IMG/VR virus record: IMGVR_UViG_3300020045_005903 | Span: 7,644 to 71,643 of that record | Reading direction: 5' to 3' (one strand) | From: a virus | Taxonomy: Duplodnaviria; Caudoviricetes | Length of the DNA stretch: 64,000 nucleotides | In this document: positions 1 through 64,000 of the stretch, piece by piece | Position numbering within the stretch: position 1 is the stretch's first letter | Layout: every line of letters begins with the position of its first letter | Made by a program: the position numbers and the translations under genes | Notes under the pieces: generated by a model | Told to the model about the DNA's origin: nothing | Databases searched by the model: none | What the model saw: only the letters and a program-made list of their open reading frames with translations

Positions 1-158
1 TCATTTAATGATTTGATATGCTCATATATATTCTATACCTTTATTCCATCTTAAAGTCTTTCATGTTGGACTTCATAGGTTATCTTTGGTTGGATAGCAC
101 AACTCCTTGGTTCACGCCAGGGATTTGTTGCTTATAATAATATCTATATCTTTGTCCC

Positions 159-884
159 ATGAAAAAAATTATCTATACAATCGTCGGGGTTATTCTCGTA
201 ATCCTTGGGTATTGGTTTATTAAAAAAGGTGAGACTACTCCCTTGCCACCCAAAAATCAAACAACAGAACTATCCATTGTCAATAGCACTAAAGACAGTG
301 TATTAGTATTCCTTACCCTGTCAGGCTATTCAGATAGTCTAGCGCCTTATTACATTCAAGACGTTAACGGAGTGTTTGGGATTACGGACAGTGGCCTTGT
401 TGGTAGTTTTTATGTTAAGGGATTTGATACACTATCTTACACGCCCGACTTAAGACTTTCCGGTAATCTTTGCTTTGGCACCCAACCGCTAAATTGTCCC
501 GATAGCTTGTGGAAGACAGGAACTAGCTTTTTTGAGTTTAACCTTAATTGCCCACAGGAGTCTCTTGATATAAGTTGTGTGGGAGGGGTGAGTAGCTTAA
601 TGGAAGTGAAATTGATCGGCGGTCCTAATTGGGTGGCGGCGCAATATCCTGATGTTAGAAATATTCACAATGACTCTATGTATAAGAATAGTAATCTAGT
701 TGGAGTGTTTCCTTATGGATGCACTAACTGTACTAATACTGACGGGAAACAACCTTGTCAAACACCTTCAGAAACGCCTGACTCTACACACATCTGTAAC
801 CCTACAAGGGCTAAGGATGAGAACGGCGGCAAGGTAGTATTGATATTTAAAGGCTACACTAATACTGTTATATGTAATAAATAG
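159..884 (+). CDS. Membrane-anchored/secreted Cys-rich protein, thaumatin-like (tentative)
   Basis: N-terminal hydrophobic segment; motifs LSIVNS, TSFFEFNLN and SLDISCVGG resemble thaumatin FTIVNN, TLAEFTL and YDVSLVDG; many Cys. Confidence 0.45.
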   Translation: MKKIIYTIVGVILVILGYWFIKKGETTPLPPKNQTTELSIVNSTKDSVLVFLTLSGYSDSLAPYYIQDVNGVFGITDSGLVGSFYVKGFDTLSYTPDLRLSGNLCFGTQPLNCPDSLWKTGTSFFEFNLNCPQESLDISCVGGVSSLMEVKLIGGPNWVAAQYPDVRNIHNDSMYKNSNLVGVFPYGCTNCTNTDGKQPCQTPSETPDSTHICNPTRAKDENGGKVVLIFKGYTNTVICNK

Positions 885-900
885 TTATATTTGTAAAGGA
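881..900 (+). repeat. 20-bp direct repeat copy 1 (ATAGTTATATTTGTAAAGGA), contains a Bacteroidota -7 promoter box
   Basis: Identical to 1288-1307; contains TATATTTG (TAnnTTTG). Confidence 0.85.
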
Positions 901-937
901 TTGAGCAATTAAGCCATCCGATAAAAAACATATAACA

Positions 938-1288
938 ATGAAAAGCAGATTAACTTTCGACCTAGACAGTCAAAACAAAGCAGTAATTCTCGCCAGAGTA
1001 GAATTGACAGAAGATGTTAGGGATAAAATAGCCAAACAGTTTCAAGAAAATTTCAGAACTAATGGTTCATTAGCCACGATAAGTTATTTTCCATCAGCAA
1101 CAGATAATTTAGAATTTCAAATAACACCTTATTCAGCAGACTTTAAAGACTGCCTAGAGTTAGCTAGTAATTTAAGCTACGAGCAAATGAATCAAATGAC
1201 AGAGGCCTTAAGATGGGAAAGGTTCAATAGAGATAAAGGAAATTTTACTTTAGGCTCAAAAATTAATCCACCAAAAAGTTATAAATAA
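938..1288 (+). CDS. Hypothetical protein
   Basis: 116-aa ORF with A-rich leader, flanked by 20-bp direct repeats. Confidence 0.75.
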   Translation: MKSRLTFDLDSQNKAVILARVELTEDVRDKIAKQFQENFRTNGSLATISYFPSATDNLEFQITPYSADFKDCLELASNLSYEQMNQMTEALRWERFNRDKGNFTLGSKINPPKSYK

Positions 1289-1307
1289 TAGTTATATTTG
1301 TAAAGGA
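1288..1307 (+). repeat. 20-bp direct repeat copy 2
   Basis: Identical to 881-900. Confidence 0.85.
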
Positions 1308-1322
1308 AGCCACATCACAACA

Positions 1323-1353
1323 AGCCCCTTACCCTAAAAAGTGAGGGGTTTTT
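1323..1353 (+). terminator. Rho-independent terminator
   Basis: AGCCCCTTAC/GTGAGGGGTT stem followed by T run. Confidence 0.65.
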
Positions 1354-1369
1354 GCTTGTTAATAATTTA

Positions 1370-1423
1370 TTTTCATTATTTTGCAACCTTTCTGTTTTAG
1401 TGGAGGTATAAGTAGTATATTTG
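1370..1423 (+). promoter_or_regulatory. Putative phage promoter (TTTCATTATTTTGCAACCTTT ... TATATTTG) upstream of cassette array 1
   Basis: TTGCAACCTTT at 1381-1391 recurs in several intergenic regions; TATATTTG at 1416-1423. Confidence 0.6.
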
Positions 1424-1469
1424 TAGCCCAACCAAAATGAAAAAACTAATCCTTTGCCTATTTAATTTC

Positions 1470-1599
1470 CCATAACGTACCGCAGGTTTATTTAGTGCGG
1501 GATTTAACAGATAAATTAACTTAAAAGCAGAAAATATGAAATTACTAAAATGGCTATTTGGGAGCAGGAAACCCGCATTGAATAAACCTGTTGTTAGCG
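1470..1599. other. attC-like site S1
   Basis: CCATAAC ... arms 1483-1501/1572-1590 (19 bp, 2 G-T) ... GTTAGCG; ATG of next gene lies in the loop. Confidence 0.8.
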
Positions 1600-1799
1600 G
1601 TAGTCTTTCTTTCAAGGAGCAAATGAAACAAGATATTATACCGAGAGTTTGGCAAATGGCTGAAAAAGAAAAAGAGCATTTGAATTGGTTGATAGATAAT
1701 AACGCACCTAAAGATATGGTTGAAACAAGTCAGCGTTATCTCAGCCATTATAGACAAAGACATAAAGAATATATTGAGTATTCGGATGGTCTGTCATAA
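1536..1799 (+). CDS. Cassette-borne hypothetical protein
   Basis: 87 aa; N-terminus (KPALNKPVVSGS) is encoded by the right arm of S1. Confidence 0.75.
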   Translation: MKLLKWLFGSRKPALNKPVVSGSLSFKEQMKQDIIPRVWQMAEKEKEHLNWLIDNNAPKDMVETSQRYLSHYRQRHKEYIEYSDGLS

Positions 1800-1805
1800 G
1801 ATTAC

Positions 1806-1899
1806 CGCTAACGTAAAAGCATTTATGTCAGGCGGGCATAGATGCAACTTTAAATAATAATGCAAGTGTCCGCCCGCTTGCATAAATGCAGTGTTAGCT
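1806..1899. other. attC-like site S2
   Basis: CGCTAAC-GTAAAA-GCATTTATG(T)CAGGCGGG ... CCCGCTTG-CATAAATGC-AGT-GTTAGCT. Confidence 0.85.
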
Positions 1900-1909
1900 G
1901 CCGTAATTT

Positions 1910-2233
1910 ATGATAAAAGTTTATATAGCAAGTCCATACACATTAGGTGATGTGGCAGTAAATGTCAAACTACAACTTGACACAGTAGATGAATTGATGA
2001 ACAAAGGGTTTGCACCTTTTGCACCATTATATTCTCACTTTCAGCACATAGCACACCCAAGACCTTATCAAGATTGGGTTAAGATAGATTTGGAGTGGGT
2101 AAAGGTTTGTGATTGCTTATTAAGGCTTGATGGCGAAAGCAAAGGTGCTGATGGTGAGGTCAGCTATGCAAAAGAATTAGGTCTGCCAGTATTTTATTCG
2201 ATAGACGATATGTGTCTGTATTATGGCAACTAA
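1910..2233 (+). CDS. Cassette-borne DUF1937/DUF4406-like (nucleoside deoxyribosyltransferase-like fold) protein
   Basis: KVYIASPY ... CDCLLRLDGESKGADGEVSYAKELGLPVF pattern; stop TAA lies inside the TAAC of S3. Confidence 0.7.
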   Translation: MIKVYIASPYTLGDVAVNVKLQLDTVDELMNKGFAPFAPLYSHFQHIAHPRPYQDWVKIDLEWVKVCDCLLRLDGESKGADGEVSYAKELGLPVFYSIDDMCLYYGN

Positions 2234-2320
2234 CGGTATCGGGCTTGGCGAAGGTGGGCTTGTAGGATGCTCAATTTTAGCAGGATGTTTCTGCCCACTT
2301 TTGCCAAACCCGTGTTATAA
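2228..2320. other. attC-like site S3
   Basis: AACTAAC-GGTAT-CGGGCTTGGCGAAGGTGGGC ... GCCCACTTTTGCCAAACCCG-T-GTTATAA. Confidence 0.85.
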
Positions 2321-2389
2321 GCTGGCTGCGGTTATTTACCGAAAAACTCAAATCGAAGCACTAAACAAAAGAATTAAAAAAAAGAAGGG

Positions 2390-3169
2390 ATGGAAATAAA
2401 TAAAATATATAACGAGAATTGCCTTGATACGATGGCTAAAATGCCTGATAAGTTTGTGGACTTGGTAGTTACTTCACCGCCTTACAATATGCGAACAAGA
2501 ATAAGGAACGGACAATACACCACAAGAGAGAAAAGCGAACATTTTAGCAAGAAGTATAAGCATTTTGACGATGCCTTACCGATAAATGATTTTTACGAAT
2601 TTCATAGCAGCGTATTGACCGAACTATTAAGAGTATCGAAAATTGTTTGCTATAACTTTCAGATAGTAACTGGAAGCAAAGAAGCGTTTTTTAAAATCAT
2701 TGGCGACTTTAATAAGGACATTAAGGATATTATCATTTGGGATAAAGGAAGCGGACAGCCTGCAATGCACGGAATGGTTTTAAATAGCTGCTATGAAATG
2801 GTATTGATATTAGAAGATGACAAAAGAGCAGGAAGGGCAATACAGAACGCTAAATTCAAAAGAGGCGAAATGAATAACATTTTGAGAATTGGCAGAGGCA
2901 AAAAAGTATCTGATGTTCACGGTGCAATTTTCCCTGAACAACTACCATTTGATTTGATAAACGCTTTTTCAGAAAAAGAAACATTGATTTACGACCCTTT
3001 TATGGGAAGCGGAACGACTGGATTAGTAGCAAGTAAATTAGGCAGAAAATATATTGGAAGTGAAATAACAGAAGAATATTGTAAAATAGCTGAAAATCGT
3101 ATTAAAGAGTGCGGTGGGCTTTTTTTTAATTCTTTTGAAACGGAATTGTCAAACGAAGCAGGAACGTAG
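2390..3169 (+). CDS. Cassette-borne DNA methyltransferase (N4-C/N6-A, beta class)
   Basis: Motif IV TSPPYN before motif I DPFMGSGTT; CLDTM/DLVVTS N-terminus; IGSEI. Confidence 0.9.
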   Translation: MEINKIYNENCLDTMAKMPDKFVDLVVTSPPYNMRTRIRNGQYTTREKSEHFSKKYKHFDDALPINDFYEFHSSVLTELLRVSKIVCYNFQIVTGSKEAFFKIIGDFNKDIKDIIIWDKGSGQPAMHGMVLNSCYEMVLILEDDKRAGRAIQNAKFKRGEMNNILRIGRGKKVSDVHGAIFPEQLPFDLINAFSEKETLIYDPFMGSGTTGLVASKLGRKYIGSEITEEYCKIAENRIKECGGLFFNSFETELSNEAGT

Positions 3170-3177
3170 CAGCTTGC

Positions 3178-3195
3178 TTATAACTATTATATGTA
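3178..3195. other. attI-like terminal site of array 1
   Basis: TTATAAC followed by TATTATATGTA with no hairpin; 3181-3195 is identical to 12600-12614. Confidence 0.7.
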
Positions 3196-3277
3196 CGCAG
3201 GTCAAGCCAACTAACTAAATATCAATAAAATAAACTGTTAAAAACGTTAAAAATTACAAAGCTACAAAAACAATATT

Positions 3278-3679
3278 GTGAAGCTCGACATCTATTCCCA
3301 AAGGCTAATAACCCAACTAGACTGGTTATATAAAGTATCAGAAGTGTTTATCGTGAATGGTAAATACGAAATGGATATTTGTGACGCAGATGTAAACAAG
3401 CCTTATTTATATGACGATATTTATGACCAATTAATTAAAGAAAATTTTAAGATAGAGTTTGCGCCGGAAGATAAAAATAAAATGTGGCAAATGGCTCAGA
3501 AATGCTTTATTCGTAATGAAAAACGTAACCCTAAAGCCACAGATGAAGTATTGCTGCACAGATATTATAAGAGCTACCTAGCTAAGAAATATGTGCTATC
3601 AAGATTACCTGAGAGAATGAGAATACACGACGAGGAAACGGGGGAAGAAATACGAAGAATAGAATTAATAATTAAATGA
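3278..3679 (+). CDS. Hypothetical protein
   Basis: 133-aa ORF, overlaps next start. Confidence 0.65.
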   Translation: MKLDIYSQRLITQLDWLYKVSEVFIVNGKYEMDICDADVNKPYLYDDIYDQLIKENFKIEFAPEDKNKMWQMAQKCFIRNEKRNPKATDEVLLHRYYKSYLAKKYVLSRLPERMRIHDEETGEEIRRIELIIK

Positions 3680-3873
3680 AAAAACTACACGTAAAAATAG
3701 GGCTGTCTAAAAAAGCAGAAAGGGAATTTGAAAGACTAGAGAAGCTAAAAGACATTCAATCAAAATGTCTCCACGCGGCAGAAAATGGTCAAATATCTTT
3801 ATCCGACACAATAAGGATTATGATGGCAGATAAAAAATCAGAGATTAAGAAAATCCTTAAAAAATATAAATAA
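3676..3873 (+). CDS. Hypothetical protein
   Basis: 65-aa ORF in tightly packed operon. Confidence 0.65.
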   Translation: MKKLHVKIGLSKKAEREFERLEKLKDIQSKCLHAAENGQISLSDTIRIMMADKKSEIKKILKKYK

Positions 3874-3875
3874 CT

Positions 3876-4355
3876 ATGGAAAAATACTACACCCCATTAA
3901 TAGAAGAGTTTCATTACGGGTTTCAGTTTGAATACAAACACCCTCTACAAGTTGCAGGAGAAGAAGCGGAGTGGGCTCTGTATGATTGGAGAAGTTTAAT
4001 GGCTACTATTACACTACACCCTAAAGGCATATCTATTGGAGGATTTTCAATAAAAGATGAATGTTTAAGGGTAAAATATTTGGATGTGGGAGACTGTGAA
4101 GAGTTGGGATGGAAACACATAGGCTCACAATGGTATGACTTAATAGAAGTGCCTGGTAAATTAGGGTATTGGCTTTATGTGAGGTTTAGAAAATGTGGTG
4201 ACGAATCTTTTATCAAAGCATACCGTTACGACCCAAAGGAAAAGAACAAAGATACGGAAGGGGAAAATTACCAAGAAGAAGATTTTTTGTTCAGTGGTAA
4301 CATAAAGAACAAAAGCGAGTTTAAAAAATTAATGATTCAATTAGGGATTAAGTGA
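3876..4355 (+). CDS. Hypothetical phage protein
   Basis: 159 aa; KYYTPLIEEFHYGFQFEY N-terminus resembles a pattern recalled from Bacteroidota phages. Confidence 0.7.
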   Translation: MEKYYTPLIEEFHYGFQFEYKHPLQVAGEEAEWALYDWRSLMATITLHPKGISIGGFSIKDECLRVKYLDVGDCEELGWKHIGSQWYDLIEVPGKLGYWLYVRFRKCGDESFIKAYRYDPKEKNKDTEGENYQEEDFLFSGNIKNKSEFKKLMIQLGIK

Positions 4356-5989
4356 AAAGAGAAATAAGATATTATCAACAAGACGCTTATAATGCCGTTA
4401 TGTCCGCCAAAGCAAAGGGTCATAAACGAGTATTGATTACTATGCCTGGGGGTACAGGCAAAACATTCACTTGCGCTAACATAATCAAAGACTTTGGTCG
4501 CAAATGTTGGATTACACACGAAGAGTCCCTTGCCGAACAAAGCGCTATTGCCATCCTTACAGAAATGGAAATTTTACCCGAAGCAGATATTATTGAAGCG
4601 GTAAATGCTCACGGAGGATTAGTAAATTTACTTTCTAAAAAACCATTTTACTTAGGCGAAAACGCTAGAATAGTTTGGGAAAACGTCGGGATGGTTAAGG
4701 CAGACATATTTGATATTGACAAGCCATTAGTAATATGCTCAGCGCAAACTTTGTGGCGGAGACTCGATAAAATACCTAAAGATTGGTTTAGTGTTATTGT
4801 TTGCGACGAGGGGGATTTATTCGGATCGGTTAGCTTTAAGGCTCCTTTAGATTACCTAACTCCTGAATTAATTATCGGAGCTACCGCAACTGCATTTCGC
4901 GGAGACGGGATGTTAATGGAGGATATTTTTGAAGCATTAGTTTATGACTACCCTATTGAACAAGCCATAAAAGACAAATACCTTACCGAAATTAACGCCA
5001 TTGTTGTTCGCACATCCGCAAACCTAGACGAAGTTCATTCTTTTGGAGGAGACTTTAATCAAAAAGAATTGGTTGAAAAGGTGAATACTTTAGAGCGAAA
5101 TAATTTAATCGTTAATAAGTATATTGAGTATTGCAGCGGACAACAGTTTATTTGTTTTGGCGCAGACGTACAGCACGTAATAGACCTCCACGAAGCCTTT
5201 AAAGAGAAAGGAATAGTTACAACCTATGTGGTTAGCGATAAAGATAAAATGGAAATTGGAACTGACCGCAAAACTATTGTGCGAGATTTTAGGGAGGGTA
5301 AAATAATGGGACTTGTAAATTATAATATTTTTAGTGCCGGATTTGATGTTCGAGATTGCGGATGTGTAATTTTAGGCTGCCCGACAAAATCTAAAAGAAA
5401 GTTTTTACAACAGCTATATAGAGTTACAAGATTAAAAACCGAAAAGTTTGTAAATAAGTTCGGGCAAATAGGAACGGTTCTCGATATTGTTGATGGCACT
5501 TCTAAGCATAAATTAATTAACACTCACGAACTAGACAAAGGTAAGCCAATAGAAGATAGGGTGTTTGTTTCTAATGCAAACAAGCAATTATTAATTGAAG
5601 CTAGGGTTGCTAAAGACAAGGTTTTTGTTACTAATTACAGAAAAGAAGACAAGGTAGTTGATTTATTTAAATTGCCGCTAATTAAGATTAGCGACTCAAT
5701 GAGAATGGGAGAAATGGCTACCGAAGCTCAGCTAAACGCAATAGCTAAATGGGATTATGATATTGTAAATACCGTTTATACAAAGCGAATGATTAGTGAG
5801 ATATTCGGCAAACAAGAAGCTACTGCAAAACACATTTCGTTTTTGAAATGGAAGGGATATGATACGAGTGGATTTGTAAGTGTGGCAGAAGCGGCGGCAG
5901 CAAGTAAAGAGATTAAGCTAAGAGAAGAGAAGTTAGAGAGAGATAAGAACCAAAACAACATAAAAAATAATTTACCATTTAAATTTTAA
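4352..5989 (+). CDS. Superfamily 2 (DEAD/DEAH-like, ResIII/UvsW-type) helicase
   Basis: Q-motif RYYQQDA, Walker A MPGGTGKT, DEGD, GATATAFR, FSAGFD, QQLYRVTR. Confidence 0.88.
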   Translation: MKREIRYYQQDAYNAVMSAKAKGHKRVLITMPGGTGKTFTCANIIKDFGRKCWITHEESLAEQSAIAILTEMEILPEADIIEAVNAHGGLVNLLSKKPFYLGENARIVWENVGMVKADIFDIDKPLVICSAQTLWRRLDKIPKDWFSVIVCDEGDLFGSVSFKAPLDYLTPELIIGATATAFRGDGMLMEDIFEALVYDYPIEQAIKDKYLTEINAIVVRTSANLDEVHSFGGDFNQKELVEKVNTLERNNLIVNKYIEYCSGQQFICFGADVQHVIDLHEAFKEKGIVTTYVVSDKDKMEIGTDRKTIVRDFREGKIMGLVNYNIFSAGFDVRDCGCVILGCPTKSKRKFLQQLYRVTRLKTEKFVNKFGQIGTVLDIVDGTSKHKLINTHELDKGKPIEDRVFVSNANKQLLIEARVAKDKVFVTNYRKEDKVVDLFKLPLIKISDSMRMGEMATEAQLNAIAKWDYDIVNTVYTKRMISEIFGKQEATAKHISFLKWKGYDTSGFVSVAEAAAASKEIKLREEKLERDKNQNNIKNNLPFKF

Positions 5990-5993
5990 GATT

Positions 5994-6152
5994 ATGAGAA
6001 AAATTTTAACACACTCATTGTGGGCAGCAATATACGTTCTATTTATAATAGATTATTTTACAACCGCTGACAGAAACAATACCTGTTTATTTTTTATGGT
6101 AATAATTCTGCTTAACATTTGGATTGAACTTATTAATAATAAAAAACCATGA
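5994..6152 (+). CDS. Small two-TM membrane protein (not in ORF track)
   Basis: 52 aa MRKILTHSLWAAIYVLFII...; fills the gap and its stop overlaps the next ATG. Confidence 0.6.
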   Translation: MRKILTHSLWAAIYVLFIIDYFTTADRNNTCLFFMVIILLNIWIELINNKKP

Positions 6153-6436
6153 AAATAGAAAAAGAAATCAAGTACACCCTATCCATTAATGAACCCGATG
6201 GACACGGAATAGACTACAATAAAAACTTGGAGTCTGACATCGCCGGATTATTAATATCCCTTACTGTCCTACAGACTAATTTAGAGTCTTTAAAAGCCAC
6301 TAAAAAGCTAGTGAAGGGTACGGATAAGAAATTTGTATCTCAGCAAATAAGCTATATTTCAGCTTCTTTAAAGGGGGTTAAAATACTTGTTGTGCAACTA
6401 TGTGATAATTATGAAACTTTAATTGAGAGGAAATGA
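6149..6436 (+). CDS. Hypothetical protein
   Basis: 95-aa ORF in operon. Confidence 0.7.
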   Translation: MKIEKEIKYTLSINEPDGHGIDYNKNLESDIAGLLISLTVLQTNLESLKATKKLVKGTDKKFVSQQISYISASLKGVKILVVQLCDNYETLIERK

Positions 6437-6648
6437 CACCAAAAGAAAAAGCTAAAGAATTGGTTGGATTGTTTGAATTTTCAAACGAAAGCCCTATTCA
6501 TAGAAACGATATTGACTGTGCATTAGTTTGCGTTGATATAATAGACAAAATATTCGTTAAAACTACCCCGCAAGACAATCCTTATGAGTATCTTTTTCAG
6601 CTTGAATATTGGCAAGAAGTTAAAAAAGAAATTACAAATCTGCAATAA
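6433..6648 (+). CDS. Conserved phage hypothetical protein (MTPKEKAKEL...YWQEVK type)
   Basis: Characteristic N- and C-terminal motifs. Confidence 0.7.
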   Translation: MTPKEKAKELVGLFEFSNESPIHRNDIDCALVCVDIIDKIFVKTTPQDNPYEYLFQLEYWQEVKKEITNLQ

Positions 6649-6683
6649 AACAAAATAATATTAAAATCTTACAAACTTGAAAT
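6631..6683. promoter_or_regulatory. Tandem TTACAAA-type operator pair
   Basis: ATTACAAATCTGCAAT and TTACAAACTTGAAAT, 37 bp apart; same arrangement at 17891-17940. Confidence 0.55.
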
Positions 6684-7088
6684 ATGGACAAAAAAGAAAT
6701 GGCTGAAAAATGTCACATTAACATCAGTAAATTTAAACACGCTAATTTATTGACTTGCGAGTGGTGTACTTATAAGCATAAATTAACTACAATATATTAT
6801 ACAGACAACGTAAACCCCGCCGCTTATTGCAGAGAATTGTGGTGGAGTTTTGTATTAAGGTGGCTAAGGCTAAAAAAATATATTACATTTGGAAAGCCAA
6901 CAAATATAGCTGTTATCGAACCTTGTCCGCCACCAATTAAGCAAACAGGGTTTGGAATTATTAAGGACGAACCAATTTCTAATTTTAGAATAAGGTTTGC
7001 AGGAGAAAAAATAAAAGCAATCGTTACCTCAGAAGTAAAAAAAGATTGCGATGGAAACATTTATTATGATATAAAGCCAACTGAATGA
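6684..7088 (+). CDS. Hypothetical protein
   Basis: 134-aa ORF. Confidence 0.65.
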   Translation: MDKKEMAEKCHINISKFKHANLLTCEWCTYKHKLTTIYYTDNVNPAAYCRELWWSFVLRWLRLKKYITFGKPTNIAVIEPCPPPIKQTGFGIIKDEPISNFRIRFAGEKIKAIVTSEVKKDCDGNIYYDIKPTE

Positions 7089-7453
7089 AAAGAATAAATC
7101 TTAACGAAGAGTTTATCCTAGAGGGTAGTGGAGTGTATGAGTTTATCCAAAAGGAGAAAGGAATATCCCTAAAGTTTATTAGGGAGACATACAAGAACCA
7201 CACTCCTAAACCAAAAAAGGAAATAGCAATACCCTTAGAGGCGGACGTTAAGAAATACGCTTCAGATAATGGTTACAATCCTAATTTTATGTGGGAGAAA
7301 ATGAAAGGATATATCGACGCAGGAATGACAGACTCTAGGGGAACCCAAATTAAAAACTGGAAGCTGAAACTTAATCAAGTGTGGTTTGTACCCGAACATA
7401 AAATAGTAAAAGACGAACAAAAGATAAAATTCTTTCAGAATGGAGATAGGTAA
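7085..7453 (+). CDS. Putative replication initiator/helicase-loader-like protein
   Basis: C-terminal W..G..IKNWK motif typical of phage replication proteins; two genes upstream of DnaB. Confidence 0.45.
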   Translation: MKRINLNEEFILEGSGVYEFIQKEKGISLKFIRETYKNHTPKPKKEIAIPLEADVKKYASDNGYNPNFMWEKMKGYIDAGMTDSRGTQIKNWKLKLNQVWFVPEHKIVKDEQKIKFFQNGDR

Positions 7454-7637
7454 TTGGACAAAGCTAGGCTATAAAGCGGAACCAACAGAAAAAGATTTAC
7501 CATTTATTACTTGGGGAGTATTTACAGGCTTTGAAATTTGGGATGATACAGATTGGTTTTTTGAATTAACAACAAAGGAACAATACGAAAGAATGTTTTG
7601 GGGGAAATTAAATTATCCTATTAAGCTTAAAAAATGA
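7440..7637 (+). CDS. Hypothetical protein
   Basis: 65-aa ORF overlapping both neighbours. Confidence 0.6.
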   Translation: MEIGNWTKLGYKAEPTEKDLPFITWGVFTGFEIWDDTDWFFELTTKEQYERMFWGKLNYPIKLKK

Positions 7638-8998
7638 CAGACAACTTACAGCTAATTGAAATAGAATTAAAGCTTCTTGGCACATATATGGACACATCCG
7701 ACCTATTCGAGAAGTGTAACCATCTTGTCTCAGAGGGCATATTCTTACGCCCCGTCACCAAAGCTTCCTATAAAATTATTAAAGCCCTCCATCAACAGGG
7801 AACTAAGCCAGACCAATCCTTAGTGTTTGCACAACTTAAAATTCTAGGATTTTCAAAACAAGACTGCTCCACTATTTTAGGAGTGAGTTTTGATTATTCC
7901 TACGGCCGCCAACCCGAACATTATGTAGATATTCTATTTAAAAATAGCGTGGCGAATTTCCTACTTCCGCTACTTCAAGATACCCACTCAAAACTCTCAT
8001 CTGAAACAGGAGACAGCCTAGAGCTAATGGACTCTCTCAGCGAAGCTATTAATAAAGTTAACTTAGTAGTGAACAATGTAAGTAAAGAAAAACCAACCAC
8101 CGAAATATTTGATGAAGCAATACAAAGAATACTCGACCTTAAAAATAATGTAATAGAAAATGTAGGATATTCTTTTGGACTCAAAGACCTAGACTCTAAA
8201 ACAGGAGGATTAGCAAAAGGAATTACGGTTGTTGGAGCTGTACCTGGAGCCGGAAAATCCTCACTCGTAATTAATATCTTGACAACAAACGCAATAAACA
8301 ATTCTGTGCCAACCCTATTCTTTTCTATTGAAATGCCTGCAATAGACATTATGACCAATATCATTGCTAATAAGTCTAACATTAATTCTAGGGCATTAAG
8401 ACAAGGAGATGTGAATGACGGAGAGATACTGTCTATAAAGTCGATCAAAGAAAGCTTAGGAAGTCATTTTGAGATTGATGATAACGGAGGTGTAACTTGG
8501 CAGTATATTGAAGCTAAGATTAAGTCCTTCCGGAAAAAGAATAAAGTGCCAATGTCCCAAACTATTTTATGCCCTATTGATTACTTACAATTAATGAGTA
8601 ATTCGGCGGACGAAATTAAAGGGACTAGTGATGAGCAAAGGATAAGTAAAATTTGTAAAGAATTAACTAGAATTACTAAGTCAGAGAATGTGGCCATTGT
8701 ATTACTGTCGCAGTTAAGTAGACCACCTAAAGGAGAAGTTCCTAGACCTAAGATGAGTGATTTAAAGGGTAGTGGAGCTATTGAGGCGTGTGCTATTCTA
8801 GTGCTGCTACTATTCCGCCCCGAATACTCAGGTATTCTTACAGACGACAATGGAAGGGATTTAAGGGGATTGTGCGAGATTAATCCTGCTAAGGGAAGGT
8901 ATATTAAACCCGAACCTGTGTATGTAAAATTTGTGGGAAAATATAGTAAATTTGAGGATTGTGATGATAATTTATCCTCTTCTGATTCAGCGCTTTAA
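7634..8998 (+). CDS. dnaB: DnaB-like replicative helicase
   Basis: GAVPGAGKSS, FSIEM, IDYLQLM, LSQLSR, SDLKGSGAIE motifs. Confidence 0.95.
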   Translation: MTDNLQLIEIELKLLGTYMDTSDLFEKCNHLVSEGIFLRPVTKASYKIIKALHQQGTKPDQSLVFAQLKILGFSKQDCSTILGVSFDYSYGRQPEHYVDILFKNSVANFLLPLLQDTHSKLSSETGDSLELMDSLSEAINKVNLVVNNVSKEKPTTEIFDEAIQRILDLKNNVIENVGYSFGLKDLDSKTGGLAKGITVVGAVPGAGKSSLVINILTTNAINNSVPTLFFSIEMPAIDIMTNIIANKSNINSRALRQGDVNDGEILSIKSIKESLGSHFEIDDNGGVTWQYIEAKIKSFRKKNKVPMSQTILCPIDYLQLMSNSADEIKGTSDEQRISKICKELTRITKSENVAIVLLSQLSRPPKGEVPRPKMSDLKGSGAIEACAILVLLLFRPEYSGILTDDNGRDLRGLCEINPAKGRYIKPEPVYVKFVGKYSKFEDCDDNLSSSDSAL

Positions 8999-9054
8999 TA
9001 AATTACTTGCAATTATTTGAAACCTTTTATTTATCTTTACGTTAAAGTAGGTAT

Positions 9055-9243
9055 ATGGAAAATAAAATAGATAAAAATTCTGCCTCAGTAAATATTTATG
9101 CTTGGACTTATACTAACGCTCCTTTATCGGAATTAAAAGAATGGGTTGATTCACAAATTTCTGATGGCAAAACCCACGTAAGATTAGAATTAGAATGGGG
9201 GTATTATGATGACATCGAAAGCTTACACATTACAGCCAAATAA
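9055..9243 (+). CDS. Hypothetical protein
   Basis: 62-aa ORF after promoter-like TTGAAACCTTT..TATCTTTAC. Confidence 0.6.
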   Translation: MENKIDKNSASVNIYAWTYTNAPLSELKEWVDSQISDGKTHVRLELEWGYYDDIESLHITAK

Positions 9244-9247
9244 AACT

Positions 9248-9451
9248 ATGGAAAAAACAATCAGTAACTCATCCCAAGTCACTCATATTAAATGGGCAGA
9301 CAAAATCCTTACAGTAACATTTGTAGGAGATAAGAAATACGAATACCTAGAAGTTCCCCAAAGTATTTACGATGCCGCGATTGCCGCCGAGAGCATAGGA
9401 AAGTTTTTGAATAGTGAAGTGAAGAATAAATTTAAATTTAATAAAGTATGA
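9248..9451 (+). CDS. KTSC-domain protein
   Basis: SSQVTHI..LTVTF..KYEYLEVPQSIY..AESIGKFLNSEVK; start placed at 9248 rather than 9206. Confidence 0.85.
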   Translation: MEKTISNSSQVTHIKWADKILTVTFVGDKKYEYLEVPQSIYDAAIAAESIGKFLNSEVKNKFKFNKV

Positions 9452-10455
9452 GCAAGAAACCAACCACAGAAGTAACGGTATCTAATCCTAAACTTCAAAA
9501 AGACCTAGAGTTAGTCCAATCCCTACAAACCCAAGTGGACACCGTAGGAACTCAATTACTGCAAGTAAAAGTGATGGATGATTCCACACTATCAATCTGC
9601 CAACAAAACCTCTCTAAAGTCAACTCTATAGTTAAAACTATCGAAGAGAAACGAGTGGAACTTAAAGCTCCCTACCTTGAAGCCGGTAAACAAATCGACT
9701 CCCTTTGCAAGTCTATTACCGACCTAGCAGTGAAAAGTATTACCCACGCTAAGTCTGAAATAGCTAATTGGGAAAATGCTAGGTTAGCACTCGCCGCAGC
9801 AGCACAAGCTGAGGTTGACGCAAAAGCTAAAGCTGAAGCTGATAAGATCGCCGCAAATGAAACTCGTAAAAAAGGAATATTAGACTTTATTTCAACTACA
9901 CTTAAACCTTACCTTCAATCTACTTATGACTCTTTAAAATCAGCAGAGGACTGTGATGTATTCTTAGCTAAGATTAAAAAAGACTTTCCTGGAGAAGCCA
10001 AGTTTCAAGAATATTTACAGGACGCTAATCAAATTAGAGATAATTACATAGATTTAATAAATGGTAAAAAAGCTCAATTTAGTGCGGCGGCGAATATCTC
10101 TGAATCTGAATTAGCTTTAATGAAAGAGAAAGAAAGATTAACCCTAATGCAACAAGAACTTGACAATGAAAAATTAAGAGTTAAGCAGCTAGAGGAGTAT
10201 GCTAAATTAGAGAGAGAAAGAAAAGCTGCTGAGGAATTAGCAGAGCTAGAAAAAGCTAAATTACAAGCGGCTGCAGGCCTAGAGAAAACTAAAGGAGTTA
10301 GATACATTGATAAGTTTGAGGTGATAGATTTTGATAAAGTGCCAAGAGAATTTTTATGTGTAGATGAGGCTAAAGTTAAAGCTTATCAAAAGGAGAATAA
10401 AATAGGAGAGATTACCGGAATTAGATTTTTTAAACAATCAAGCATAGTAGCCTAA
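9448..10455 (+). CDS. Coiled-coil protein, DUF1351/Gp157/Gam-like
   Basis: Long coiled coil; KRVELKAPYLEAGKQID; C-terminal DFDKVPREFLCVDEAKVK; stop TAA forms the TAAC of S4. Confidence 0.55.
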   Translation: MSKKPTTEVTVSNPKLQKDLELVQSLQTQVDTVGTQLLQVKVMDDSTLSICQQNLSKVNSIVKTIEEKRVELKAPYLEAGKQIDSLCKSITDLAVKSITHAKSEIANWENARLALAAAAQAEVDAKAKAEADKIAANETRKKGILDFISTTLKPYLQSTYDSLKSAEDCDVFLAKIKKDFPGEAKFQEYLQDANQIRDNYIDLINGKKAQFSAAANISESELALMKEKERLTLMQQELDNEKLRVKQLEEYAKLERERKAAEELAELEKAKLQAAAGLEKTKGVRYIDKFEVIDFDKVPREFLCVDEAKVKAYQKENKIGEITGIRFFKQSSIVA

Positions 10456-10569
10456 CGGTTTGCACATTGGCGTTGTTGCCACAGAATTTAATTAAAAACA
10501 ATAAACTTTAATATTATGACAAAAGTATCAAACGAAGAGCAAAGCAATAACGCCAATGTGCTGTTAGGT
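10450..10569. other. attC-like site S4
   Basis: GCCTAAC (RYYYAAC) ... arms 10462-10479/10544-10561 (17/18 WC, 1 G-T) ... GTTAGGT (GTTRRRY). Confidence 0.9.
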
Positions 10570-10824
10570 GAAGTTACATTGTGTGTAGGCTTCAATGCTC
10601 ACCGATTAAAAGAGAATGACGATTATCACAAAAAAGAATGTGATTTTGTGAAAGCCATTAACCAAGAGATGAAATATAATAAAAGCACTTTAGCTCAAAT
10701 GGTGAACCATCCCGACCACAAAGAATGGCTTGAAGAAAATGAGCAAAAGATTGTGTTAAGCGTGATACAATGGTTAGGAACGCCAGTAGGACAGGGATTT
10801 TTGGAGAAGGTGGCAAAAATGTAA
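10516..10824 (+). CDS. Cassette-borne hypothetical protein
   Basis: ATG in the loop of S4; SNNANVLLGEV is encoded by the right arm and core. Confidence 0.75.
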   Translation: MTKVSNEEQSNNANVLLGEVTLCVGFNAHRLKENDDYHKKECDFVKAINQEMKYNKSTLAQMVNHPDHKEWLEENEQKIVLSVIQWLGTPVGQGFLEKVAKM

Positions 10825-10828
10825 TTTC

Positions 10829-11257
10829 ACCTAACGTTTTCGGGCTAAGAGAAGTAAAACCCTTTAGAGCGGTGGGGGATTTCATCGCTCAAATTAAATA
10901 TAAATAACTCAAATGGAAAAAACATTGAGCAACACAACAGCAAGCCAAGCCAAAGACAACGTGAAAGACATCGTGTTTTGGGGCAATGGCGACACCTTCA
11001 AATTAATTAGCAAAGCATCATCCAAAAATGAAGGTTGGATGAAATCTTCAAAGGCAATGGAAATTGAAGGTGTAGGATGCGTAGTGCAAGTTACCACCCA
11101 ACAAGGTGAGAATATTGCAGAGGCGGTAACTTTTGTACCTAATGTAAAAATTGAGGAAACAAAAGGTGATGATGGAGTGGTAACTTCTCGTAAGTTGATT
11201 GCCATTTAGTACGGTGCGTGGGCAAAGGGTTTTATTTCTTCTTAGCCCGTGTTATAA
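10829..11257. other. Giant attC-like site S5 with a gene in its loop
   Basis: ACCTAAC ... arms 10841-10865/11224-11249 ... GTTATAA. Confidence 0.8.
10913..11209 (+). CDS. Conserved phage hypothetical protein inside the S5 loop
   Basis: 98 aa; GWMKSSKAMEI..GCVVQVTTQQG..AEAVTFVP; AT-rich leader. Confidence 0.8.
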   Translation: MEKTLSNTTASQAKDNVKDIVFWGNGDTFKLISKASSKNEGWMKSSKAMEIEGVGCVVQVTTQQGENIAEAVTFVPNVKIEETKGDDGVVTSRKLIAI

Positions 11258-11296
11258 GTCAGGTGGGCATTTTCGCCCACTTGCGTTAAACAATAT

Positions 11297-11402
11297 GTTA
11301 GTGGTAGTGCTTTAGAAGTATGCCCTGGCTGTAAAACGAAAAATAGACATTGGTACGCAAAAGATTATTGGTGTTGTGCATTTTGTTAGCATTACCGCTA
11401 AC
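11297..11402 (+). pseudogene. Mini-cassette remnant with a start-less Cys-rich reading frame
   Basis: Ends GTTAGTGGTAGTGCT/AGCATTACCGCTAAC are complementary; frame VSGSALEVCPGCKTKNRHWYAKDYWCCAFC* has no in-frame ATG. Confidence 0.5.
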
Positions 11403-11474
11403 GTTTTGCAGCTAATGGCTGGTGGCTTTTATAGGCTGTTAGTTTGTGCCACTTGCCATTAGGTGCTGTTATGT
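11396..11474. other. attC-like site S6
   Basis: CGCTAAC-GTTTT-GCAGCTAATGGCTGGTGGC ... GCCACTTGCCATTAGGTGC-T-GTTATGT. Confidence 0.85.
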
Positions 11475-11535
11475 TGGTGCGCTGGCAAGTGTGTGGGGCA
11501 GTTTTATTTTATTAATTTTTAAAAAAGCGAAGGAA

Positions 11536-11808
11536 ATGAAGTTAACATTATTACAAAGATTAATTGAGTTTGTGATTCAATTTAAATACAAACATAATTT
11601 ACAGCCGACCTACAACTATAAGGTTGGTGACAAGGTGAAATATAACTGGAAAGGAAAAGTTATGCTTAGACCAGTTATAAACGATAGAGCAGAGGATGTT
11701 TTGGTAATAAATGAAGTAAAGCATAAAAGGAATGAGTTTATCAACTATCAAAATACAAGAACAAAAAAACGAGGATGGTTAGATGCTTACTGGTTAAAAC
11801 GTGCGTAG
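11536..11808 (+). CDS. Cassette-borne hypothetical protein
   Basis: Start moved from 11446 (inside S6) to MKLTLLQ after AAGGAA; YKVGDKVKY motif. Confidence 0.7.
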   Translation: MKLTLLQRLIEFVIQFKYKHNLQPTYNYKVGDKVKYNWKGKVMLRPVINDRAEDVLVINEVKHKRNEFINYQNTRTKKRGWLDAYWLKRA

Positions 11809-11837
11809 GCTTTTAAAAATTAATAAAATAAAATTGA

Positions 11838-11926
11838 ACATAACGGTTACAGCTTGCCGATAGTAAGGCAAATACCCGAAAAAAATAAAAAATCATTTGC
11901 CTTATTTTGGCAAGGTGGTGTTAAAT
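11838..11926. other. attC-like site S7
   Basis: ACATAAC-GGTTA-CAGCTTGCCGATAGTAAGGCAAAT ... ATTTGCCTTATTTTGGCAAGGTG-GT-GTTAAAT. Confidence 0.85.
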
Positions 11927-11968
11927 GCAGTGCGGACTTAATTAATAACTAAAAAATAAATAAATAAA

Positions 11969-12193
11969 ATGGCTGACTTAAAAACATTAGTAAAAGACAA
12001 CAAGGTGAAATTCGATTTTTACCGAGCAGGAGTAATGTATTACACCGTTACATCCGAAGAAAAAACATATCGCTTTCCTGTGCCACTTGAGGATATAGGA
12101 GATGCGACATTACTTGCAGAAGATAAAGCCATTTTATTTATGCGTTACATACGAAAGGCAATTAATAGCAATGAGCTTCAAACAGTGCAGTAG
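11969..12193 (+). CDS. Cassette-borne conserved phage hypothetical protein
   Basis: 74 aa; FYRAGVMYY..FPVPLEDIGDATLLAEDKAILFMRYIRKA. Confidence 0.8.
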   Translation: MADLKTLVKDNKVKFDFYRAGVMYYTVTSEEKTYRFPVPLEDIGDATLLAEDKAILFMRYIRKAINSNELQTVQ

Positions 12194-12199
12194 CATTGC

Positions 12200-12328
12200 A
12201 TTTAACGTTCGATGCTTGTGGCAGGTGGCATTAAAAGCACAAATGTAAATTAACCGATAAAGTAAAATTGAAAAACAGAATTTAATATTAACCGCAGACC
12301 GCCACTTGCCTACAAGCATTTGTTAGTG
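12200..12328. other. attC-like site S8
   Basis: ATTTAAC-GTTC-GATGCTTGTGGCAGGTGGC ... GCCACTTGCC(T)ACAAGCATT-T-GTTAGTG. Confidence 0.85.
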
Positions 12329-12350
12329 GTCTGTTTAAAAACAAAAAGCG

Positions 12351-12578
12351 ATGGCAGACTTAGAAAAAATTAGACAAGCACAAATGATTGCAGGTGAAAA
12401 CGCTGTGATTGCAGGATTAAAAGCAAAAGGATTGCTACCTAAAGATGAACAGAGCGAGGACTCGTTGCTATTTTTCAACTTATTTAGAGAAGTAAGAAAT
12501 GAAATAGCAACGGAGGAGGGCTATGTGCTGCAAGATGCAATACGAATAACATTTGATAGATGGATGAAGCGTGGGTAG
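12351..12578 (+). CDS. Cassette-borne hypothetical protein
   Basis: 75-aa ORF between S8 and the attI-like site. Confidence 0.75.
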   Translation: MADLEKIRQAQMIAGENAVIAGLKAKGLLPKDEQSEDSLLFFNLFREVRNEIATEEGYVLQDAIRITFDRWMKRG

Positions 12579-12596
12579 GCTTTGTTTTTAAATTGC

Positions 12597-12614
12597 CACT
12601 AACTATTATATGTA
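12597..12614. other. attI-like terminal site of array 2
   Basis: CACTAAC-TATTATATGTA; 39 bp upstream of the recombinase ATG; 15-mer shared with 3181-3195. Confidence 0.75.
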
Positions 12615-12653
12615 GGATTAACTTGTAATGTATTAAAAATTAAATATATAATT

Positions 12654-13487
12654 ATGGAAATTCCAAGATGGCACGAAAGATATTGTATGGACTCAGCTTT
12701 AAAATATCCAAGTAAAGCAACCCAAGAAAACTACCAAAGTACAGTTTTAGGTTTTTTGCATTACTTTAAAAATGATGTTGACCCCTCTCACATAAAAACG
12801 GATGACATTAAAAAGTGGCTCTTAACTTTTGAAACGATTAATACTCGTAATCATAAATTATGTGGTATAAAATCCTTTTATCAAATTACCGTTGGGATGC
12901 CTTTAAAATTGGATAAAATACCATTCAGCAAAAAGGACAACAAGCTACCGGAAATTTTAGAGAGAGAAGAGATACAGTCATTATTAAAAGTTTGCACAAA
13001 CACAAAACACAAATTAATAATTACAATCCTTTATGCTTGCGGACTAAGGATAAGTGAAATTTTAAATCTTAAATTAATTCACATTAACAAAGATACCATT
13101 GATATTAAATGTGCTAAAGGCAGAAAAGATAGAATAGTTCAATTGCCAACGAGGGTTAAGCAAAGAATTGACGAATATACTTTGGAGTATAAGCCTATTG
13201 AGTATTTGTTTAATGGTCAGTTCCCCGAAAAAGAATTAAGATATAATGAAAGGTCTGTAAACGAATTTTTAAAAAAATATGCTACGTTAGCAGGAATAAA
13301 AACCCACGTTCATGCGCATAAAATTCGTCATTGTTATGCCACCCATACTTTAGAAGATGGAACAACCTTGCCATTTTTACAAGAAATGCTTGGACACAAT
13401 AGTCCTAAAACTACATCAATATATATTCACACATCGAGGCGATCAATTGCAAGACAAACGTCTCCCGTTGATGGAATGGATTTTTAA
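12654..13487 (+). CDS. Tyrosine recombinase (XerC/D / integron-integrase-like)
   Basis: Catalytic set GLRISE, KGRKDR, HKIRH, LGH, TSIY; 277 aa. Confidence 0.95.
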   Translation: MEIPRWHERYCMDSALKYPSKATQENYQSTVLGFLHYFKNDVDPSHIKTDDIKKWLLTFETINTRNHKLCGIKSFYQITVGMPLKLDKIPFSKKDNKLPEILEREEIQSLLKVCTNTKHKLIITILYACGLRISEILNLKLIHINKDTIDIKCAKGRKDRIVQLPTRVKQRIDEYTLEYKPIEYLFNGQFPEKELRYNERSVNEFLKKYATLAGIKTHVHAHKIRHCYATHTLEDGTTLPFLQEMLGHNSPKTTSIYIHTSRRSIARQTSPVDGMDF

Positions 13488-13489
13488 CA

Positions 13490-13768
13490 GTGGCAAGAAG
13501 ACTTAAAATACCCGATGAGCTATTAATCCTAAACCCCACCTTAAACAAGAAGGAACTAAGGACTATCCTAAATGTTATCCTGAATAGCCGCCGGAATAGA
13601 ATGCGTCAAGCCTACATATTTGACATAAGATTACCTAGCTTAGGGAGAATGAGGTCTAATGGTAATAAGGTACATAAACACAACAAAAAGACATTGAGTA
13701 GGGACAGGAAAAGAAAGAGAATTGAAACTAAAACTAATGACTTAAAGAGAGTTAACCTATTATGGTAG
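13490..13768 (+). CDS. Basic hypothetical protein
   Basis: 92 aa, Lys/Arg-rich. Confidence 0.6.
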   Translation: MARRLKIPDELLILNPTLNKKELRTILNVILNSRRNRMRQAYIFDIRLPSLGRMRSNGNKVHKHNKKTLSRDRKRKRIETKTNDLKRVNLLW

Positions 13769-13772
13769 AATT

Positions 13773-13817
13773 ATTTTCATTATTTTGCAACCTTTATTAA
13801 AATAAGTAGTATATTAG
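13773..13817 (+). promoter_or_regulatory. Putative phage promoter
   Basis: ATTTTCATTATTTTGCAACCTTT...AAGTAGTATAT, nearly identical to the 1370-1420 element. Confidence 0.6.
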
Positions 13818-13864
13818 CGTACAATTAAATAAATATATAAACAGTCAAAAAACAGTCAAAAATT

Positions 13865-14566
13865 ATGAGCCTAAACGGACAATCATTCGAGAAAAAACAA
13901 AGACCAATCGCCCCACAAGGGTTGCAAGTAGCTATATGCTACAGCGTAATAGATTTGGGAACGCACATGAACAGTTATCAGGGGCAGGAGCCAAAGCCTG
14001 TATCTCTAGTTCATTTCAGTTGGGAATTTCCTAACTTACCACACCAAGTATTTAAAGAAGGAGACACACCTAAACCCTTAGCAATATTCCAAGAATATTC
14101 AACAAGTTTGGGGGAAAAAGCAAAATTACCAAAAATGTTGCAGTCATGGCGCCTTGTGCCGCCGGTAGACCTAGCAAAAGAGCTTCCAATGTTCGTTGGC
14201 CAACCTTGCTACGTTAATGTAACTCACGCAAAGGATAAGAATAATTCTGAGATTACTTATGCTAATGTTGCAATGAATGGTTTAGGAATAATAAATTTGC
14301 CAAAGGGAACTCAGGTGAATGGATTAACTAATCCTAAAATGTTCTTTAACCTTGACAATTACTCTCACGCTGAATTTGCTAAGCTACCTGCTTGGATTCA
14401 GAAGAAAATTCAAAGTTCTTTAGAGTGGAGTGGTATTGTGGCTAAATATGGTGCGCCGCCAACAGTTGCCGCCACTACTCAGCCTGCTAATACATTTCAG
14501 CAGCCTATTCAAAATCAAGCGCCGATTATTACAGAAGATACGTTTAATACTAATCCCCCCTTCTAG
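13865..14566 (+). CDS. Putative single-stranded DNA-binding protein
   Basis: AICYSVIDLGTH, LPAWIQKKI motifs; Q/P-rich linker and acidic-aromatic C-terminus (..PPF). Confidence 0.55.
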   Translation: MSLNGQSFEKKQRPIAPQGLQVAICYSVIDLGTHMNSYQGQEPKPVSLVHFSWEFPNLPHQVFKEGDTPKPLAIFQEYSTSLGEKAKLPKMLQSWRLVPPVDLAKELPMFVGQPCYVNVTHAKDKNNSEITYANVAMNGLGIINLPKGTQVNGLTNPKMFFNLDNYSHAEFAKLPAWIQKKIQSSLEWSGIVAKYGAPPTVAATTQPANTFQQPIQNQAPIITEDTFNTNPPF

Positions 14567-14568
14567 TT

Positions 14569-14745
14569 ATGACTGTTACGTTAGATAAGAATGGTACTAT
14601 AACTATTCGTCCGCAAAATTCTTTAGAAGAATATGCGTTAAATAAATGGTCAGAAGATAATCTTGGTTCTGTAGAAAAGTTTGAGAATTTACATAACTCA
14701 ATACGAGTAATAAGAACTTTAGACAACGACGACTTGCCTTTCTAA
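14569..14745 (+). CDS. Small hypothetical protein (not in ORF track)
   Basis: 58 aa MTVTLDKNG...DDLPF; fills the gap exactly. Confidence 0.65.
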   Translation: MTVTLDKNGTITIRPQNSLEEYALNKWSEDNLGSVEKFENLHNSIRVIRTLDNDDLPF

Positions 14746-15174
14746 ATGAGCCTAGAAGCTAAAAGAATATCTATACTTAAGACTGAGATAGCTAGCGGCA
14801 TTTATACCCTAGTTATTTCAGACCTTAAAATGCACAAAAAAAGCAACGGAGAATTAATACTATTTGAAGATAATCCAGGAGTGATAGTGAGCTTTAAACA
14901 CGAAGATAAAATACACCAAGAATTATATTGGATAGGCTCTACAAATTACACTAAGCTCCAAAGGATTATCTTACAAGTGGGACTTGACCCGAATAAACAA
15001 ATAATGAAAAAGGAAATTGTCGGCAAACGCATTTATGGACTGATTACAGAGATTAAAACAATGAGAGGTAATGAAGAGATTAAAAGCGAAAAGAAGTTGG
15101 CAGACACCTCACAAATAACTGAGGAGCCTAAATTTAAACAAGAATTAATAATTTATAAACAGGAGGGGTTTTAA
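14746..15174 (+). CDS. Hypothetical protein (possible DUF669/SSB-like)
   Basis: 142-aa ORF in recombination cluster. Confidence 0.5.
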   Translation: MSLEAKRISILKTEIASGIYTLVISDLKMHKKSNGELILFEDNPGVIVSFKHEDKIHQELYWIGSTNYTKLQRIILQVGLDPNKQIMKKEIVGKRIYGLITEIKTMRGNEEIKSEKKLADTSQITEEPKFKQELIIYKQEGF

Positions 15175-15620
15175 TGAATGTCCAAATCAAACATTATGGT
15201 ACGATTTTAAATGGGCGCAAAACCTATTTTAATCAGCCTCTATATGACTCTCAAATTCAATCCTTAGAAGGAAAGCAGTTTGTAGAGATTATTCAAGAGG
15301 TACATAGAAAGCCTTCTGTAAATTCTAACAATTATTACAGAGGAGGAATACTACCAACTTGTTATCAAGCAGAAATGTTTTCTCACTTTGATAACAAAGA
15401 CCAAGTTCACTCTCTATACTTTGCCCCAAAGTTTTTAACTCATATTGAGATTGTAAACATTGCAGGCGAACAAAGAGAGGTGACAATTACAAGAAGCCTA
15501 GCAGATTTAAACCAAGATGAAATGTCTGAGTTTATTACAAAAGTAAAAGCTGACTGCCATCAAATGGGATTAGAAATTGGCGAACCTGCAGATTATTTTA
15601 ATAAATTTTATAACAAATAA
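15174..15620 (+). CDS. NinB/Orf-like recombination protein
   Basis: SVNSNNYYRG and TRSLADLNQDEMSEFITKV..MGLEI.EP pattern. Confidence 0.6.
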   Translation: MNVQIKHYGTILNGRKTYFNQPLYDSQIQSLEGKQFVEIIQEVHRKPSVNSNNYYRGGILPTCYQAEMFSHFDNKDQVHSLYFAPKFLTHIEIVNIAGEQREVTITRSLADLNQDEMSEFITKVKADCHQMGLEIGEPADYFNKFYNK

Positions 15621-15622
15621 AT

Positions 15623-15889
15623 ATGAATCCAACAGAACAATACAGCGAATACCTAAGCCATAACAATATGGACTTGGAAGTATTAGGAGAGTCTTTTGAT
15701 GACCCTATTAAAAAATCAGATAACCAAAAGTTTTACTCGAAGGTTACAATTATTAACTGCGAATTTGGGCAACCACTTCCCAACAAAGACGGCTCGCAAA
15801 ATATCCATTATTCCTTAAAACGGAACGATAGAGAAGAATTGATCGAAGCAGTGAGAGACGTTAAAAACAACATAGAAAAATACTTATAA
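15623..15889 (+). CDS. Hypothetical protein
   Basis: 88-aa ORF. Confidence 0.65.
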   Translation: MNPTEQYSEYLSHNNMDLEVLGESFDDPIKKSDNQKFYSKVTIINCEFGQPLPNKDGSQNIHYSLKRNDREELIEAVRDVKNNIEKYL

Positions 15890-16284
15890 TGAGCTTGATC
15901 CACGATAATAAACTGCGGGCGTTAATCGACAAAAGAATGGGAGAAGTCTTTGGTAGAAACGAACGCAACAACCCTACTAACGGAAAACAGAAGTATCTAA
16001 TTCAAGACGCTGCTAAAAGAGGAATGTCTATTACAACTCCTAGACTAAGCAGATACCTTAAAGGCGAATTAGCAGGACTTACAGAAGACCAAATACTCTG
16101 GGTAGCGACTAGATTAGGAGTGTTTATTAACGTGGGATATGGCAAGCCTGTGCTTACTGATGGAATGCTTAGATATGAAGTTAGTGAGTATAAGGAAGAA
16201 GAGTGTTTAAGTGTATTGGGTAGAATTTTTCCTAGCGTAGAAGTTGTGCCGGAAATTCCTAAAAAGAAAAAGAAGAAAAAATGA
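15889..16284 (+). CDS. Putative HTH (Xre-like) DNA-binding protein
   Basis: GMSITTPRLSRYLKG helix-turn-helix-like segment. Confidence 0.45.
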   Translation: MSLIHDNKLRALIDKRMGEVFGRNERNNPTNGKQKYLIQDAAKRGMSITTPRLSRYLKGELAGLTEDQILWVATRLGVFINVGYGKPVLTDGMLRYEVSEYKEEECLSVLGRIFPSVEVVPEIPKKKKKKK

Positions 16285-16481
16285 GAATTAAATCTTCCTA
16301 CCAAAAACTTAAAGACAAAGTAGCCGAGCAAGAATTAGCCTACAAAAATTTGCGAGCAGACTTTAGGAAATATCATAATGGAGATTTTCAAACACAAACC
16401 CTATACGGAATGCAGTTTAAAATGGAAGATGAATTTGAACGACAAATCTGGGCAGGAGACAGTAGTTATGGCAAAGATTAA
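16281..16481 (+). CDS. Hypothetical protein
   Basis: 66-aa ORF. Confidence 0.6.
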   Translation: MRIKSSYQKLKDKVAEQELAYKNLRADFRKYHNGDFQTQTLYGMQFKMEDEFERQIWAGDSSYGKD

Positions 16482-16599
16482 AACTAAAGACATTTATAAT
16501 TGCTGTAACTGCGGTAAGCGTGGTTATGAAATTAAAGGCGATGTGTGCGTATATTGTGGAGTTGAAAAAGGATTTGTTAAACATAGAAGAATTAAATAA
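16468..16599 (+). CDS. Small zinc-ribbon protein
   Basis: CCNCG...CVYCG; start placed at MAKIKTK. Confidence 0.55.
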   Translation: MAKIKTKDIYNCCNCGKRGYEIKGDVCVYCGVEKGFVKHRRIK

Positions 16600-17255
16600 T
16601 GGCAAAGCAAAATAACGTCACTGAGCAATGGTTTAAAGACAAGGGTTATTTTTTGAACACTGACGGAAGTTGGTCGCCGCCTCAAATGAAATCTAAGTAC
16701 ATTAAAGTTCAAGCAGCCAAGAATGTATTAGAAGAGATTGAACTTGTTATAAAAGAGAAAGTAAACAGCAGCCCCGACTTTAAAATAATTCCTTCTACTG
16801 AATGGTTTATAACGAATTATAATGTGCCGAGCAAGAAAAATTCTAGGCAAAATTTTAAAAACGGAATAAGCATACCAAGCGAAAAGCACGCCGAATATGT
16901 TAAAATGACCGCTATGCAATATGACGCTTATGGTAAAGAATTTAGAAATGCGGTTGAATACTTTGACTTAAAGTATCCTTTACGTATTGAGTTTACATTT
17001 ATAAGAAGCTCTAAAAAATCATTTGATTACGGGAACGCCCTACAAACCTGTGAGGATATAATGAAGGACGAGTATAAAAAAATTCCAACGGATAAAATTG
17101 GTAAAAACGGTAAAAGAGTTAAAAAATTTGTATTAGTAAAACAAAATTGGTTTCCCGATGATTCTGCAGACTACTTATTACCATCTTTTAAACCTTATGA
17201 ATATGATAAAGAAAATCCAGGAGTACGCATAAAGCTTTTAATTACAAAACGATAA
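16599..17255 (+). CDS. RusA-like Holliday junction resolvase
   Basis: VPSKKNS, FDYGNALQTCED, PDDS, DKENPGVRI motifs. Confidence 0.65.
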   Translation: MAKQNNVTEQWFKDKGYFLNTDGSWSPPQMKSKYIKVQAAKNVLEEIELVIKEKVNSSPDFKIIPSTEWFITNYNVPSKKNSRQNFKNGISIPSEKHAEYVKMTAMQYDAYGKEFRNAVEYFDLKYPLRIEFTFIRSSKKSFDYGNALQTCEDIMKDEYKKIPTDKIGKNGKRVKKFVLVKQNWFPDDSADYLLPSFKPYEYDKENPGVRIKLLITKR

Positions 17256-17683
17256 TGGGAGAATTTAAACCTTATCCTAAACAAGGACCAAAACCAAAAA
17301 AGCAACCTAAGCCACTCAAGAGGTCGCCGATAAAAAAGAAATTTAAGGCTACAGGAGAGCGAGAAACATTTGAGGTAGTGCTAGACGAGCTTAGTGATTT
17401 CGAGCCTACAACGTGCTTTGTTTGCGGAATTAACGTGGCAGTTGTAACACATTGTAACATGGCTCACGTACTTTCAAAAAAGCAATACTCTTTGTTTAGG
17501 AATAATCCTAACAATATAAAAATACTTTGTCACCGAATAGTAGCAGACAAAGACGGAAATCAGGGATGTCATTATTTGTACGATATGACCCCACATAGTA
17601 ATTTAAAAGGAGAGGGGTGGGAGAAGCTATTTGAATTGCGCGATAAACTAAAAGAAGAATATAAAAGAATAGAGAAATTATGA
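17255..17683 (+). CDS. HNH/NinG-like nuclease
   Basis: CFVCG..AHVLSK..NPNNIKILCH. Confidence 0.65.
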   Translation: MGEFKPYPKQGPKPKKQPKPLKRSPIKKKFKATGERETFEVVLDELSDFEPTTCFVCGINVAVVTHCNMAHVLSKKQYSLFRNNPNNIKILCHRIVADKDGNQGCHYLYDMTPHSNLKGEGWEKLFELRDKLKEEYKRIEKL

Positions 17684-17904
17684 CAAATAGACTACCGCGC
17701 AAAACAAAGAAAGCAATAAAAGGTCGTATTTTAATTTACGACATACAATCCATGCCCAAATTCGCAAATCTAGAGAGATTGCTTTATGAGTTTAAAAACC
17801 ACCAATTGGTTCTTTGGGACTCACTACTTGGCGGACAAAAACCACAAATAATTGGGAATAAAAAGAAACTAAAATTTATAGACAGTCCTCTTACAAATCT
17901 GTAA
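17680..17904 (+). CDS. Hypothetical protein
   Basis: 74-aa ORF. Confidence 0.6.
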   Translation: MTNRLPRKTKKAIKGRILIYDIQSMPKFANLERLLYEFKNHQLVLWDSLLGGQKPQIIGNKKKLKFIDSPLTNL

Positions 17905-17940
17905 TGAAATGAAATTATTTAAAAATATTACAAACTTGAA
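17891..17940. promoter_or_regulatory. Tandem TTACAAA-type operator pair
   Basis: TTACAAATCTGTAAT and TTACAAACTTGAA, 37 bp apart, abutting the ATG. Confidence 0.55.
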
Positions 17941-18231
17941 ATGAATTATCCGCACTTTAAAAAATTTACACTTATGGAAGAAACAAACTCTACCGCCTCA
18001 GATAAAACAGAGTCATTTATTTACACCAAAGGCTCTATTGTTAGCAGAATAGCCGACGAAGAAATAAAAGACTTTTTTATTTGGATGATACGCGAAGCCA
18101 ATATTGATGTGGTGGACGCAGAAACCGCAATCGAAGTAAGAAGCTTAGAGGATAAACAAGGATTTGTTCCCGTTATGACTATTGATGAATTAATAACCCA
18201 TTATAGAGAATGCACAAGTCAGAAGAGTTAA
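17941..18231 (+). CDS. Hypothetical protein
   Basis: 96-aa ORF. Confidence 0.65.
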   Translation: MNYPHFKKFTLMEETNSTASDKTESFIYTKGSIVSRIADEEIKDFFIWMIREANIDVVDAETAIEVRSLEDKQGFVPVMTIDELITHYRECTSQKS

Positions 18232-18395
18232 TAGAAGAATTAGTGAAAGCTAAAATTATTAAAAATAAATTTTGCGATAAAAAAGCACAACTAATTATCA
18301 GAGAATACTTCTGCCAAGTATTTAAAGAAGCTGTTGAAAAAACTATTATAGCCAAAAACAAACAGAATTACATTCCGCCAAATTTTAATGATTAA
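18210..18395 (+). CDS. Hypothetical protein
   Basis: 61-aa ORF. Confidence 0.5.
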   Translation: MHKSEELIEELVKAKIIKNKFCDKKAQLIIREYFCQVFKEAVEKTIIAKNKQNYIPPNFND

Positions 18396-18410
18396 CAAAT
18401 AAATAAATAT

Positions 18411-18959
18411 ATGATACCAGAAAAAGTAAAACAAGAACAAAAAGAAAAGCTGCAAAAAGAACTATACGAAGTTATAGCATCGTTGCCCAATGACCCCGAA
18501 TATAAATTCGTGGCAAATATGCCAATCCCATTAGGGAAAAGCGTAATAGTGAAAAGAGTTAAACAAAACATCGTGTTGCCAGGCGGACTAATTCTTCCTG
18601 AAGCTGCAGAAAACTCTCAGTCCCCAAAAACGGGAGTTATTATGGCTATCGGTCCAGACTGTACTCGTGGGGTAAGAGTAGGATTAAGGTGTTATATGAA
18701 TCATTACTGCGACCTTGACGTAAAAATAGGAGTGGAAACATTCGCTATGCTAGAGGAGGCTGGAATTTATTACATACTGCCTTCTAATACGGATGTAATC
18801 TCCTCTGGACTTGACGTTAAGCCTGCAAAGCAAGTTAGAAGAGCTAAGTCTATTGATAGAGAAGACGACTATCAAAAGCGTAGATACAAGAAAGACCAAA
18901 ACGACAAGGATAAAATGCGCGATAAGACTAAGGGTAAGATATTTGCAATTAAGAAATAA
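18411..18959 (+). CDS. groES: GroES-like co-chaperonin with extensions
   Basis: PLGKSVIVKR..PGGLILPE..KTGVIMAIGPD..VRVG. Confidence 0.75.
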   Translation: MIPEKVKQEQKEKLQKELYEVIASLPNDPEYKFVANMPIPLGKSVIVKRVKQNIVLPGGLILPEAAENSQSPKTGVIMAIGPDCTRGVRVGLRCYMNHYCDLDVKIGVETFAMLEEAGIYYILPSNTDVISSGLDVKPAKQVRRAKSIDREDDYQKRRYKKDQNDKDKMRDKTKGKIFAIKK

Positions 18960-19021
18960 ATTGTTTAATTTTACAACCGCAGACACGTCTACTGAATAAA
19001 GTGAAGACAAAACATTAAAAG

Positions 19022-19051
19022 AAAGGTAGTTAGAAATAGCTGCCTTTTTTT
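19022..19051. terminator. Terminator at convergence of + and - arms
   Basis: AAAGGTAGTT/AGCTGCCTTT stem followed by T run. Confidence 0.6.
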
Positions 19052-19334
19052 ACAACTTAGCTAAAGCTTTAACCTTTGCCAACAATTCCTGAGCCTCAGC
19101 CAATGTTAAACACACAAAATTAGGCTCAGCGACATTAGCCCCAGAACTGAAATTATTGCAGTAATAAGACTCTAAAATTCGGATCCATCTCATCAATAAC
19201 ATTAATGTCATATACTCACACTTACTTACAGTGTCGCCATTTTTCTCTTTAAGAACGAAGTTTTGCCCCCAACAACCGGCAATATCTTTGCTTTTTAAAA
19301 CGGTCAGAAATAAGTCTGAGCTGAAAGTTGCCAT
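19050..19334 (-). CDS. Hypothetical (virion-module) protein, Cys-containing
   Basis: 94-aa ORF, last gene of the - arm. Confidence 0.7.
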   Translation of the reverse strand: MATFSSDLFLTVLKSKDIAGCWGQNFVLKEKNGDTVSKCEYMTLMLLMRWIRILESYYCNNFSSGANVAEPNFVCLTLAEAQELLAKVKALAKL

Positions 19335-19335
19335 A

Positions 19336-19443
19336 TTAATTTAAATTAAATTCTATTACTCCTACATTAGGGCCGTGCTGAACCTCCACAACGTTAGTTC
19401 CTTCATCACACGATATTCTATATATGAATATGATATGAGTCAT
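19336..19443 (-). CDS. Small hypothetical protein (not in ORF track)
   Basis: 35 aa MTHIIFIYRISCDEG...; fills the gap, start overlaps upstream stop. Confidence 0.45.
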   Translation of the reverse strand: MTHIIFIYRISCDEGTNVVEVQHGPNVGVIEFNLN

Positions 19444-19985
19444 TAGCTGAATGGTGTTGCGCCCGCTCCTGTAATAAATGAGTCTCCCGTTACATACCAT
19501 AAATTAAGCGTAGCGTCCATATAAACAAACTTAATTGCAGTTCCTATTAATCCTGTAGTAGTTCCATTAATAGTAATGCGAGTATCTGTAAGCGCCGCAT
19601 TTGCAGTGTAAAGAACTTCGTCTACAGAAGCCTTATGTGAATAAACCCATCCTAAAAGAAAGTCTCCTGTTCCTGTTGTAATAACATAACTTCCTGTTGT
19701 AGAAGTTGTTTGAACTATAAATTCATAAGTAGTTCCAACTACAGGAGAAACAGGTAAGCTAACAGCTATTCCCGCAGTATTACTCATATAAACAGTGGTA
19801 GATGAAGCTGTTGTAGATGTAGCAGGAGCATAAGTTCCTGCCGTAGCTAAATATACTGTTGCCGCTGCAGCACCCGCAGCACCTGCCGCGCCTGTATCAC
19901 CAGTGTCTCCCTTTACTCCTGTATTACCTTTAGGCCCAGCGGTTGAAGTTATCGCCGTTGAACAGCCGCAATTTACACAACTCAT
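19443..19985 (-). CDS. Collagen-like fibre/decoration protein
   Basis: Gly-X-Y run GPKGNTGVKGDTGDTGAAGAAGAA; C-terminal beta domain similar to 45875-46582. Confidence 0.7.
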   Translation of the reverse strand: MSCVNCGCSTAITSTAGPKGNTGVKGDTGDTGAAGAAGAAAATVYLATAGTYAPATSTTASSTTVYMSNTAGIAVSLPVSPVVGTTYEFIVQTTSTTGSYVITTGTGDFLLGWVYSHKASVDEVLYTANAALTDTRITINGTTTGLIGTAIKFVYMDATLNLWYVTGDSFITGAGATPFS

Positions 19986-20019
19986 AATATTATATTTTTT
20001 AAGTTAATCATTTTTTTGT

Positions 20020-20643
20020 CTAGCCGCAATCGCAATCACATAAAGCTTCAGCCTTAGCTAAAAATAATGCAGCTCTAGTGGTATTGCCTATTTGTGTATT
20101 CATTGCCGCCAAGTTTAAATATGTGTCGGCTTTTAAGTAATCCCAAATACAAGACTCGCAATCGCAAGTTGGGTCTATCGTTAAAGCCATCGCGTTAACG
20201 CAGCAACAAGCACTTACACAAGGAACTAACACCGCCGCAGAGGTAGTATATCCTGTGTATGCAATACCATTTGAATCTGTTCCGCTAATAGTGTAAGTTA
20301 CATCAACTACTCCGTCTGCAAATTCAGGCACGGTAACGCTGTAATCTCTCCAAATTGAGAACGGAGATGCTACAAATGGAAATACTGTACTTGCTAGACT
20401 TGATAATATTGAAGTGGCAGTTGCGCCGCTTAATCCTAATGTAGCCGCCGTAATAACGTTTGTGGCAATAGTAAAAGTAAAAGTTAGATATGCACCGCCT
20501 GTAAGAGTAACTACTATTACACAGCCTGTAATGTTTGCTGTTGGGACTGTAGGGTTTCCGTAATCTGCAGTTGCATCCGTAACAGTAATGTCAGTGCAAG
20601 TTGCAGAAGTAGTTAGTGTTATTGCTAGGGTGGGTGAAGCCAT
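20020..20643 (-). CDS. Putative structural protein with Cys-rich C-terminus
   Basis: Thr-rich beta region; CVSACCC, CDCESC and CDCDCG motifs. Confidence 0.6.
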   Translation of the reverse strand: MASPTLAITLTTSATCTDITVTDATADYGNPTVPTANITGCVIVVTLTGGAYLTFTFTIATNVITAATLGLSGATATSILSSLASTVFPFVASPFSIWRDYSVTVPEFADGVVDVTYTISGTDSNGIAYTGYTTSAAVLVPCVSACCCVNAMALTIDPTCDCESCIWDYLKADTYLNLAAMNTQIGNTTRAALFLAKAEALCDCDCG

Positions 20644-20670
20644 TGTTTTTAATTTGAGTAAATATATTAA

Positions 20671-23600
20671 TTATTTTTTATCACTTGACAAATATTTATC
20701 ATAGGTTGTGTATGCTTTTCCGTAAGGGGTAGATTTAATAAGCAATTTTTTAGCTTGTTTAGCGTCGCCGTGAAGCGCTGAATCTAAAGCCTTAATAAAA
20801 TTAACTATAGTTCCTTGTATTGCCACAGGATGTTCAATTAGATATATAAGCTGTTCTGGGTCATATATAAACATTAAGTTACCCATAGCGCCCTCTAGCG
20901 ATAAGGTTTCGTGGTATTTCTTTCTCTTCTTATCCTTGTCGTCATCTCCCGAATTTATTGCTAAGTAAATTGCGGCCACTGCAATAGCGCCATTTAAGTT
21001 GGCGGCAAACTCCCTATTCTTTAATCTACCAGTTTTTCTATCAAACTCAATCCCTTTAGAAACATCACTCATTAATTCACTAATACCTTCCTTAGTTAAA
21101 GTCTTAAATGTCATTTTTTTACCAACAACTTTTAAACCGCTTCTAACGCTACCAATCTTTTTCTCTCCATATTTGTTAAGCTCTTCGTAACCAAACCTAC
21201 TTTCTACCCAATCCGGCATCCAGGTTTTATATTGGGCCACTGCCTTACCAAGCTCTGTTCTCATAAATCTCCTTCTATCCTTCTCATCATATTTACCTTG
21301 TACTCCCGAAACTTTATCTTTATAAGACTGCATTTTTTTGTCAAAAGCCTTCTTATCTACGCTTGGTTTTAATTGATATTTACCATCCTTTAATTCAAAA
21401 CTGTTATATTCTTCCTTTGTCATGTGACCCAAGAACATACTTCCCGAAATTTGATATTCTCCAATCTGATTAAAGAAGTAGGCTAGTTTATTAAACGCAC
21501 CGCCCAATTTCATTTGAGGGTTTGAATCAAAGTCGGGGTGAACTACATTAAACATCTCTAAAATATCTAATGCTTTTTTACTTATAGCCAACTCGCCCAC
21601 TTTTTTAGTTCCGCGACCTCCAATAAACATTCTGCCGTTACCTTTTAAGAATAGAGTTAATCCTTCTTTGCGTAAATTGCTATAATTACCAATTCCAATA
21701 TTCACAATGTTGGCAGGAATATTAAATGCCATAGTAGTTAAGCTTCCTAAGTTTCTAAAAAATTTAGCAACAGCATCCGCTTTAACTCCTAATTTACCAA
21801 CACCTTGATTTTGATAAATCTTATCTTGTAATTCACTTTCAATAAAGTCAACTATCTCAGACTCTTTACTAAGTCTCTGTTTGTATAATTGTTGTACGGA
21901 ATCAAATAGAGGTATTAAAGGAGTCATGTGCTTAACGTGAGTGTAGTTATCAATTAGACTATTTGCCGCAGCATAAAAGTCTTTAGAATATCCTCTGTCT
22001 TTTGGTCTAGGCTTATCTGATTTTAAGGTTAAAGCTCCTCTATAATTTATAGAACTTTTTTTAGTATCAATTCCTGCTGCCTTCCTTGCTTTAAAAGCAA
22101 TGCCATAAGCTTTAATTATTTTGCCAGGCAAACTTCCCTTACCTTTATCTAACTCTTGCTGAACATCTCCATAAGCCTTTTTAATCTTTGTTTTTGTTGC
22201 GGGGTCTACTTCAGAAGTTTCGATTTCAGTTTCTAAGTCAGTGGCGCCTGTTAAATAAGCGTTAAGAGCAGATATAAAGCCACCTTGTTTCCACTGCTCT
22301 CTAAATTTAGGGTCAATCTTAATTATGTCGTTTTGAATTAAATTATCATTCTCGTCATAAGCCGCATTTCTTTTGTCATTTAATTCTCTAAAATAATCTA
22401 AGTATTCTGTTTGAGTTTTTGATAAATTTTTGTCCTCAGCCTCCTCTTTAGTTAAAACTTGACCTTTACCATTATCAACAAATTCAAAATATTTAGCAGA
22501 ATTAGAGCTGAATAATCCCGCGCCAAATCCTTTAACTATTCCTAGCTTCTTATTTTTCTCAGCAATAACAGCCTTAGCTAATTTTTCATGCTTAACTTTT
22601 AATTCGGTAGCCTCTTGTCTCTTAGCTAAAAATGCTTCATCTAAAGCTAAAGATAAGGCTTGTAATGAGGGGTATTTCCCTGGTGCATCAGACAGAGCTT
22701 TAAATATCTTAAAAATAGGTGAAATATCTTCGTCGTTACCCTTCTCAAAATCGGGATTAGTTTTTTGTAATTCTTTAATTTGCTCGTTTTCTAAAGCAAT
22801 AGCAATCCTAGTTTGCGCAGCCTTAAACAACGGACTGTCGTTGTCCATCTGATATGAAGCGCTCCAATAAGCTTCTATTAATTCCTCTTTAGTAAAATCT
22901 TCTAAAGTATCTTCTTTAAGCAAATCCTCTGTAGTTTGTACGGTGTTTTTGTATTCTAAATACTGCTTCTTGTCTTCTCTAATACGATTAAGAATGTTTT
23001 CTTTTAATCCTTGAGCTTGTTTAAGTTCTGAGGGTGTGCTATTCTTATCTTTAATTACTTCATTAGCCCATTCAATGTCTTCGTTTTCCTTTTCAATATC
23101 TCTACTCCATTGATCTTGTCTAAATTCATTAAATTTCTGTACTTCATCGTCGGAGGTTCTTTCAAATGCTTTTGTAGGTCTTTGATATTTAGCGTTTTGT
23201 TCGCCTCCGATAGTGTCTGACAATATTTGTTCTGCTCTATCAAATTCTTCTGTTTCCTCTAATAAGGTTTCTTTCTTTTCTTTGTCGGATAACTTAGACC
23301 TTTTTTCGACATTATTAGCCTCCACTTCCCCAGCAAGTTTGCGGTAAGTTAATTCCACCAAATCATTCCATTTGGCATCAGTAAAATCTGACTTTTTCTT
23401 CCCTTCCTTTTCTAAAATCTTTCTAGCAATCTCTGGGTTTCCTCCTTGCTGTTGTCCTTCGATGGATTGAATTGCGTGTTGGAGTTCGTGAAAAATGACT
23501 CTACGTAATCCACTGAGGCCGTTGGTGAGTGAATGTACTTCGTTGGCTGATACCTTTCCGAAGTATTCTTGGTAGGAGTTGGCGTTGATTCTAATTCTGT

Positions 23601-26600
23601 CATACGACTTGTTGTGCGAAGCCAGTTTATTATCTTTTTCATTATAGATTTCAATTTGAACATTTTTTAGTTGTGGATATAATTCATATAATTCTTTATA
23701 CTCTAAAACATCAGTTAAGGTTACGATACGAGACTTGCCTTCTGGAATATTCATTAAGTCTTCTACCAACCCTTCTGAATTTATTAATTTAGCAGATTCA
23801 TCTCCTAATTCATATCTCCATTTGCCATCAACACCTCTTTCAAAGCCTGTAGCTAATTTAATTTCCAAAGGAGAGTGTCCTTTAATTTCCATTAACTCTG
23901 CAAGTTTTTTATTATCTCTAACTTCTTTTTTTAACTTAGCTTTTTCACCAACAATCTGTTCTTTAGTTTTGCCGTCAATTCCAGTTAAATTCTTAAGCCC
24001 TCTACCGCCAATAATCTGTCTAGCCAAACTCTTAGCAATATTCTTTTCTAAGCCTAATTTCCTTTTAAACCAATCAAAGATGTAGTCTAAGAATGTTTTA
24101 AACCTACTCTTCTCAATTTCAGTATCAAATATTCCTTTACCCTCTAATCCAATAGCTTCAGCTAATAATTCATTCTCTTGTCCTTCTACAGATAGCTTAG
24201 AATAGTGTTCGTCATTCTGAATAACTTCCCACATTTTAGCGCCTTCTTTACTAGCCTTAATTTGCTTTAGCGCCGCTTGTATCACTTTATTATCGTGTCC
24301 AATAGCGTCTAGTAGTACGTGAGCCGCTTCGTGGATAGGAGTGTCTTCTGTAGCGAAATAAGGATTAATCTCTAATACATTTCCTTTAAGTCGTCCGGCG
24401 GCTTGTAATTTAGAATTGTATTTTACCTTAACCTTTGGCAATACTTTCTGAATATGTTGCGCAACCTTTAAAATTCTTTCGTGGTGTTCTGCTTCTAAAT
24501 TACCTTTTGCGGCTTTTTGTTTTTGGATCAATCCCTTATCCTCAGCTTCTTTTCTAGCCTTATCTTGAGCTTCTCTTTCTGCTAAAAACTCATCGGTAAT
24601 GGGTTCTTCATTCGGATCGGCGTATTCCTCCTCCATCTCAGCAATCTCCTTATTGGTCAAGCCTTGATTTTCCATTCGCTCGTAAATCTCAGTAGCTCTT
24701 GTTTTAGCAGCTTCCCTAAATGAACTTGTTCCTGTATATGTTTCAACTATTTCAGCAGCTTCGTTTCCTATTTCAACTGTATCAACATCTTCACCGTAAT
24801 CTAATCCGTGTTCTGCTAGCCTAGTTTTGTAAAATTCAAATGATGTGCCGCCGTCTTTCTGAGTTAATCCTAAAGGAATTTCTTTAGCCTTTACGCCCGT
24901 AATTCTAATAAGTTCTTCTTGATTAAATTTAACTCCGTTGGCAATATCCATCACCACCTGATGCTCTACGCTTGTAGGCTCAGCGTTAAGTATTTTCTTA
25001 TCTAATGCTTTTTGGTCTTTCTCTGCCTGTATAGCATTGGTAGACCTTACTATTGGAGCCTTGTATACTTTCTTTCCTTTAGAGTTAATTAAAGCCACAC
25101 TTCCGCTACTTAGCATTCTAACTTCATAACCCGCTTCTTTAACTGAATTATGAATGTCTGCCAATACAGATTTTCCTTCAGGAGATTTCCTAGCCACTTT
25201 ACCTAAATTATTATAAGCAGCCATTTTACTCTTTAGTCCGTTTTCTTTAATCTGTCTTTCTTCTTTACTAATGGGTTTTTCGGTAGTTTCCGCTTTAGTT
25301 GTTTCAGTCTTTTGATTAGTTCCAACATCGGTCTTGACTTCATTTGTAGGAGTGTTAATTGGTTTAACTGGAGGCGTTTTAGTATCAGTTGGAGGTAAAG
25401 ACTCTCCGTTATTATCAATAGGTTCGATTCTTGCAGCCTCTCTATTTAAATCTTCTCTTCGCTTTAATTCTCCAATAGCTTCTTTTTTAGATAGCTTTTT
25501 ATTTGCAAGCCAAATATCAAAAGCCTCTTCGTTTTTTATTAAATTCTCTATTTGAGGAGGAGTTAATCCGTCGAATGCGTCTAATCCTTTTGTTGTAGCT
25601 TTTCCCCACGTAAGAAACTTTCCTGTTTCGGCAGAGTAGACTTTGATAGCAGTATGTTCGCCGCCAATTCCAGGAGTGGTTTTGACAACTTTCATTACTA
25701 CAGGAAGGTTGTCAATTTCTTTGTCAATCTGATTGTCTGATAATTTCTTTTTGTTTGGCAAATGCTCTTGCATAAACCACCCTCTAAAGCCACCCTCTTC
25801 TCGCACCATTGAACTAGCAGACCTAATTTTATGTCCACTACCCAATTCAACATCAATAACAGTGTTGTCTACTAGGTCTCCACTTTTGGCTTCTGTCTTT
25901 ACCTTTTTTAATTTTAAAACTCCGCTAACCTTACCATCGGGGGTACTATCAACGTGTTCAGTCATCTGACTGTATTTGGTTCTAAAATTATAACCAAGCT
26001 TGCCGTCTTTACCTTTTTCTTCGTTAAACTCAACAGGGTTAACCTCAGTCATTTTACGAGTATCTAAAGGAAGTGATTTCTCGGCCCTTTCTCGTAATTC
26101 TCTTTTTGTAGGTGGCGGCAAATATCCACCAGGGTCTTTATAGCTTTCAGATTTATCCTTTAATCTTTGAGCTAATTCAGTTTCCTTTTCCTTCTCTTCA
26201 TTCTTTTTAATATCCTCTGCAGTTTTCTTAGCCACTACAATCTCTTCGTTACCGCTTAAAATTAACGCGTCAATATCCTTTTGTAAGTCTTTAATCTGTT
26301 TCTGCTTTGCATTACGTTTAGCTAGTTCAATAGGAGACATATCTTTCTCTACGACATCTTCAGGCACTTCTGTTTGTAAGCCTTGTTTTTGATAGGATAG
26401 GTCAAATATTTTACGTTTTACTTTGTCGTCGGCTTTTACGTCAGCCATATCGACTTCGTATTTTTGATAAGCCCTTACTCTATGTTTAGCTTTCTCGCCC
26501 TCTTCTAAAGTAAGATTACCGTTAGCAATAGCCATATCTACATTGCTTTCAAATGCAGCTACAGTCTCTTCTCCTTGTTGTGATACGTGAAAAGCGTGTT

Positions 26601-27858
26601 CACTCTTAATATTTTCTTTAGCTATTTTATCTTCTTGTTGAATTATTTCAGCGTATTTATTAGCTCTCTTATTAGCCTTTACTTCTAGTCCTGCCGGAAT
26701 TGCTCCCATAACTCCACCGCTTGCTGCGCCAACTATTGCTGCGTCCACAACGCCTTCCATTAAATCTAATTCAGGCTTATATCCACTATATTTATCTACT
26801 GCGTTTTGAGCAAACTGTGTCGCCGCTTCTCCAATACTTTCTTCCGCTAAAGATGTTCCCACAAAAGTCTTTATTGCAGGAATGTAAACATTCTTAAATC
26901 CATCTATAGCTAGTCTTTTAGCTTCCTCTTTTCCGTCTCTTAATAGAATATTTTTAGTAAGTCCTCCCAATTTAGTAATACCAAACTGTTCAAACAATCC
27001 CTCAAATAATCCATTAGACATTGCAATATTTATTTTCTCTTCTTGACTTAAATGATTTGCTTTCTCGTCTTTATCTAATTCATCTTTTTTACCTGCAGCA
27101 AAAACTAATCCGCCACCAATGGTAGACCCAACTTCACCTATTCCTGCAGCGTTGCCCATCATTAAAGATATGGTAGTTGGCGCCGACTCTAATACCGCTC
27201 CGCCAATAGACCCAACCGCATTAGCATAGTCTCCGTTAGCAATGTATTCAGAAATAGACTTATCGTATTTTTCTGCAGTCCTATCTTGATGTACCTTAAC
27301 GCTTTCGTCGTAAAACTTAGCTATTTTATTTTCGGGTAATTTTTCAAATAATAAATTGTCTTCGTCTGTAGAATACGGAGTGGCTATATTATATTTGTCA
27401 ATTAATTCTTTTGGTATAAATGTTTCTAAAGACTTATTCATTGCCATTGAAGCAACGTCATAAGCCATAGCGGGAGTTTTAGCTAACATTGAGCCTAGCT
27501 GTGCTGAACCCGAAGCTAGTTTATTTATAGCATATTCTCCATAACTCATCTCGGGCTTATCTGACCAAACATGAATATCCTTTTCGTTTTGTTTTTGAAA
27601 TCTTTGTATAGCCTCACTTAACTGCTCTGGTTTAGCACCTTTTTGAGTGAGGTCTTTTACTAAGTTTTTTTGATAACCCGAAATATTAGGTATATTATCA
27701 ATAATTTGCGAAGCGTTTTCAAATGCTACTTTTTGTTTTTCTTGCTGAGTATTGTCAATATCAGTTAATATTTTTGCGTCAGTCGGTAAAGATTTTAAAG
27801 GAGTTGTGTCCTCAATAATCTTAGCGTCAGTAGGTAATTGTTTTAATAATTCTGGCAT
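20671..27858 (-). CDS. Giant virion ejection/polyvalent protein with LPD23-like and zincin-like domains
   Basis: 2395 aa; GFERGVDGKWRYE, LYELYPQL, HELQHAIQSIEG, YRKLAGEVEA (LPD23/MPTase-like); second HEAAH. Confidence 0.75.
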   Translation of the reverse strand: MPELLKQLPTDAKIIEDTTPLKSLPTDAKILTDIDNTQQEKQKVAFENASQIIDNIPNISGYQKNLVKDLTQKGAKPEQLSEAIQRFQKQNEKDIHVWSDKPEMSYGEYAINKLASGSAQLGSMLAKTPAMAYDVASMAMNKSLETFIPKELIDKYNIATPYSTDEDNLLFEKLPENKIAKFYDESVKVHQDRTAEKYDKSISEYIANGDYANAVGSIGGAVLESAPTTISLMMGNAAGIGEVGSTIGGGLVFAAGKKDELDKDEKANHLSQEEKINIAMSNGLFEGLFEQFGITKLGGLTKNILLRDGKEEAKRLAIDGFKNVYIPAIKTFVGTSLAEESIGEAATQFAQNAVDKYSGYKPELDLMEGVVDAAIVGAASGGVMGAIPAGLEVKANKRANKYAEIIQQEDKIAKENIKSEHAFHVSQQGEETVAAFESNVDMAIANGNLTLEEGEKAKHRVRAYQKYEVDMADVKADDKVKRKIFDLSYQKQGLQTEVPEDVVEKDMSPIELAKRNAKQKQIKDLQKDIDALILSGNEEIVVAKKTAEDIKKNEEKEKETELAQRLKDKSESYKDPGGYLPPPTKRELRERAEKSLPLDTRKMTEVNPVEFNEEKGKDGKLGYNFRTKYSQMTEHVDSTPDGKVSGVLKLKKVKTEAKSGDLVDNTVIDVELGSGHKIRSASSMVREEGGFRGWFMQEHLPNKKKLSDNQIDKEIDNLPVVMKVVKTTPGIGGEHTAIKVYSAETGKFLTWGKATTKGLDAFDGLTPPQIENLIKNEEAFDIWLANKKLSKKEAIGELKRREDLNREAARIEPIDNNGESLPPTDTKTPPVKPINTPTNEVKTDVGTNQKTETTKAETTEKPISKEERQIKENGLKSKMAAYNNLGKVARKSPEGKSVLADIHNSVKEAGYEVRMLSSGSVALINSKGKKVYKAPIVRSTNAIQAEKDQKALDKKILNAEPTSVEHQVVMDIANGVKFNQEELIRITGVKAKEIPLGLTQKDGGTSFEFYKTRLAEHGLDYGEDVDTVEIGNEAAEIVETYTGTSSFREAAKTRATEIYERMENQGLTNKEIAEMEEEYADPNEEPITDEFLAEREAQDKARKEAEDKGLIQKQKAAKGNLEAEHHERILKVAQHIQKVLPKVKVKYNSKLQAAGRLKGNVLEINPYFATEDTPIHEAAHVLLDAIGHDNKVIQAALKQIKASKEGAKMWEVIQNDEHYSKLSVEGQENELLAEAIGLEGKGIFDTEIEKSRFKTFLDYIFDWFKRKLGLEKNIAKSLARQIIGGRGLKNLTGIDGKTKEQIVGEKAKLKKEVRDNKKLAELMEIKGHSPLEIKLATGFERGVDGKWRYELGDESAKLINSEGLVEDLMNIPEGKSRIVTLTDVLEYKELYELYPQLKNVQIEIYNEKDNKLASHNKSYDRIRINANSYQEYFGKVSANEVHSLTNGLSGLRRVIFHELQHAIQSIEGQQQGGNPEIARKILEKEGKKKSDFTDAKWNDLVELTYRKLAGEVEANNVEKRSKLSDKEKKETLLEETEEFDRAEQILSDTIGGEQNAKYQRPTKAFERTSDDEVQKFNEFRQDQWSRDIEKENEDIEWANEVIKDKNSTPSELKQAQGLKENILNRIREDKKQYLEYKNTVQTTEDLLKEDTLEDFTKEELIEAYWSASYQMDNDSPLFKAAQTRIAIALENEQIKELQKTNPDFEKGNDEDISPIFKIFKALSDAPGKYPSLQALSLALDEAFLAKRQEATELKVKHEKLAKAVIAEKNKKLGIVKGFGAGLFSSNSAKYFEFVDNGKGQVLTKEEAEDKNLSKTQTEYLDYFRELNDKRNAAYDENDNLIQNDIIKIDPKFREQWKQGGFISALNAYLTGATDLETEIETSEVDPATKTKIKKAYGDVQQELDKGKGSLPGKIIKAYGIAFKARKAAGIDTKKSSINYRGALTLKSDKPRPKDRGYSKDFYAAANSLIDNYTHVKHMTPLIPLFDSVQQLYKQRLSKESEIVDFIESELQDKIYQNQGVGKLGVKADAVAKFFRNLGSLTTMAFNIPANIVNIGIGNYSNLRKEGLTLFLKGNGRMFIGGRGTKKVGELAISKKALDILEMFNVVHPDFDSNPQMKLGGAFNKLAYFFNQIGEYQISGSMFLGHMTKEEYNSFELKDGKYQLKPSVDKKAFDKKMQSYKDKVSGVQGKYDEKDRRRFMRTELGKAVAQYKTWMPDWVESRFGYEELNKYGEKKIGSVRSGLKVVGKKMTFKTLTKEGISELMSDVSKGIEFDRKTGRLKNREFAANLNGAIAVAAIYLAINSGDDDKDKKRKKYHETLSLEGAMGNLMFIYDPEQLIYLIEHPVAIQGTIVNFIKALDSALHGDAKQAKKLLIKSTPYGKAYTTYDKYLSSDKK

Positions 27859-27863
27859 AATAA

Positions 27864-29357
27864 TTATTGCTTAACGTAACCCTGTGCTGTAACTAAATAA
27901 TCTCCTTGCGTTGTTTTTACTATTGAGCCAACTTTTCTTCCTTCGTATGTTGTTACTTGAGCTTGCTGAGAATTACCGCTACCGTCCTCTAATGGATTGG
28001 TTAGCTTTGATGGTTGAACGTGAGAGTCGTAAAATTGCTTTGCCGCGTCATCATTCTTATTAATTGGTACAGATGTATAAATTCTCACTATGCTTGGCTC
28101 AGTCTCTCCTTTAGCATTCAATCCGCTTCTAACGGTGGCTTTACCTAAAAACTCTCCTGTTATTCCACTATCTTTATTCGACTCATAATTCACCCCGTCA
28201 ACAGTAGTTTTTTCGTTACCACTGTCGCTATAAATTCCAAACTTCTTAGCGTCTGCTATAGGAACGTCAACAAATCCCGTTAATCTTCTTTGCCCTGACC
28301 CGTCAGTCAAATATCTATTATCGTAATTCATTTTATACCCTGTTAAGTCAACTTGACTGCCCGTGTTTCCTGCAATACTTAGTTTTGGAGTGTCGCCCCA
28401 AATTTTAGGCGCCACGTCTGCAGGTATATTTCCCGAAGGCTTGTTCTTTTCAAATATTGTATAGTACGGAGACCCCGCAGGCTCTATGTTCGCCTTAGCG
28501 TCTAATTTACCTTGTCTTTGATTAAATTCTCTTTCTCTCATTCCTCTCTCCCATAAAGCATTTAAATCCCCTGGGTCATAAGTGGTTTTAACTCCTGCCA
28601 TAATTCCGTCAGTAAGCCATTTGTCTACTTGCTCAGGAGTGTTTAATCCTAATTTCTTAGCCTCAACATCTATCTGTCTGCCATTCTCTTTCCATATAGA
28701 AGCCTTAATTGCGCTTACGTGATTAGGGTCAGCGGTGCGAGTATATTCCCCTAAGTTTTTCCCCTTAGTAACCATAGAAGGATTAATCATTTGTCCCGAC
28801 TTTAATAAGGTTTCGGGTAGGTTTATAAATTCCCTTGGTCTAGTGTAAACCACAGGCTGCTCTCCCTCTTGTTGTAAGCCTTCCAATCCTCTAGCATTTC
28901 CTGTTTTAAAATAATTCTGAAACTTTTGTCCTTCAGCTTTTAACGCCTCAGTGTCCCATTGATTAGGCGCCTTTATAGACTCCTGTAAGTCAGCTAAGTA
29001 TTCTTTATGAGCCTTGTCCACCGCTAGTCCTCTAAGTAAGGCAGGATTAGATTTAAGCTCATTTTTCATAACCTTAATCTGTCCCATTTTGATCGGATTA
29101 GAAGCATAGTCAGGATTGTTTCTCATAAACTGTCCAATCTTATTAATTTGACTCGCCGCAAATTCCTTAACTCTCGGATTATCATACTCGTTCATGGCAT
29201 TCTGAAACTCCATATCCTCAGCGAATAATTTCGCCTTAGATTCATTCATTGCTTGAGTACGCTTACGCATCTCGTCGTAACGAAATAAATCATTTACTTG
29301 TTGGTCGTAGTCGATTTTTACAGCTTGACCAAGTATAGAACCATATTCTTCAGCCAT
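27864..29357 (-). CDS. Putative internal virion (ejection) protein
   Basis: 497 aa; sits between two other cargo-like genes after the muzzle gene. Confidence 0.55.
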   Translation of the reverse strand: MAEEYGSILGQAVKIDYDQQVNDLFRYDEMRKRTQAMNESKAKLFAEDMEFQNAMNEYDNPRVKEFAASQINKIGQFMRNNPDYASNPIKMGQIKVMKNELKSNPALLRGLAVDKAHKEYLADLQESIKAPNQWDTEALKAEGQKFQNYFKTGNARGLEGLQQEGEQPVVYTRPREFINLPETLLKSGQMINPSMVTKGKNLGEYTRTADPNHVSAIKASIWKENGRQIDVEAKKLGLNTPEQVDKWLTDGIMAGVKTTYDPGDLNALWERGMREREFNQRQGKLDAKANIEPAGSPYYTIFEKNKPSGNIPADVAPKIWGDTPKLSIAGNTGSQVDLTGYKMNYDNRYLTDGSGQRRLTGFVDVPIADAKKFGIYSDSGNEKTTVDGVNYESNKDSGITGEFLGKATVRSGLNAKGETEPSIVRIYTSVPINKNDDAAKQFYDSHVQPSKLTNPLEDGSGNSQQAQVTTYEGRKVGSIVKTTQGDYLVTAQGYVKQ

Positions 29358-31837
29358 TATCCGAAAGAGTTTAAAAATCCATTTTCATTAGCTCTGTTGA
29401 TAGCTAATTGTCGCATAGCCTCAGAGTATCTTTGTCCGCCTAATTTATTTTCTAAACCACTTGATAATAAAGCTGCGCCACTCTTCTGATTAGTATTCCA
29501 CGCGCTCATAGTATCTTCAAATAATTGTCTATTCATGTCTGCTTTTTGAGCTGTTAAGGCATTTGCTTGAGCTTGCTTAGCTAGTTTAGCTTGTCTGTCA
29601 GCAATAGATGTTTTAAGTCCTCTGCCGAAAGATTCATTAATAGCACTTCTAGTCATAGCATAAGCATTTGCCGCGCTTCCACCAGATAGGTTTTTAGCTT
29701 GTTCAATCTCTCTATTTCTTAGTCCTACATTCTCGTTATTTAAAGCCGCCAATTCAGCAGCAGATAAACCATAAGTGGCTTCTGCATTAGCTCTGTTTAA
29801 ATTGTCTTGAAATCCTTGGTCAATAGTTCCAATAGGTCTTTTACCACTCTCCGCTAAGAATCTTGTGGCTTTATTAATTTGGTTTTTAGAGAATTGTTTT
29901 CCTTTACTAGAATTAATTAAGCTAGATAAACCACTAGCTAATTCTAATCCTTGTTGTGTAGTTAGTCCTTTACGTTCATTTGGAACTGTTTTGATTTCGT
30001 TATTTACATAGCTAGGATCAACAGTTTCTTTTATCTTTAAATCAAGCACGTCTGGGTCAATTTCCCTTGTCGGCATCCTTAAATCCATAGTCTCCATTTT
30101 CTCTGGCTTAGTCTTAGGAACTTTACCACCCTTAGCCATTCCATTTGCCTCCTCTGCTTCCGGCGCCAATGCCTCCAATACCTCTTCCCCTAATTCATTT
30201 ATAATTTTATTCTTTTGTTGTGGTGTAAACATAAATTCTCCATCACTTAACTTAACAGGCTCTCCACCCGCTTGATTTAAGTCAGCTTTTTTTTTAGCAC
30301 TAGGCACTTTCAATACCTTCTTAGCAATTACTTCAGCTACATCAGCATTCTTAGCAGGAACAATAAAGCTTCCTCCTTTTACCATAGCTGTAATACTATC
30401 GCTAGTTGGACCACCTTTACCTTTGATTATTCCGCCCTTATTAAATGAGGCTGTAGGCATACTAAATCCTCCGCCACCACCAGTTCCGCCAATAAATCCA
30501 CCTCTTTCTTTATCGGTGTATCTGTTGTCGTGAGCATAAGCCTTTGATACGCCAGCAGCTTCGTCAGTAGTCATCATATCGGGGTTAAGTCCGTATTCTC
30601 TTAAAGTTCTTTTATCGCTTCTAGTTAAGCTAGAATTAGGCGTAGATGAATATAATTCGCCACCCTCAGACATACATTTAAGTTTCCCTACTATTCCGCC
30701 TTTATTATAATTAGCTCCGTTTAAATAAGACTGCCTATCTTCATTTGATTTGTTTAAAGAATTGCTTCTGTTGTAGTCTGATAACTCTTGTTGTCTATTA
30801 ATTTTATCCTGTTCCTCTATAGCCTTCTTTTGCTCCTCCTCATACTGCATTTGTTTGTAGGACTGTCCTTTGTCTCCAACGCTTGAACCAACCGCGTTTT
30901 GAGCAGACGAAATTATTCCTCCAGATCCAGGGGCGACCATGTTTGCTATCGTAGGGGCTAGATTAGATGTAATTCCTCCAACCGTATTTCCTATTCCCGC
31001 AAAAGCAGCTCCGCTAGAGTTTTTAGTATAATGCTTATCCATAACGTCGCCTAGTCCTAATGATGATAAGGGAATGTCGAGCATTGCCGTCCCGTAATTT
31101 CCAAAGAAGTCTCCTCCTTTGCTGTACCCCTTAATCTTACCTACTATTCCGCCTTTGTTAAATCCAATATCTCCTGTGCCTAAAGATTTTTGTGCGCCAG
31201 ACTTAATTGCTCTGCCCGTTTCGATGGTTTCGTCTGTACTCAAAGGAGAATTAGATTGTGTTGGAACATTTAGTTTTTTAGCCCCCATATTCGCCCCCTC
31301 GTTTAATCCTTGAGTATTTAAAAAATTAGGAACAAACTTTCCTGTAGCGTCATAAGATTTTGATAAATCCACCTCTTGTTCTCCAACAAAATTCTTTACT
31401 GTTGGTTTTGAATATCCCGCATTTACGTCAGGATAATAATACGATTGATAATCTGTACTTTGACCAGGAATTAACTTTCTGTCTACCACCAATCCTCTTT
31501 GTAATGAAATGGGTGGCTTAACCTTTGGTTCTGGCGTAGTGTAAACTACATTAGGATTATAATATCCCTCTAACTCAATAAGCCCTTGTCTTGTTGCGTG
31601 TCCTCCTTCAACTAATTTTCCAGGAGAAACCCCTCTCTGTAATTCGCTAATTAAAAATTCACGATTACTTTTTTCATCTCTCCTTAATGGAGTTTTTGCT
31701 TGGATTGTATTTCCTGGAAGTTCATAGAATTCTGATCCGTCTGCGCCAGGCGCTTTAAATTTATATCCTTCTGATTTGTATTTATCTACCTCGCTTGCTT
31801 TTATTTTCTTTGGAGCTTTAGGTTCTGTTTTTGCCAT
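29357..31837 (-). CDS. Putative internal virion (ejection) protein with KGG repeats
   Basis: Repeated NKGGI units; GGPTSDSI motif; Gly-rich membrane-like segments; start moved to MAKTEPK. Confidence 0.6.
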   Translation of the reverse strand: MAKTEPKAPKKIKASEVDKYKSEGYKFKAPGADGSEFYELPGNTIQAKTPLRRDEKSNREFLISELQRGVSPGKLVEGGHATRQGLIELEGYYNPNVVYTTPEPKVKPPISLQRGLVVDRKLIPGQSTDYQSYYYPDVNAGYSKPTVKNFVGEQEVDLSKSYDATGKFVPNFLNTQGLNEGANMGAKKLNVPTQSNSPLSTDETIETGRAIKSGAQKSLGTGDIGFNKGGIVGKIKGYSKGGDFFGNYGTAMLDIPLSSLGLGDVMDKHYTKNSSGAAFAGIGNTVGGITSNLAPTIANMVAPGSGGIISSAQNAVGSSVGDKGQSYKQMQYEEEQKKAIEEQDKINRQQELSDYNRSNSLNKSNEDRQSYLNGANYNKGGIVGKLKCMSEGGELYSSTPNSSLTRSDKRTLREYGLNPDMMTTDEAAGVSKAYAHDNRYTDKERGGFIGGTGGGGGFSMPTASFNKGGIIKGKGGPTSDSITAMVKGGSFIVPAKNADVAEVIAKKVLKVPSAKKKADLNQAGGEPVKLSDGEFMFTPQQKNKIINELGEEVLEALAPEAEEANGMAKGGKVPKTKPEKMETMDLRMPTREIDPDVLDLKIKETVDPSYVNNEIKTVPNERKGLTTQQGLELASGLSSLINSSKGKQFSKNQINKATRFLAESGKRPIGTIDQGFQDNLNRANAEATYGLSAAELAALNNENVGLRNREIEQAKNLSGGSAANAYAMTRSAINESFGRGLKTSIADRQAKLAKQAQANALTAQKADMNRQLFEDTMSAWNTNQKSGAALLSSGLENKLGGQRYSEAMRQLAINRANENGFLNSFG

Positions 31838-31860
31838 AATGATAAATGTATGTGTATCGA

Positions 31861-31903
31861 CAAATATAATAAAAAAAGCCACTATATGTAACATAGTGGC
31901 TTT
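31861..31903 (-). terminator. Terminator followed by a TATATTTG promoter box
   Basis: Perfect 11-bp stem AAAGCCACTAT/ATAGTGGCTTT with T run on - strand; TATATTTG at 31868-31861. Confidence 0.7.
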
Positions 31904-31925
31904 AATATAATTAATAAGTTTTTAA

Positions 31926-32462
31926 CTATTTGTCATACTTAGAAAAAAATTCCATAAAGTATTTTTTATTAGCTATGCTTTCACAGTAAACCAATCCTTT
32001 AACTTCAACCGCAAACATTTCTTTATGAAATAGATTTGACAAAGAATTCCCGACAATATTATATTTCGCAGAGTTGTCTATTTTGTTATGCTCTTGTAAT
32101 ACAAATTCATCTACAGAGAGGTCTTTATACCATATCTTAACTCCGCCGTCAGTCAGCTTTACGCCTTCTGACACATAACAATATAGGGCTATTGCATAAA
32201 CGTTATTCCCTACACTGTCAGCGACGGCGCTTAAGTAAATCGTGTCTTTTGTGCTTAGCGGTCTAAACATTAATGGATAGCTTGGCACCTTGGTTATAAC
32301 CGTACTGCTTGGTGACGCAGCTCCCCATCTAGCAATCTTCATTGTCTGCCCCTGAGTTATGTAGGCTAGTGAAAAGAATATTATCGCAAAGACAAACATC
32401 AGTATCTTGTTTCGTTTTTCCTCTTTCTTGTTAAACATAGGTTTTGAATTAATTGGTTTCAT
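31926..32462 (-). CDS. Secreted/membrane hypothetical protein with its own promoter and terminator (moron-like)
   Basis: Signal-peptide-like N-terminus; upstream TTGCAACCTTT at 32497-32487; downstream terminator. Confidence 0.7.
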   Translation of the reverse strand: MKPINSKPMFNKKEEKRNKILMFVFAIIFFSLAYITQGQTMKIARWGAASPSSTVITKVPSYPLMFRPLSTKDTIYLSAVADSVGNNVYAIALYCYVSEGVKLTDGGVKIWYKDLSVDEFVLQEHNKIDNSAKYNIVGNSLSNLFHKEMFAVEVKGLVYCESIANKKYFMEFFSKYDK

Positions 32463-32507
32463 ACTAGTTATACAAAGTTTAAGTTAAAAGGTTGCAAAAT
32501 AATGAAA

Positions 32508-35500
32508 CTATCTTTTTAGAGTGAATATACTCTTTACGAATTGAAGTATCTTAACGCTAGTAGTAACGGTAGTTGGGTTAGTAGTCCAATTCTTTTTAAC
32601 TAGCTTAATCTTTAAATATGAGTTAGTTATGCGCCCCGTTGAACTCAGTGGTAAATTACTGCAAATCTTATCGTAAATATATCTGTACCAATTACTAGTA
32701 GAGGCTATATTCGCGTCTGTTGCCGTTTGGCTCTCCGCCGTAATAGTAACTGTAGTTGGAAGTACGTTGTTTCCGTGTTGCTCTATATTCATTACACTGA
32801 ATGATTCTTGTGTTTTAGGATTAACTATAAACTCAATCTCATTATTAACCACCGCTCCAAATTCCTTATTGTAAACGTAATCCGGCGCTGTAGCTTGTCC
32901 TAATGTTGCAGGCATATTCCTTACCCAAATTTCATTAGTAGTATTAATAAGTGCCCACGCGCTTCCTCCGCCCGCAGGAGGGTCGGTAAATGCCGATACC
33001 GTTCCCGCTGTTGTACAAATATATTCCTTAAATAAATATGCCACTATGTCGCTAACTACAAATGCTGTGGCTCCCATTCCTGCTCCATAATATTTAGTTT
33101 TATTCTTAGCATTATTTGAAGTAACTACAATCTGATTATGATTATGAGATATTGCAGGAGTCCATTCGCTAAAATGAGAGAATAGTTTATCTGGATGGTA
33201 ATATGCTATAGTAAAGTCTTTAGATAAAGCTTGTTCTACCGCCGCGTAATTTAAAAACTTAAATGTTAAGTAAGTCATTTTAAACTTCGGATCGTACACC
33301 CCTGTAATTCCTACTCCTGTTAAAGGTCTGTCAGATACTTCTGAGAATGTAGTGGAATTTAAAGGTGTTGTATTTGTTATGGTAGAGCCTAAGTTATCCA
33401 CAATTATTTCATTGAAATAACCATTCATTCCTTCTACTTTACTTATCTCTGAAATTCCTGTTGATAGGTCTAATGCCACCACTGCTTTTCTGCGCATATC
33501 AAACCATACGTACCCAAACTCTGTTGAAGTCATTCCGTGTTGGTGTTGATTGCCAAAGTATGTGCTAATAGGGTCAAATCTATCTACTACTCCGCCTGTT
33601 CCAATAGTTGTTGGTGCGCCCGTTTGAGCTGCCAATAACTGTCTTTCTAATATTGGAGTGGTGCTTATTTGTGCGTTTTGAGCTACAATAGTTTGCCCGC
33701 GCTTAGTAACAAGGTTATTAATCTCTCCGTATTGTCCGTCAGCGTCTTTATAATCGTTAGTTAGAAATACTCTATAAGAGTCAATAGCTTCTCCTACAAA
33801 TTTCTCTCCTGCAAATCTTACCCTTTGAGGAAATAAATTTCCATAAGTAAAATTAACGGGTAATGCAGGATAAGCAAATTGTATTCCTTCAGAAGCATAA
33901 GCTTGATTGCAATTAAAACTTTCAAGTCTAGTTGGATAAAACACTGCTGTACCACCATTGTCCACTCCGTTATTTGCTCCTGTTCTACCTCTTCTTAAAT
34001 CATAATTTACATTAGTTTGACAGGGAAATTTTAATTCCCATCCGTATTCATTTGCTGTACCGTCGGGAATTACATTAACATAATCTATCAAAGAAGTAAA
34101 GCAATCTCCGCCCCAAATTTCAACGTTATTAAATGTGTAAACTCCTGCGGTTAATACATCTGCCTTTACTTGTGTTGTAATTGGCTGAAAATGTCCTGTT
34201 GAAATATATAAAGTATTTGCTTTTGCTGTATCAGAAGTTCCTCCGTATTGATTAGCATTAGCTACAGTAACATCAATTAAAAGTTTATCTCTACTTGCCG
34301 TTCCGCTATACACTACGCTAGCAGAATCTAAAACCGAAGTAGTTGTTTCTATAATTGTGCTTCTACCTCCAACGGAAGTTAGGTTACTAAAATTTGTTGA
34401 CCCTCCGCAAGTGTTTTCTGAAATATTTCCTGTCGCCGCTTGAAATTGCGGATTGTTTCCAAATGTATAATTACCGCTTCCAAAGTTAGCGGTAGAAACC
34501 CCTTCGCTTGCTGTTACCATAGCAGAAATAGGGTTTTGCCTAGAAACGGCATCGCTAGTCTGAGTAAAATATCTTGTCTCTGCGTTTGTTGCAGATTTTG
34601 TTTTCATATATTGCCCAACTCCGTATGCTGTTGGAGAATACAAAACATTTCCTTCTAAAAACGTTTCTCCTGCAGCATATTCGGGCATTGGAAATCCACA
34701 TAAAGCGTCAGGACAAATAAAATTATAATATCTATCTAAAGACGTAATCCAATTAGAATCTCCTTGAGTTGGTCCTGCCCAAGGTTTTGCTACTGTACCA
34801 GAGTAACTTAGTTGCATTAAAAGACCCTCTGTAATAATTCTCTTATCCCTATCAGCCCTCATAATACTAAAGCCGCTCATTTGGTCTATCTCCGCTTGAG
34901 TGAAGGTTATTCCATTTATGTTTAATCCTCTAGTTTCTAAGAAGTAAAAGTCGTATGCTGCAGTTGTTGTGCGAGTCATTAAAGGAGTTGTCGCCAAAGT
35001 AGAAAACGTAAAGTCTCCTAGCCATCTTGCATACATTGGATTGCCCTTTAAATCAAATGGCACTAAAGCAAATCTATATTTTTCATTCGCCCAATATCCT
35101 CTTTGATGATGTGACCTAGCAGGACTTTTGTAACTTAGAAATCCGTCAATGTTAGCTATAACTTCTCTTATAGGAACAGCGGCAGTAGTGTTGTATCTAT
35201 TTCTTACAAAAGCCCCTCTCACTTGAGACGCTCCAGGAATTGTAACTCCCGTCGCTCCCGATACTCCAAAGAAAACTTCATTAATGGTATAAACTACTGC
35301 GTTGTAAGTAACGTTTCCGCCCGCAATACTCGTAACTACATACCATAGTCCTGCGTAAATAATTGTAGGATTAACGTAAATGCTTATGTCGTTATACTGA
35401 ATAGTGTTCGGGCAAGTGATTATTCCTCCTGGAACATCTAGCGCTTCGTGTACAGGAAATCTACTGCTTATCTCAGATAGTGTAAATGAAGTGTCTGCCC

Positions 35501-36797
35501 ACTGAAATTCTTCTCTCTCCTCAATATTTCCAATAAGCATATAACCTTTATTAGTGGTCATTGTCTTACATTTAAAAATACTTGCCGGAAATAATGTAAT
35601 GTCAGATAAAGTTAATGTGCCTAAATTTACATTTCCTGTATGTGTAATTACCATATCCGCCCCTGTAATTGCAGTGTCTTCTATAATACTTATTAATCTA
35701 GGGGTGTCATTTAATTGGTCAAATTCCGCACAAGCAACTTGTATTCTAGGAAAATTAATGTCAATATTTGAAATGTCAATCTTAACTGACTTTCCGCTAT
35801 TTACTGTAGTAGTTGCGGTTCCGTCACCAACCGCATCAAAATAAACGTTCGCAGGGCTAGCTATTGGGTCATTTGTGTCTCCTACGTGAATAGGATAACA
35901 TCCGTAACTCCAACTAGTATTTACTCCTGTTGTAGGGTCAGATAGTCTATAGAAGTACATCTTGGCGCCGCAATAAACATTACCCGTTCCGTATTCTTTA
36001 TACTTAATGGTTCCCATACTTCTTGATGGAGTAAAGGCTAAAAGCTGATAAGGATAATAGGCTATCACTTTGGCGTTAACGGGCAATACAACGTCTGTAT
36101 ATGCTGCGGCTCCCGTGCTTGTAAAAATATTTCCAGTCGCCAATCCTGGGCCATAAAAAACCGTAGACGCTACAGGATATTCTACAATTCCCTCTAAAAC
36201 CATATATTGTTCGCCTGAGGCCCCTATGCTTCCTGTTGCAATGTATGTAGTAAAAATAGGGTCGGCAATATTAAATACTCTAGGCTCGTTTAAATGGTCT
36301 GTCCAATAAACTCTTCTAATTCCTTCAGTCTCCTCAGAAGCAAATCCTTCAATTTGTCTTTGAATAGTGAATAATAAACTAACGTGGTGGTATAATGGTA
36401 CATAACCCGAATATGTATTTACAGGCGAACTTGCTGTCGGCTGAATACCCTCTCCATAAGTAGAATATTGAATTTTACCTATCTCTCCATACGCTCCCGT
36501 TGCGCTAGTGTTGTTTGTAGAAAATACTATTAACGTGTCGGGAAATGAAATAAATCCGATTGGTCTTGGAGGGTCTTGATAAACTATCCCTGACATGGGG
36601 TCATAAGTAGAATAAGGTATGTTTATATAAAACACCCTTGTTGTTCCCATACAATCCTTAATAGTGTAGTTGTTTCCGTCAGTAGAAACTAGCTGACAAT
36701 TAATACAATTTCTGTATGTGCCATCGGGCTGAAAAAGAACGTTAAAGTCCTTATTCATTCCCTTCTCAAATGTATTTATGTGTTGTCCTTGTGGCAT
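32508..36797 (-). CDS. Tail stabilization/muzzle protein (crAss-like, P22 gp10-like position)
   Basis: 1429 aa; NTFEKGMNKD N-terminus typical of this crAss-like family; follows ring and IHF-like genes. Confidence 0.7.
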   Translation of the reverse strand: MPQGQHINTFEKGMNKDFNVLFQPDGTYRNCINCQLVSTDGNNYTIKDCMGTTRVFYINIPYSTYDPMSGIVYQDPPRPIGFISFPDTLIVFSTNNTSATGAYGEIGKIQYSTYGEGIQPTASSPVNTYSGYVPLYHHVSLLFTIQRQIEGFASEETEGIRRVYWTDHLNEPRVFNIADPIFTTYIATGSIGASGEQYMVLEGIVEYPVASTVFYGPGLATGNIFTSTGAAAYTDVVLPVNAKVIAYYPYQLLAFTPSRSMGTIKYKEYGTGNVYCGAKMYFYRLSDPTTGVNTSWSYGCYPIHVGDTNDPIASPANVYFDAVGDGTATTTVNSGKSVKIDISNIDINFPRIQVACAEFDQLNDTPRLISIIEDTAITGADMVITHTGNVNLGTLTLSDITLFPASIFKCKTMTTNKGYMLIGNIEEREEFQWADTSFTLSEISSRFPVHEALDVPGGIITCPNTIQYNDISIYVNPTIIYAGLWYVVTSIAGGNVTYNAVVYTINEVFFGVSGATGVTIPGASQVRGAFVRNRYNTTAAVPIREVIANIDGFLSYKSPARSHHQRGYWANEKYRFALVPFDLKGNPMYARWLGDFTFSTLATTPLMTRTTTAAYDFYFLETRGLNINGITFTQAEIDQMSGFSIMRADRDKRIITEGLLMQLSYSGTVAKPWAGPTQGDSNWITSLDRYYNFICPDALCGFPMPEYAAGETFLEGNVLYSPTAYGVGQYMKTKSATNAETRYFTQTSDAVSRQNPISAMVTASEGVSTANFGSGNYTFGNNPQFQAATGNISENTCGGSTNFSNLTSVGGRSTIIETTTSVLDSASVVYSGTASRDKLLIDVTVANANQYGGTSDTAKANTLYISTGHFQPITTQVKADVLTAGVYTFNNVEIWGGDCFTSLIDYVNVIPDGTANEYGWELKFPCQTNVNYDLRRGRTGANNGVDNGGTAVFYPTRLESFNCNQAYASEGIQFAYPALPVNFTYGNLFPQRVRFAGEKFVGEAIDSYRVFLTNDYKDADGQYGEINNLVTKRGQTIVAQNAQISTTPILERQLLAAQTGAPTTIGTGGVVDRFDPISTYFGNQHQHGMTSTEFGYVWFDMRRKAVVALDLSTGISEISKVEGMNGYFNEIIVDNLGSTITNTTPLNSTTFSEVSDRPLTGVGITGVYDPKFKMTYLTFKFLNYAAVEQALSKDFTIAYYHPDKLFSHFSEWTPAISHNHNQIVVTSNNAKNKTKYYGAGMGATAFVVSDIVAYLFKEYICTTAGTVSAFTDPPAGGGSAWALINTTNEIWVRNMPATLGQATAPDYVYNKEFGAVVNNEIEFIVNPKTQESFSVMNIEQHGNNVLPTTVTITAESQTATDANIASTSNWYRYIYDKICSNLPLSSTGRITNSYLKIKLVKKNWTTNPTTVTTSVKILQFVKSIFTLKR

Positions 36798-37549
36798 TAA
36801 ATTCCGTTAAAACCTAATGTTGTTGTCATACCATACGCCATTCCCACGCCACTCACAGGATTTGCGTACATCCCCACCATTTTAGCTCTTTGTGAGTTTG
36901 TTAGTTCTGCGTCTTGCGCCCTTGCGTGTCTACATTCTCTATTCCACTCTTCTCTAGCCATATTCATTTTACCATACTCCATACTGTTAATTCCGTTCTT
37001 TCTGTAAAGATAATTCCAAATTATGTACCACTTTATTGCCTGTACATGATTTTCTCCTATCTCCATAAAGCCATCACAATCTACTGCATAAGCTAAGTAT
37101 TGAACTGTAATAGAATAGCCGTCTAAGTTTTGCTCAAATATTAATTTGTTATTCTGAATAGAAAAGTTTATGCTCCCTATTAATCCACCGCCTTCACTTG
37201 CGCTTCCAATATCCACAACTAAAAAACTGTTATCTACAGTCCCTACAGTTGACGGCAAATTTAAAACTCCACTGCCATTCACAATTGCCCTTAAATCGTC
37301 GCAATCACATCCTAAGTCCCCAAGTATAGCTATGTCTACATAAACAGCATCGTTAGGCAAACAGGCCGTACAATTAGTAATAGTAATGACTTCTCTCTTT
37401 AATGTATATTGATAAAAAGAACCTATTTCCTTCTCAGCTAAAGTAGCAAGTCGTGTAAAGAAAGGTATATTCTTATCATGGTCTACACTAAGTAAGTCCA
37501 TAGCGTCTACTATAGGATTCTTAATTGATATTAGTTTGTTTACACTCAT
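36797..37549 (-). CDS. Tail tubular/ring protein
   Basis: Size, LPND motif and position between IHF-like and muzzle genes. Confidence 0.6.
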   Translation of the reverse strand: MSVNKLISIKNPIVDAMDLLSVDHDKNIPFFTRLATLAEKEIGSFYQYTLKREVITITNCTACLPNDAVYVDIAILGDLGCDCDDLRAIVNGSGVLNLPSTVGTVDNSFLVVDIGSASEGGGLIGSINFSIQNNKLIFEQNLDGYSITVQYLAYAVDCDGFMEIGENHVQAIKWYIIWNYLYRKNGINSMEYGKMNMAREEWNRECRHARAQDAELTNSQRAKMVGMYANPVSGVGMAYGMTTTLGFNGI

Positions 37550-37995
37550 TTTTCAATTCTGTAATATTGTCCTGTATTCTTAAGTCTTTCCACCACTCTT
37601 TTTTTAAACTTAGGGTGTGCTTCAAATACTATTTGTCCTTTACACTGTTTATCAATAACTCTTAGTTTATAAATATATCCTAATCTACTCCACTTCTCTG
37701 CCGGCTTTAATCCGTATTTCCCTACTTGCCACCCCTTCTCCAACAATTTTAATAATCTAGGACTATATTTTTTACCAACTAATTCAATACTAAAATTACT
37801 ATCTATCTCCGCTATTCCTCTGTAAAGCACTTGTTTTATTATCGCGTACTCTACATATTCTTTCCAAACTTTATCTATAGTTGATAGACTAATAGTTTTT
37901 TTATGCCTTTTCCTCACTAACTTTTTTGCTCGTCGGCGAAGTGTTGGCATATCAAATTTACGTTGGGCTTTTGACCGCGTCGTCTTTGCTATCAT
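37546..37995 (-). CDS. IHF/HU-like basic protein
   Basis: Basic 149 aa; position matches crAss-like IHF homologues. Confidence 0.45.
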   Translation of the reverse strand: MIAKTTRSKAQRKFDMPTLRRRAKKLVRKRHKKTISLSTIDKVWKEYVEYAIIKQVLYRGIAEIDSNFSIELVGKKYSPRLLKLLEKGWQVGKYGLKPAEKWSRLGYIYKLRVIDKQCKGQIVFEAHPKFKKRVVERLKNTGQYYRIEK

Positions 37996-38794
37996 TTCTT
38001 ACATCAACTAACATTTTCATTTCTATTCCAAATTCTTTTGTCAATATTTCAAGTTCAATTTGACGTATCATATCAGCACTTGCAGGATAGGCGTCAGTAT
38101 CTCTATAAGCTCTTGCTTGTGAGTTTAAATATACTATTCCACTTCCTGTAAAGGTTGTGGTTGCGCCGCCCGTAAAAGTGGTATTTTTAAGCACTACGGT
38201 ACCGTTATAAATTATACTTGCGTACTTAACTAGGTACACTGTTCCACTTACAATACTTCCGCTTGCAATAGGAGTAGACTCAATCAATTTACCATCCTCT
38301 GGATTTTCCCAAAAGCCCAACACTCTTAATTTCTCTTTATAAACACTTGTGTAATACGACCCGTTAATTCTAGCGTAATATCCAAACAAAGAATTTGTAT
38401 GCTCAGAAGGCGTATATGCCCAAGCAAACATTCTTTTAAAGTAATATTGTGTTGTGCCGCAAGCCGAAACCATAGAAAATATTCCTAAGTCTAAGCTTCC
38501 GTCTTTTGATACAAATGAAATTGTTGGTGGTAAAAATGCTTTGCCAATATCACAATTACAATAAGTAATTGATGGGTCATCGGCTCTGTTTACCTTATGA
38601 AATGTTATGAGTCCACCATCCCCTAGCCAAGTTGGGTCGAGAATATTGGTTTTGAGATATTGTTCAATTTTTAACTGAGCTGCGACTTGGTTGATTTTAT
38701 AGTACAAAAAATCGGGATCTATTCTGCTCTCATCGCTTAAGGAAAACCTAGTAGCTATGTTTCTAATACTATCTATGATGTTTTTTGCGGTCAT
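37958..38794 (-). CDS. Tail ring protein (crAss-like)
   Basis: MTAKNIIDSI..SDESRID..YKINQ N-terminal pattern; AYPAS C-terminal motif. Confidence 0.55.
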   Translation of the reverse strand: MTAKNIIDSIRNIATRFSLSDESRIDPDFLYYKINQVAAQLKIEQYLKTNILDPTWLGDGGLITFHKVNRADDPSITYCNCDIGKAFLPPTISFVSKDGSLDLGIFSMVSACGTTQYYFKRMFAWAYTPSEHTNSLFGYYARINGSYYTSVYKEKLRVLGFWENPEDGKLIESTPIASGSIVSGTVYLVKYASIIYNGTVVLKNTTFTGGATTTFTGSGIVYLNSQARAYRDTDAYPASADMIRQIELEILTKEFGIEMKMLVDVRNDSKDDAVKSPT

Positions 38795-38812
38795 TATTTG
38801 GGTAAATATAAT

Positions 38813-38843
38813 AAAAAACTCCTATATTTCTATAAGAGTTTTT
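38813..38843 (-). terminator. Rho-independent terminator
   Basis: AAAAAACTCCTATA/TATAAGAGTTTTT inverted repeat. Confidence 0.55.
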
Positions 38844-38887
38844 CACTAAAGTATGAATACAAAGGAAAAGAACGTTTACAAAGATAC

Positions 38888-39289
38888 TTATTTAATCAAC
38901 ACTACAATTATTAACGCTAGAGAAACTCCCATAAACGTCAATGCTGTTTGCTGCCAACGCTTAGTTTTCTTTACCTGTTTGCCATAATCAATGGACAGCT
39001 TGGCGAAGTCTTTATTGCGGATGTCTATTACTATATCCTTGTTGATAATTATATCGTTAAAGTTGCCAAGCTGAATATCCATATTGTCTATAATTTCAGA
39101 ATATAATCTAACTTGATTCCAACAAAGGGTAGTGTCTTCTCTTAACCCGTTTCTTTCAACAAGCGATTGTGCATAAAAATCAAATTGTCTGTTGGTTAAA
39201 CAAACTTCATTTGAGTCCTGCTGCGCGTAAAGTGGAATCGTTCCACCTATTACGAGAAGTATAAGTAAACACTTTAATTTTTCCAACAT
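38888..39289 (-). CDS. Membrane protein, possible spanin component
   Basis: N-terminal signal, coiled coil, C-terminal TM; overlaps 39207-39563. Confidence 0.45.
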   Translation of the reverse strand: MLEKLKCLLILLVIGGTIPLYAQQDSNEVCLTNRQFDFYAQSLVERNGLREDTTLCWNQVRLYSEIIDNMDIQLGNFNDIIINKDIVIDIRNKDFAKLSIDYGKQVKKTKRWQQTALTFMGVSLALIIVVLIK

Positions 39290-39563
39290 CTGATTTTACT
39301 TTTTTATTGTTATTAGACCTCTTTACATTTAAAGAATCAATTACTGTTAATAACTTTATGTTTTCAATTTTCAACAATCGGTTGTTAGTAAATAAACTGT
39401 CTATTCTTTTATCCTGTTTACTAGTATCTGTCTTGGTGGTTATTATAATAGCCTTCTTAGAGTTTCTGCCCAATATAAACGTAACCACAATTATTAATAC
39501 TATTAATATTGCAACGACTACTTTCTTTGGGTCTATACTAGGCATTTGTATTGCTATTGACAT
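39207..39563 (-). CDS. Possible inner-membrane spanin
   Basis: N-terminal TM then coiled coil. Confidence 0.45.
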   Translation of the reverse strand: MSIAIQMPSIDPKKVVVAILIVLIIVVTFILGRNSKKAIIITTKTDTSKQDKRIDSLFTNNRLLKIENIKLLTVIDSLNVKRSNNNKKVKSDVGKIKVFTYTSRNRWNDSTLRAAGLK

Positions 39564-39584
39564 ATTGTAAATATAATAATTATT

Positions 39585-40922
39585 TTAGGTAACTGCGCCT
39601 TTTATTATAGTAAATCTTAATGGTGTTGCTGATGTGATTGAAGCCGCTGTACTATTAGCAATACTTATGGTTGCTGACCCTGCGCCGCACACGCAAGAAA
39701 AAACCCATGCACCTCCGTTTGTTGCTGAAATATGTTGAACCAAAAGAAAATCGGCCGCAGCTATAAATGAATTTGTAAGTGTAAATGTTACTATTGCATT
39801 TGCAGCTTGAGCTGCTGAAAACATAGTTATATTTCCGCAAAGTTTATTTAAAACAACTGTGGTTGTTCTGCTTGTTGCCTGCGTAACTGCTCCTCCTGCC
39901 CCCGCAGAATATCCGTTGCCGCCGCCGCTTGATGTGATAGCTCCTGTTACAATCAAAGATGTTCCTGTTGCGGCTCCAATGTTAGGCGTAACGAAAGTTT
40001 GTGAAGTTATGTTAGCCTTTAAATTTAAAGCTGTTTGCTGCGCTGTGCTTACAGGTTTCCCTGCGTCTGTTGTATTGTCAGCGTTAGCTAATCCAACTTG
40101 AGTTTTAGTTAATCCCGTTAAAGATGACCCGTTTCCGTTAGCATCTAACTTACTTGCCGACAATCCGCTATATTGAGAGTTAGTTGCGTTATCTCCTGTG
40201 TTAGTTCCGCTATTTGTTCCTGTTATATCTGAAGTAAATGCTAATGTGCCATCGGCATCTTTTAAAGTATAAGTTCTATTTGCGGTAATTGTATTTGTAA
40301 AGAATGCGGTAAAAGTATTTGCCACATTTCTTAACCCAAACATACTAGCTAAGAAAGTTTTTAATCCCGAAACCGTTTGCGTACTTGCCAATACCATATC
40401 GCCGCCGCCCGCTATAGCACTCCACGTTCCATCATCCTTTAGGTAGTTCCCTGCATTAGTTCCTTTTGGAACAAATCCGTGTTTGGCTGTAGTAAAATTA
40501 TTTGTCGTAATGTCTGTGGTTGTAATGGTTGCGTCCGATATTGTTTGATCGCCCGTGTTCGTATTACTAGTGTTTCCTAAAACAGTTAGTTGCGCATCTG
40601 TTACAAACCTCTTATTAGTCGAGTCGGTTTGATTTGCCGTTGTTGCTAATCCAATATTTGTTCTAGCTGTTGAAGCATTATTTAAATCAGATAAGTTATT
40701 AAGAATAGCTAATTTAGTTGCGTCTGCTCCACTCACCACCAAATCTCCCGTGCCTAATAAAGTAGACCCATTAACTGTTTTAATGTTAGTGGACGAAACT
40801 AATGTAGCTTGTTTTGCGTTTAACGCCGTTTGTGTAGCCGAGCTAACGGGCTTATTTGCGTCAGAAGTATTGTCTACGTTCTCTAGTCCTAAAGATATTT
40901 TGCTCGCAGGATTGTTTATCAT
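39585..40922 (-). CDS. Tail fibre protein with phage tail repeats
   Basis: GLENVDNTSDANKPVSSATQTALNAK and GLANADNTTDAGKPVSTAQQTALNLK repeats. Confidence 0.8.
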   Translation of the reverse strand: MINNPASKISLGLENVDNTSDANKPVSSATQTALNAKQATLVSSTNIKTVNGSTLLGTGDLVVSGADATKLAILNNLSDLNNASTARTNIGLATTANQTDSTNKRFVTDAQLTVLGNTSNTNTGDQTISDATITTTDITTNNFTTAKHGFVPKGTNAGNYLKDDGTWSAIAGGGDMVLASTQTVSGLKTFLASMFGLRNVANTFTAFFTNTITANRTYTLKDADGTLAFTSDITGTNSGTNTGDNATNSQYSGLSASKLDANGNGSSLTGLTKTQVGLANADNTTDAGKPVSTAQQTALNLKANITSQTFVTPNIGAATGTSLIVTGAITSSGGGNGYSAGAGGAVTQATSRTTTVVLNKLCGNITMFSAAQAANAIVTFTLTNSFIAAADFLLVQHISATNGGAWVFSCVCGAGSATISIANSTAASITSATPLRFTIIKGAVT

Positions 40923-41176
40923 GTCTCATAAATTGATAGTAGCGCTGTAGAAGACGCTGTTATTGCAGTAACCGCATCTCTAGTAAATATCCATCTGTCC
41001 ATTTCCCACACCCCTCCAGGATATAATGTATATCCCATATTCGCTATAGCTGCTCCGCCAACATTTAGAAATACATTTACCGTTCCTATATTAGTAATAA
41101 CTAACTGCTGCCTTGTCTCATTTGCCGCCGACGCCGTTCCGCTTGTTGTTGTTGCCGTATAATTACTTACCGCCAT
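40919..41176 (-). CDS. Small structural/hypothetical protein
   Basis: 85-aa beta-rich ORF in fibre cluster. Confidence 0.6.
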   Translation of the reverse strand: MAVSNYTATTTSGTASAANETRQQLVITNIGTVNVFLNVGGAAIANMGYTLYPGGVWEMDRWIFTRDAVTAITASSTALLSIYET

Positions 41177-42000
41177 TATCTTTTAATTAATAATTCATTC
41201 TTAACTAACCAAATATCATAGTCCACAACAACGTCGTAACTTGCTGCCGATGTAATACATTTGTAAAATATCGTACACATTGAAGGAAAAGATATTGGCG
41301 CACCAAATGTCTTTTGTTGATAATTACCCCCACTATCACTCAAAAACAAATAATCAATAACAACTCTAAATACCTCTCCCACATTTTTTCTTACTAAAGC
41401 CAATGCTATAGAGTTGTTTACTCCCGTATTCTGAGCAGTAACTTGTGGTAAATTAAAAAATGCGGTATAGCCTCTAGGGACAATAAATACACTAGATTGA
41501 GTTTGATTTATGCCTATAACAATAGTTCCTAGAGTAGGGGTACTTGCCGCAGTGCTTATTATTGTGATTGTTCCTACCGCTCCCGCTTCTGTTCCGCCTG
41601 TTCCTGGTTTTAATCCATAAGCCCTATGGATGCACCAATATTTATTTTTAGTTAAAACGTTTGTAGTCCCATCTAAAGTTATTGTTTCGCTAACTAAATC
41701 ATACAAATCATTTATTCCAACAACAAACATTGTTCCTAGCCCTGTTCCTGCGGGATTGTCCTGAACGCTTGTAGATACTATATTACAAACCTCTGCAGAA
41801 GCGGGTGTTGAATAAGCTGTTGAGTTTTGCCAAATACAATCTCCCGTTGCTGTTGCTGGATTTCTACCGAATTTATTTATAAAAGATACACCGTCTATCA
41901 ATCCCATTTGAACGGCAATTCCGAAGTCGGATGTTACCGTAGGATTTTTAAGGAAGTCTAATATTTCCCTTTGGGTTTGCTCTTGAGCTATCTTTTTCAT
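41176..42000 (-). CDS. Putative tail-associated protein
   Basis: 274 aa; INKFGRNP..DCIW motif; in fibre cluster. Confidence 0.55.
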   Translation of the reverse strand: MKKIAQEQTQREILDFLKNPTVTSDFGIAVQMGLIDGVSFINKFGRNPATATGDCIWQNSTAYSTPASAEVCNIVSTSVQDNPAGTGLGTMFVVGINDLYDLVSETITLDGTTNVLTKNKYWCIHRAYGLKPGTGGTEAGAVGTITIISTAASTPTLGTIVIGINQTQSSVFIVPRGYTAFFNLPQVTAQNTGVNNSIALALVRKNVGEVFRVVIDYLFLSDSGGNYQQKTFGAPISFPSMCTIFYKCITSAASYDVVVDYDIWLVKNELLIKR

Positions 42001-42002
42001 TT

Positions 42003-42608
42003 CTATACATCCACTTCAGCCCAGACAAATTCTCCAAAAAATCCACTTGCTCCTGATGCTGTTGATGTTTGAAATGATACAGCACTCCCTGGCTGTATGA
42101 TTATGCTTCCGTCAAACCATCTTCCTAATGGTTGCACTTGAGGAACGGTTGTAATTGCTCCCGTCACGCCTACCCCTAAGATTGGTCCTGCGATTGGCGC
42201 TGCGGGCAGTGTTGCTGCTAATAATGCCTGTATTGTTGGGGCTGTACTTCCCATTAATGTATTACGAACCGCCGTAGATAATGTTCCTGTAACCGCTGCT
42301 GCCGTAAGGTTAGTGTTTAGTCCTAACCATATAACTGATGCCGCTGCAAATGCCACTGAATTTACGCATCCTGCATAGATTAAAACTCCATTCTTGCCAC
42401 TTCCGAATGGATTGTATAATGTAAGTGCCGGGGTTGTTGCCGATAATCCCGCTTGAGTTGTTATTCCTGTTTGATTTGAAACAGAAAACATACTCTTGTT
42501 TACCGTTAAACTTTGGTATTCTGCTCCGTGTAGGTCTACGAGTAAGTGTCCGTCAGAATTTACCTCAATGTCTTTTTGTGTTCCGTCTATAAAGCCCTGT
42601 ATATCCAT
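42003..42608 (-). CDS. Putative structural protein
   Basis: 201 aa, Ala/Thr/Gly-rich. Confidence 0.55.
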   Translation of the reverse strand: MDIQGFIDGTQKDIEVNSDGHLLVDLHGAEYQSLTVNKSMFSVSNQTGITTQAGLSATTPALTLYNPFGSGKNGVLIYAGCVNSVAFAAASVIWLGLNTNLTAAAVTGTLSTAVRNTLMGSTAPTIQALLAATLPAAPIAGPILGVGVTGAITTVPQVQPLGRWFDGSIIIQPGSAVSFQTSTASGASGFFGEFVWAEVDV

Positions 42609-42610
42609 AA

Positions 42611-42952
42611 TTAAATTTTATAATAAAGTTTCATTTCGTTTAATAATTCCTTGTTTTCAATTTCTATGCCTTGTTCCACCAATTCAAATATAAGTTTTCC
42701 TAACAACATATTCAACCTCAGTATGTCTTTTGTATTAATAGATATTAACCTAGCCAACGCCGCTATATCTGCGCTTAACGATTCTATTGTGGCGTCCTCT
42801 GTAGAGTCCCTGTCAATTATCGCATCTAATACCCTTAGTATATCAGAAATCCTAGCGTCTTGTGCAAATGCAGAAGTGTAAATTTCTTTTAACTCTGTAA
42901 CTCCAATTACGGTTTCCGTTGTTGCGTCGTGAGATGTTCCGTCGTGAGCCAT
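42611..42952 (-). CDS. Hypothetical coiled-coil protein
   Basis: 113-aa ORF. Confidence 0.6.
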   Translation of the reverse strand: MAHDGTSHDATTETVIGVTELKEIYTSAFAQDARISDILRVLDAIIDRDSTEDATIESLSADIAALARLISINTKDILRLNMLLGKLIFELVEQGIEIENKELLNEMKLYYKI

Positions 42953-43485
42953 TATGGTTTAACGATATGAATAGTTGTTAGTCCTGTATTTCTACAATCT
43001 GCGTGCGTCCACCCTTGAGTAATAGTCTTATCCTCTAAAGTAGTTAATCCCGCGTCCATAAATACTTTTTGATTCTTAGTTATTAAGTCGTGTATAGTAT
43101 CAGAGTTCACTACTAGCGTTTTGCCACCCTTAAAGTGTAACACCACATTAAAGTCAATAGCGTTTGTACTGCCGCCGATATGCTGACTTAATTTTGCAGT
43201 CTTAATTCCCTTAGCTATTTGAGAGTTAATATAATCAACAGTTCTTAATCCACGATTATTAAAGTTGCCGCCGGTATGCCAATTATTAATTAGAATTTCT
43301 ACAAACTCAACGTTACTATCCAATTCTTTAAAATGAGTAGTGAACCAAGAGTCAATAAATGAATAAAGCTTAATAATGTTATCAGATACAAATTGATTGC
43401 TCGCCGCCCCGTAAACAGAGTAAACTTCCTTTGATACAAATTTTCTAACGTCTGTGCTCATATTGAAAAGTGTTTTACTAACCAT
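42952..43485 (-). CDS. Endolysin, peptidase M15-like
   Basis: NNRGLR, SQH..NAIDF, WTHADCR Zn-ligand pattern. Confidence 0.75.
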   Translation of the reverse strand: MVSKTLFNMSTDVRKFVSKEVYSVYGAASNQFVSDNIIKLYSFIDSWFTTHFKELDSNVEFVEILINNWHTGGNFNNRGLRTVDYINSQIAKGIKTAKLSQHIGGSTNAIDFNVVLHFKGGKTLVVNSDTIHDLITKNQKVFMDAGLTTLEDKTITQGWTHADCRNTGLTTIHIVKP

Positions 43486-43700
43486 GCCACAAATCCACCT
43501 ACTGTAGCGCTTACCCCTGCTGTTAAAATAGTTCTTTTACCTAAAGACGTATTTCTATCTGCTTCCAAAATAAATAATTGGTCTTCGTGTCCATCTAATT
43601 TCTTAGCGTGGTTTTCTTGATGTACCAAATACCTAGCCAACTCAACTTTTAATTCGGTTACGCTGTCGTAAATTTTATTTATTTTATCTTCAGTTGTCAT
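43458..43700 (-). CDS. Holin-like protein (coiled coil plus C-terminal TM)
   Basis: Adjacent to endolysin; single C-terminal TM. Confidence 0.5.
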   Translation of the reverse strand: MTTEDKINKIYDSVTELKVELARYLVHQENHAKKLDGHEDQLFILEADRNTSLGKRTILTAGVSATVGGFVAWLVKHFSI

Positions 43701-44050
43701 TACGCCGCAGGTTGTTCGATTGGTTTATCTTCTACTTTTATTGAAGGAGTTCCTTTTATTTTAGATAGTCCATTTGAAATATCCCCAAAAGAATAAATTC
43801 CAACCAAAATACCTCCATAAATTAACCAAAATCCTACTAAATATAATCCTGCGCTCATAGTGAAGTTTTCTTTTGCAATCATATCGTGGCTCATTTTAGC
43901 TCCCTCAAATGTCGCAAAACAAAATCCTAATTTCTTTAAGGAATATCCGCTTTCATCCATTGTTAAGGCTTGAAATAATCTTGCTATAACGGCAGGAAAG
44001 AATAATAATTTTAATATTCCTTTGTATAAGTTTGATAAAAAGTTAATCAT
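43700..44050 (-). CDS. Membrane protein, possible holin
   Basis: Hydrophobic segments; in lysis cluster. Confidence 0.45.
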   Translation of the reverse strand: MINFLSNLYKGILKLLFFPAVIARLFQALTMDESGYSLKKLGFCFATFEGAKMSHDMIAKENFTMSAGLYLVGFWLIYGGILVGIYSFGDISNGLSKIKGTPSIKVEDKPIEQPAA

Positions 44051-44060
44051 AATTTTAGTT

Positions 44061-44366
44061 TTAATTTGTTCCTAAATTTTCGTAAGTTCCAATACTCATT
44101 ACTACTATCGCAAATCCTACACAAGTTCCCCAAAGTGTAGCTAACATATCCTCCCAATTAAATGTACCTTTTTTCATCCACTTATCCCAAATAAATTCTT
44201 TAGCTAATCCTGCAAGGTTTCCAATTACAAAACCGAATGTTGGGAATACTAAAAAATTTGAGTCAATAAACTTGTACAATAGTAATCCGCTTATTACGGT
44301 AATTAATATTCCTGCCCAAATATGGAGTGTTTTATCTCCGAATTTATCTGATAGTTTTTTTAGCAT
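44061..44366 (-). CDS. Multi-TM membrane protein
   Basis: DKTLHIWAG..AKEFIWD..EDMLATLWG; three hydrophobic segments. Confidence 0.65.
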   Translation of the reverse strand: MLKKLSDKFGDKTLHIWAGILITVISGLLLYKFIDSNFLVFPTFGFVIGNLAGLAKEFIWDKWMKKGTFNWEDMLATLWGTCVGFAIVVMSIGTYENLGTN

Positions 44367-44417
44367 ATTGTTTTATTTAAGTGAAGGATAAAAGGATTAT
44401 GAGTAGGGTTAAACGCA

Positions 44418-45455
44418 TTAGGTTCTACGTTTAAACCATAAAGTTAAACCCATAAATAATAGCGTTGGATTAGTTGCAAAGTTTGCGCATACTAATTTAA
44501 TATTTTCTGTATCACTAGCAGAGAAATCTTGGCTTAATCCTGTCGCACTAAAAGTGTTTGTACCTGAACCACTTGAAAACGTTATCACACTACTAAGAGT
44601 ATAATTTGTAGTTCCATTAATTGATAAAGTCGATGTTTCACCCGTAGATGCCGCACCATTTATATACGTATTCCATTCCCAACTAACTAATGTGCAATTT
44701 GAAGGAATTCTTACTTTTCCAAAATCAACCGTTAATTGTGGAATTTGGGTATTACCTATGTAATAAGTTGCATTATCAGCTAATGTAGAAGCGCTATTGC
44801 AATTAAATGTCATGGGAAACACCGCATCACTAAGCACCGCCACCGTTCCCGTATTGCCTCCTGTTAAGCCTGCCCCTCCTAAAGATAATGAACTAGATAT
44901 GCTTGCATTTCCTGTTATACTTAATGTTTCAGTAGGTGCTACTACTGAACCTACTCTTAAGGGTCTTAAAATATGCCCCGTTGTATTATTTAAATTACTT
45001 AAAACGGTGCTTGAATTAAATCTAAAATTAAATTCCCCCGCCGTATTAAAATCAAAAGTTTCGTTTGTGTTGTGATGTTTAATACTATAATTTGTTGAAC
45101 TTGGCGTTACATTATCCAACCATATTGCTGGGTTACCTGCCAAAGCCTCCCCAATATCAATAGTGCTTGTGCCTTTAACCATTCTAAAAGAACTTAACGA
45201 ACTTGTTGGTAAAGCACCAATCCCAACACTGTTACTAAACAAAGCATTACCAACTAGTGAGCTAGTCCCCGTAACCGAAAGAGTACCCTTTGCTATCACA
45301 TCGCTTCCTGTTATTGCCCCTGCGCTTAATGTCTGAACGCCTAAATTTAAGCTATAGGTTGCAGGATTTTCAAGTTGCTTAATCTTAATCTTTGTTGTCT
45401 GTCCTAATCCAACTAGACTAGAGCAAATTAATAATATTGATAATAGTTTTTTCAT
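44418..45455 (-). CDS. Fibre-like protein with N-terminal signal peptide
   Basis: MKKLLSILLICSSLVGLG-Q; LSVTG/LSITGN beta-helix-like repeats. Confidence 0.55.
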   Translation of the reverse strand: MKKLLSILLICSSLVGLGQTTKIKIKQLENPATYSLNLGVQTLSAGAITGSDVIAKGTLSVTGTSSLVGNALFSNSVGIGALPTSSLSSFRMVKGTSTIDIGEALAGNPAIWLDNVTPSSTNYSIKHHNTNETFDFNTAGEFNFRFNSSTVLSNLNNTTGHILRPLRVGSVVAPTETLSITGNASISSSLSLGGAGLTGGNTGTVAVLSDAVFPMTFNCNSASTLADNATYYIGNTQIPQLTVDFGKVRIPSNCTLVSWEWNTYINGAASTGETSTLSINGTTNYTLSSVITFSSGSGTNTFSATGLSQDFSASDTENIKLVCANFATNPTLLFMGLTLWFKRRT

Positions 45456-45467
45456 GTTTCTTAGTTT

Positions 45468-45746
45468 TTAATATTTATACACTGCAGTTATATAGTCTGC
45501 CGCCGGAGTAAAACTCACAAACGTCACTACATTTGTAGCCACCGTATAATCAGTGGTTTTTGTTAATCTCTGTCCATTTAAATAAACCCCAAACACGAAT
45601 GTAGGAGTTTGAGTTAATGTCATTGTAGCCCCCGTAACAGTTTGAGCGTCTTCGTCAAATTGAGCAGAAGAAGTAACTAAATTAGTAATAGCCACCTTTA
45701 GTCTGTCAATAGCGTGAATTAACCACGTAATTTTTTCTGCTTCCAT
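45468..45746 (-). CDS. Small structural/hypothetical protein
   Basis: VYLNGQRLTKTTDYTV Ig-like motif. Confidence 0.6.
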   Translation of the reverse strand: MEAEKITWLIHAIDRLKVAITNLVTSSAQFDEDAQTVTGATMTLTQTPTFVFGVYLNGQRLTKTTDYTVATNVVTFVSFTPAADYITAVYKY

Positions 45747-45748
45747 AA

Positions 45749-45817
45749 TTATCCTCCTGCAGCTTTAGTACAAGCGTCAATAGCGTGTATGATTTGCATT
45801 AATTGTTCTGCTGACAT
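45749..45817 (-). CDS. 22-aa mini-ORF paralogous to the N-terminus of the next gene
   Basis: MSAEQLMQIIHAIDACTKAAGG vs MEAEKITWLIHAIDRLK. Confidence 0.4.
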   Translation of the reverse strand: MSAEQLMQIIHAIDACTKAAGG

Positions 45818-45831
45818 AATTTAAATATTTT

Positions 45832-45861
45832 AAAAAGAGGGTAGTTTTTAAGCCACCCTCT
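45832..45861 (-). terminator. Rho-independent terminator
   Basis: AGAGGGT/ACCCTCT stem with T run on - strand. Confidence 0.6.
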
Positions 45862-45874
45862 AAATTGTTAGTTG

Positions 45875-46582
45875 TTAGTTGCTGAATAAAGTGGCTTGTG
45901 TTCCGCTTGCTCCAACAGTGAACCCTGTTACGAGCCATTGTGTTGCTGAAATACACTCTACCGTAATAACGCCGCCAGGCAAACCACCAGTGGTAGTTCC
46001 GTTCATTGTCATTGTTTTGTTAGCTGTTGACGTTCCAAAGAAGGTGTCATTTGTAGCATTAACAACGCTAAGTGTAGAATAAACTCCACCCAAAAAAACA
46101 TCGGTACCCGTTGTGTTTATAATCTGTGCGGTAGCTATTGTGGTTGTAACAAACCTGTATTTCAATCCAACGTTTGTTGCTGAACACGCAGGAAGTGTAA
46201 CTGTAATTGCAGCGGCAGCAAAAGTATAAGTGCTTCCGCTAGTTAGCGCAGTAATGGCAGGAGTCGTTGCAGAAGTTAATGTGGCCCCCGAAACTATCAA
46301 TATAGGTGTTTTAATTCCTGTTCCCGCTCCATCCGTTCTTTCGGTAATAACATTTGAAGTTACTCCGTTAGCGTTAGAGAAAATCTCCGTTCCTGTGTGG
46401 GTGTTAGCTCCTGTAAAGGCGTTATTATTATCTAATATGTCAGTGGTTATTCCCGCTTGAATTGCAGCGTCCATCTGAGCTTTGTTAGTGGCTTCGTCGC
46501 CATAAACAGCAGTTGCCACCTTAACTCTCTTTAACACACTTCCCATTGGAGTAAGCGTATTATTTTTATTTCTAAAATTCAT
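45875..46582 (-). CDS. Head fibre/decoration-like protein
   Basis: Thr/Gly-rich; TVTLPA..GLKYRF..FLGG..NGTTTGG..WLVTG domain. Confidence 0.55.
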   Translation of the reverse strand: MNFRNKNNTLTPMGSVLKRVKVATAVYGDEATNKAQMDAAIQAGITTDILDNNNAFTGANTHTGTEIFSNANGVTSNVITERTDGAGTGIKTPILIVSGATLTSATTPAITALTSGSTYTFAAAAITVTLPACSATNVGLKYRFVTTTIATAQIINTTGTDVFLGGVYSTLSVVNATNDTFFGTSTANKTMTMNGTTTGGLPGGVITVECISATQWLVTGFTVGASGTQATLFSN

Positions 46583-46600
46583 TTTTATAGTTTTTTTTAT

Positions 46601-46638
46601 AAAAAAAGGGCGACGACTTTTGCCAACCGCCCTTTTTT
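46601..46638. terminator. Rho-independent terminator
   Basis: AAAAAAAGGGCG/CGCCCTTTTTT inverted repeat. Confidence 0.8.
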
Positions 46639-46653
46639 AAAGTTATTAATTAA

Positions 46654-48282
46654 TTAAGAAATCAAGTTATCATTTGCCACTGCAAAGAACTCGCTGATTA
46701 CTACTCCTGCGTTAGCGCTATTAATATTAACGTGTTGGAAGAATGGAATCATCTCGTCTGTTGCGTCAAATATTAACGCCGTAGTTCCTGCAGAATAAAC
46801 GGGATAAGACGTTCCGTTTACCTTACAAGTTACTGTTCCGTCAAGAGCTACTTTAACAATAAATAAAGCTGAAACTGCATTTACTAAAACGTCAGAAGAA
46901 ACTGTATTAACTGTAGCAGCATTGTTTAAAATACCTGCAGTTGCAATAGCTCCTAATGCTCCAGAAACTCTAGTTCCGATTGAAGCTAAATCAGTATAAT
47001 CATTGTAGTCAGCAGTATAGGCCGCTTTCTTACGGAAGCCTAACTGAAAGTGACTATTTAAGATGTCTGCCATAACCACTCTACCAACAACCATAAATGC
47101 TGTTTTACCAACAATAAATGATTGGTCGCATAAAGTTTGCTGACAAGCTGAATAATGCGCTCCTTCTGTAGCTGAATCGTCTTGGTCAATATTTAAACCT
47201 GTAGTGTCTAATAATGGAGCAAAAATTGTTTGCGTTCCAATGTTAGTGTGATTTAATGCACCGTAAGGACTTACAAAAAAGTCTAGTACATTAGCCGTTC
47301 CCGCAAGAGTTCCTACATAAGGAGTGATTCCTGTGTTAGCTTGCATAATGTATGGCTTATCAAACCACTCTTGAACGCAATTTGGATCTTCAGCAAATGT
47401 AGACACCATTAGTTTGTGCATAACTCTTTCAAATGCTTTAGATAAAGCTAAGTTAGTAGTTGCACTTCCTAATCCATTGTCATAGAATACTCTTTGAATA
47501 CTCTCTACATAAGCAAACTGTCCTGTTGCTTGGATAGCGTCCACAGATTTCATAGACTCAATAATGAAGCAATCATAATTCTGACCACTTGTTGCACCTA
47601 CTGGAGGATTAGCAAATGTTACAGGAGCATCGTCAATGATACCCGAAATTAAGTTACCGTAAACAAAGTCTACTACTGGTTTTTCTGCCAATAAATTAGC
47701 GCCTAAACCGAATGAATAAACTGCTGCAGTCGTAATAGATACTACTGAAGTGGCAAATCCTGTTCCGTCTCCGTTTGTTACTGCAAATACTGTGCTAGCA
47801 CCACGTACATTACTCATATTCTGAGCAAATACAGGGTAGTAACCAGCGTCATCTGTAACAGTGAATCCTGTTCCTGTTCCTAACGTTGCTGCAACTGAAT
47901 GATTGTTAGCGTCAGCATTGATTAATGCAATGATTTTAACGTTAATGTACTCGCGTTGTAAAGCCGCCGTTGCACCTTCTAATACTAGAGATGCTGTAGT
48001 GGTATAACTGTATGTCTTTTCAGACTCAGTATAACCTGCTTGTACGCGTAATGGATCATACACCGCTACAGTGTACTTAGTGCTTCCTGCTGGAGCTACT
48101 GTTGTAGAGATTGTAGCTACTTGAGATACCTCTGCTCTCGATTTTACCTGTCTGATTGAGGTTATGTCTTTTCTTGACACCACATTCAATCCAGCGATGG
48201 ATACGTCTCCACCACTGTACTGAACATCTGTCGCTGCCGACGCCTTTATCAGTACGGATTTTCTTTTTGGGTTACTTGCCAT
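46654..48282 (-). CDS. Putative auxiliary capsid/structural protein
   Basis: 542 aa, Ala/Thr/Val-rich, own promoter and terminator, near capsid genes. Confidence 0.55.
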   Translation of the reverse strand: MASNPKRKSVLIKASAATDVQYSGGDVSIAGLNVVSRKDITSIRQVKSRAEVSQVATISTTVAPAGSTKYTVAVYDPLRVQAGYTESEKTYSYTTTASLVLEGATAALQREYINVKIIALINADANNHSVAATLGTGTGFTVTDDAGYYPVFAQNMSNVRGASTVFAVTNGDGTGFATSVVSITTAAVYSFGLGANLLAEKPVVDFVYGNLISGIIDDAPVTFANPPVGATSGQNYDCFIIESMKSVDAIQATGQFAYVESIQRVFYDNGLGSATTNLALSKAFERVMHKLMVSTFAEDPNCVQEWFDKPYIMQANTGITPYVGTLAGTANVLDFFVSPYGALNHTNIGTQTIFAPLLDTTGLNIDQDDSATEGAHYSACQQTLCDQSFIVGKTAFMVVGRVVMADILNSHFQLGFRKKAAYTADYNDYTDLASIGTRVSGALGAIATAGILNNAATVNTVSSDVLVNAVSALFIVKVALDGTVTCKVNGTSYPVYSAGTTALIFDATDEMIPFFQHVNINSANAGVVISEFFAVANDNLIS

Positions 48283-48370
48283 GATTTTTTATTTTTTTAA
48301 GATTATTATGTTGTAAATATACCCTAAATCTTTATTTAGAATCATTATTGATAACAAAACTTATTAACAG

Positions 48371-49183
48371 TTAGCTTTTCTCAGCGCCTACGGCTTGTGC
48401 TTGTGGAATATTTCCCGAATTAGTCAATAGAATTTTTGAAGCTCGCAAACAAATTTCTTCGTGAGTCTTAGCCGGTAAGTCTATTGGATTTGTGAGCGAT
48501 TGTAAGATTACCTGTCCACTAGTGAGTGTTGCTCCTGTACCTGTAATAGTTGCTCCTATTGCATAAGTAACTGCGTTATAAACACTAATCTCTGTTGCTA
48601 AATAAGCTAGAGTGTTAGTTAATGTGCCTGCTGCAGCAATTAAATTAGCTTCTGTGCCTATAGAAAATGCTGTTGCTAGTCTAATAAAATCTAATGTTGC
48701 AGAAGTGAACGTGCCGCCAACTCCTCTATAAATAGTTAAACTACTTGTAGACTCATTAAAATATGGCTTCTCGTTTGTTGGATGTTTAAAACTATCTGAC
48801 AACAATGGCCCTAGCTCATTAAAATTAGTAGGTCTTGCGTATTCAGTAAATCCGTCAATCAAACAATTTAATGACAAGAATGTGTAATATGTTGCCGGTT
48901 GTGCTATCGAACTTGGCGTTGTAGAATAATATCTATTTGTTATTACTGTTCCGTTAGTGGGAGTAATAGTTGATGTTGAAATAAGTGTTTGTAAATTCTC
49001 TCTTATTAACTGAGTGAACTGTAGGTTTTGTGGGTCTCTATGTAATGGGTCGCCAACTTGTTCGTCAATAAAATAATAAATAGCATCGTTTACCGCCATT
49101 GTAATTTCGGCAAAAGAAAATCTTGCGTTACGAGTAACGTCATTATAGAAGTTTATTTGGTTTAATGTCTGGACTGAATTCAT
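48371..49183 (-). CDS. Head-tail ring protein (crAss-like)
   Basis: EITMAVNDAIYYFIDE and DLPAKTHEEI motifs; two genes after MCP. Confidence 0.55.
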   Translation of the reverse strand: MNSVQTLNQINFYNDVTRNARFSFAEITMAVNDAIYYFIDEQVGDPLHRDPQNLQFTQLIRENLQTLISTSTITPTNGTVITNRYYSTTPSSIAQPATYYTFLSLNCLIDGFTEYARPTNFNELGPLLSDSFKHPTNEKPYFNESTSSLTIYRGVGGTFTSATLDFIRLATAFSIGTEANLIAAAGTLTNTLAYLATEISVYNAVTYAIGATITGTGATLTSGQVILQSLTNPIDLPAKTHEEICLRASKILLTNSGNIPQAQAVGAEKS

Positions 49184-49198
49184 GCGATAAATATAAAT

Positions 49199-49226
49199 AA
49201 AAAAGGCGGGTTTTAATCCGCCTCTT
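49199..49226 (-). terminator. Rho-independent terminator
   Basis: AAAAGGCGG/CCGCCTCTT. Confidence 0.6.
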
Positions 49227-49230
49227 ACTA

Positions 49231-50400
49231 TTAGTTTTTAGTTAATGCCTTTTTTTCAGCAATTTTCTGCTTTAGTTTGTCTTTGGAGCGTATATTATGC
49301 GCGCCTTTAATATCTAATTGCTTAGCCTCTTTTAGAAGTTCTGCAAACTCGCTATCAATAGAAGTTAAGTCTTTATCTGACTGTAATTCTAAGGCTTTCT
49401 CATTAGCATCATACAAGGCTTTTTCTTTCGCCGCCAATTCTTTTTCAAGTTTAGCAATTCTAGCATTAGCCTCATCTGCTTCCAATGGAGCTTTTACAAC
49501 ACCCATAGATTTATCCCCTACCTCTTCTCCTCTTCTCGACAACGCGTCAATAGAAGTCATAGTTGTTGGGTGGTCTTTAAGATATTTTAATACCTCCGAC
49601 TCGCTAAATCCTAAACAAATACCATTGTAAGTTATGCCTGTGTCAAATGCTTCATTCACAACTCCCATAGATTTAGCCTTGTTTAATACGGTTAATTCCA
49701 CTCTTGTGTCTGAATTATGGACTGCCATAAATTCTTCTGATTTTGCTTCGGCGTATTTAATTACTTCTACGTGAAGTGCTGTTGGTGACAATAACTTAGT
49801 GTCAAATCCAAAGTTTCTAGCATAGTCTTCTAATTCCGTTCCAACTAAATCTTCAGCTATTTCTGTAGCTTTTTTCTTAGTTCTGCGGTTTAATAAGAAT
49901 GTCTCAGCCGCTTTTTCTTTGTCTATAGCTTTATAAGCACACTTTGTATTACCACTAAAATTTGGTGAATCAATATAATATGGCCCGCGCTTAAAACACG
50001 CCCACATCATTGCTTGGTCGCGAATAGATAAATCTAATATTTCTCCATCCTCAATAATTATTTTCTTCCAAAGAATTTGCTTAGTCTTTTGGTCAATCCC
50101 TACAGGAATACCAACTAATACATCTAATTTCTTGTCTCTAATAACTTTAAAACTATTATTACTAGAATGTCTTAATCCCGTTTTGTCTTTCGCCCACGCA
50201 ACTCGCATTGGCTCCAACTCTACTAATCCGAAATCTGGACAGTATTTTGGATTATCTAAATTTAAAATTCTGTGTTCGATACCATTACCGTCTTTCAGAA
50301 CTTTATAATCTTCGCCCTCAATGGCTTCTACGTTCCCTTCAGAGCCTCTCGCTCCGGAATTTTCTCTCGTAGAGGAATTTTTAAATAAGTTTAAACTCAT
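49231..50400 (-). CDS. Conserved protein downstream of major capsid gene
   Basis: 389 aa with C-terminal coiled coil; crAss-like synteny. Confidence 0.6.
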   Translation of the reverse strand: MSLNLFKNSSTRENSGARGSEGNVEAIEGEDYKVLKDGNGIEHRILNLDNPKYCPDFGLVELEPMRVAWAKDKTGLRHSSNNSFKVIRDKKLDVLVGIPVGIDQKTKQILWKKIIIEDGEILDLSIRDQAMMWACFKRGPYYIDSPNFSGNTKCAYKAIDKEKAAETFLLNRRTKKKATEIAEDLVGTELEDYARNFGFDTKLLSPTALHVEVIKYAEAKSEEFMAVHNSDTRVELTVLNKAKSMGVVNEAFDTGITYNGICLGFSESEVLKYLKDHPTTMTSIDALSRRGEEVGDKSMGVVKAPLEADEANARIAKLEKELAAKEKALYDANEKALELQSDKDLTSIDSEFAELLKEAKQLDIKGAHNIRSKDKLKQKIAEKKALTKN

Positions 50401-50467
50401 TTTTTTTGTTTGTTTTGTTATTAAAAAGGGAGCAAGTGTTTCTCGCCCCCTCGCTATTGATTAAAAA

Positions 50468-51958
50468 TTAAACTGGATAAATAACTCCGCAAGTTTGTGT
50501 GTTAAACACTACTAACATATCCTGCTTCAAAATCGCAAATTTCATTGCGTCTTCTTCAGTCAATGTCATTTCGCTAGCACCAGTCAAACCGTTAAGTTTA
50601 GCTTGTACCATTGCGCGATTAACTCCATTTGCAGCTTTGTGGAAAATCTCCATGTTCTTACTGTTACCGTTATTGATTGTCATAACAAATACAGTAGAAG
50701 ACATTTTAATTCCGCTATTGTCAGCCATACGCTCAGTAAAGATTTGATCGTCGTCAAACAATGGGTGCTTACAGATAATTCCTTTGTTACCATTAATGTT
50801 AATAGCAGCAAAATTATATCCTACGTTTACCGCAGCTCCACCAGGTTTACCGTCTTGAGTAATGTTATCCATAAATTGGATATTTTGATTACCTGCCAAG
50901 TTAACCGCTTCTGTTTGGAAGTTAGCATAACCGTCTGTTCCTGTAATATAAATAAATTCAAATCCTGAGATTTTATCACCTTTTTTCTCTAAGGTCTTAT
51001 TCATATCGCTGTAATCAGAAAGAGTAGGTTGTCCGTTAACTCCACTTGCAGTTAATACGTTTCCGCCTGCTACTTGCTCTTCCCATCCGTCTCCGGCTGT
51101 GATAGGCAATCCTGTTTCAGGGTCAGTTAAACGAGATACTGCGCGAAGTGTTCCGTCAGCATTTTTCATACTAGATACACCAAATAATTTTTGACGCTCG
51201 TTCTCAACGCTAAATTTGGCTTGTTGTTGGTGTAATTCTTCGTACATCCAACCGTTAGCTTCTTTACCCGATACTGAAGTGTACTTGTACCAAAGCTTAG
51301 TGCTTGACGCGTCTCCTGTAATACCAACCGTACTTCTTTGAGTAGTCATGTGGTTGATAAACATATCAGGGAATTTAGAATCACCATATCCTTTTAAAGA
51401 TTTCTCTCCAAAAGATGAGTAAACTCCAAAACAAGTTTTAGTTCCGCTTTGTCCTGCAACGTGAGTAGCCCAAACAAATAAGTCTCCACTTGGAGATTGG
51501 AAGTCATAAATAAATCCGCTTGCAGAATTTCCGCGTGGCTGACTTACTACTTGTGCGATAAAGCGTCCACCGTTAAACATACATACCATACCTTTGTTAA
51601 GGTGACGGTCTGCCATACGTAAAATAAATGACCCGTCTGCTAATGTAGCTCCAATTTGAGCTGTAATAACTGAAGGCTTTTCGATACGACCCATAATACG
51701 AAACTGATAACCATTGTTACCGATACCTGTACCTTTAGTGTCTACGTTAGGAATTTTTGTTGCTTCGTCGTTGTTAATTCCATAAGGAGTAACTACGCCT
51801 GAAGTTAATAATGTTGTTAGATTTCTACGATTTGCATAGTCTAGCATTTCGCGGATTTCTGGAAACTGAGCTTGATTTGCAATCAAGTCGTTATGAACTG
51901 TAGCTGTTTCCGTGTAGCCGCCAGTTGTAATTGTTATTCTACCTCTATTTGAAGCCAT
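50468..51958 (-). CDS. Major capsid protein (crAss-like)
   Basis: 496 aa; position after portal and acidic scaffold-like gene; followed by hairpin. Confidence 0.75.
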   Translation of the reverse strand: MASNRGRITITTGGYTETATVHNDLIANQAQFPEIREMLDYANRRNLTTLLTSGVVTPYGINNDEATKIPNVDTKGTGIGNNGYQFRIMGRIEKPSVITAQIGATLADGSFILRMADRHLNKGMVCMFNGGRFIAQVVSQPRGNSASGFIYDFQSPSGDLFVWATHVAGQSGTKTCFGVYSSFGEKSLKGYGDSKFPDMFINHMTTQRSTVGITGDASSTKLWYKYTSVSGKEANGWMYEELHQQQAKFSVENERQKLFGVSSMKNADGTLRAVSRLTDPETGLPITAGDGWEEQVAGGNVLTASGVNGQPTLSDYSDMNKTLEKKGDKISGFEFIYITGTDGYANFQTEAVNLAGNQNIQFMDNITQDGKPGGAAVNVGYNFAAININGNKGIICKHPLFDDDQIFTERMADNSGIKMSSTVFVMTINNGNSKNMEIFHKAANGVNRAMVQAKLNGLTGASEMTLTEEDAMKFAILKQDMLVVFNTQTCGVIYPV

Positions 51959-51990
51959 GATTTTTTTTGTTTTTTGAGATTAAAAAATTA

Positions 51991-53133
51991 TTATTTTTTA
52001 AAATCTTCACTTAATGCTCCCCAAGGGTTGTCTGTTGGTTGTTTACTTGTATCTACCTTTTGCCCCGCTCCAGTAACGAGTGGAGGTATGTTTAAGAGCT
52101 TGTTGGTAGCCTCTTTCTTAGCCGTCTCAGAAGCCTTGTTCTGAATATGCTTAGTGAGTTTTTCCTGCATCTCTTTTTGAAATATAAACTGTGCCTTACT
52201 TGTTGGACTGCTCAAATCATTATCATACAATCCATTGTTGTATTTCATAATGAAAGCTTCTGTTGCCTCTTTTGAAACCTTGAACCCCATATACTCTGAA
52301 ATCTTGTTCATAGCATCTATTACTTGGGTGCGCTCTTGAGTTTTTTGATGTAACATCGCGTTTTGTTTGTCCGACTCGTATTTTTGTAGGTACTGCTTTC
52401 TTTCTTCTACTATTTGTGCTTTTTCTCTGTTAATATAAATTCTTAGCTTATCAGATTCTAACTTTAGCTTATCAGGACTTTCTGATAGTTTCTCCATCAT
52501 ATCGTCAATGATTGCGGGAGTTAAGTCTGTTTGTAGCTCTAGGTCTGCGCGAACTAATGCCGCGTCATCCATAGCTAAATAAGCGTCTAATTCCCTTGTT
52601 GGTTGTAATACTGTCTCTGCAGACATTCCCATTTCCATTAGCTTTAATGCTGTGGCTACTTCGGGTTTTACGTTAGATAAAACTGTGTCTAGTGTTACAT
52701 TCTGCAATTTCTCTAGCTCTGTTCTTGGAACAAATGCTTTTTGAAATGCTTCGGGTGACTCGTCCGCCAAATCAATTTTGAATAAATCGTGGGCCAAAGC
52801 TTTAAATGTTCCGTCCTCGTAAGTTTGAGGAACGTCAGATACATCGTCAGCTTTAAATTCTAAAGCTCCGCTTTCTGCGTCTTCGGGTTTAACTTCCTCA
52901 GTTTTAACTTCAGGCTTAACTTCGTCTGTCTTAGCTTCGGGCTTTACTTCCTCTGCTTTAGCTTCGGGTTTAACCTCTTCGATTTTAATTTCTTCGGGTT
53001 TGTTTTCTTCAATAACGGGAGCTGCTTCTGTTGGTGTGACTACGACTTGCGAAAAGTCTGATAGCGCTGACCAATCTGCTTTTACGCTTCCCGCGTTAGT
53101 CGTCTCGACCACAGTTGTTTCAGTATTTTCCAT
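51991..53133 (-). CDS. Acidic scaffold-like protein with EVKPE repeats
   Basis: EEVKPEAK-type tandem repeats; between portal and MCP. Confidence 0.55.
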   Translation of the reverse strand: MENTETTVVETTNAGSVKADWSALSDFSQVVVTPTEAAPVIEENKPEEIKIEEVKPEAKAEEVKPEAKTDEVKPEVKTEEVKPEDAESGALEFKADDVSDVPQTYEDGTFKALAHDLFKIDLADESPEAFQKAFVPRTELEKLQNVTLDTVLSNVKPEVATALKLMEMGMSAETVLQPTRELDAYLAMDDAALVRADLELQTDLTPAIIDDMMEKLSESPDKLKLESDKLRIYINREKAQIVEERKQYLQKYESDKQNAMLHQKTQERTQVIDAMNKISEYMGFKVSKEATEAFIMKYNNGLYDNDLSSPTSKAQFIFQKEMQEKLTKHIQNKASETAKKEATNKLLNIPPLVTGAGQKVDTSKQPTDNPWGALSEDFKK

Positions 53134-53223
53134 TTTTAATTAGATTAATTTGGGTAAATATACCTAATTAAGAATGATTCTAAATAAGAATAAGTAATAA
53201 AAGAATGCCTAAGTTATTAACAA

Positions 53224-55455
53224 CTAAATAGGTGGCTGAGAATTTATAATTTCCGCTTGTGTCTTTATGTGTTCGCCTAGCATTTTATCTCCTGCAGAAG
53301 CGTTATTTACACGGATGTCAGTATCACCTTGAAGTATAATGTTTTCCTTCTCGTTAATTTGGCGATCCTCGCGGTCAGCATTAGCAATTTCTATTTGAGT
53401 TTTAAGTCGCATCTCTTCTATTTGAGATTGAGCTTGGTTATTAGCAGCGTCAGACTCTTGTAATTGTTTCTTTAATTCTAGCCACGAACTTTCTAAAAAT
53501 GCTCTCTTCTCCGATACTGTTTCTGCCAACAATACATTTAACGCGTCCATTGGTCTAATCTCTTTAGCATTTAAAGACACATTCATCATTTGCTCAATCT
53601 TTTGACTCACTTCCATATAACGACCTCCGTCCTCTATGTGTATTCCGTAATCTCTATATCCTATCTCTTGGGTTATTTGTAAGAATTTAAACTTCTCGCT
53701 GCCAAGTATAGCCTCTCCTTTGTCTAGCTTGTAAAACGCCCAGCTTATAGCAGAGCTTTGTAATACTCCTAGCATTACTCTTTGTACAAACCCTGAGAAG
53801 CCATAAAATAAAGCTTCTGTAATAGTACGTGAATTGGCTACGTCAGATTGTTGCGCGGATGCCGTTGAGCTTGCCGCCGTTACTCCCATTCTGCTTTCGT
53901 TTATTCCGGTAATACTATCTAGCTCGCGGCGAATAGAGTCTCTAAATGCAAGTAATTGTTGAAACGAATCTGATAAGCCTAAGTCAATAGTTTTAAACAT
54001 TGATGAAGGGTCTATGTTTCTGCCGCCCGCGTTACCCGCTGCAGATGAATCATAATCAATAACTCCATCGTTAATCAATTTATATAACTGTCCTTCTGCT
54101 GTTTCTTTTGCTCCTAACGCCCCTCTATCTACCGTAAGCGCTTTACCTTTCATTCTAGCAAAGTCTTGCAGTATCTTATACATTGATATATCGTAAATAT
54201 TCTCGAAGTTCTCAATGATTTGTTGTAATGAAATAGACACTCCGTTTACCCTTCCGTGTACGTAAGAATAATAGCTACTACTTAAAATATAAGCAGGATT
54301 GTCCACGCCTCTTTTTTGAAAATATGTGCGGCGGCAATTAACGTCAATTATTCCGCCAATCCTAGTCGCCTCGTATTCCTCTTGTCTGTATTTAGTTTCA
54401 ATAACATACAAGCCTTTTTCTACTCCCCTATCATAATTCTCTTTATTCGCCTCGTATTTCTCAGCGTCAATCTCAAAAGATAAAGTAGTTTCGCTAGAGT
54501 CTAATGCTAATTGACTTGCTGTTTTAGGTACAATCTTATAGTATTCCGGCGTAACTGAAAGCCATTCAATATGAATAACCGAACAAAGTAAATCTCCGTT
54601 ACTCTCTTGCATATAACCACGCCCCTTGCCGCTACCAACATAGTCTCCCATATTCATTCTAGCGTTATCTAAAATATCTCTTTGGTCTTTGGTAAGATTG
54701 TATTTCATTAAGATTTGCTGAGCTGACATAATCTGCTCACACCCCTTTATAGGACTCTTCTCGCCGTAATCATCTCCCTCAATATCTTGTATAATTCTGC
54801 GTCTAGGGTCAATATTAAATGCTTCAATATCTCCCGTTTCGTTTCTCTCTAGCTTAAAAAAACAATGGTTAGTTATCTCGCAATTTAAAAACGCGTCACC
54901 ATATAATTTCTTTTTTAAGTCTAAGTCTTTTACTTGGTTGTTAAGAATAATCTGAGCTACGTCCTCACACTTATCTTTAAACTGCATTTGCTGAAATGCT
55001 GGGTCATTCTCTCCGTTAGGAATTTCAATCCCATTCATTATATCAACTCCTGCTTTATCTTTAATCTCTCCTATTTCTTTCTTAGCTATCATTGCGCCTC
55101 TCATAAAGTCATAAGCCTGCATTTTATCATTCATTGCTTTTGAATTGATAGTAGTTACAGTCGCCTGTAAAGGGCGCTTTAATGATTCTCCGTTAAGTAA
55201 GTCGATTTTAGTTCTGCCAAGTCTATATGCTATATACCTTGACTTATTGATTTGTCCGTAATTTTGCTCTAGCCAAGTGGTGGATCCTGCCTTTTTCACC
55301 CCGTTATAACCGTCAAAAGAAGCGGTCATTCTATCTATAACAGCGCTATTGTTCTTTAAACAACCTTCTGCCCAAAATAAATGGTCTTTGAAATACTTGT
55401 CTTTTTTCTTGTCTGCAGCACTTATGTCTTCGCGGGGATATGATGAATTTGCCAT
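53224..55455 (-). CDS. Portal protein
   Basis: 743 aa immediately after terminase; TKIDLLNGE and ITGINESRMG..ASSTA motifs of crAss-like portals. Confidence 0.8.
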   Translation of the reverse strand: MANSSYPREDISAADKKKDKYFKDHLFWAEGCLKNNSAVIDRMTASFDGYNGVKKAGSTTWLEQNYGQINKSRYIAYRLGRTKIDLLNGESLKRPLQATVTTINSKAMNDKMQAYDFMRGAMIAKKEIGEIKDKAGVDIMNGIEIPNGENDPAFQQMQFKDKCEDVAQIILNNQVKDLDLKKKLYGDAFLNCEITNHCFFKLERNETGDIEAFNIDPRRRIIQDIEGDDYGEKSPIKGCEQIMSAQQILMKYNLTKDQRDILDNARMNMGDYVGSGKGRGYMQESNGDLLCSVIHIEWLSVTPEYYKIVPKTASQLALDSSETTLSFEIDAEKYEANKENYDRGVEKGLYVIETKYRQEEYEATRIGGIIDVNCRRTYFQKRGVDNPAYILSSSYYSYVHGRVNGVSISLQQIIENFENIYDISMYKILQDFARMKGKALTVDRGALGAKETAEGQLYKLINDGVIDYDSSAAGNAGGRNIDPSSMFKTIDLGLSDSFQQLLAFRDSIRRELDSITGINESRMGVTAASSTASAQQSDVANSRTITEALFYGFSGFVQRVMLGVLQSSAISWAFYKLDKGEAILGSEKFKFLQITQEIGYRDYGIHIEDGGRYMEVSQKIEQMMNVSLNAKEIRPMDALNVLLAETVSEKRAFLESSWLELKKQLQESDAANNQAQSQIEEMRLKTQIEIANADREDRQINEKENIILQGDTDIRVNNASAGDKMLGEHIKTQAEIINSQPPI

Positions 55456-55514
55456 TTATAATCAGATAGTTTAGCCAAAAATAAGCAAATCTTTTAAATA
55501 TTTACAAACAAGTT

Positions 55515-57524
55515 TTACAAACCGAATATGTCCTTGAACAATTGTCCGTCTGCTTCTGGGTTAATTACTCCTCCGCCACTACTTCCTCCCTTTACTAATT
55601 TCAGTCCGCCGTTGCCATCGTCCACAAACTTAGGTAGTGCATATCTTTTATCTCCCATATTATCATCTTCGTTCCTTGGTCTTATTTCACAACAAATATC
55701 CTGCATTAACGCAATACCATAAGCGTCCGCCAAGTCATTATCACTTCCTATTTCAACTTCATCATAATTACCCACTTGCTCTAATAACTCAGGAAACCAT
55801 ATCTCTTGGCAGAAGTCCGTAATATGTGCCTGCATAACACCTATCATTCTAGTTTTAGCAAACGGAGTAAGCCTCACCCATTTTTCGTGGGACTGTTCGC
55901 TTCCTTCGCTTTCAAATTTCTTAGGTCTGTCCGCCAAATAAGAATAACAACTATGCTGCTCAAAGTGCTTCATAATAGTATCACTCGCAACGTCACCCAA
56001 TACATTACCATACATTTTATAGTGTACCGATAACATAATACACATTTCAAAGAAAATCTCTTTACGCTTAGGCCTGCAGCATATAGTCGCCACAGGAGTT
56101 TTAGTTTGGCGGTCAAGCACCAACATTGCTCCTAAAGACTTTGAAACCTTTGATGTATCAATATTATAACTATCTATTCCCGCACAAAATCTATTAGTGA
56201 AATTAGGCTTAGGCTCTCCCCCGTCCAACATCCATACACAAATATTTTGGTCTTCATAAGGCTTTAGTGGAATGCGATTAACCGCTAGTGGCATTTTAAT
56301 CATTCCTGTCTTATCGTCCTTTACCCACTCTAGCCTATACTTAGTGTATCTAGGGTGTGACTGAATCATAATAGCCGTATTTTGGTCAATTAATTTCTGA
56401 GTGTCAAAGTTGTTCACACTTGTCTTAGCAAAAATCTCTGTCTCGTCAATAGGATTATTCTGCTTATGTTCATTAAAGGCTTTAATGTCCCCTTCCTTTA
56501 AAAACTTAGCTCTCTCTTCCATAATGCGATCCTTAGAAAGCAAAACGTCTTCCACCCCTATTAACTCATAAGGTTTATATTGTTTATACAACTCAGACTC
56601 TAATGGTAACTTTCTATTGTCTTCTGTAGCTCCTCCGTAAAAATAAAATCTTTGCGCAGGAATTAAAAACCTAATAAAGTTCAATGAGTCTGCTTCCTTC
56701 CACACCTTTTTAAAGTCTTTACTACCCTTGTTTACATTGCCGCCGGTTCCGAAGGCAAGCATCATTCCTGATTGCTTATTACCCGACATTAAACAATCTT
56801 TTGTTGCCGAATAAAACTCTAAAAACTTTTCAAACTCCCCTACCTCTTCCACAATAACATCGTTTAAATAAAGTCCTTTAAACATATTAGGATTGGTGTG
56901 CATGGTACGCATATAAAGGGTATTCATTGTGCCTCTGTCTTCATAAGCATTCTGTCTATTCTTTATAGCATAACCTGCAATAATTTCATTATCATTATCT
57001 GTAAGTTTCTTAACCGCCAACTCTGGGGGCAATCTACTGTCCGCAAATCTCCACTTAGCAATAAAGTCATCTACATATTTCTTGTTTCCCGCAGCAACAC
57101 CGCCCTTATATCCTTCTGAAAACCTCCATCCATAGTCAGGAACTACTGTTGTAGCCTCTTCTGACACGCCCTTTCTACGTCCTTTGCCGCAAAGTATATT
57201 TTTACCTTGTGACTTGGCGTATTCTATTAGTAAACAAAACTCTAAGTGCATATCTACAAAGTCGGGAGTAATTACCCCTTTGATTGTACTCATGTGTTTA
57301 TAATTCATGTAATAATAGAATCTTCCTGGCAAATACACTCCGCCAATTTGAACTCCGTTAATTATTTTATATAACTCTTCATTCCAAAACTCTTCCCACG
57401 CAGGAGTGCCAATTACTTTAGGGTTAGATTTAGAGTCTGCATAAGCGGGAATACCCTTGTGTACAATAGGAATTGCAGCGTTTAAAAACCCTTTTGGCTT
57501 TATGTACGGAGGATGTAAAATCAT
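55515..57524 (-). CDS. terL: Terminase large subunit
   Basis: KGRRKGVS Walker A, VIVEEVGEF Walker B, GTGG, GIDSY nuclease motif, DLADAYG. Confidence 0.92.
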   Translation of the reverse strand: MILHPPYIKPKGFLNAAIPIVHKGIPAYADSKSNPKVIGTPAWEEFWNEELYKIINGVQIGGVYLPGRFYYYMNYKHMSTIKGVITPDFVDMHLEFCLLIEYAKSQGKNILCGKGRRKGVSEEATTVVPDYGWRFSEGYKGGVAAGNKKYVDDFIAKWRFADSRLPPELAVKKLTDNDNEIIAGYAIKNRQNAYEDRGTMNTLYMRTMHTNPNMFKGLYLNDVIVEEVGEFEKFLEFYSATKDCLMSGNKQSGMMLAFGTGGNVNKGSKDFKKVWKEADSLNFIRFLIPAQRFYFYGGATEDNRKLPLESELYKQYKPYELIGVEDVLLSKDRIMEERAKFLKEGDIKAFNEHKQNNPIDETEIFAKTSVNNFDTQKLIDQNTAIMIQSHPRYTKYRLEWVKDDKTGMIKMPLAVNRIPLKPYEDQNICVWMLDGGEPKPNFTNRFCAGIDSYNIDTSKVSKSLGAMLVLDRQTKTPVATICCRPKRKEIFFEMCIMLSVHYKMYGNVLGDVASDTIMKHFEQHSCYSYLADRPKKFESEGSEQSHEKWVRLTPFAKTRMIGVMQAHITDFCQEIWFPELLEQVGNYDEVEIGSDNDLADAYGIALMQDICCEIRPRNEDDNMGDKRYALPKFVDDGNGGLKLVKGGSSGGGVINPEADGQLFKDIFGL

Positions 57525-58057
57525 TTCTTATTTGTAATAGATTTAAAGTGTTTCATATTACTCATTACCTTTTCCAAATAGCTTAATGTCATATCTCCTT
57601 TAATTGCGCCGTCCTCAATAACTTTTTCGTCAACCTCTATCTCTAAAGAGTGTATTCTTTTTTGTAGAATATTAATAGCCTTATCTAATTCTCCAATCTC
57701 TTTTTCACTATCCGCCACCACTAATTTTTGCACTAAGTCATCTATCTTTTTCTGATAACTTCTAGCCACCTCTATTTTAGGATTGTATTGTAATGAAATA
57801 TAGTCCTCTATAGCTGCTAAAATTCTGTCAGGAGGCGACTCTATTAATCCTGGTACATTATCTTCAAATGCGTGCCACATAGCCTTGCGCTTTCTTTCGT
57901 GTTCGGGATATTGCTTATAAATGGAATTATAATCGAAAGCCAAAACCAAGTACAACACTTCTTTCTCGCTTAATGCAATAAAAGAAGGGCATAGCTTTAC
58001 TATCTCGCTGTGTAAAACAACGTTTTTACGGGAATCAATATAAAATAAATAGCTCAT
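57521..58057 (-). CDS. Hypothetical protein (terminase small subunit candidate)
   Basis: 178 aa, helical, overlaps terL start. Confidence 0.4.
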   Translation of the reverse strand: MSYLFYIDSRKNVVLHSEIVKLCPSFIALSEKEVLYLVLAFDYNSIYKQYPEHERKRKAMWHAFEDNVPGLIESPPDRILAAIEDYISLQYNPKIEVARSYQKKIDDLVQKLVVADSEKEIGELDKAINILQKRIHSLEIEVDEKVIEDGAIKGDMTLSYLEKVMSNMKHFKSITNKK

Positions 58058-58060
58058 AAT

Positions 58061-58279
58061 TTAACTAACGGTTTCGGGGTTGCCATCATCTTCTTTCCAT
58101 TCTTTAACCTCGCACTTAATTGTTTTGTTTTCATAATGTTCTCTTAAATATTTCCAATTACTGCCCACTGGATGGCTATGGTCGCTACACCAAATTAATT
58201 GTCCCTTCCTTATAGTTACCCTAAATGGAGTAAAGTATTCAGAAGTTATTTCGTATGTTACATCAGGGTTGCTTAGCAT
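58061..58279 (-). CDS. Hypothetical protein
   Basis: 72-aa ORF. Confidence 0.6.
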   Translation of the reverse strand: MLSNPDVTYEITSEYFTPFRVTIRKGQLIWCSDHSHPVGSNWKYLREHYENKTIKCEVKEWKEDDGNPETVS

Positions 58280-58281
58280 AA

Positions 58282-59061
58282 TTAAAACGCTGCCGTTATA
58301 TCTCTCGGCTCTAATAAATTAATAATTTGTGGCTTAAAATAATTCAACAACAATTCTATATCCGTCTTTAAATAAGGACAAGGAATCTCTGTATTGCTAT
58401 AGCTAACCACCTTTCCATCCACCTTCATTGGCTTAATCATATCTATAAACTGAGCCTCACATCTCATATTAGTCAATTTCTCATAATGCCAACTGTAAAA
58501 TGATAATTGTAAACAGATCTTTATATACTTACTATTCGGTAAATGTGATAGCGGAGGATTTAACCAAGGTTGTCCTTTCGGCGTATAACTCATCCCTCCT
58601 TCAAAACATTTAAAGTCTTTCATGTGAAATTTACCATTTTTAAGATTACTAAGCAAACATAATTTATCTATGCTACCTGCAGTCCTAAAGTCTTCGTTGA
58701 ATACCACCACTTGCTCAAAACACTTCTTATAAGATTTATACTTATCTAATACAGTCTTAACCAATATCTCTAAGTCTTCGTCCTCCTTTAATATTTGTCC
58801 TGTTTGGGCATACAGCTCTAGTGCCTTATCCACCCTTGTTCCTTCATCTGTTTGAGATTTCCACCTAGCGGTAATTTCTTCTTTAGTTAATCCTTCTTTC
58901 TTGGCCACAAATCCGGCAATCATATCGAAGTCAGATTTCTCCACTAAGAATCCAAAGAATTTACTAAATGATAAATATTCGTCTCCGTTGTCGTGCCAAT
59001 AACGATGTTCTATATCGTCAAGCTTAACTTTTTGGGCAAATAGATTATGAATATTAGCCAT
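58282..59061 (-). CDS. PD-(D/E)XK exonuclease
   Basis: EGTRVD, AGSIDKL, KDFK, LQLSFY motifs. Confidence 0.75.
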   Translation of the reverse strand: MANIHNLFAQKVKLDDIEHRYWHDNGDEYLSFSKFFGFLVEKSDFDMIAGFVAKKEGLTKEEITARWKSQTDEGTRVDKALELYAQTGQILKEDEDLEILVKTVLDKYKSYKKCFEQVVVFNEDFRTAGSIDKLCLLSNLKNGKFHMKDFKCFEGGMSYTPKGQPWLNPPLSHLPNSKYIKICLQLSFYSWHYEKLTNMRCEAQFIDMIKPMKVDGKVVSYSNTEIPCPYLKTDIELLLNYFKPQIINLLEPRDITAAF

Positions 59062-59948
59062 TAAAACGCAGGTTTAATTACAGTCTCTTCTGTAGATAAC
59101 GGTATTGCTATGCTTTGTGGCGTTACTAAGGTGTCTCCTAATATTTCTTTTGCCGCCGCTAGTTTTTCTTTCTTATTCTTCTTTACAGGAACGGGAATAA
59201 AAGACTCTTCGTCACTTACCGCAACTCCTTCGTTTGTAGTTGGAATAATCATGTCTTCTACAATAACAGCTTCCTCAATAATAGTTTCCTCTGCTTGCGC
59301 CGCAGCTATTTCTAAATTAGCAGCGCTCACGTCTACATTAGAAACATCCATATCTTCGTTGTGCATAACCACTGCTCCGAATTGATTTTCTAATAACTTA
59401 GTCGCAAATTCCTTTAATTGCTCAGGACTCCACCCCTTAATACTATCCTCTGTCAAACCTTTGCTTTTTCCAGCTTGGATCCATCTGACTGCTACTTCAA
59501 TATCATCCACCTTTTTAGTGCCGGCTAAATATTCCTTAGTCTCCTCTACAATACTTTCGATTAGTTTTTGTACTGTATTAAAGTGTTCGTATAAGTCATT
59601 TTTATCTACTTTACAAGTATTTAGTTTAATAGTTTTGTTATTAAACACTTGTTTCTCGCCGCCGATAGTAAAACTCTCTGAGTCAAAATCTATACTAACC
59701 ACCTCTGTCTCCTGGATAGTGTAGTCCTTAGTCATCTTATCTTCGTCGCCACGCAATAGTCCCGTAATATCCACCAAGTAGAATCTAAGGTCTTTAAACA
59801 TAGCCTCTAAGTCTAAATGAATAGGTGTTGGTGGGAATTTCTTTATTAGCACTGTTGATGGGCGCCCGTTCTTTTCCTCTTGTTCGTAATAGTGTACTTC
59901 CATCCCTTTGAAACCATTTGCCTTCAACTTAATTAATTTAATGTTCAT
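59061..59948 (-). CDS. Hypothetical protein with acidic tail
   Basis: 295-aa ORF. Confidence 0.7.
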   Translation of the reverse strand: MNIKLIKLKANGFKGMEVHYYEQEEKNGRPSTVLIKKFPPTPIHLDLEAMFKDLRFYLVDITGLLRGDEDKMTKDYTIQETEVVSIDFDSESFTIGGEKQVFNNKTIKLNTCKVDKNDLYEHFNTVQKLIESIVEETKEYLAGTKKVDDIEVAVRWIQAGKSKGLTEDSIKGWSPEQLKEFATKLLENQFGAVVMHNEDMDVSNVDVSAANLEIAAAQAEETIIEEAVIVEDMIIPTTNEGVAVSDEESFIPVPVKKNKKEKLAAAKEILGDTLVTPQSIAIPLSTEETVIKPAF

Positions 59949-59951
59949 ATA

Positions 59952-60185
59952 TTATTTGTTTTTAGTTATTAAATCTGCCCCTATTATTTCGTGCGGTGTC
60001 CAATTTCCGTTTTTATCTTTCTCCCAATTTACAGGATAAATAGCTTTTACGTTTGGTATTGTAAAAAACAGACTACCTCCGCTTGGCGTGGAATTATACG
60101 CCTCCTCAAAAAATTGCCTTGTTTGATATTCGTCCATTATTTTATATTGCGCTTGTAAATTCCTTATATGATCTTCCAACAACAA
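59952..60185 (-). CDS. Hypothetical protein
   Basis: 77-aa ORF. Confidence 0.6.
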   Translation of the reverse strand: MLLEDHIRNLQAQYKIMDEYQTRQFFEEAYNSTPSGGSLFFTIPNVKAIYPVNWEKDKNGNWTPHEIIGADLITKNK

Positions 60186-60381
60186 ATGATTGTCCGCTTT
60201 TTAAATAAACCATACACTCTACTTCTGATATTTCTTCAGTGAAGTCATCTATTAATTCTCTAACAGATTCCACTTGGTCTAAGTCAATAAGTAAATTTGC
60301 TTCTTCACCCCTTTGTTTAATATCCATTTCGTCAAGCTTCTTACTTATAAGAAAACACTTACATTTATATGGTCTTTTCAT
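60142..60381 (-). CDS. Hypothetical protein
   Basis: 79 aa; IDLDQVESVRE..VYLKSGQSF. Confidence 0.6.
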   Translation of the reverse strand: MKRPYKCKCFLISKKLDEMDIKQRGEEANLLIDLDQVESVRELIDDFTEEISEVECMVYLKSGQSFVVGRSYKEFTSAI

Positions 60382-60767
60382 TTTATTGTAGGTAAAATTG
60401 AAATATCAATATAGTATTGTGGGTCTTCATGTTCAATAAATTCTGTAACCATTCCGCCATATTTAGTTTTAATTGTCCTGTTAATATTCACTACCCAACA
60501 TTCTCTGCCGTGTAATTTATTCCGTAGTAATTGGCGTTGTTCGTCTGCCTCAATCAAAATGCTTCCTCCAAGTGTTTCGGCTATCTCATTAAGCATTTCT
60601 ACTTTATCGCCAATTACCTCTTGCCAAGGGATAGCAATTAAATCTAAATCCCTATTTATTGAGCCATGTAGCACAATATTATATCCGTATTTCAATCCTA
60701 TTTCTTTTATTACTTCATAATAAAATCCATAAAGACTCGGCTTTGCGTGTGTTGGCTTATTGTTCAT
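60378..60767 (-). CDS. Nucleotidyltransferase-fold protein (tentative)
   Basis: LHGSINRDLDLIAIPW matches hGS..DhD. Confidence 0.55.
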   Translation of the reverse strand: MNNKPTHAKPSLYGFYYEVIKEIGLKYGYNIVLHGSINRDLDLIAIPWQEVIGDKVEMLNEIAETLGGSILIEADEQRQLLRNKLHGRECWVVNINRTIKTKYGGMVTEFIEHEDPQYYIDISILPTIK

Positions 60768-60773
60768 TTACTT

Positions 60774-60974
60774 CTATGCCTTTTTTAAATTATGCCCTAT
60801 GTGCCAATATCCGCAAAACTCACATTTATACACCTCTAATATCGATGTCTTTTTACTCATTTTCTTACTCCTCACCTCATTAAAATTATCGAAAATAAAG
60901 TCGGCGGCTAATTTACTCTTGTGCTTATCCTTGCCAAAACAACCATTCTTTTCTTTTATAGAAATTATAATCAT
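60774..60974 (-). CDS. Small Zn-binding hypothetical protein
   Basis: CFGK..YKCEFCGYWHIGH. Confidence 0.65.
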   Translation of the reverse strand: MIIISIKEKNGCFGKDKHKSKLAADFIFDNFNEVRSKKMSKKTSILEVYKCEFCGYWHIGHNLKKA

Positions 60975-61195
60975 TTAACCCTATCCATAAATCTAACAAG
61001 CGCCGACTTCCCCAACAATATACCCCCAACCTCATACATCGCCACACTCCCATCCTCATTAAAATTAGGCAAACTACCAACATCCATCCCAACATACCTC
61101 TCCACGTCCATCCTCAAACTCTCCTTATCCCCTACCTCAGCAAATATCTCCTCCACTAATCCATCTATTCCCCTCCTGTTAATCCTAGGTCTCAT
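60971..61195 (-). CDS. Hypothetical protein
   Basis: 74-aa ORF. Confidence 0.55.
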   Translation of the reverse strand: MRPRINRRGIDGLVEEIFAEVGDKESLRMDVERYVGMDVGSLPNFNEDGSVAMYEVGGILLGKSALVRFMDRVK

Positions 61196-61353
61196 TTCTC
61201 TAATAATTTAAGCAAATTTAATATTTTTTCTTGTAATTCCTTGTCCTCTATCTCCACTATTATCTGACCCTTTATCTCCCTACTCTCAGCATCATACACC
61301 CCCACAACAGCACTCCTACTCCATTCCCTAACTTTACCCAATTCTATTTTCAT
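61192..61353 (-). CDS. Small hypothetical protein (not in ORF track)
   Basis: 53 aa MKIELGKVREWSRS...; fills the gap. Confidence 0.55.
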   Translation of the reverse strand: MKIELGKVREWSRSAVVGVYDAESREIKGQIIVEIEDKELQEKILNLLKLLEK

Positions 61354-61354
61354 T

Positions 61355-62218
61355 TTATATATTATTTATCATCCAATAATCTAACCACAACTGGCGGTTA
61401 ACCCTTAAAGAGGTTTCTGCGTCCTGTTCTGTAAGAAATTGAAGGTGCGCTATGTTAGACACATATTGAACTTTTCTGACATACAAAGGATTATCAACAC
61501 CTTGACTTAAAGCGATGCTTATTGCATAAGCCGCCGAGCCACCCGTCTTACCCTGATTATATCGGTCAACAATATGACTAAGCTGAGCAAAAGCCAATGC
61601 TGACTTTGTCTGTGCCTCGGTTTTGAAAATGTTCTTTGTTTCGTTGGCGGCTAATACGCAATTACACTCTCTAATATCCGCCATATTATGTATATACCAA
61701 CCCTCTTTACTAAAACTATCCTCCCAACTAAACCCCTTATCCCCCTCCAACTCCTCCTTTGTGAAGTTTTCTAACAACAAAGTAGATAGTACAGTTTCCA
61801 CTATCGTAAACTTTTCCGTATTCATTAACACCTTATAAGCTGACCTCGCCGTTTCTAACGACATCTTTATCTGTTTTTCCATATTATTACTTTGTTTGGC
61901 TTCTAATTTACAATTATTACTCCGCCATCGTCTGTTAGGATTATTAGAAGCATCCACCGAGTCGTGAGTGAACTTACCCTCCTTTACGTTTATCCCATTA
62001 TTCTCTAACTCAGCGTCCATACGCCTAGCCCAAGTCTCCCTGTACTCCAATCGTAATCCAACTTCGGGGTCAATAACACCCTTTTTTATAAGCGTGTAGC
62101 TAGGAATATCCGCACACGCCGACAATTCCCCACAACCTTCACATTTACCATAACTCCCCATCGTGATTGTGGTAAGATTATTATAATCCTTCTCTAAACA
62201 CCCACTACATATAAACAT
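61355..62218 (-). CDS. Hypothetical protein with N-terminal Zn finger
   Basis: CSGC..CEGCG..C N-terminus; first gene of the - arm, after a promoter motif. Confidence 0.65.
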   Translation of the reverse strand: MFICSGCLEKDYNNLTTITMGSYGKCEGCGELSACADIPSYTLIKKGVIDPEVGLRLEYRETWARRMDAELENNGINVKEGKFTHDSVDASNNPNRRWRSNNCKLEAKQSNNMEKQIKMSLETARSAYKVLMNTEKFTIVETVLSTLLLENFTKEELEGDKGFSWEDSFSKEGWYIHNMADIRECNCVLAANETKNIFKTEAQTKSALAFAQLSHIVDRYNQGKTGGSAAYAISIALSQGVDNPLYVRKVQYVSNIAHLQFLTEQDAETSLRVNRQLWLDYWMINNI

Positions 62219-62240
62219 ATCCCAATATTTACCCCCTTAT

Positions 62241-62270
62241 ACACACAAAGATAACAAAAGGTTGCAAATA
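62241..62270 (-). promoter_or_regulatory. Promoter of leftward arm
   Basis: - strand TTGCAACCTTTTGTTATCTTTG: phage motif plus TAnnTTTG. Confidence 0.65.
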
Positions 62271-62314
62271 AATAAAAATTATTCTAAAATTTTTTTATAA
62301 AATATTTTCACCCC

Positions 62315-63603
62315 ATTTCAATCTTGTAATAAAATAACAAAACTCCAAAATATTACAAATCTGTAATAACCACCCAAAAAAATTTTATAATTTTTATATA
62401 CCCGAAGGGGGTTATATGGGGTGTTTTAGCGTTTCGATTTTGAAGTGCCTTGTGGGGGGGCTTGTTTTTATGGTTTGGATTGTTTTGAAGTTTATTAGGA
62501 TGGTTTTTTTGTTTATTGGTTTTTTATTAGCTTGTTGTTTGTTTTATGGTTCCTGTATATAGGTATGGTATAAATTAGGTTAGATTATGCCGCCGCCCCA
62601 TAATTTACAAATTTGAAAGATAAACCGGTTATATGCTTCGCATGCTTAGTTAATCAATATCCTGGTTAACATTGGCCGCGATCTTATCAGCTCACTATCT
62701 ATATTACAAACTTGTAATAAAACAGAGGTCTATTGATTTTATTACAAACTTGTAAGACGCGCGGACAATACCGGCTTATTTAGAATTAGTCTATATTACA
62801 AACTTGTAATACTTTGGCACGATATTATATTATTTAGAACCATTCTAATCTTATTACAAATTTGAAATAAAGCATATTTATTGAAACCTTTCAACTTTGT
62901 AATACGTATAAACAGATATAACTAACATTAAAACCGGCCGCAAATAACAATAAAACAGCCCATTTACGGTGAACTAACGTACAAACTGAGTGAGTGGCGC
63001 AAATAATCAAGCCCAAACCACTTAATGAGCGAGTAAACAAATTAAAAACAACCAAATAAACCAACTAAAACCCCCATATCATGAAAGCAATAACAGAAGT
63101 ATTTAACCAGGAATTTGTCCCAATGGACATAGACAGAACCGTAATTCTCATTATAAGCCTATTGGACAATAGCCTGCAGTAAGAATATGTATAACCAACC
63201 CTTGTGAGTATAAAGTGTATTAAAGGGGGATTATATAGGTAATATAGGGGTAATAGGGAAGTAAATAAGTAATAGTATAAACCAATTAAAATAATAGAGA
63301 TATGTATACAGTTATAATGAGTCACCCTAATAAGGTTAGTTTTAGTTTTAAGATAGATGGTATTGATAGTTGGTATATAGAAGGATTAAGGAGATATGAA
63401 AGAATGGGATTAATAGGAAGGTATTATATTAGTTGTGGTATGTTCTGTAATGTAATAGGGTAATATTAGTAAGATTAGCCGCCGCGCTAAAAAGCTAAAA
63501 TGTGATAAAATACGTTTATTACAGAATTGAAATAGTGATGAGGTGCAAATATTACAAGTTTGTAAGAAAATAGAAAAGTTTAAATATATTACAAATTTGT
63601 AAG
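62315..63603. repeat. Cluster of about 11 palindromic ATTACAAnnTTGTAAT-like boxes in the non-coding strand-switch region
   Basis: Copies at 62315, 62352, 62604, 62703, 62741, 62795, 62853, 62889, 63518, 63551, 63588. Confidence 0.8.
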
Positions 63604-63671
63604 AAATAACGCAACCTTTAATTAATAGCCCACGTATAACTAAATATAACCAACACTAAAAAATAGAAACC

Positions 63672-63869
63672 ATGACACAAATAGAAGCAATACAAATGAA
63701 CATTCACGCCGCAAAGGTAGAATTAAATAAAGCGCGTAGAGTTATCTGCAAAGACGAACTACAAAAACTACACGTTCAGGGTGCAATTGATTTTTACCTT
63801 AATGAGCTGAAAGACTTAAAATTTAGCCTTAACTGTGCTGTTAAACAAAAAGACGCCGAAGTAATTTAA
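63672..63869 (+). CDS. Hypothetical (early) protein
   Basis: 65-aa ORF after GCAACCTTT motif. Confidence 0.65.
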   Translation: MTQIEAIQMNIHAAKVELNKARRVICKDELQKLHVQGAIDFYLNELKDLKFSLNCAVKQKDAEVI

Positions 63870-63959
63870 CAAACTAATTGCAACCTTTAATACTTAATGA
63901 TAGTATAAGAGAATATAAGTAACATAAATAATTAACCAACCAACTAAAACCTAATCAAT

Positions 63960-64000
63960 ATGAAAAATCTAATTAACGCCATCCAAAAAGAGTACGCTAA
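63960..64000 (+). CDS. Partial CDS running off the window
   Basis: MKNLINAIQKEYA.. after TTGCAACCTTT at 63878-63888. Confidence 0.5.
   Translation, partial: MKNLINAIQKEYA

Follow-up and report, generated by a model that had tools for sequence, protein, structure and literature searches.

A phage attC-like site with a complete Lockin-family gene inside its hairpin loop

The stretch of DNA analysed here (the window, 64,000 nucleotides) comprises bases 7644-71643 of a 71,643 bp IMG/VR virus record with an estimated completeness of 94% (CheckV). Small genes of the early type and replication genes, including one for a DnaB-like helicase, occupy approximately the first 19 kb of the plus strand, and long open reading frames (ORFs) of up to 2395 aa are found on the minus strand past 19 kb. 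No match at the DNA level was obtained when the region 9000-14000 was compared with deposited phage genomes by blastn. Promoter-like boxes (TTATATTTGTAAAGGA; TTTTCATTATTTTGCAACCTTT) are repeated at 885-900, 1289-1310, 1380-1400 and 13775-13795; they resemble the TAnnTTTG −7 element of Bacteroidota and would fit a Bacteroidota host. The window carries eight attC-like sites in two arrays, S1-S3 (1470-2320) and S4-S8 (10450-12328), the surroundings of which are as follows.

1470-1599, plus strand: site S1, array 1
1806-1899, plus strand: site S2, array 1
2228-2320, plus strand: site S3 (93 nt), array 1
2390-3169, plus strand: N6_N4 DNA methylase gene after S3 (Pfam, E 1.6e-33)
3178-3195, plus strand: second attI-like copy, TTATAAC then TATTATATGTA, ending array 1 after the DNA methylase cassette
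7634-8998, plus strand: DnaB-like helicase gene
10450-10569, plus strand: site S4 (120 nt), the loop of which includes the ATG (10516) of ORF 10516-10824
10829-11257, plus strand: site S5, the subject of this study
11258-11395, plus strand: cassette body after S5, non-coding, decayed-site debris by appearance
11396-11474, plus strand: site S6 (79 nt)
11838-11926, plus strand: site S7 (89 nt)
12200-12328, plus strand: site S8 (129 nt)
12597-12614, plus strand: attI-like end of array 2, CACTAAC then TATTATATGTA, just upstream of the recombinase gene
12654-13487, plus strand: 277-aa Xer-like tyrosine recombinase (Pfam Phage_integrase, E 1e-32)

All eight sites carry TAAC plus a G on the left and a T plus GTTA on the right. 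Most have an imperfect stem and, as is usual in the family, asymmetric spacers with 5 nt at the left versus 1-2 nt at the right. The boxes of integron attC sites follow the consensus 5'-RYYYAAC ... GTTRRRY-3'. A strict scan for the pattern TAAC, spacer, stem ... stem, GTTA returned 38 sites in 478 kb of real sequence versus one in shuffled sequence. Furthermore, the R' box of one site is the reverse complement, at seven of seven positions, of the R'' box of the next. This pairing rule is exact in six of the eight links of the window (S1-S2, S3-attI-like, S4-S5, S6-S7, S7-S8 and S8-attI-like) and in all nine links of the related contig L065, an S5-type site included; it is broken at the S5-to-S6 link. 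Such reciprocal R'/R'' complementarity along an array is characteristic of integron-type cassettes.

The recombinase gene begins 39 nt after the end of array 2. The TAAC-TATTATATGTA motif at this end also precedes the orthologous recombinase of the related locus L003, where the array abuts it as well; it is regarded as a putative attI-like site on the basis of its conserved position only, no insertion having been observed. No recombinase gene lies beside the copy at 3178-3195, and the phage therefore has two array ends and one enzyme.

Several further features of the arrays were recorded. Two cassette ORFs begin in the loop of the preceding site (10516-10824 in S4 and about 1537-1800 in S1) and read through its right arm and R' box, and several others stop at the TAA of the next R'' box (9448-10455 and 1910-2233). 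In an ordinary cassette body, ORF 11536-11808 is bracketed by a 26-nt inverted repeat with 96% complementarity (11499-11524/11811-11836), and ORF 12351-12578 is bracketed by a similar repeat (12333-12349 with 12579-12593); the pairing of the R boxes is thus prolonged into stems that close cassette bodies as well. Between S2 and S3, the cassette gene at 1910-2233 matches DUF7768/DUF4406 (E 8e-10), and the methylase cassette that follows S3 is likely to be an anti-restriction cassette. Nearly identical copies of the 93-nt S3-type site are present in L065 (7428-7520) and L069 (4810-4902).

A preliminary description of this DNA had given sizes of 79-130 bp for the seven sites other than S5, and the same range, 79-130 nt, was measured here. 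S5 itself spans 429 nt, and its relatives in other contigs (S5-type sites) span 271-432 nt, which places them outside the normal attC size; classical attC sites measure roughly 57-141 bp. The parts of S5 are listed below.

10829-10835, plus strand: R'' box ACCTAAC, the exact complement of the S4 R' box
10836-10840, plus strand: unpaired 5-nt spacer GTTTT, opposite the single T at 11250
10841-10865, plus strand: left stem arm
10866-10912, plus strand: loop leader provided by the conserved frame, a small hairpin and then an A/T-rich stretch
10913-11209, plus strand: loop cargo, a gene for a 98-aa Lockin-family homologue
11214-11223, plus strand: right loop-edge motif GTGCGTGGGC, which recurs at the 3' ends of other cassette genes
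11224-11249, plus strand: right stem arm with one bulged T
11250-11257, plus strand: spacer T, then the R' box GTTATAA (11251-11257)

These positions bear out the preliminary description, in which the arms were said to pair with one extra T on the right and one G-T pair and to enclose an intact 98-aa ORF with an AT-rich leader. The two arms are mutual partners, both irregularities are present, the ORF lies wholly within the 358-nt loop and the A/T-rich leader is found within 10866-10912. The proposal that ACCTAAC and GTTATAA form the cores requires qualification: both are present at the two ends, but these 7-mers pair with each other only via TAAC/GTTA. The full complement of ACCTAAC is instead GTTAGGT, the R' box of the preceding S4 (10563-10569), and the pairing between the S4 R' and S5 R'' boxes extends to 17 of 18 bases (10563-10580 with 10818-10835). 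ACCTAAC is an exact fit to the attC consensus RYYYAAC; in GTTATAA the GTTR portion of GTTRRRY fits, and two of the last three positions deviate. The bulge lies in the left arm or is absent in relatives, as against the one bulged T of the right arm and the one G-T pair in S5, and the canonical attC pattern of flipped-out G and T bases was not seen; in attC sites, conserved extrahelical bases determine which strand is used. Within the loop, GAGCG (10867-10871) pairs with CGCTC (10886-10890) to form the leader hairpin, the stem of which changes on both sides in relatives, and GTGCGTGGGC at the right edge is similar to the left edge in direct orientation. An antisense ORF, also of 98 aa (10909-11205), was rejected because the plus-strand product is the Lockin homologue.

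When S5 was folded as single-stranded DNA, a check that had been suggested beforehand, the arms were paired in the minimum-energy and centroid folds of both strands, with z scores of −7.2 and −7.4 for the two strands; none of 100 shuffled sequences folded as well. That the site also folds as a single strand in vivo is an inference. The cassette body after S5 contains a short hairpin (11262-11288, CAGGTGGGC-ATTTTC-GCCCACTTG) followed by GTTAAAC, and just before S6 there is an 'empty' junction, GTTAGCA-TTAC-CGCTAAC (GTTAGC...GCTAAC, 11386-11402).

The identity of the loop cargo was established by homology. The loop protein matches the protein of PDB entry 9p8l, the solved structure of Lockin with 3'cADPR, with a phmmer E value of 1.1e-20; its AlphaFold2 model (mean pLDDT 88) is related to the same entry by Foldseek with an E value of 1e-7, a TM score of 0.69-0.72 and 48% identity, and PF26760 is indicated by ESM Atlas. 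The Thoeris signals 3'cADPR and His-ADPR are sequestered by Lockin proteins, as shown for other members of the family (preprint, 10.1101/2025.07.12.664507). Homology is all that was demonstrated for the S5 protein, and signal binding and the blocking of Thoeris are inferred from the family. Homologues of the protein were located at 59 loci in viral contigs. The arms accompany only the closest group of homologues (L003-L007, 87% identity); the other approximately 50 Lockin loci have ordinary operon flanks, with no arms and, at the strict threshold, no sites.

The arm sequences, when searched for in viral, metagenome and genome contigs, recovered the same frame with different contents. Intact arms are present at 16 distinct sites, whose loops measure 200-361 nt and each enclose a single forward ORF of 48-98 aa, and these ORFs fall into 14 families without mutual BLASTP similarity. 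The constant parts are the R'' core, spacer, arm and leader at the left and GGTGCG(N)TGGC, the arm, T and GTTA at the right, so that the variable part is essentially the ORF; TAAC/GTTA is retained in 12 of 14 aligned S5-type sites. Comparison of ten of the other loop ORFs with Pfam and PHROGs gave only one confident match, to a PHROG without assigned function; a weak Pfam match, to a domain of unknown function, stayed below threshold. Most S5-type sites are followed by a near-empty cassette body in which the R' box, TCGTTTTAATG and the R'' box form a 9-bp stem with an 11-nt loop (L003 3341-3378, plus strand; also L065, L069, L071, L086, L092, L093 and L097-L099). The stems of these mini-bodies change on both sides between copies (GTTATGGCA/TGCCATAAC, GTTAGCAAA/TTTGCTAAC and GTTATAGCA/TGCTATAAC).

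The suggestion of the preliminary description that the loop is itself a cargo slot is strongly supported by these homologous arms and conserved loop edges around 14 unrelated families, and by the occurrence of the Lockin gene as an ordinary, armless gene at about 50 other phage loci. A whole gene in the S5 loop and the same frame around 14 unrelated genes argue that the loop is a true cargo position, a conclusion that rests on comparative data. An empty-loop version, for which a search had been proposed, was not found: all matches to the arm pattern in viral, metagenome and genome collections have loops of at least 200 nt, and no allele with 4-34 nt between the arms was found in viral contigs. 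The frame therefore seems always to be loaded. In addition, the junctions predicted for precise excision of the window S5 cassette (ACCTAA + CGTTTTGCAGC) and of the L063 cassette are absent from viral contigs.

A gene might also come to lie in an ordinary attC site as part of a small mobile element, whether MITE-like with terminal inverted repeats, of the IS1111-attC type or a group IIC-attC intron, and attC-targeting insertion sequences and group IIC introns are indeed known routes for a gene into attC (PMC3001079). The S5 loop, however, holds the 98-aa sponge gene only, with no transposase and no reverse transcriptase, and no target-site duplication is present outside the arms, which are continuous with the R boxes at the standard spacing of the family. 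A search of 10300-12700 against Rfam gave no family at threshold and no intron, the only matches being two sub-threshold chance matches on S4. Very little credence can be given to such an insertion.

The stems of the S5-type sites were compared to examine how their pairing is maintained. In the 14 aligned sites, 99.2% of the cells are paired, and four base pairs have changed on both sides with the pairing kept, a number that was reached in none of 500 shuffles and that indicates selection on the stem. This covariation is real, but its basis is thin: all four changes derive from the window lineage alone, and the majority of stem pairs show no variation. The two-sided changes separate lineages with cargo proteins that are 87% identical. 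Over the outer 45 nt on each side, S5-type stems have −22.0 versus −16.6 kcal/mol and are the most stable in the arrays (Mann-Whitney, p 0.003, with the reservation that the long sites are not mutually independent). The possibility, raised beforehand as a potential refutation, that the arms are halves of two different sites with partners of their own fails on this evidence, as the arms are mutual partners and their pairing has been kept through two-sided changes.

The strongest evidence that the S5-type unit moves, albeit read from sequence comparison, is a duplication in JAIBBA010000023.1. This 32.5-kb contig from a Chitinophagales metagenome-assembled genome consists mostly of long cassette arrays, with nine and seven sites in two 8-kb stretches that do not overlap (L101 and L103). 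An S5-type cassette with a 60-aa gene is present twice, at two positions in the long arrays, and the copies are 100% identical from their own R'' TAAC to the TAAC of the next site; the outer R'' bases are TTA in one and CAC in the other, and each complements the R' box of its upstream neighbour. The array-rich contig suggests that the system has its hosts among Chitinophagales (Bacteroidota), its own phage or prophage nature being unsettled. A second breakpoint is found between L063 and L070, which are identical rightwards from the TAAC of a 131-nt site and unrelated leftwards. Furthermore, the S5-type cassette of the L003 group lies directly against the attI-like site, with the recombinase next, and by analogy with integron logic this would be the entry position.

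These observations also bear on whether S5 is a dead or fused site, the hairpin of which no longer recombines, with Lockin a passenger in a two-gene composite cassette moved by S4 and S6; the arms would then be relics of recent common ancestry or halves of two once-separate sites of the same type. The near invariance of the arms across sites fits a recent origin, decayed one-armed copies exist, the body downstream of S5 in the window is debris, and recombination in classical systems under replication is strongly reduced by a long loop (PMC8946536). Because this body is decayed and the S5-S6 pairing rule is broken, the window copy may be a fossil. However, the JAIBBA010000023.1 duplicate begins exactly at the TAAC of the S5-type site itself and not at the preceding short site, and in the L003 group the S5-type cassette stands alone against the attI-like site. 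The four two-sided pair changes between lineages with 87%-identical cargo are likewise at odds with inert relics, and 14 families in one frame require repeated loading or exchange of the loop content. A dead or fused origin is accordingly judged unlikely, without being dismissed.

An RNA function was also considered, in which a 25-bp stem in an early transcript would serve in RNase III-like processing or stabilization of a single-gene Lockin mRNA and the likeness to a recombination site would be secondary. All cassette genes are co-oriented with the arms, and transcription would therefore include the stem; inverted repeats closely bracket other cassette ORFs too, such as the repeat at 11499-11524/11811-11836, and the conserved leader hairpin in the loop looks regulatory. 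Nevertheless, the invariant TAACG and TGTTA cores of the family and their spacers flank the stem, and genome breakpoints lie exactly at the TAAC/GTTA cores. The gene, moreover, is intact in copies that have lost one arm (L085, L094, L076 and L072). There is only a slim chance that the stem acts primarily in RNA, and an RNA reading would not exclude a role in DNA.

The most probable explanation is that S5 is a genuine attC-like folded site belonging to a special cassette, which carries its gene inside the hairpin loop (the 'variable terminal structure') and not in the body. Its boundaries were derived from the breakpoints. The L063/L070 breakpoint and the linkage of the S3-type site to the downstream methylase gene in the window and L069, with no upstream link, indicate that a site and the gene downstream of it make up one cassette, with the plus strand cut at TAA|C. 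A different arrangement (Model A), with crossover at G|TT of the plus-strand R' box and a cassette made of a gene and then a site, was rejected: the breakpoints lie at the R'' TAAC, sites are linked to the downstream gene, as in the S3-type site with the methylase, and the S5-type site is linked to the mini-body after it. Breakpoints at TAAC are consistent with recombination at the conserved triplet; neither the enzyme nor the cleaved bond has been identified.

The mechanism envisaged for S5 as a genuine folded site is as follows. A cassette would start with the C of a TAA|C box, finish with the TAA of the following box (10835-11401 in the case of S5) and contain first the site and then the gene. 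The minus strand of the window would correspond to the top strand of a classical integron; on that strand the attI-like site and recombinase take the classical position and each cassette ends in its site. The constant frame of the S5-type cassette consists of R'' box, 5-nt spacer, 25-bp arm and leader, then, after an exchangeable ORF, the GTGCG..GGC motif, the second arm, one T and the R' box. Exposure of the region as a single strand, for example in phage replication or recombination, could allow the long and near-perfect stem to zip and bring the TAAC and GTTA cores together despite the 358-nt loop. An Xer-like recombinase would then exchange strands at TAA|C with another site or the attI-like site, the inferred crossover in S5 falling between 10834 and 10835, and the gene would travel with its own site.

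Recombination of a hairpin with a 358-nt loop is inferred, as it has never been observed for any long-loop site. In classical integrons, the replacement of the 65-nt loop of a Vibrio cholerae repeat (VCR) by a triplet changed recombination only about two-fold (PMC2727003), and loop length had no effect when the site was delivered as single-stranded DNA (PMC8946536); these results make a long loop plausible. Under replicative conditions, recombination was up to 10,000-fold lower with a long loop, which also prevents extrusion of the site as a cruciform (PMC8946536).

The product of 12654-13487 is presumed to be the enzyme of the system. Its best NCBIfam matches are archaeal XerA and integron-integrase models, all of which are under their cut-offs (141 bits for the integron-integrase model TIGR02249, with a cut-off of 265), and its best PDB match is the archaeal recombinase XerA. 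An alignment to IntIA of Vibrio cholerae (PDB entry 2a3v) skips residues ∼178-200 of IntIA, and the segment specific to integron integrases is therefore absent from the recombinase in this alignment. That segment contacts the flipped-out bases of folded attC sites. The enzyme is not an integron integrase; without this segment, the system is integron-like in its working and is not a classical integron, and the use of folded single strands remains unproven. The orthologue in L003 (49% identity and also 277 aa) lies behind the same TAAC-TATTATATGTA motif; it was located via neighbouring loci, and a peptide-pattern search for the recombinase in viral contigs gave no match.

The whole-gene loop does not stand apart from the other sites. 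Many sites of ∼131 nt, including S1 and S4 of the window, hold an ATG and 15-20 codons of the downstream gene in the loop and right arm, a 186-nt site in L103 holds about 50 codons and S5-type sites hold a whole gene. The loop is thus a general coding position, and the S5 slot is the end of a continuum from gene starts to whole genes. The motif at the loop edge may bear on how such genes arrive. GTGCG(N1-2)(T/A/G)GGC occurs four times on the plus strand of the window (3109, 11214, 11477 and 11801) and not at all on the minus strand, against an expectation of 0.19, with relaxed matches at 10581, 11489 and 12571; no copy lies outside the arrays, and most mark the 3' end of a cassette gene. The motif flanks genes in ordinary cassette bodies, and at the two edges of S5-type loops it forms direct repeats, GTGCG(G/N)TGG(C). 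It is conceivable, although this is no more than a speculative suggestion, that the S5-type frame is a dedicated gene-loading module in which ORFs are swapped almost from start to stop between a conserved leader and trailer; the loading of ORFs into the frame is itself inferred. If so, anti-defence genes such as Lockin would be gathered in what amounts to a phage 'expression vector'. If the repeats at the loop edges mark a second, inner step of insertion or recombination, they would show how new cassettes arise, and nearly ORF-precise swapping in a constant frame may bear on the origin of gene cassettes, an old open question.

Among known systems, the closest parallels are the large-loop attC sites of the VCR type in sedentary chromosomal integrons. 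Both have an imperfect palindrome R''-L''...L'-R', AAC/GTT cores, an unpaired asymmetric spacer and a variable loop, and in both one type of site serves many cargo genes in arrays with complementary cassette ends that terminate at a recombinase-proximal site. The variable terminal loop of classical sites ranges from 3 nt to a branched structure of 65 nt, so that the 358-nt loop of S5, with its complete gene and leader, contrasts with a largest classical loop of ∼65 nt, branched, in the ∼130-nt VCR (PMC2727003). The phage system also differs from classical integrons in that its cassette genes point towards the recombinase end, its Xer-like enzyme lacks the integron-integrase insert and its host replicon is a phage.

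Clusters of attC sites (CALINs) have been described in virulent phages, including a Bacteroidota (Polaribacter) phage (Qi et al., 2023; PMC9892861). As far as the accessible parts of that report extend, the two systems share attC-type sites bounding small genes and DNA methylase cassettes; the phage CALINs were found with standard attC detectors and have sites of normal size, and those parts make no mention of in-site genes, a phage Xer-like recombinase or an attI-like site. Group IIC-attC introns and IS1111-attC elements likewise place a coding sequence inside an attC site, but they are autonomous, interrupt the site and bring their own mobility gene (PMC3001079), whereas S5 holds an ordinary accessory gene in a conserved frame and has no features of an intron or insertion sequence. 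No printed description of an accessory gene inside an attC-like loop was found, the only printed cases found of coding sequence within an attC site being these introns and IS1111-attC elements.

Standard integron models have no place for the second cargo position that the loop of the site provides. In these models, as in the detection tools, an attC site is a short element beside a gene, and searches limited in size would therefore miss such sites or draw the cassettes wrongly. The design bears on the distance that a folded recombination site tolerates between its arms, and on whether an Xer-like enzyme without the integron-integrase insert uses folded single strands. Bacterial integrons store defence genes. 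The only loop gene with a known relative belongs to the Lockin family, which sponges Thoeris signals, and phage arrays may thus shuffle anti-defence genes, which would mirror this storage on the side of the phage; the 13 other genes carried by the frame offer an immediate set of anti-defence candidates.

Follow-up and report, generated by a model that had tools for sequence, protein, structure and literature searches.

The 15-nt sequence TAACTATTATATGTA, which closes arrays of gene cassettes in the phage genome analyzed here, very probably serves as the docking site for an integron-like system whose Xer-type recombinase is devoid of the additional domain (AD) of integron integrases. We put the probability that it is a recombination substrate equivalent to attI, at which cassettes enter and leave, at about 0.8; this estimate was reached by sequence analysis, with no biochemical or genetic test. 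The virus record, IMGVR_UViG_3300020045_005903, comprises 71,643 bp and is 94% complete. The window, i.e. the whole stretch of 64,000 nucleotides that was analyzed, corresponds to its bases 7644-71643, and coordinates are those of the window unless the record or another contig is named. What we propose would be an integron-like gene-cassette system of a Flavobacteriia-type phage. A cassette would be a one-gene unit headed by a hairpin (ATTGCnnnTAAC, a bulge of 4-5 nt, a variable stem-loop, 1 nt and GTTA) and ending in the next TAAC. A Xer-like recombinase of 277 aa would carry out strand exchange at the TAAC box, which reads G^TTA on the complementary strand, and when the partner is TATTATATGTA instead of a hairpin, the cassette would be inserted at, or excised from, the array end adjoining TATTATATGTA. 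Binding and catalysis by this recombinase are inferred, and so are the action of the hairpins as folded single strands and the cut between TAA and C.

Small genes alternate with imperfect hairpins in two arrays of the window (1473-3184 and 10453-12603), each hairpin having TAAC on its left and GTTA on its right. Read along the coding strand, a site consists of TAAC, 4-5 unpaired nucleotides (usually G and then a T-rich stretch), a variable stem, a loop, an arm, 1-2 nt and GTTA. Folding predictions pair TAACG with TGTTA and leave a bulge of 4 nt on one side only. Eight such attC-like sites are present in the window and one upstream of it, and a hairpin-site search of the window outside the arrays returned only weak matches at the level of noise. 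The sites and the cassettes that they head are as follows.

1473..1596, plus strand: attC-like site heading cassette 1 of array 1 (TAAC, 5-nt spacer, stem to stem, 1-nt spacer, GTTA)
1809..1896, plus strand: attC-like site heading cassette 2 of array 1; cargo at 1910-2233, nucleoside 2-deoxyribosyltransferase-like
2231..2317, plus strand: attC-like site heading cassette 3 of array 1; fold z = -4.0
2318..3184, plus strand: motif-proximal cassette body of array 1; N6/N4 DNA methyltransferase at 2390-3169
10453..10566, plus strand: distal (first) attC-like site of array 2; begins in the stop codon region of the core gene 9448-10455
10832..11254, plus strand: attC-like site, a box-framed hairpin with a whole ORF (10913-11209) in its loop
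11399..11471, plus strand: attC-like site heading a cassette with an ORF ending at 11808 (probable start 11537); fold z = -4.5
11841..11923, plus strand: attC-like site with longer spacers, heading a cassette with the ORF 11969-12193
12203..12325, plus strand: attC-like site heading the motif-proximal cassette of array 2; ORF 12351-12578

These elements fulfill the description of attC-type sites, namely imperfect hairpins with ..AAC and GTT.. boxes in which structure and not sequence is conserved. Short inverted repeats surround each gene and extend outward from GTTA and TAAC, a signature that would be expected if one continuous site per cassette was split on insertion. The flanks of the methyltransferase (MTase) cassette form such an inverted repeat (GTTATAAGCTGGCTGC / GCAGCTTGCTTATAAC), and the ends of the last cassette of array 2 (GTTAGTGG / CCACTAAC) are complementary. 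Apart from the N6/N4 DNA methyltransferase and the nucleoside 2-deoxyribosyltransferase-like protein, the cargo consists of ORFs without known function. The loop of the first site of array 1 holds the start of the longest frame of the next ORF, and this site is 88% identical to one in L135/L051. The cassette headed by the site at 10832 ends in a degenerate box, CTTGCGTTAAAC (11276-11287); the ORF in the loop of this site encodes 98 aa, and in L120 the same arms enclose a different, shorter ORF. The stop codon of the core gene 9448-10455 lies inside the first TAAC box of array 2 (..GCC TAA C). A homolog of this gene is found downstream of the recombinase in the more distant L130 and L134, and the neighborhood of the array therefore differs in these loci.

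All cargo ORFs of the window are read towards the motif, and cargo and recombinase are co-directional. A third array, which is inverted, contains a single cassette, whose polarity towards its motif copy is the same as in the other two. Uniform site polarity was observed more widely: in 28 loci, 92 strict hairpin sites lie upstream of the recombinase in the sense orientation, whereas antisense sites number only 1 upstream and 3 downstream, and a single sense site lies downstream. When the minus strand is considered, the layout consists of the recombinase gene running leftward, TACATATAATAG^TTA, and then the cassettes, each closed by a hairpin, which is the geometry of a classical attI. The elements at the array ends are listed below.

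3181..3195, plus strand: docking motif copy 1, an 'orphan' without an adjoining recombinase, closing array 1
12600..12614, plus strand: docking motif copy 2, adjoining the recombinase; its TAAC (12600-12603) is the crossover box of every cassette end
12604-12614, plus strand: constant attI-like part of copy 2, TATTATATGTA, 11 nt
12615..12653, plus strand: leader from the motif to the recombinase ATG, ~12 nt variable and then A-rich; family consensus AATAAAATCAA
12654..13487, plus strand: XerA-like tyrosine recombinase, 277 aa (Pfam PF00589, E = 1e-32), starting 40 nt after copy 2

Both copies in the window match TAACTATTATATGTA exactly, and a third exact copy, inverted, is found at 4906-4920 on the minus strand of the record, 2.7 kb upstream of the window. 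Each of the three lies directly 3' of the TAAC box that closes the last cassette. No hairpin follows the motif at any of the three copies when folding is compared with that of shuffled sequences (z = +0.9, +0.6 and -1.5), while internal sites do fold (z = -4.0, -2.0 and -4.5). As regards rarity, 110 15-mers are present at least twice in this 36%-GC genome, against ~25 in Markov shuffles, so two copies are not unusual, and the weight of the observation therefore rests on their position. Presence in three copies is rare, being limited to only 4 repeat families in the genome vs 0 in 20 shuffles. An exact scan of viral contigs for the 15-mer gave more than 113 single matches, which by our estimate corresponds to chance for ~60 Gb and is uninformative alone; six of the contigs were found again by the recombinase search. 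The motif is only weakly self-complementary (10/15 positions by our count), and no sequence common to the motif and to the hairpin arms adjoining TAAC could be seen in the conservation profile. A near-match at 1280-1294 on the minus strand was rejected as a docking site, as it has no cassette box and is part of a repeated promoter-like element, TAGTTATATTTGTAAAGGA. A second TAAC, which in the window and in loci L120 and L122 follows the first by 19 nt, was considered as an accessory repeat and rejected, as it is not conserved in the wider family.

The protein encoded at 12654-13487 is the sole tyrosine recombinase in the virus record. The nearest NCBIfam models are of the archaeal XerA type; the integron integrase model TIGR02249 was matched in two stretches with 141 bits, vs a cut-off of 265. 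Similarity to solved structures is about the same for XerA (4a8e, 5hxy) and for VchIntIA (2a3v). The alignment with XerA is continuous from end to end, and that with VchIntIA is broken at IntI residues 177-201 and has more gaps elsewhere. Superposition of an AlphaFold model (pLDDT 85) spans 276 columns with XerA, compared with 306 for 2a3v. From the break in the VchIntIA alignment, the score below the TIGR02249 cut-off and the superposition of the model, it follows that the enzyme is without the additional domain of ~35-40 residues (I2 helix) that defines integron integrases. The family alignment shows no variation at R132, K155, H222, R225, H248 and Y257, and we assign these residues as the catalytic set. 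A small, very basic ORF of 92 aa (13490-13768) lies directly 3' of the recombinase gene; considered as a possible family-wide partner, it was found to be conserved only in the closest relatives (L120, L121, L123 and L170). A preliminary description of this DNA had reported that both arrays end in an identical 15-mer abutting the last cassette, with no hairpin behind it, and this was accurate: the matches are exact at both positions, and the absence of folding extends to the third copy. It had also taken the 15-mer as a candidate attI, a site that in integrons lies next to a divergently oriented intI. This reading is supported, with corrections: the enzyme is not IntI, its gene is co-directional with all cargo genes, which point towards the site, and only one of the three copies adjoins it.

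Close homologs of the recombinase number in the hundreds (50-86% identity, ~275-280 aa), many of them on phage-sized contigs. A search for related viral loci with the single protein found nothing, and a profile search based on an alignment matched 268 viral contigs. Conservation of the motif next to these genes is directly observed. It was scored in the 58 viral loci in which the 5' end of this gene is complete (the proteins being 37-86% identical), and 53 of them carry it with no more than 3 mismatches; two more carry obvious variants. By our estimate, ~0.01 occurrence per locus would be expected by chance. The 3' end of the motif is separated from the recombinase ATG by 39-42 nt, by 56 nt in one clade, and in a few loci the motif lies farther upstream. 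Its consensus is TAAC-TAY-TATATGTA. In 45 non-redundant loci, positions 1-15 carry 0.6-2 bits each (most of them 1.3-2; the weakest are positions 6-7, the A and Y of TAY), and the profile is at background from position 16. To the left, in the variable cassette end, A-T-T-G-C-nnn-TAAC is conserved, with ATTGC at -7..-3 and an invariant T at -6; to the right, only the A-rich leader near the ATG is conserved. In a relative whose recombinase is 86% identical, the array occupies the same genomic place, contains other cassettes and has the end CTAACTATTATATATA, and the array end of a 71% relative is TTAACTTCTATATGTA.

The position of homology breakpoints provides evidence that this junction takes part in recombination. 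Nine contigs from different metagenomes have the identical motif and the recombinase, with 96-100% identity over 900 nt rightwards from the motif. Their left flanks fall into four unrelated classes (~25% identity), homology ending 0-3 nt left of TAAC. Loci L134 and L135 have cassettes A-D in common, 98-100% identical and in a different order, with every block bounded by TAAC boxes; after the TAAC of cassette C, L134 continues with gttctggcgg, belonging to the next hairpin, and L135 with tattatatgta of the motif. Similarly, the MTase cassette of the window (2313-3184) has a counterpart, 99.3% identical over 872 nt, among the internal cassettes of L124, a locus with a recombinase of only 56% identity. 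This identity stops at 3184, the C of TAAC, and is followed by a hairpin in L124 and by the motif in the window. Pieces of array 2 were found in contigs of four unrelated metagenome studies, with ends at 10453, 10831, 11402/3, 11844 and 12203, all of which are TAAC boxes; at 10453 contig homology begins, and at 11844, the C of TAAC, it stops. In a groundwater contig, the last cassette (12315-12603, with five differences) is followed by other sequence after 12603. One contig has 965 other bases in place of 11285-12202, and in one TTATAAC follows 11284. The whole array was recovered from no public run, assembled contigs only being considered, and stretches of 9400-13500 without contig cover carry no meaning. 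Cassettes are thus observed as discrete units, delimited at the core box and reshuffled into varied order and context, as mobile cassettes should be, with two of ~15 breakpoints at GTTA. Replacement or deletion of a terminal cassette needs a crossover at the terminal TAAC, on the other side of which stands the motif, and the motif junction itself is therefore implicated as a substrate. The earlier proposal that the 15-mer is the primary insertion site gains support from the homology breakpoint at TAAC and from the joining of the same cassette either to a hairpin or to the motif. Its corollary, that the motif occurs upstream of homologous recombinases in other phages, agrees with the 53 of 58 viral loci. 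That the newest cassettes are the MTase cassette in array 1 and 12351-12578 in array 2 is still an inference; for the MTase cassette there is some support in its 99.3% identity to a cassette of L124 at only 56% identity of the recombinases.

Several events do not fit a strict integron model. Two breakpoints lie at GTTA and not at TAAC, one at 2313 (compared with L124 6555) and one at 11467 (run X1). L124 joins a 93% copy of the array-0 hairpin of the window genome to a 99.3% copy of the array-1 methyltransferase body, and hence hairpin and gene can be reassorted. Exchanges restricted to the ORF, within constant cassette ends, were detected at 11535>11801 and 12354>12580. In a groundwater contig, the arms of 10832-11254 are present without the loop ORF (joint 10888>11230). 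The breakpoints at GTTA and the ORF-only swaps indicate that homologous or other recombination also reshapes the arrays. In addition, the same kind of cassettes occurs in phages with neither recombinase nor motif (Polaribacter phage P12002L and the mumin phages), and these observations together imply that other routes, or enzymes of the host or of a co-infecting phage, act as well.

Metagenome contigs in which the leader and trailer of a cassette were kept and the ORF was swapped include these two exchanges restricted to the ORF (11535-11801 and 12354-12580) and one at 10305-10416. These pairs of leader and trailer look like 'cassette frames' with exchangeable coding parts. In Flavobacterium phages mumin6-1 and mymlan6-1 (L004/L005), the locus 4250-5060 contains four methyltransferase genes separated by hairpins of the same kind. 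The 55-nt 3' end of the MTase cassette of the window is common to a different MTase gene in the mumin/mymlan phages; it is not in a coding frame and belongs to the last of their four methyltransferases. There, TAAC is followed by TACAATATTACATG, with no recombinase nearby, and it is possible that TACAATATTACATG is a diverged docking site.

The origin of the two orphan copies is less clear. Copies 1 and 3 have 19 nt in common, consisting of the motif and then CGCA. Copy 1 is followed at +41..55 by a leader-like word of 15 nt, ATCAATAAAATAAAC, for which an identical word precedes the ATG directly in the leader of L173. Behind copy 3, a stretch of 26 nt has 92% identity to the site that adjoins the recombinase in L171, and still farther on a stretch of 13 nt matches the first codons of the L120 recombinase. 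Such short, A-rich matches are suggestive, and not proof, that the orphans may be duplicated docking sites which lost the recombinase gene. No extra copies of the motif were found in complete relatives, each of which has one copy only; use of the two orphans is thus not supported by comparison, and their use in trans is an inference.

Distant homologs of the recombinase (35-42% identity) are encoded in assemblies of Flavobacterium, Chitinophagaceae, Bacteroidales and other Bacteroidota. Judged by alignment lengths, they are also without the IntI insertion, and several of them have arrays built of the same type of site as neighbors. Of 22 such chromosomal loci, 13 show the array end ..TTGCnnnTAAC followed by T-W-R-T-W-TATATG, placed ~90-105 nt past the 3' end of the recombinase gene. 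Chromosomal cargo ORFs occupy the strand opposite to that used in the phage and point away from the site, which is the arrangement of classical integrons. A related motif hence keeps its relation to the hairpins while the transcriptional context changes, which argues for a role in recombination over a role as promoter. No cassettes common to the window arrays and the chromosomal loci were detected by blastn. Chromosomal loci with such arrays include L285, L238, L224, L268, L221, L247, L275, L277 and others, with Flavobacterium aquidurense as an example. Criteria of the IntegronFinder type probably miss these arrays as complete integrons. With only a slight preference, we favor the broader view that Bacteroidota and their phages hold a second, undescribed lineage of integron type. 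Such a lineage would have AD-less XerA-like recombinases and an 11-nt docking site (TAAC followed by TAYTATATGTA in phages and by TWRTWTATATG in chromosomes), with the cargo flipped in phages, where one genome could contain several docking sites served in trans by a single recombinase. If true, this would mean capture of hairpin cassettes without the domain that is regarded as the key innovation of integron integrases.

Could the conserved sequence be no more than a promoter or another 5' regulatory element of the next gene, with the arrays merely stopping where a core gene begins? The motif is AT-rich and TATA-like, keeps a constant spacing of ~40 nt to the recombinase ATG and is followed by a same-strand gene at all three copies; promoter-like repeats of the phage contain TATATTTGTA, which resembles TATATGTA. 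Nevertheless, this explanation is very unlikely in our opinion. The -7 promoter consensus of Bacteroidota is TAnnTTTG, to which the motif shows no match, and the variable cassette end that makes up the upstream DNA leaves no possibility of a properly spaced -33 element. Moreover, conservation begins exactly at the crossover box, terminal-cassette replacement demands a crossover at the terminal TAAC with the motif on its other side, and the chromosomal motif keeps its position relative to the hairpin even though the recombinase is on the other side and the cargo is transcribed away. A dual role, as docking site and as part of the recombinase promoter, cannot be excluded, as the motif sits where a promoter could lie.

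Another possibility is that the motif is a passive boundary, its 11 bases being conserved as a gene-upstream region, and that cassettes move by hairpin-by-hairpin or homologous exchange, perhaps with the help of host enzymes. It is difficult to reconcile with the drop of conservation to background right after position 15, though the leader runs for 40 nt, or with the two orphan copies, which keep all 15 bases and have little else in common. Four different terminal cassettes joined to an identical right side, and a 99.3%-identical cassette ending exactly at the junction, point in the same direction. We consider this possibility improbable, notwithstanding that P12002L and the mumin phages, without recombinase or motif, carry the same kind of cassettes and that ORF-only swaps and breakpoints at GTTA boxes reveal other recombination routes. 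Finally, the idea that the phage is temperate, with the motif as its attP core and the enzyme as its lysogeny integrase, is hardly tenable. An attP has constant phage DNA on both sides of the core; here the left side is always a cassette end and varies among otherwise identical phages, so this requirement for a temperate Int/attP pair is not met. The presence of three copies in one genome, and an enzyme that is short, Xer-like and without an arm-binding domain, are equally at odds with it, in spite of the facts that phage att sites usually adjoin int genes and that no other tyrosine recombinase is encoded in the genome.

The docking-site reading places the phage arrays close to integrons, the textbook gene-capture machines of bacteria. 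Like classical integrons (class 1, Vibrio; VchIntIA 2a3v), the arrays are composed of one-gene cassettes and imperfect hairpins with boxes of the RYYYAAC / GTTRRRY type, in which structure is conserved and sequence is not; crossover takes place at one box only in most events, and cassettes are reordered between relatives. A constant non-hairpin site stands beside the recombinase gene and is joined to the first cassette at G^TT, which is what defines attI, although so far this can be said from nucleotide sequence alone. The differences are also substantial. The phage recombinase, about as close to VchIntIA as to XerA, is unlike IntI in being without the additional domain, and does not qualify as an integron integrase sensu stricto. 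Unlike in classical integrons, the phage cargo points towards the docking site and the recombinase is co-directional with the cargo; consequently, a hairpin precedes every cargo gene, and the cargo is out of reach of any Pc-type promoter located at attI. In an integron sensu stricto, cargo reads away from attI and is expressed from a Pc promoter at that end; the cargo of the window does not have this orientation, and that of the chromosomal relatives does. Furthermore, the constant part is only 11 nt long, with no evident repeats of the DR1/DR2 type known from classical attI, three docking sites occur in one genome, and the host of the system is a phage.

Single-strand recombination of attC was attributed by Escudero et al. 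(2020; PMC7790495) to the I2 helix, i.e. the additional domain, of integron integrases. As this domain is absent from the phage enzyme, a single-strand mechanism can be proposed for it by analogy only. For recombination of a folded attC bottom strand with a double-stranded attI, the sole argument is an indirect one, i.e. the lack of common sequence between the motif and the hairpin arms adjoining TAAC. Use of a folded hairpin as substrate by a Xer enzyme has a precedent in XerCD acting with CTX phage. The recombinase resembles XerA (4a8e/5hxy) in its Xer-type fold and length and in end-to-end alignment. Unlike in Xer/dif systems, there is no single dif-like palindrome for dimer resolution, and the motif is tied to arrays of variable cassettes: in place of one palindromic 28-bp dif, a non-palindromic 15-nt motif is found at array ends, combined with an enzyme of Xer-like fold. 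The occasional exchange at both kinds of boxes in the phage arrays recalls the layout of pdif modules of Acinetobacter plasmids, in which genes bounded by inverted Xer-type sites are reassorted between replicons. The pdif sites are 28-bp double-stranded XerC/XerD sites with no intervening structured hairpins, and we know of no constant docking site beside a dedicated recombinase in such systems.

By the criterion of the IntI domain, all three arrays would count as clusters of attC sites lacking an integrase (CALINs), yet a recombinase, albeit not IntI, adjoins array 2. Integrase-less attC clusters of this kind were described in virulent phages, including P12002L, by Qi et al. (2023; PMC9892861), who demonstrated recombination of one such phage site by IntI1 at G/TT in E. 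coli and identified no phage recombinase or attI (PMC9892861). The arrays reported here are similar to the P12002L CALIN in having same-style hairpin sites between methyltransferase genes, and differ from phage CALINs in having a dedicated recombinase family and a conserved docking motif, P12002L being without either. A full-text literature search revealed no description of this recombinase family or of its docking site. According to IntegronFinder 2.0, complete integrons are almost absent from Bacteroidetes (PMC9024848), and our results suggest that an entire family of elements, belonging to a major bacterial phylum, escapes the current tools, which require the IntI domain to call an integron. 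The 15-nt site, together with the Xer-like recombinase, turns a descriptive 'hairpin array' into a testable system with an enzyme, a donor site and a target. Such a system would also explain how Flavobacteriia phages swap accessory genes, such as those for methyltransferases, within a population and between distant phages.

The Polaribacter Freya phages were considered as members of the family and rejected: their recombinase is 29% identical, and CTAAC is located ~50 nt before the integrase gene, but the motif is absent. The boxes of the Freya hairpins are in reversed order. Among the near-identical isolates Freya_1 to Freya_10 (MT732463-MT732472; L200), the start of the integrase gene shifts from 95 to 4192 while genome length changes from 43,978 to 48,920 bp, which suggests variable cargo upstream of this distantly related recombinase.

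Repeated elements of other kinds are also present in the phage genome. A 21-nt element, TTTCATTATTTTGCAACCTTT, occurs three times (1371-1391, 13775-13795 and, on the minus strand, 32487-32507), each time ahead of a gene block, with one of the copies heading array 1; probably it serves the phage as a promoter or regulator site. The element TAGTTATATTTGTAAAGGA is repeated at 884-904 and 1288-1308, after two stop codons, and contains a perfect Bacteroidota -7 box (TAnnTTTG); it is followed by a terminator-like hairpin with a T run at ~1321-1352. Finally, the record contains numerous repeats of the palindromic words ATTACAAAYYTGTAAT, close to each of its two ends and at two places in its interior (window 62353, 62702-62810, 63550 and 17891; L006 60-115 and 7218); these words are candidates for operator or origin iterons.

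Follow-up and report, generated by a model that had tools for sequence, protein, structure and literature searches.

The recombinase gene and its surroundings

The window analyzed here is a 64,000-nucleotide stretch of phage DNA corresponding to bases 7644-71643 of a 71,643-bp viral record (IMGVR_UViG_3300020045_005903), whose completeness is estimated by CheckV at 94%. On its plus strand is a 277-codon ORF that an earlier note on this DNA had described as an array-associated recombinase lacking a segment specific to integron integrases (IntI). The ORF is real: its product matches the Pfam Phage_integrase family (PF00589) at 1e-32, a search that the note had proposed, and it is the sole protein across the 71.6-kb genome to do so. 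The protein is built of a SAM-like N-domain, whose Pfam match is slightly under threshold, and a catalytic domain only. In an alignment of 80 homologs the residues of its RKHRHY active site (R132, K155/K158, H222, R225, H248 and Y257) are invariant. A very basic 92-residue ORF (window 13490-13768) begins 3 nt past the recombinase stop codon, but it may not be a gene, because it has no Pfam match and its position is not conserved among related loci. The motif TATTTTCATTATTTTGCAACCTTT is repeated where gene blocks start (window 1360-1391 and 13772-13795, and 32487-32518 and 62257-62286 on the minus strand); as one copy comes after the recombinase gene, the latter is suggested to be the final gene in its transcription unit.

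Hairpin sites and docking sites

Upstream of the recombinase gene, small ORFs are separated by imperfect hairpins of one design (Table 1). Read from its 5' side, each hairpin comprises five variable bases followed by TAAC (the R'' box), a spacer that is mostly 5 nt long with the sequence G(G/T)TTT, 3-4 bp, a fixed c.a or g.g mismatch, a longer G.T-rich stem and a variable loop; on the 3' side, the returning arm is followed by a spacer, mostly of 1 nt, and by GTTA with five variable bases (the R' box). Among the phage elements, the spacer lengths of 5 nt and 1 nt are found repeatedly, as is the mismatch at stem position 4-5. Seven sites of the window precede the recombinase gene (10448 to 12330) and three form a remote array. 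The R' box of the site at 10448-10571 complements the next R'' box perfectly, the loop of the site at 10827-11259 contains an ORF (10913-11209) between arms L'' (~10841-10854) and L' (11238-11249), and the short hairpin at 11260-11293 looks like a minimal or empty site. Among the cassette ORFs, 2390-3169 encodes an N6/N4 DNA methyltransferase (PF01555, 1.6e-33) and 1910-2233 a DUF7768/DUF4406 protein; five further cassette ORFs gave no significant Pfam match (one was sub-threshold), and no tRNA or Rfam family was found in or near the array. One hairpin of the same design, located at genome bases 5537-5607 (window -2107 to -2037), is inverted and lies amid minus-strand genes, and site polarity therefore tracks the coding strand in this phage.

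Table 1. Features of the phage locus (window positions) and length of the K-to-H interval in the proteins compared.
Feature	Position	Strand	Details
Tyrosine recombinase gene, no IntI insertion	12654-13487	+	277 aa
attI-like docking site	12595-12614	+	GCCACTAAC-TATTATATGTA; 40-59 nt before the recombinase ATG
attC-like hairpin	12198-12330	+	R'' GCATTTAAC, imperfect stem, R' GTTAGTGGT
attC-like hairpin	11836-11928	+	R'' GAACATAAC, R' GTTAAATGC
attC-like hairpin	11394-11476	+	R'' ACCGCTAAC, R' GTTATGTTG; g.g mismatch at the fourth stem position
Short hairpin, then R' box	11260-11293	+	9-bp stem, 6-nt loop; R' GTTAAACAA
attC-like site	10827-11259	+	R'' TCACCTAAC, R' GTTATAAGT
attC-like hairpin	10448-10571	+	R'' TAGCCTAAC, R' GTTAGGTGA
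Remote array, three hairpins of the same design	1468-2322	+	1468-1601, 1804-1901, 2226-2322
Second docking-site copy	3176-3195	+	GCTTATAAC-TATTATATGTA; closes the remote array, after methyltransferase cassette ORF 2390-3169
K-to-H interval, this phage protein			61 residues
K-to-H interval, IntI1			100 residues
K-to-H interval, Bacteroidota proteins at 446-497 bits on TIGR02249			100 residues in 20 of 20
K-to-H interval, E. coli XerC			62 residues
K-to-H interval, E. coli XerD			66 residues

The array ahead of the recombinase gene is followed by a putative docking site resembling attI, the initial five bases of which complement the R' box of the hairpin before it. The sequence TAACTATTATATGTA occurs in two identical copies in the window, one at 12600 before the gene and the other at 3181, at the end of the remote array. 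This second docking site is 9.4 kb from the first, and its R'' box is the exact complement of the R' box at 2314-2322.

Other repeats are present in the window. Palindromes of the sequence TTACAAAnnTGTAA were considered as a component of the system and rejected, as they are a different repeat that is unrelated to the TAAC hairpins; they are located at 6632-6706, 17890-17965, 62315-62903 and 63518-63605, cluster in a 1.4-kb non-coding strand-switch region while also being scattered among early genes, and look like operator or promoter elements. The possibility that the base of each hairpin forms a dif-like pair of inverted arms was also set aside, as the R-box and L-box duplexes are direct repeats. 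Within cassettes, AT-rich inverted repeats flank single ORFs (window 11499-11524/11811-11836 and 12334-12345/12581-12592). Metagenome contigs retain these frames with the ORF replaced (joints 11538-11794 and 12354-12580), and the frames may constitute a second, nested layer of gene swapping.

The recombinase lacks the IntI-specific segment

Integron integrases are defined by an additional domain (PMC4889954; also the archaeal integron study). Its I2 element has been characterized as a domain of 20 residues that makes room for extrahelical bases and was 'not identified elsewhere' (PMC4792948), and PMC7790495 presents the acquisition of I2 as the step from double-strand to single-strand recombination. 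The earlier note held that this insertion is absent from the phage protein, in which it counted about 55 residues between the motifs KGRKDR and HKIRH. The insertion is indeed missing and the interval is short, but the count was too low: KGRKDR occupies residues 155-160 and HKIRH residues 222-226, leaving 61 residues as compared to 100 in IntI1 (the motifs that the note quoted were placed at residues 179-190, 197-202 and 213-216). Alignment of the protein to VchIntIA (2a3v) using HMMER yields two pieces, in which query residues 17-172 match 16-177 and query residues 163-272 match 201-317; residues 178-200 of 2a3v, i.e. the I2 region, are skipped, and further gaps are also needed. As far as residues can establish it, this simple tyrosine recombinase is intact in its catalytic site and has no IntI-specific I2 insertion.

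The family models are in line with the note's expectation that IntI profile screens would miss the enzyme. It scores 141.4 bits on TIGR02249 (cut-off 265), with the match split into two stretches, and 63.4 bits on NF011946 (cut-off 435), and so does not behave as a typical IntI with I2, the outcome that would have refuted the note's proposal. It is also below the cut-offs of the XerD (142.5 bits versus 329.6) and XerC (141.3 bits versus 335) models, and its best NCBIfam model, NF040815 (archaeal XerA / 'integron integrase'), gives 178.8 bits versus a cut-off of 220. NF040815 was rejected as a specific marker, as housekeeping Xer-like paralogs of the same genomes score almost equally high. By sequence, the closest solved structure is XerA (4a8e), which aligns without a break. 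Structure prediction, which the note had also called for, produced an AlphaFold (AF2) model with a mean pLDDT of 89 from the 80-homolog alignment. The top Foldseek matches of this model are XerA structures 5hxy and 4a8e (E 1e-12 to 2e-13), followed by VchIntIA (TM 0.68) and then XerH; the structural alignment to VchIntIA contains ~28 more columns than query residues. The predicted fold is that of an XerA/IntI-like, two-domain simple tyrosine recombinase.

Homologous loci and the cassette rule

The protein belongs to a family of similar-sized proteins with more than 700 metagenome members, encoded on contigs of up to 78 kb, and its closest relatives (P0002 and P0003) are 84-86% identical to it. 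We analyzed 31 loci encoding metagenome homologs, which were found with an alignment as the query; a viral scan using the single protein as the query returned no match, nor did a DNA search of the phage collection. Every one of the 22 homologous loci whose upstream sequence is available has the docking motif, in which xxxxxTAAC precedes TAYTATAT(R)(K)A, 50-95 nt ahead of the start codon (in one locus TATC replaces TAAC), and the same arrangement occurs on three phage-like MAG contigs. Across 24 non-redundant sources (23 loci and the window), 58 hairpin elements lie on the recombinase strand versus 4 on the other strand only, counts that hinge on the definition used by the hairpin scanner, which demands exact TAAC and GTTA. 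This survey of homolog neighborhoods bears out the description 'array-associated', as hairpin arrays lie upstream of the gene in the window and in most homologous loci; the note would have been refuted by homologs that are not tied to such arrays, and instead the arrays and docking site are consistently associated with them. Two loci (L005 and L010) have the docking site and no hairpins in the sequence examined. On a related viral contig (L008:6001-6991) the recombinase gene is present as two overlapping ORFs, 6001-6444 and 6422-6991, and is probably a frameshifted copy; this contig retains four hairpin sites and the docking site despite its split recombinase gene.

The variable bases of neighboring sites are related to one another. 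When the R' box of one hairpin is compared to the R'' box of the next, at least four of the five variable positions are complementary in 26 of 35 neighboring pairs. The mean is 3.86 matches, a value not attained in any of 10,000 shuffles; with shuffled partners it is 1.76 (sd 0.19). The R'' and R' boxes of one and the same hairpin share 1.69 matches, which is the background level. Judged by these boxes, the hairpin arrays obey the integron cassette rule, a pattern that would be expected from a circular intermediate with one complete site.

Exchange of cassettes between platforms

In nine pairs of related platforms, sequence similarity extends on into the recombinase gene and the cassettes upstream are unrelated. 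In seven of the nine pairs the similarity starts at TAAC or no more than 2 nt before it; in the remaining two it starts 8-10 nt before TAAC. Identities within pairs are as high as 99.7% (L014/L030), 100% (L025/L031) and 99.0% (L020/L029). At the level of sequence, these comparisons establish that cassette content has been swapped between otherwise identical platforms, with breakpoints at or near TAAC.

Single cassettes of the window are also found, at 95-99% identity, in metagenome contigs from wastewater, sediment, groundwater and seawater, where they end at TAAC cores; what moves is therefore a hairpin plus the gene on its downstream side. One contig piece covers exactly 12203-12603, another covers 12315-12603 and then runs into a different hairpin rather than the docking site, and further pieces start at 10831 or stop at 11284, the latter ends coming from two metagenomes. 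Some contigs share the frame of the site at 10827-11259 and skip its interior (joints 10854-11234, 10888-11230 and 10900-11244); unknown letters lie between the two sides of these joints, which were not taken as precise deletions. Public sequencing runs contain 6-8% of the sampled words of the window only, and no run with the whole phage was found; the parts of the window without such cover carry no information either way.

Bacterial relatives and phylogeny

Among 185,579 species genomes (one per species), homologs with more than 45% identity were found only on three MAG contigs of 12-81 kb (46-55% identity). The same scan revealed hundreds of chromosomal homologs that are 33-42% identical; most belong to Bacteroidota, others to Ignavibacteria and Bryobacterales. 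These bacterial proteins are insert-less, with a K-to-H interval of 58-59 residues; their TIGR02249 scores are 191-210 bits, split over two stretches, and on NF040815 they reach 207-230 bits. Some of them would receive the PGAP name 'site-specific tyrosine recombinase/integron integrase' (NF040815). At least two hairpins lie behind the gene in 10 of the 18 bacterial loci that have a full 6-kb downstream flank. The bacterial hairpins are ~126 nt long and obey the cassette rule, and they run antisense to the cassette genes, which is also the polarity of classical integrons, so they are not an mRNA feature there. In addition, the bacterial loci contain a conserved TATA-box/GTTA site ~85-140 nt past the stop codon, the reverse complement of which resembles the phage docking site. 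A full-length protein that exceeds the IntI cut-off and has a 100-residue interval was seen in 90 of 301 sampled genomes from the phylum of a Flavobacterium genome (loci L127-L146); in the literature, complete integrons are described as nearly absent from Bacteroidetes.

A quick IQ-TREE phylogeny was computed (LG+G4, 124 rows), from which the insertion columns had been removed by an occupancy filter. IntI is monophyletic with 100% SH-aLRT support, to the exclusion of the phage clade. Support is 83% for the phage clade (99% with two bacterial rows added) and 81% for the bacterial short clade, and the IntI, phage and bacterial short clades together form a superclade with 98% SH-aLRT support, within which the branching order of the three is unresolved. 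Left out of this superclade are E. coli XerC/D and the Xer-like paralogs of Flavobacterium and Ignavibacteria genomes (G001-G003). The earlier note had spoken of a 'distinct XerC/D-like clade'. Because in this tree the phage clade stands with IntI in a superclade that lacks the housekeeping XerC/D enzymes, 'IntI-related but insert-less' is the better description.

Proposed mechanism and alternatives

We consider it probable that the gene at 12654-13487 encodes the cassette recombinase of a phage-borne, integron-like platform, although its enzymatic activity is inferred. The protein is not an IntI by the defining feature of that family, and most likely performs the task of one in a phage platform. 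The enzyme would cut within TAAC and move units consisting of a hairpin and its downstream gene into and out of the docking site; the plus strand would take the role of the integron 'bottom' strand, with RYYYAA/C lying 5' of the hairpin. Against this reading stands the wholly comparative nature of the evidence: neither a recombination product nor a circular cassette nor activity of the enzyme has been seen. The most speculative part of the proposal, for which we put the odds at about even, is that the sites recombine in the form of folded single strands. The enzyme might then read the constant 5x1 asymmetric internal loop and the fixed c.a or g.g mismatch rather than grip extrahelical bases by means of an I2 helix; the 'different recognition mode' suggested by the earlier note is an inference. 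In the phage elements the plus strand folds more stably in 49 of 54 cases (-29.1 vs -23.8 kcal/mol, Wilcoxon p = 1e-8), and in the bacterial arrays the two strands fold equally well (-39.2 vs -39.0 kcal/mol). The strand favored in the phage coincides with the mRNA strand and is G-rich, and GC skew across the region is positive, so the G.T bias may reflect RNA structure or base composition.

The same enzyme and cassettes could operate without any folding if the sites recombined as ordinary double-stranded DNA, which would require no I2. Each 'hairpin' would then be two inverted duplex sites bracketing a small module, much as in the pdif modules on Acinetobacter plasmids, which are moved by XerC/D. 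This explanation is compatible with the plain Xer/XerA-type fold of an enzyme without the insertion, with the site that holds a whole gene inside its 'loop', such that the L-box arms bracket cargo as the R-box arms do, and with the equal folding of both strands in bacterial arrays. An I2-less enzyme might indeed act on duplex DNA only, since the literature has IntI needing I2 for the extrahelical bases of attC (PMC4792948, PMC7790495). However, the halves of the hairpin are not equivalent duplex sites, as their spacings are 5 nt and 1 nt in most phage and bacterial elements, a c.a or g.g mismatch is retained at one stem position, and array polarity is fixed relative to the docking site. A hairpin site of Polaribacter phage P12002L was, moreover, recombined by IntI1 as a single strand (PMC9892861), but its membership in the same site family is an inference. 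The 5x1 asymmetry, the conserved mismatch and the fixed polarity argue for a structure-specific substrate; we regard recombination of duplex sites as unlikely, while a duplex mechanism is not excluded.

Two explanations that dispense with a cassette recombinase fare worse. Were the protein an ordinary lysogeny integrase, the site upstream of its gene would serve as attP and have nothing to do with the hairpin cassettes. An attP site commonly adjoins int, and related genes of cultured flavobacterial phages are annotated 'integrase', but the 277 residues include no arm-binding domain, and the remote array ends in another copy of the docking site. The five bases to the left of TAAC are variable and complementary to the hairpin before them, which makes the docking site an internal junction. 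The scan of 185,579 species genomes, in which homologs above 45% identity occur only on the three MAG contigs of 12-81 kb (host flanks were not assessed), also speaks against lysogeny, and we find this explanation very hard to credit. It is scarcely more credible that the hairpins are RNA-level elements, such as terminators or processing or stabilizing structures, with genes swapped through homologous recombination at repeats and the recombinase serving another role, e.g. multimer resolution. The phage hairpins do lie on the coding strand in every case and are G.U-rich there, and in T4-type phages modules bounded by promoters and stem-loops shuffle by homologous recombination. Breakpoints produced in this manner should be spread over the repeats, but they fall at TAAC, or up to 2 nt before it, in seven of nine platform pairs and 8-10 nt before it in two. 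The R'/R'' complementarity around each gene is instead the signature of a one-site circular intermediate, bacterial hairpins of the same polarity lie antisense to the cassette genes, and no Rfam family was matched.

Implications

Should the phage recombinase act on these hairpins as proposed, the consequences would reach beyond this phage. It is possible, though we would not quite give it an even chance, that I2 is unnecessary for folded-hairpin recombination; that complete integron-like platforms are operated by an insert-less sister lineage of IntI, both on Bacteroidota chromosomes and in the phages of these bacteria; that virulent phages use such platforms to shuffle small accessory and anti-defence genes and possibly trade them with their hosts; and that I2 is a refinement of one lineage and not the innovation from which integrons arose. 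The definition, detection and mechanistic explanation of integron integrases all rest on the I2 insertion, and screens with IntI profiles overlook entire integron-like lineages. The 'integrase-less' attC clusters of virulent phages may be served by a dedicated enzyme from the same or related phages, and phages of this kind could be miscalled temperate merely for carrying an 'integrase' gene. The idea that I2 enabled single-strand recombination can now be tested directly, using an enzyme that is small and simple and sites that are short.

Comparison with known systems

The phage enzyme resembles XerA, XerC and XerD in its size and domain layout, and XerA is its best match by HMM, by sequence among solved structures and by fold. 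It nevertheless falls below the cut-offs of all three, branches away from XerC/D and is phage-encoded beside cassettes; no dif-type site was obvious in an inspection by eye only. The insert-less bacterial recombinases are closer in kind, as they share the short K-to-H interval, the TATA-box docking site and the cassette rule, and their hairpins match the phage design in having 5-nt and 1-nt spacers, a c.a mismatch and a TTGGCG stem. They differ in forming a separate clade with 33-42% identity to the phage protein, in the orientation of the gene, which faces the array, and in the 70-100-residue N-terminal extension of many of the proteins. A previous phylogenetic study noted that the insertion is not fully conserved within an 'integron-like subgroup' and did not follow this up (Smyshlyaev et al. 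2021, PMC8138268); it gives the members no function, sites or arrays, and deems the insertion essential for integron function. Our literature search found no paper describing an insert-less recombinase coupled to such arrays.

Hairpin sites in phages have been reported before. Qi et al. 2023 (PMC9892861) described clusters of attC sites without an integrase (CALINs) in virulent phages, including Polaribacter phage P12002L, showed that one P12002L hairpin site is recombined by IntI1 when delivered as a single strand, and treated phage attC sites as strays from bacterial integrons. As in the present phage, these are phage-borne hairpins flanking small genes and methyltransferases; the present phage adds a dedicated, conserved recombinase and a docking site. 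In P12002L (L033, 38035-38936 and 30008-30056), a DNA methylase gene is flanked by hairpins that have GTAAC/GTTAC cores, share the layout described here and follow the cassette rule, and the annotation of this phage lists no tyrosine recombinase. In Polaribacter phages Freya_10 (L152, 1-4147) and Freya_1 (L153/L151), the sequences are 99.9% identical from ~67 nt before the integrase gene onward and unrelated upstream of that point. The Freya integrase is ~30% identical to the recombinase of the window, TTGCTAACACCC precedes the integrase gene in both Freya and Cellulophaga phage Ingeline, and the Freya locus may represent a distant cousin of the platform in culturable phages.

The closest parallel is to integrons, whose integrases (IntI1, VchIntIA; TIGR02249) are tyrosine recombinases of the same 98% superclade as the phage enzyme. 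Like intI, the phage gene adjoins its docking site and points away from the array; the sites are likewise hairpins with RYYYAAC-like and GTTRRRY-like boxes, the crossover is placed in the AAC/GTT core, and the complementarity between R' and the next R'' is found in the phage arrays as well. Unlike the phage enzyme, IntI contains a ~40-residue insertion with the I2 helix, and the phage hairpins carry a 5x1 asymmetric loop and a fixed mismatch. The replicon of the phage system is the phage genome itself, which has a second docking site. Finally, the gene, docking site and array polarity of the phage are arranged as in a classical integron, whereas the phage hairpin moves with the gene downstream of it, so that the cassette genes alone are reversed relative to the site.
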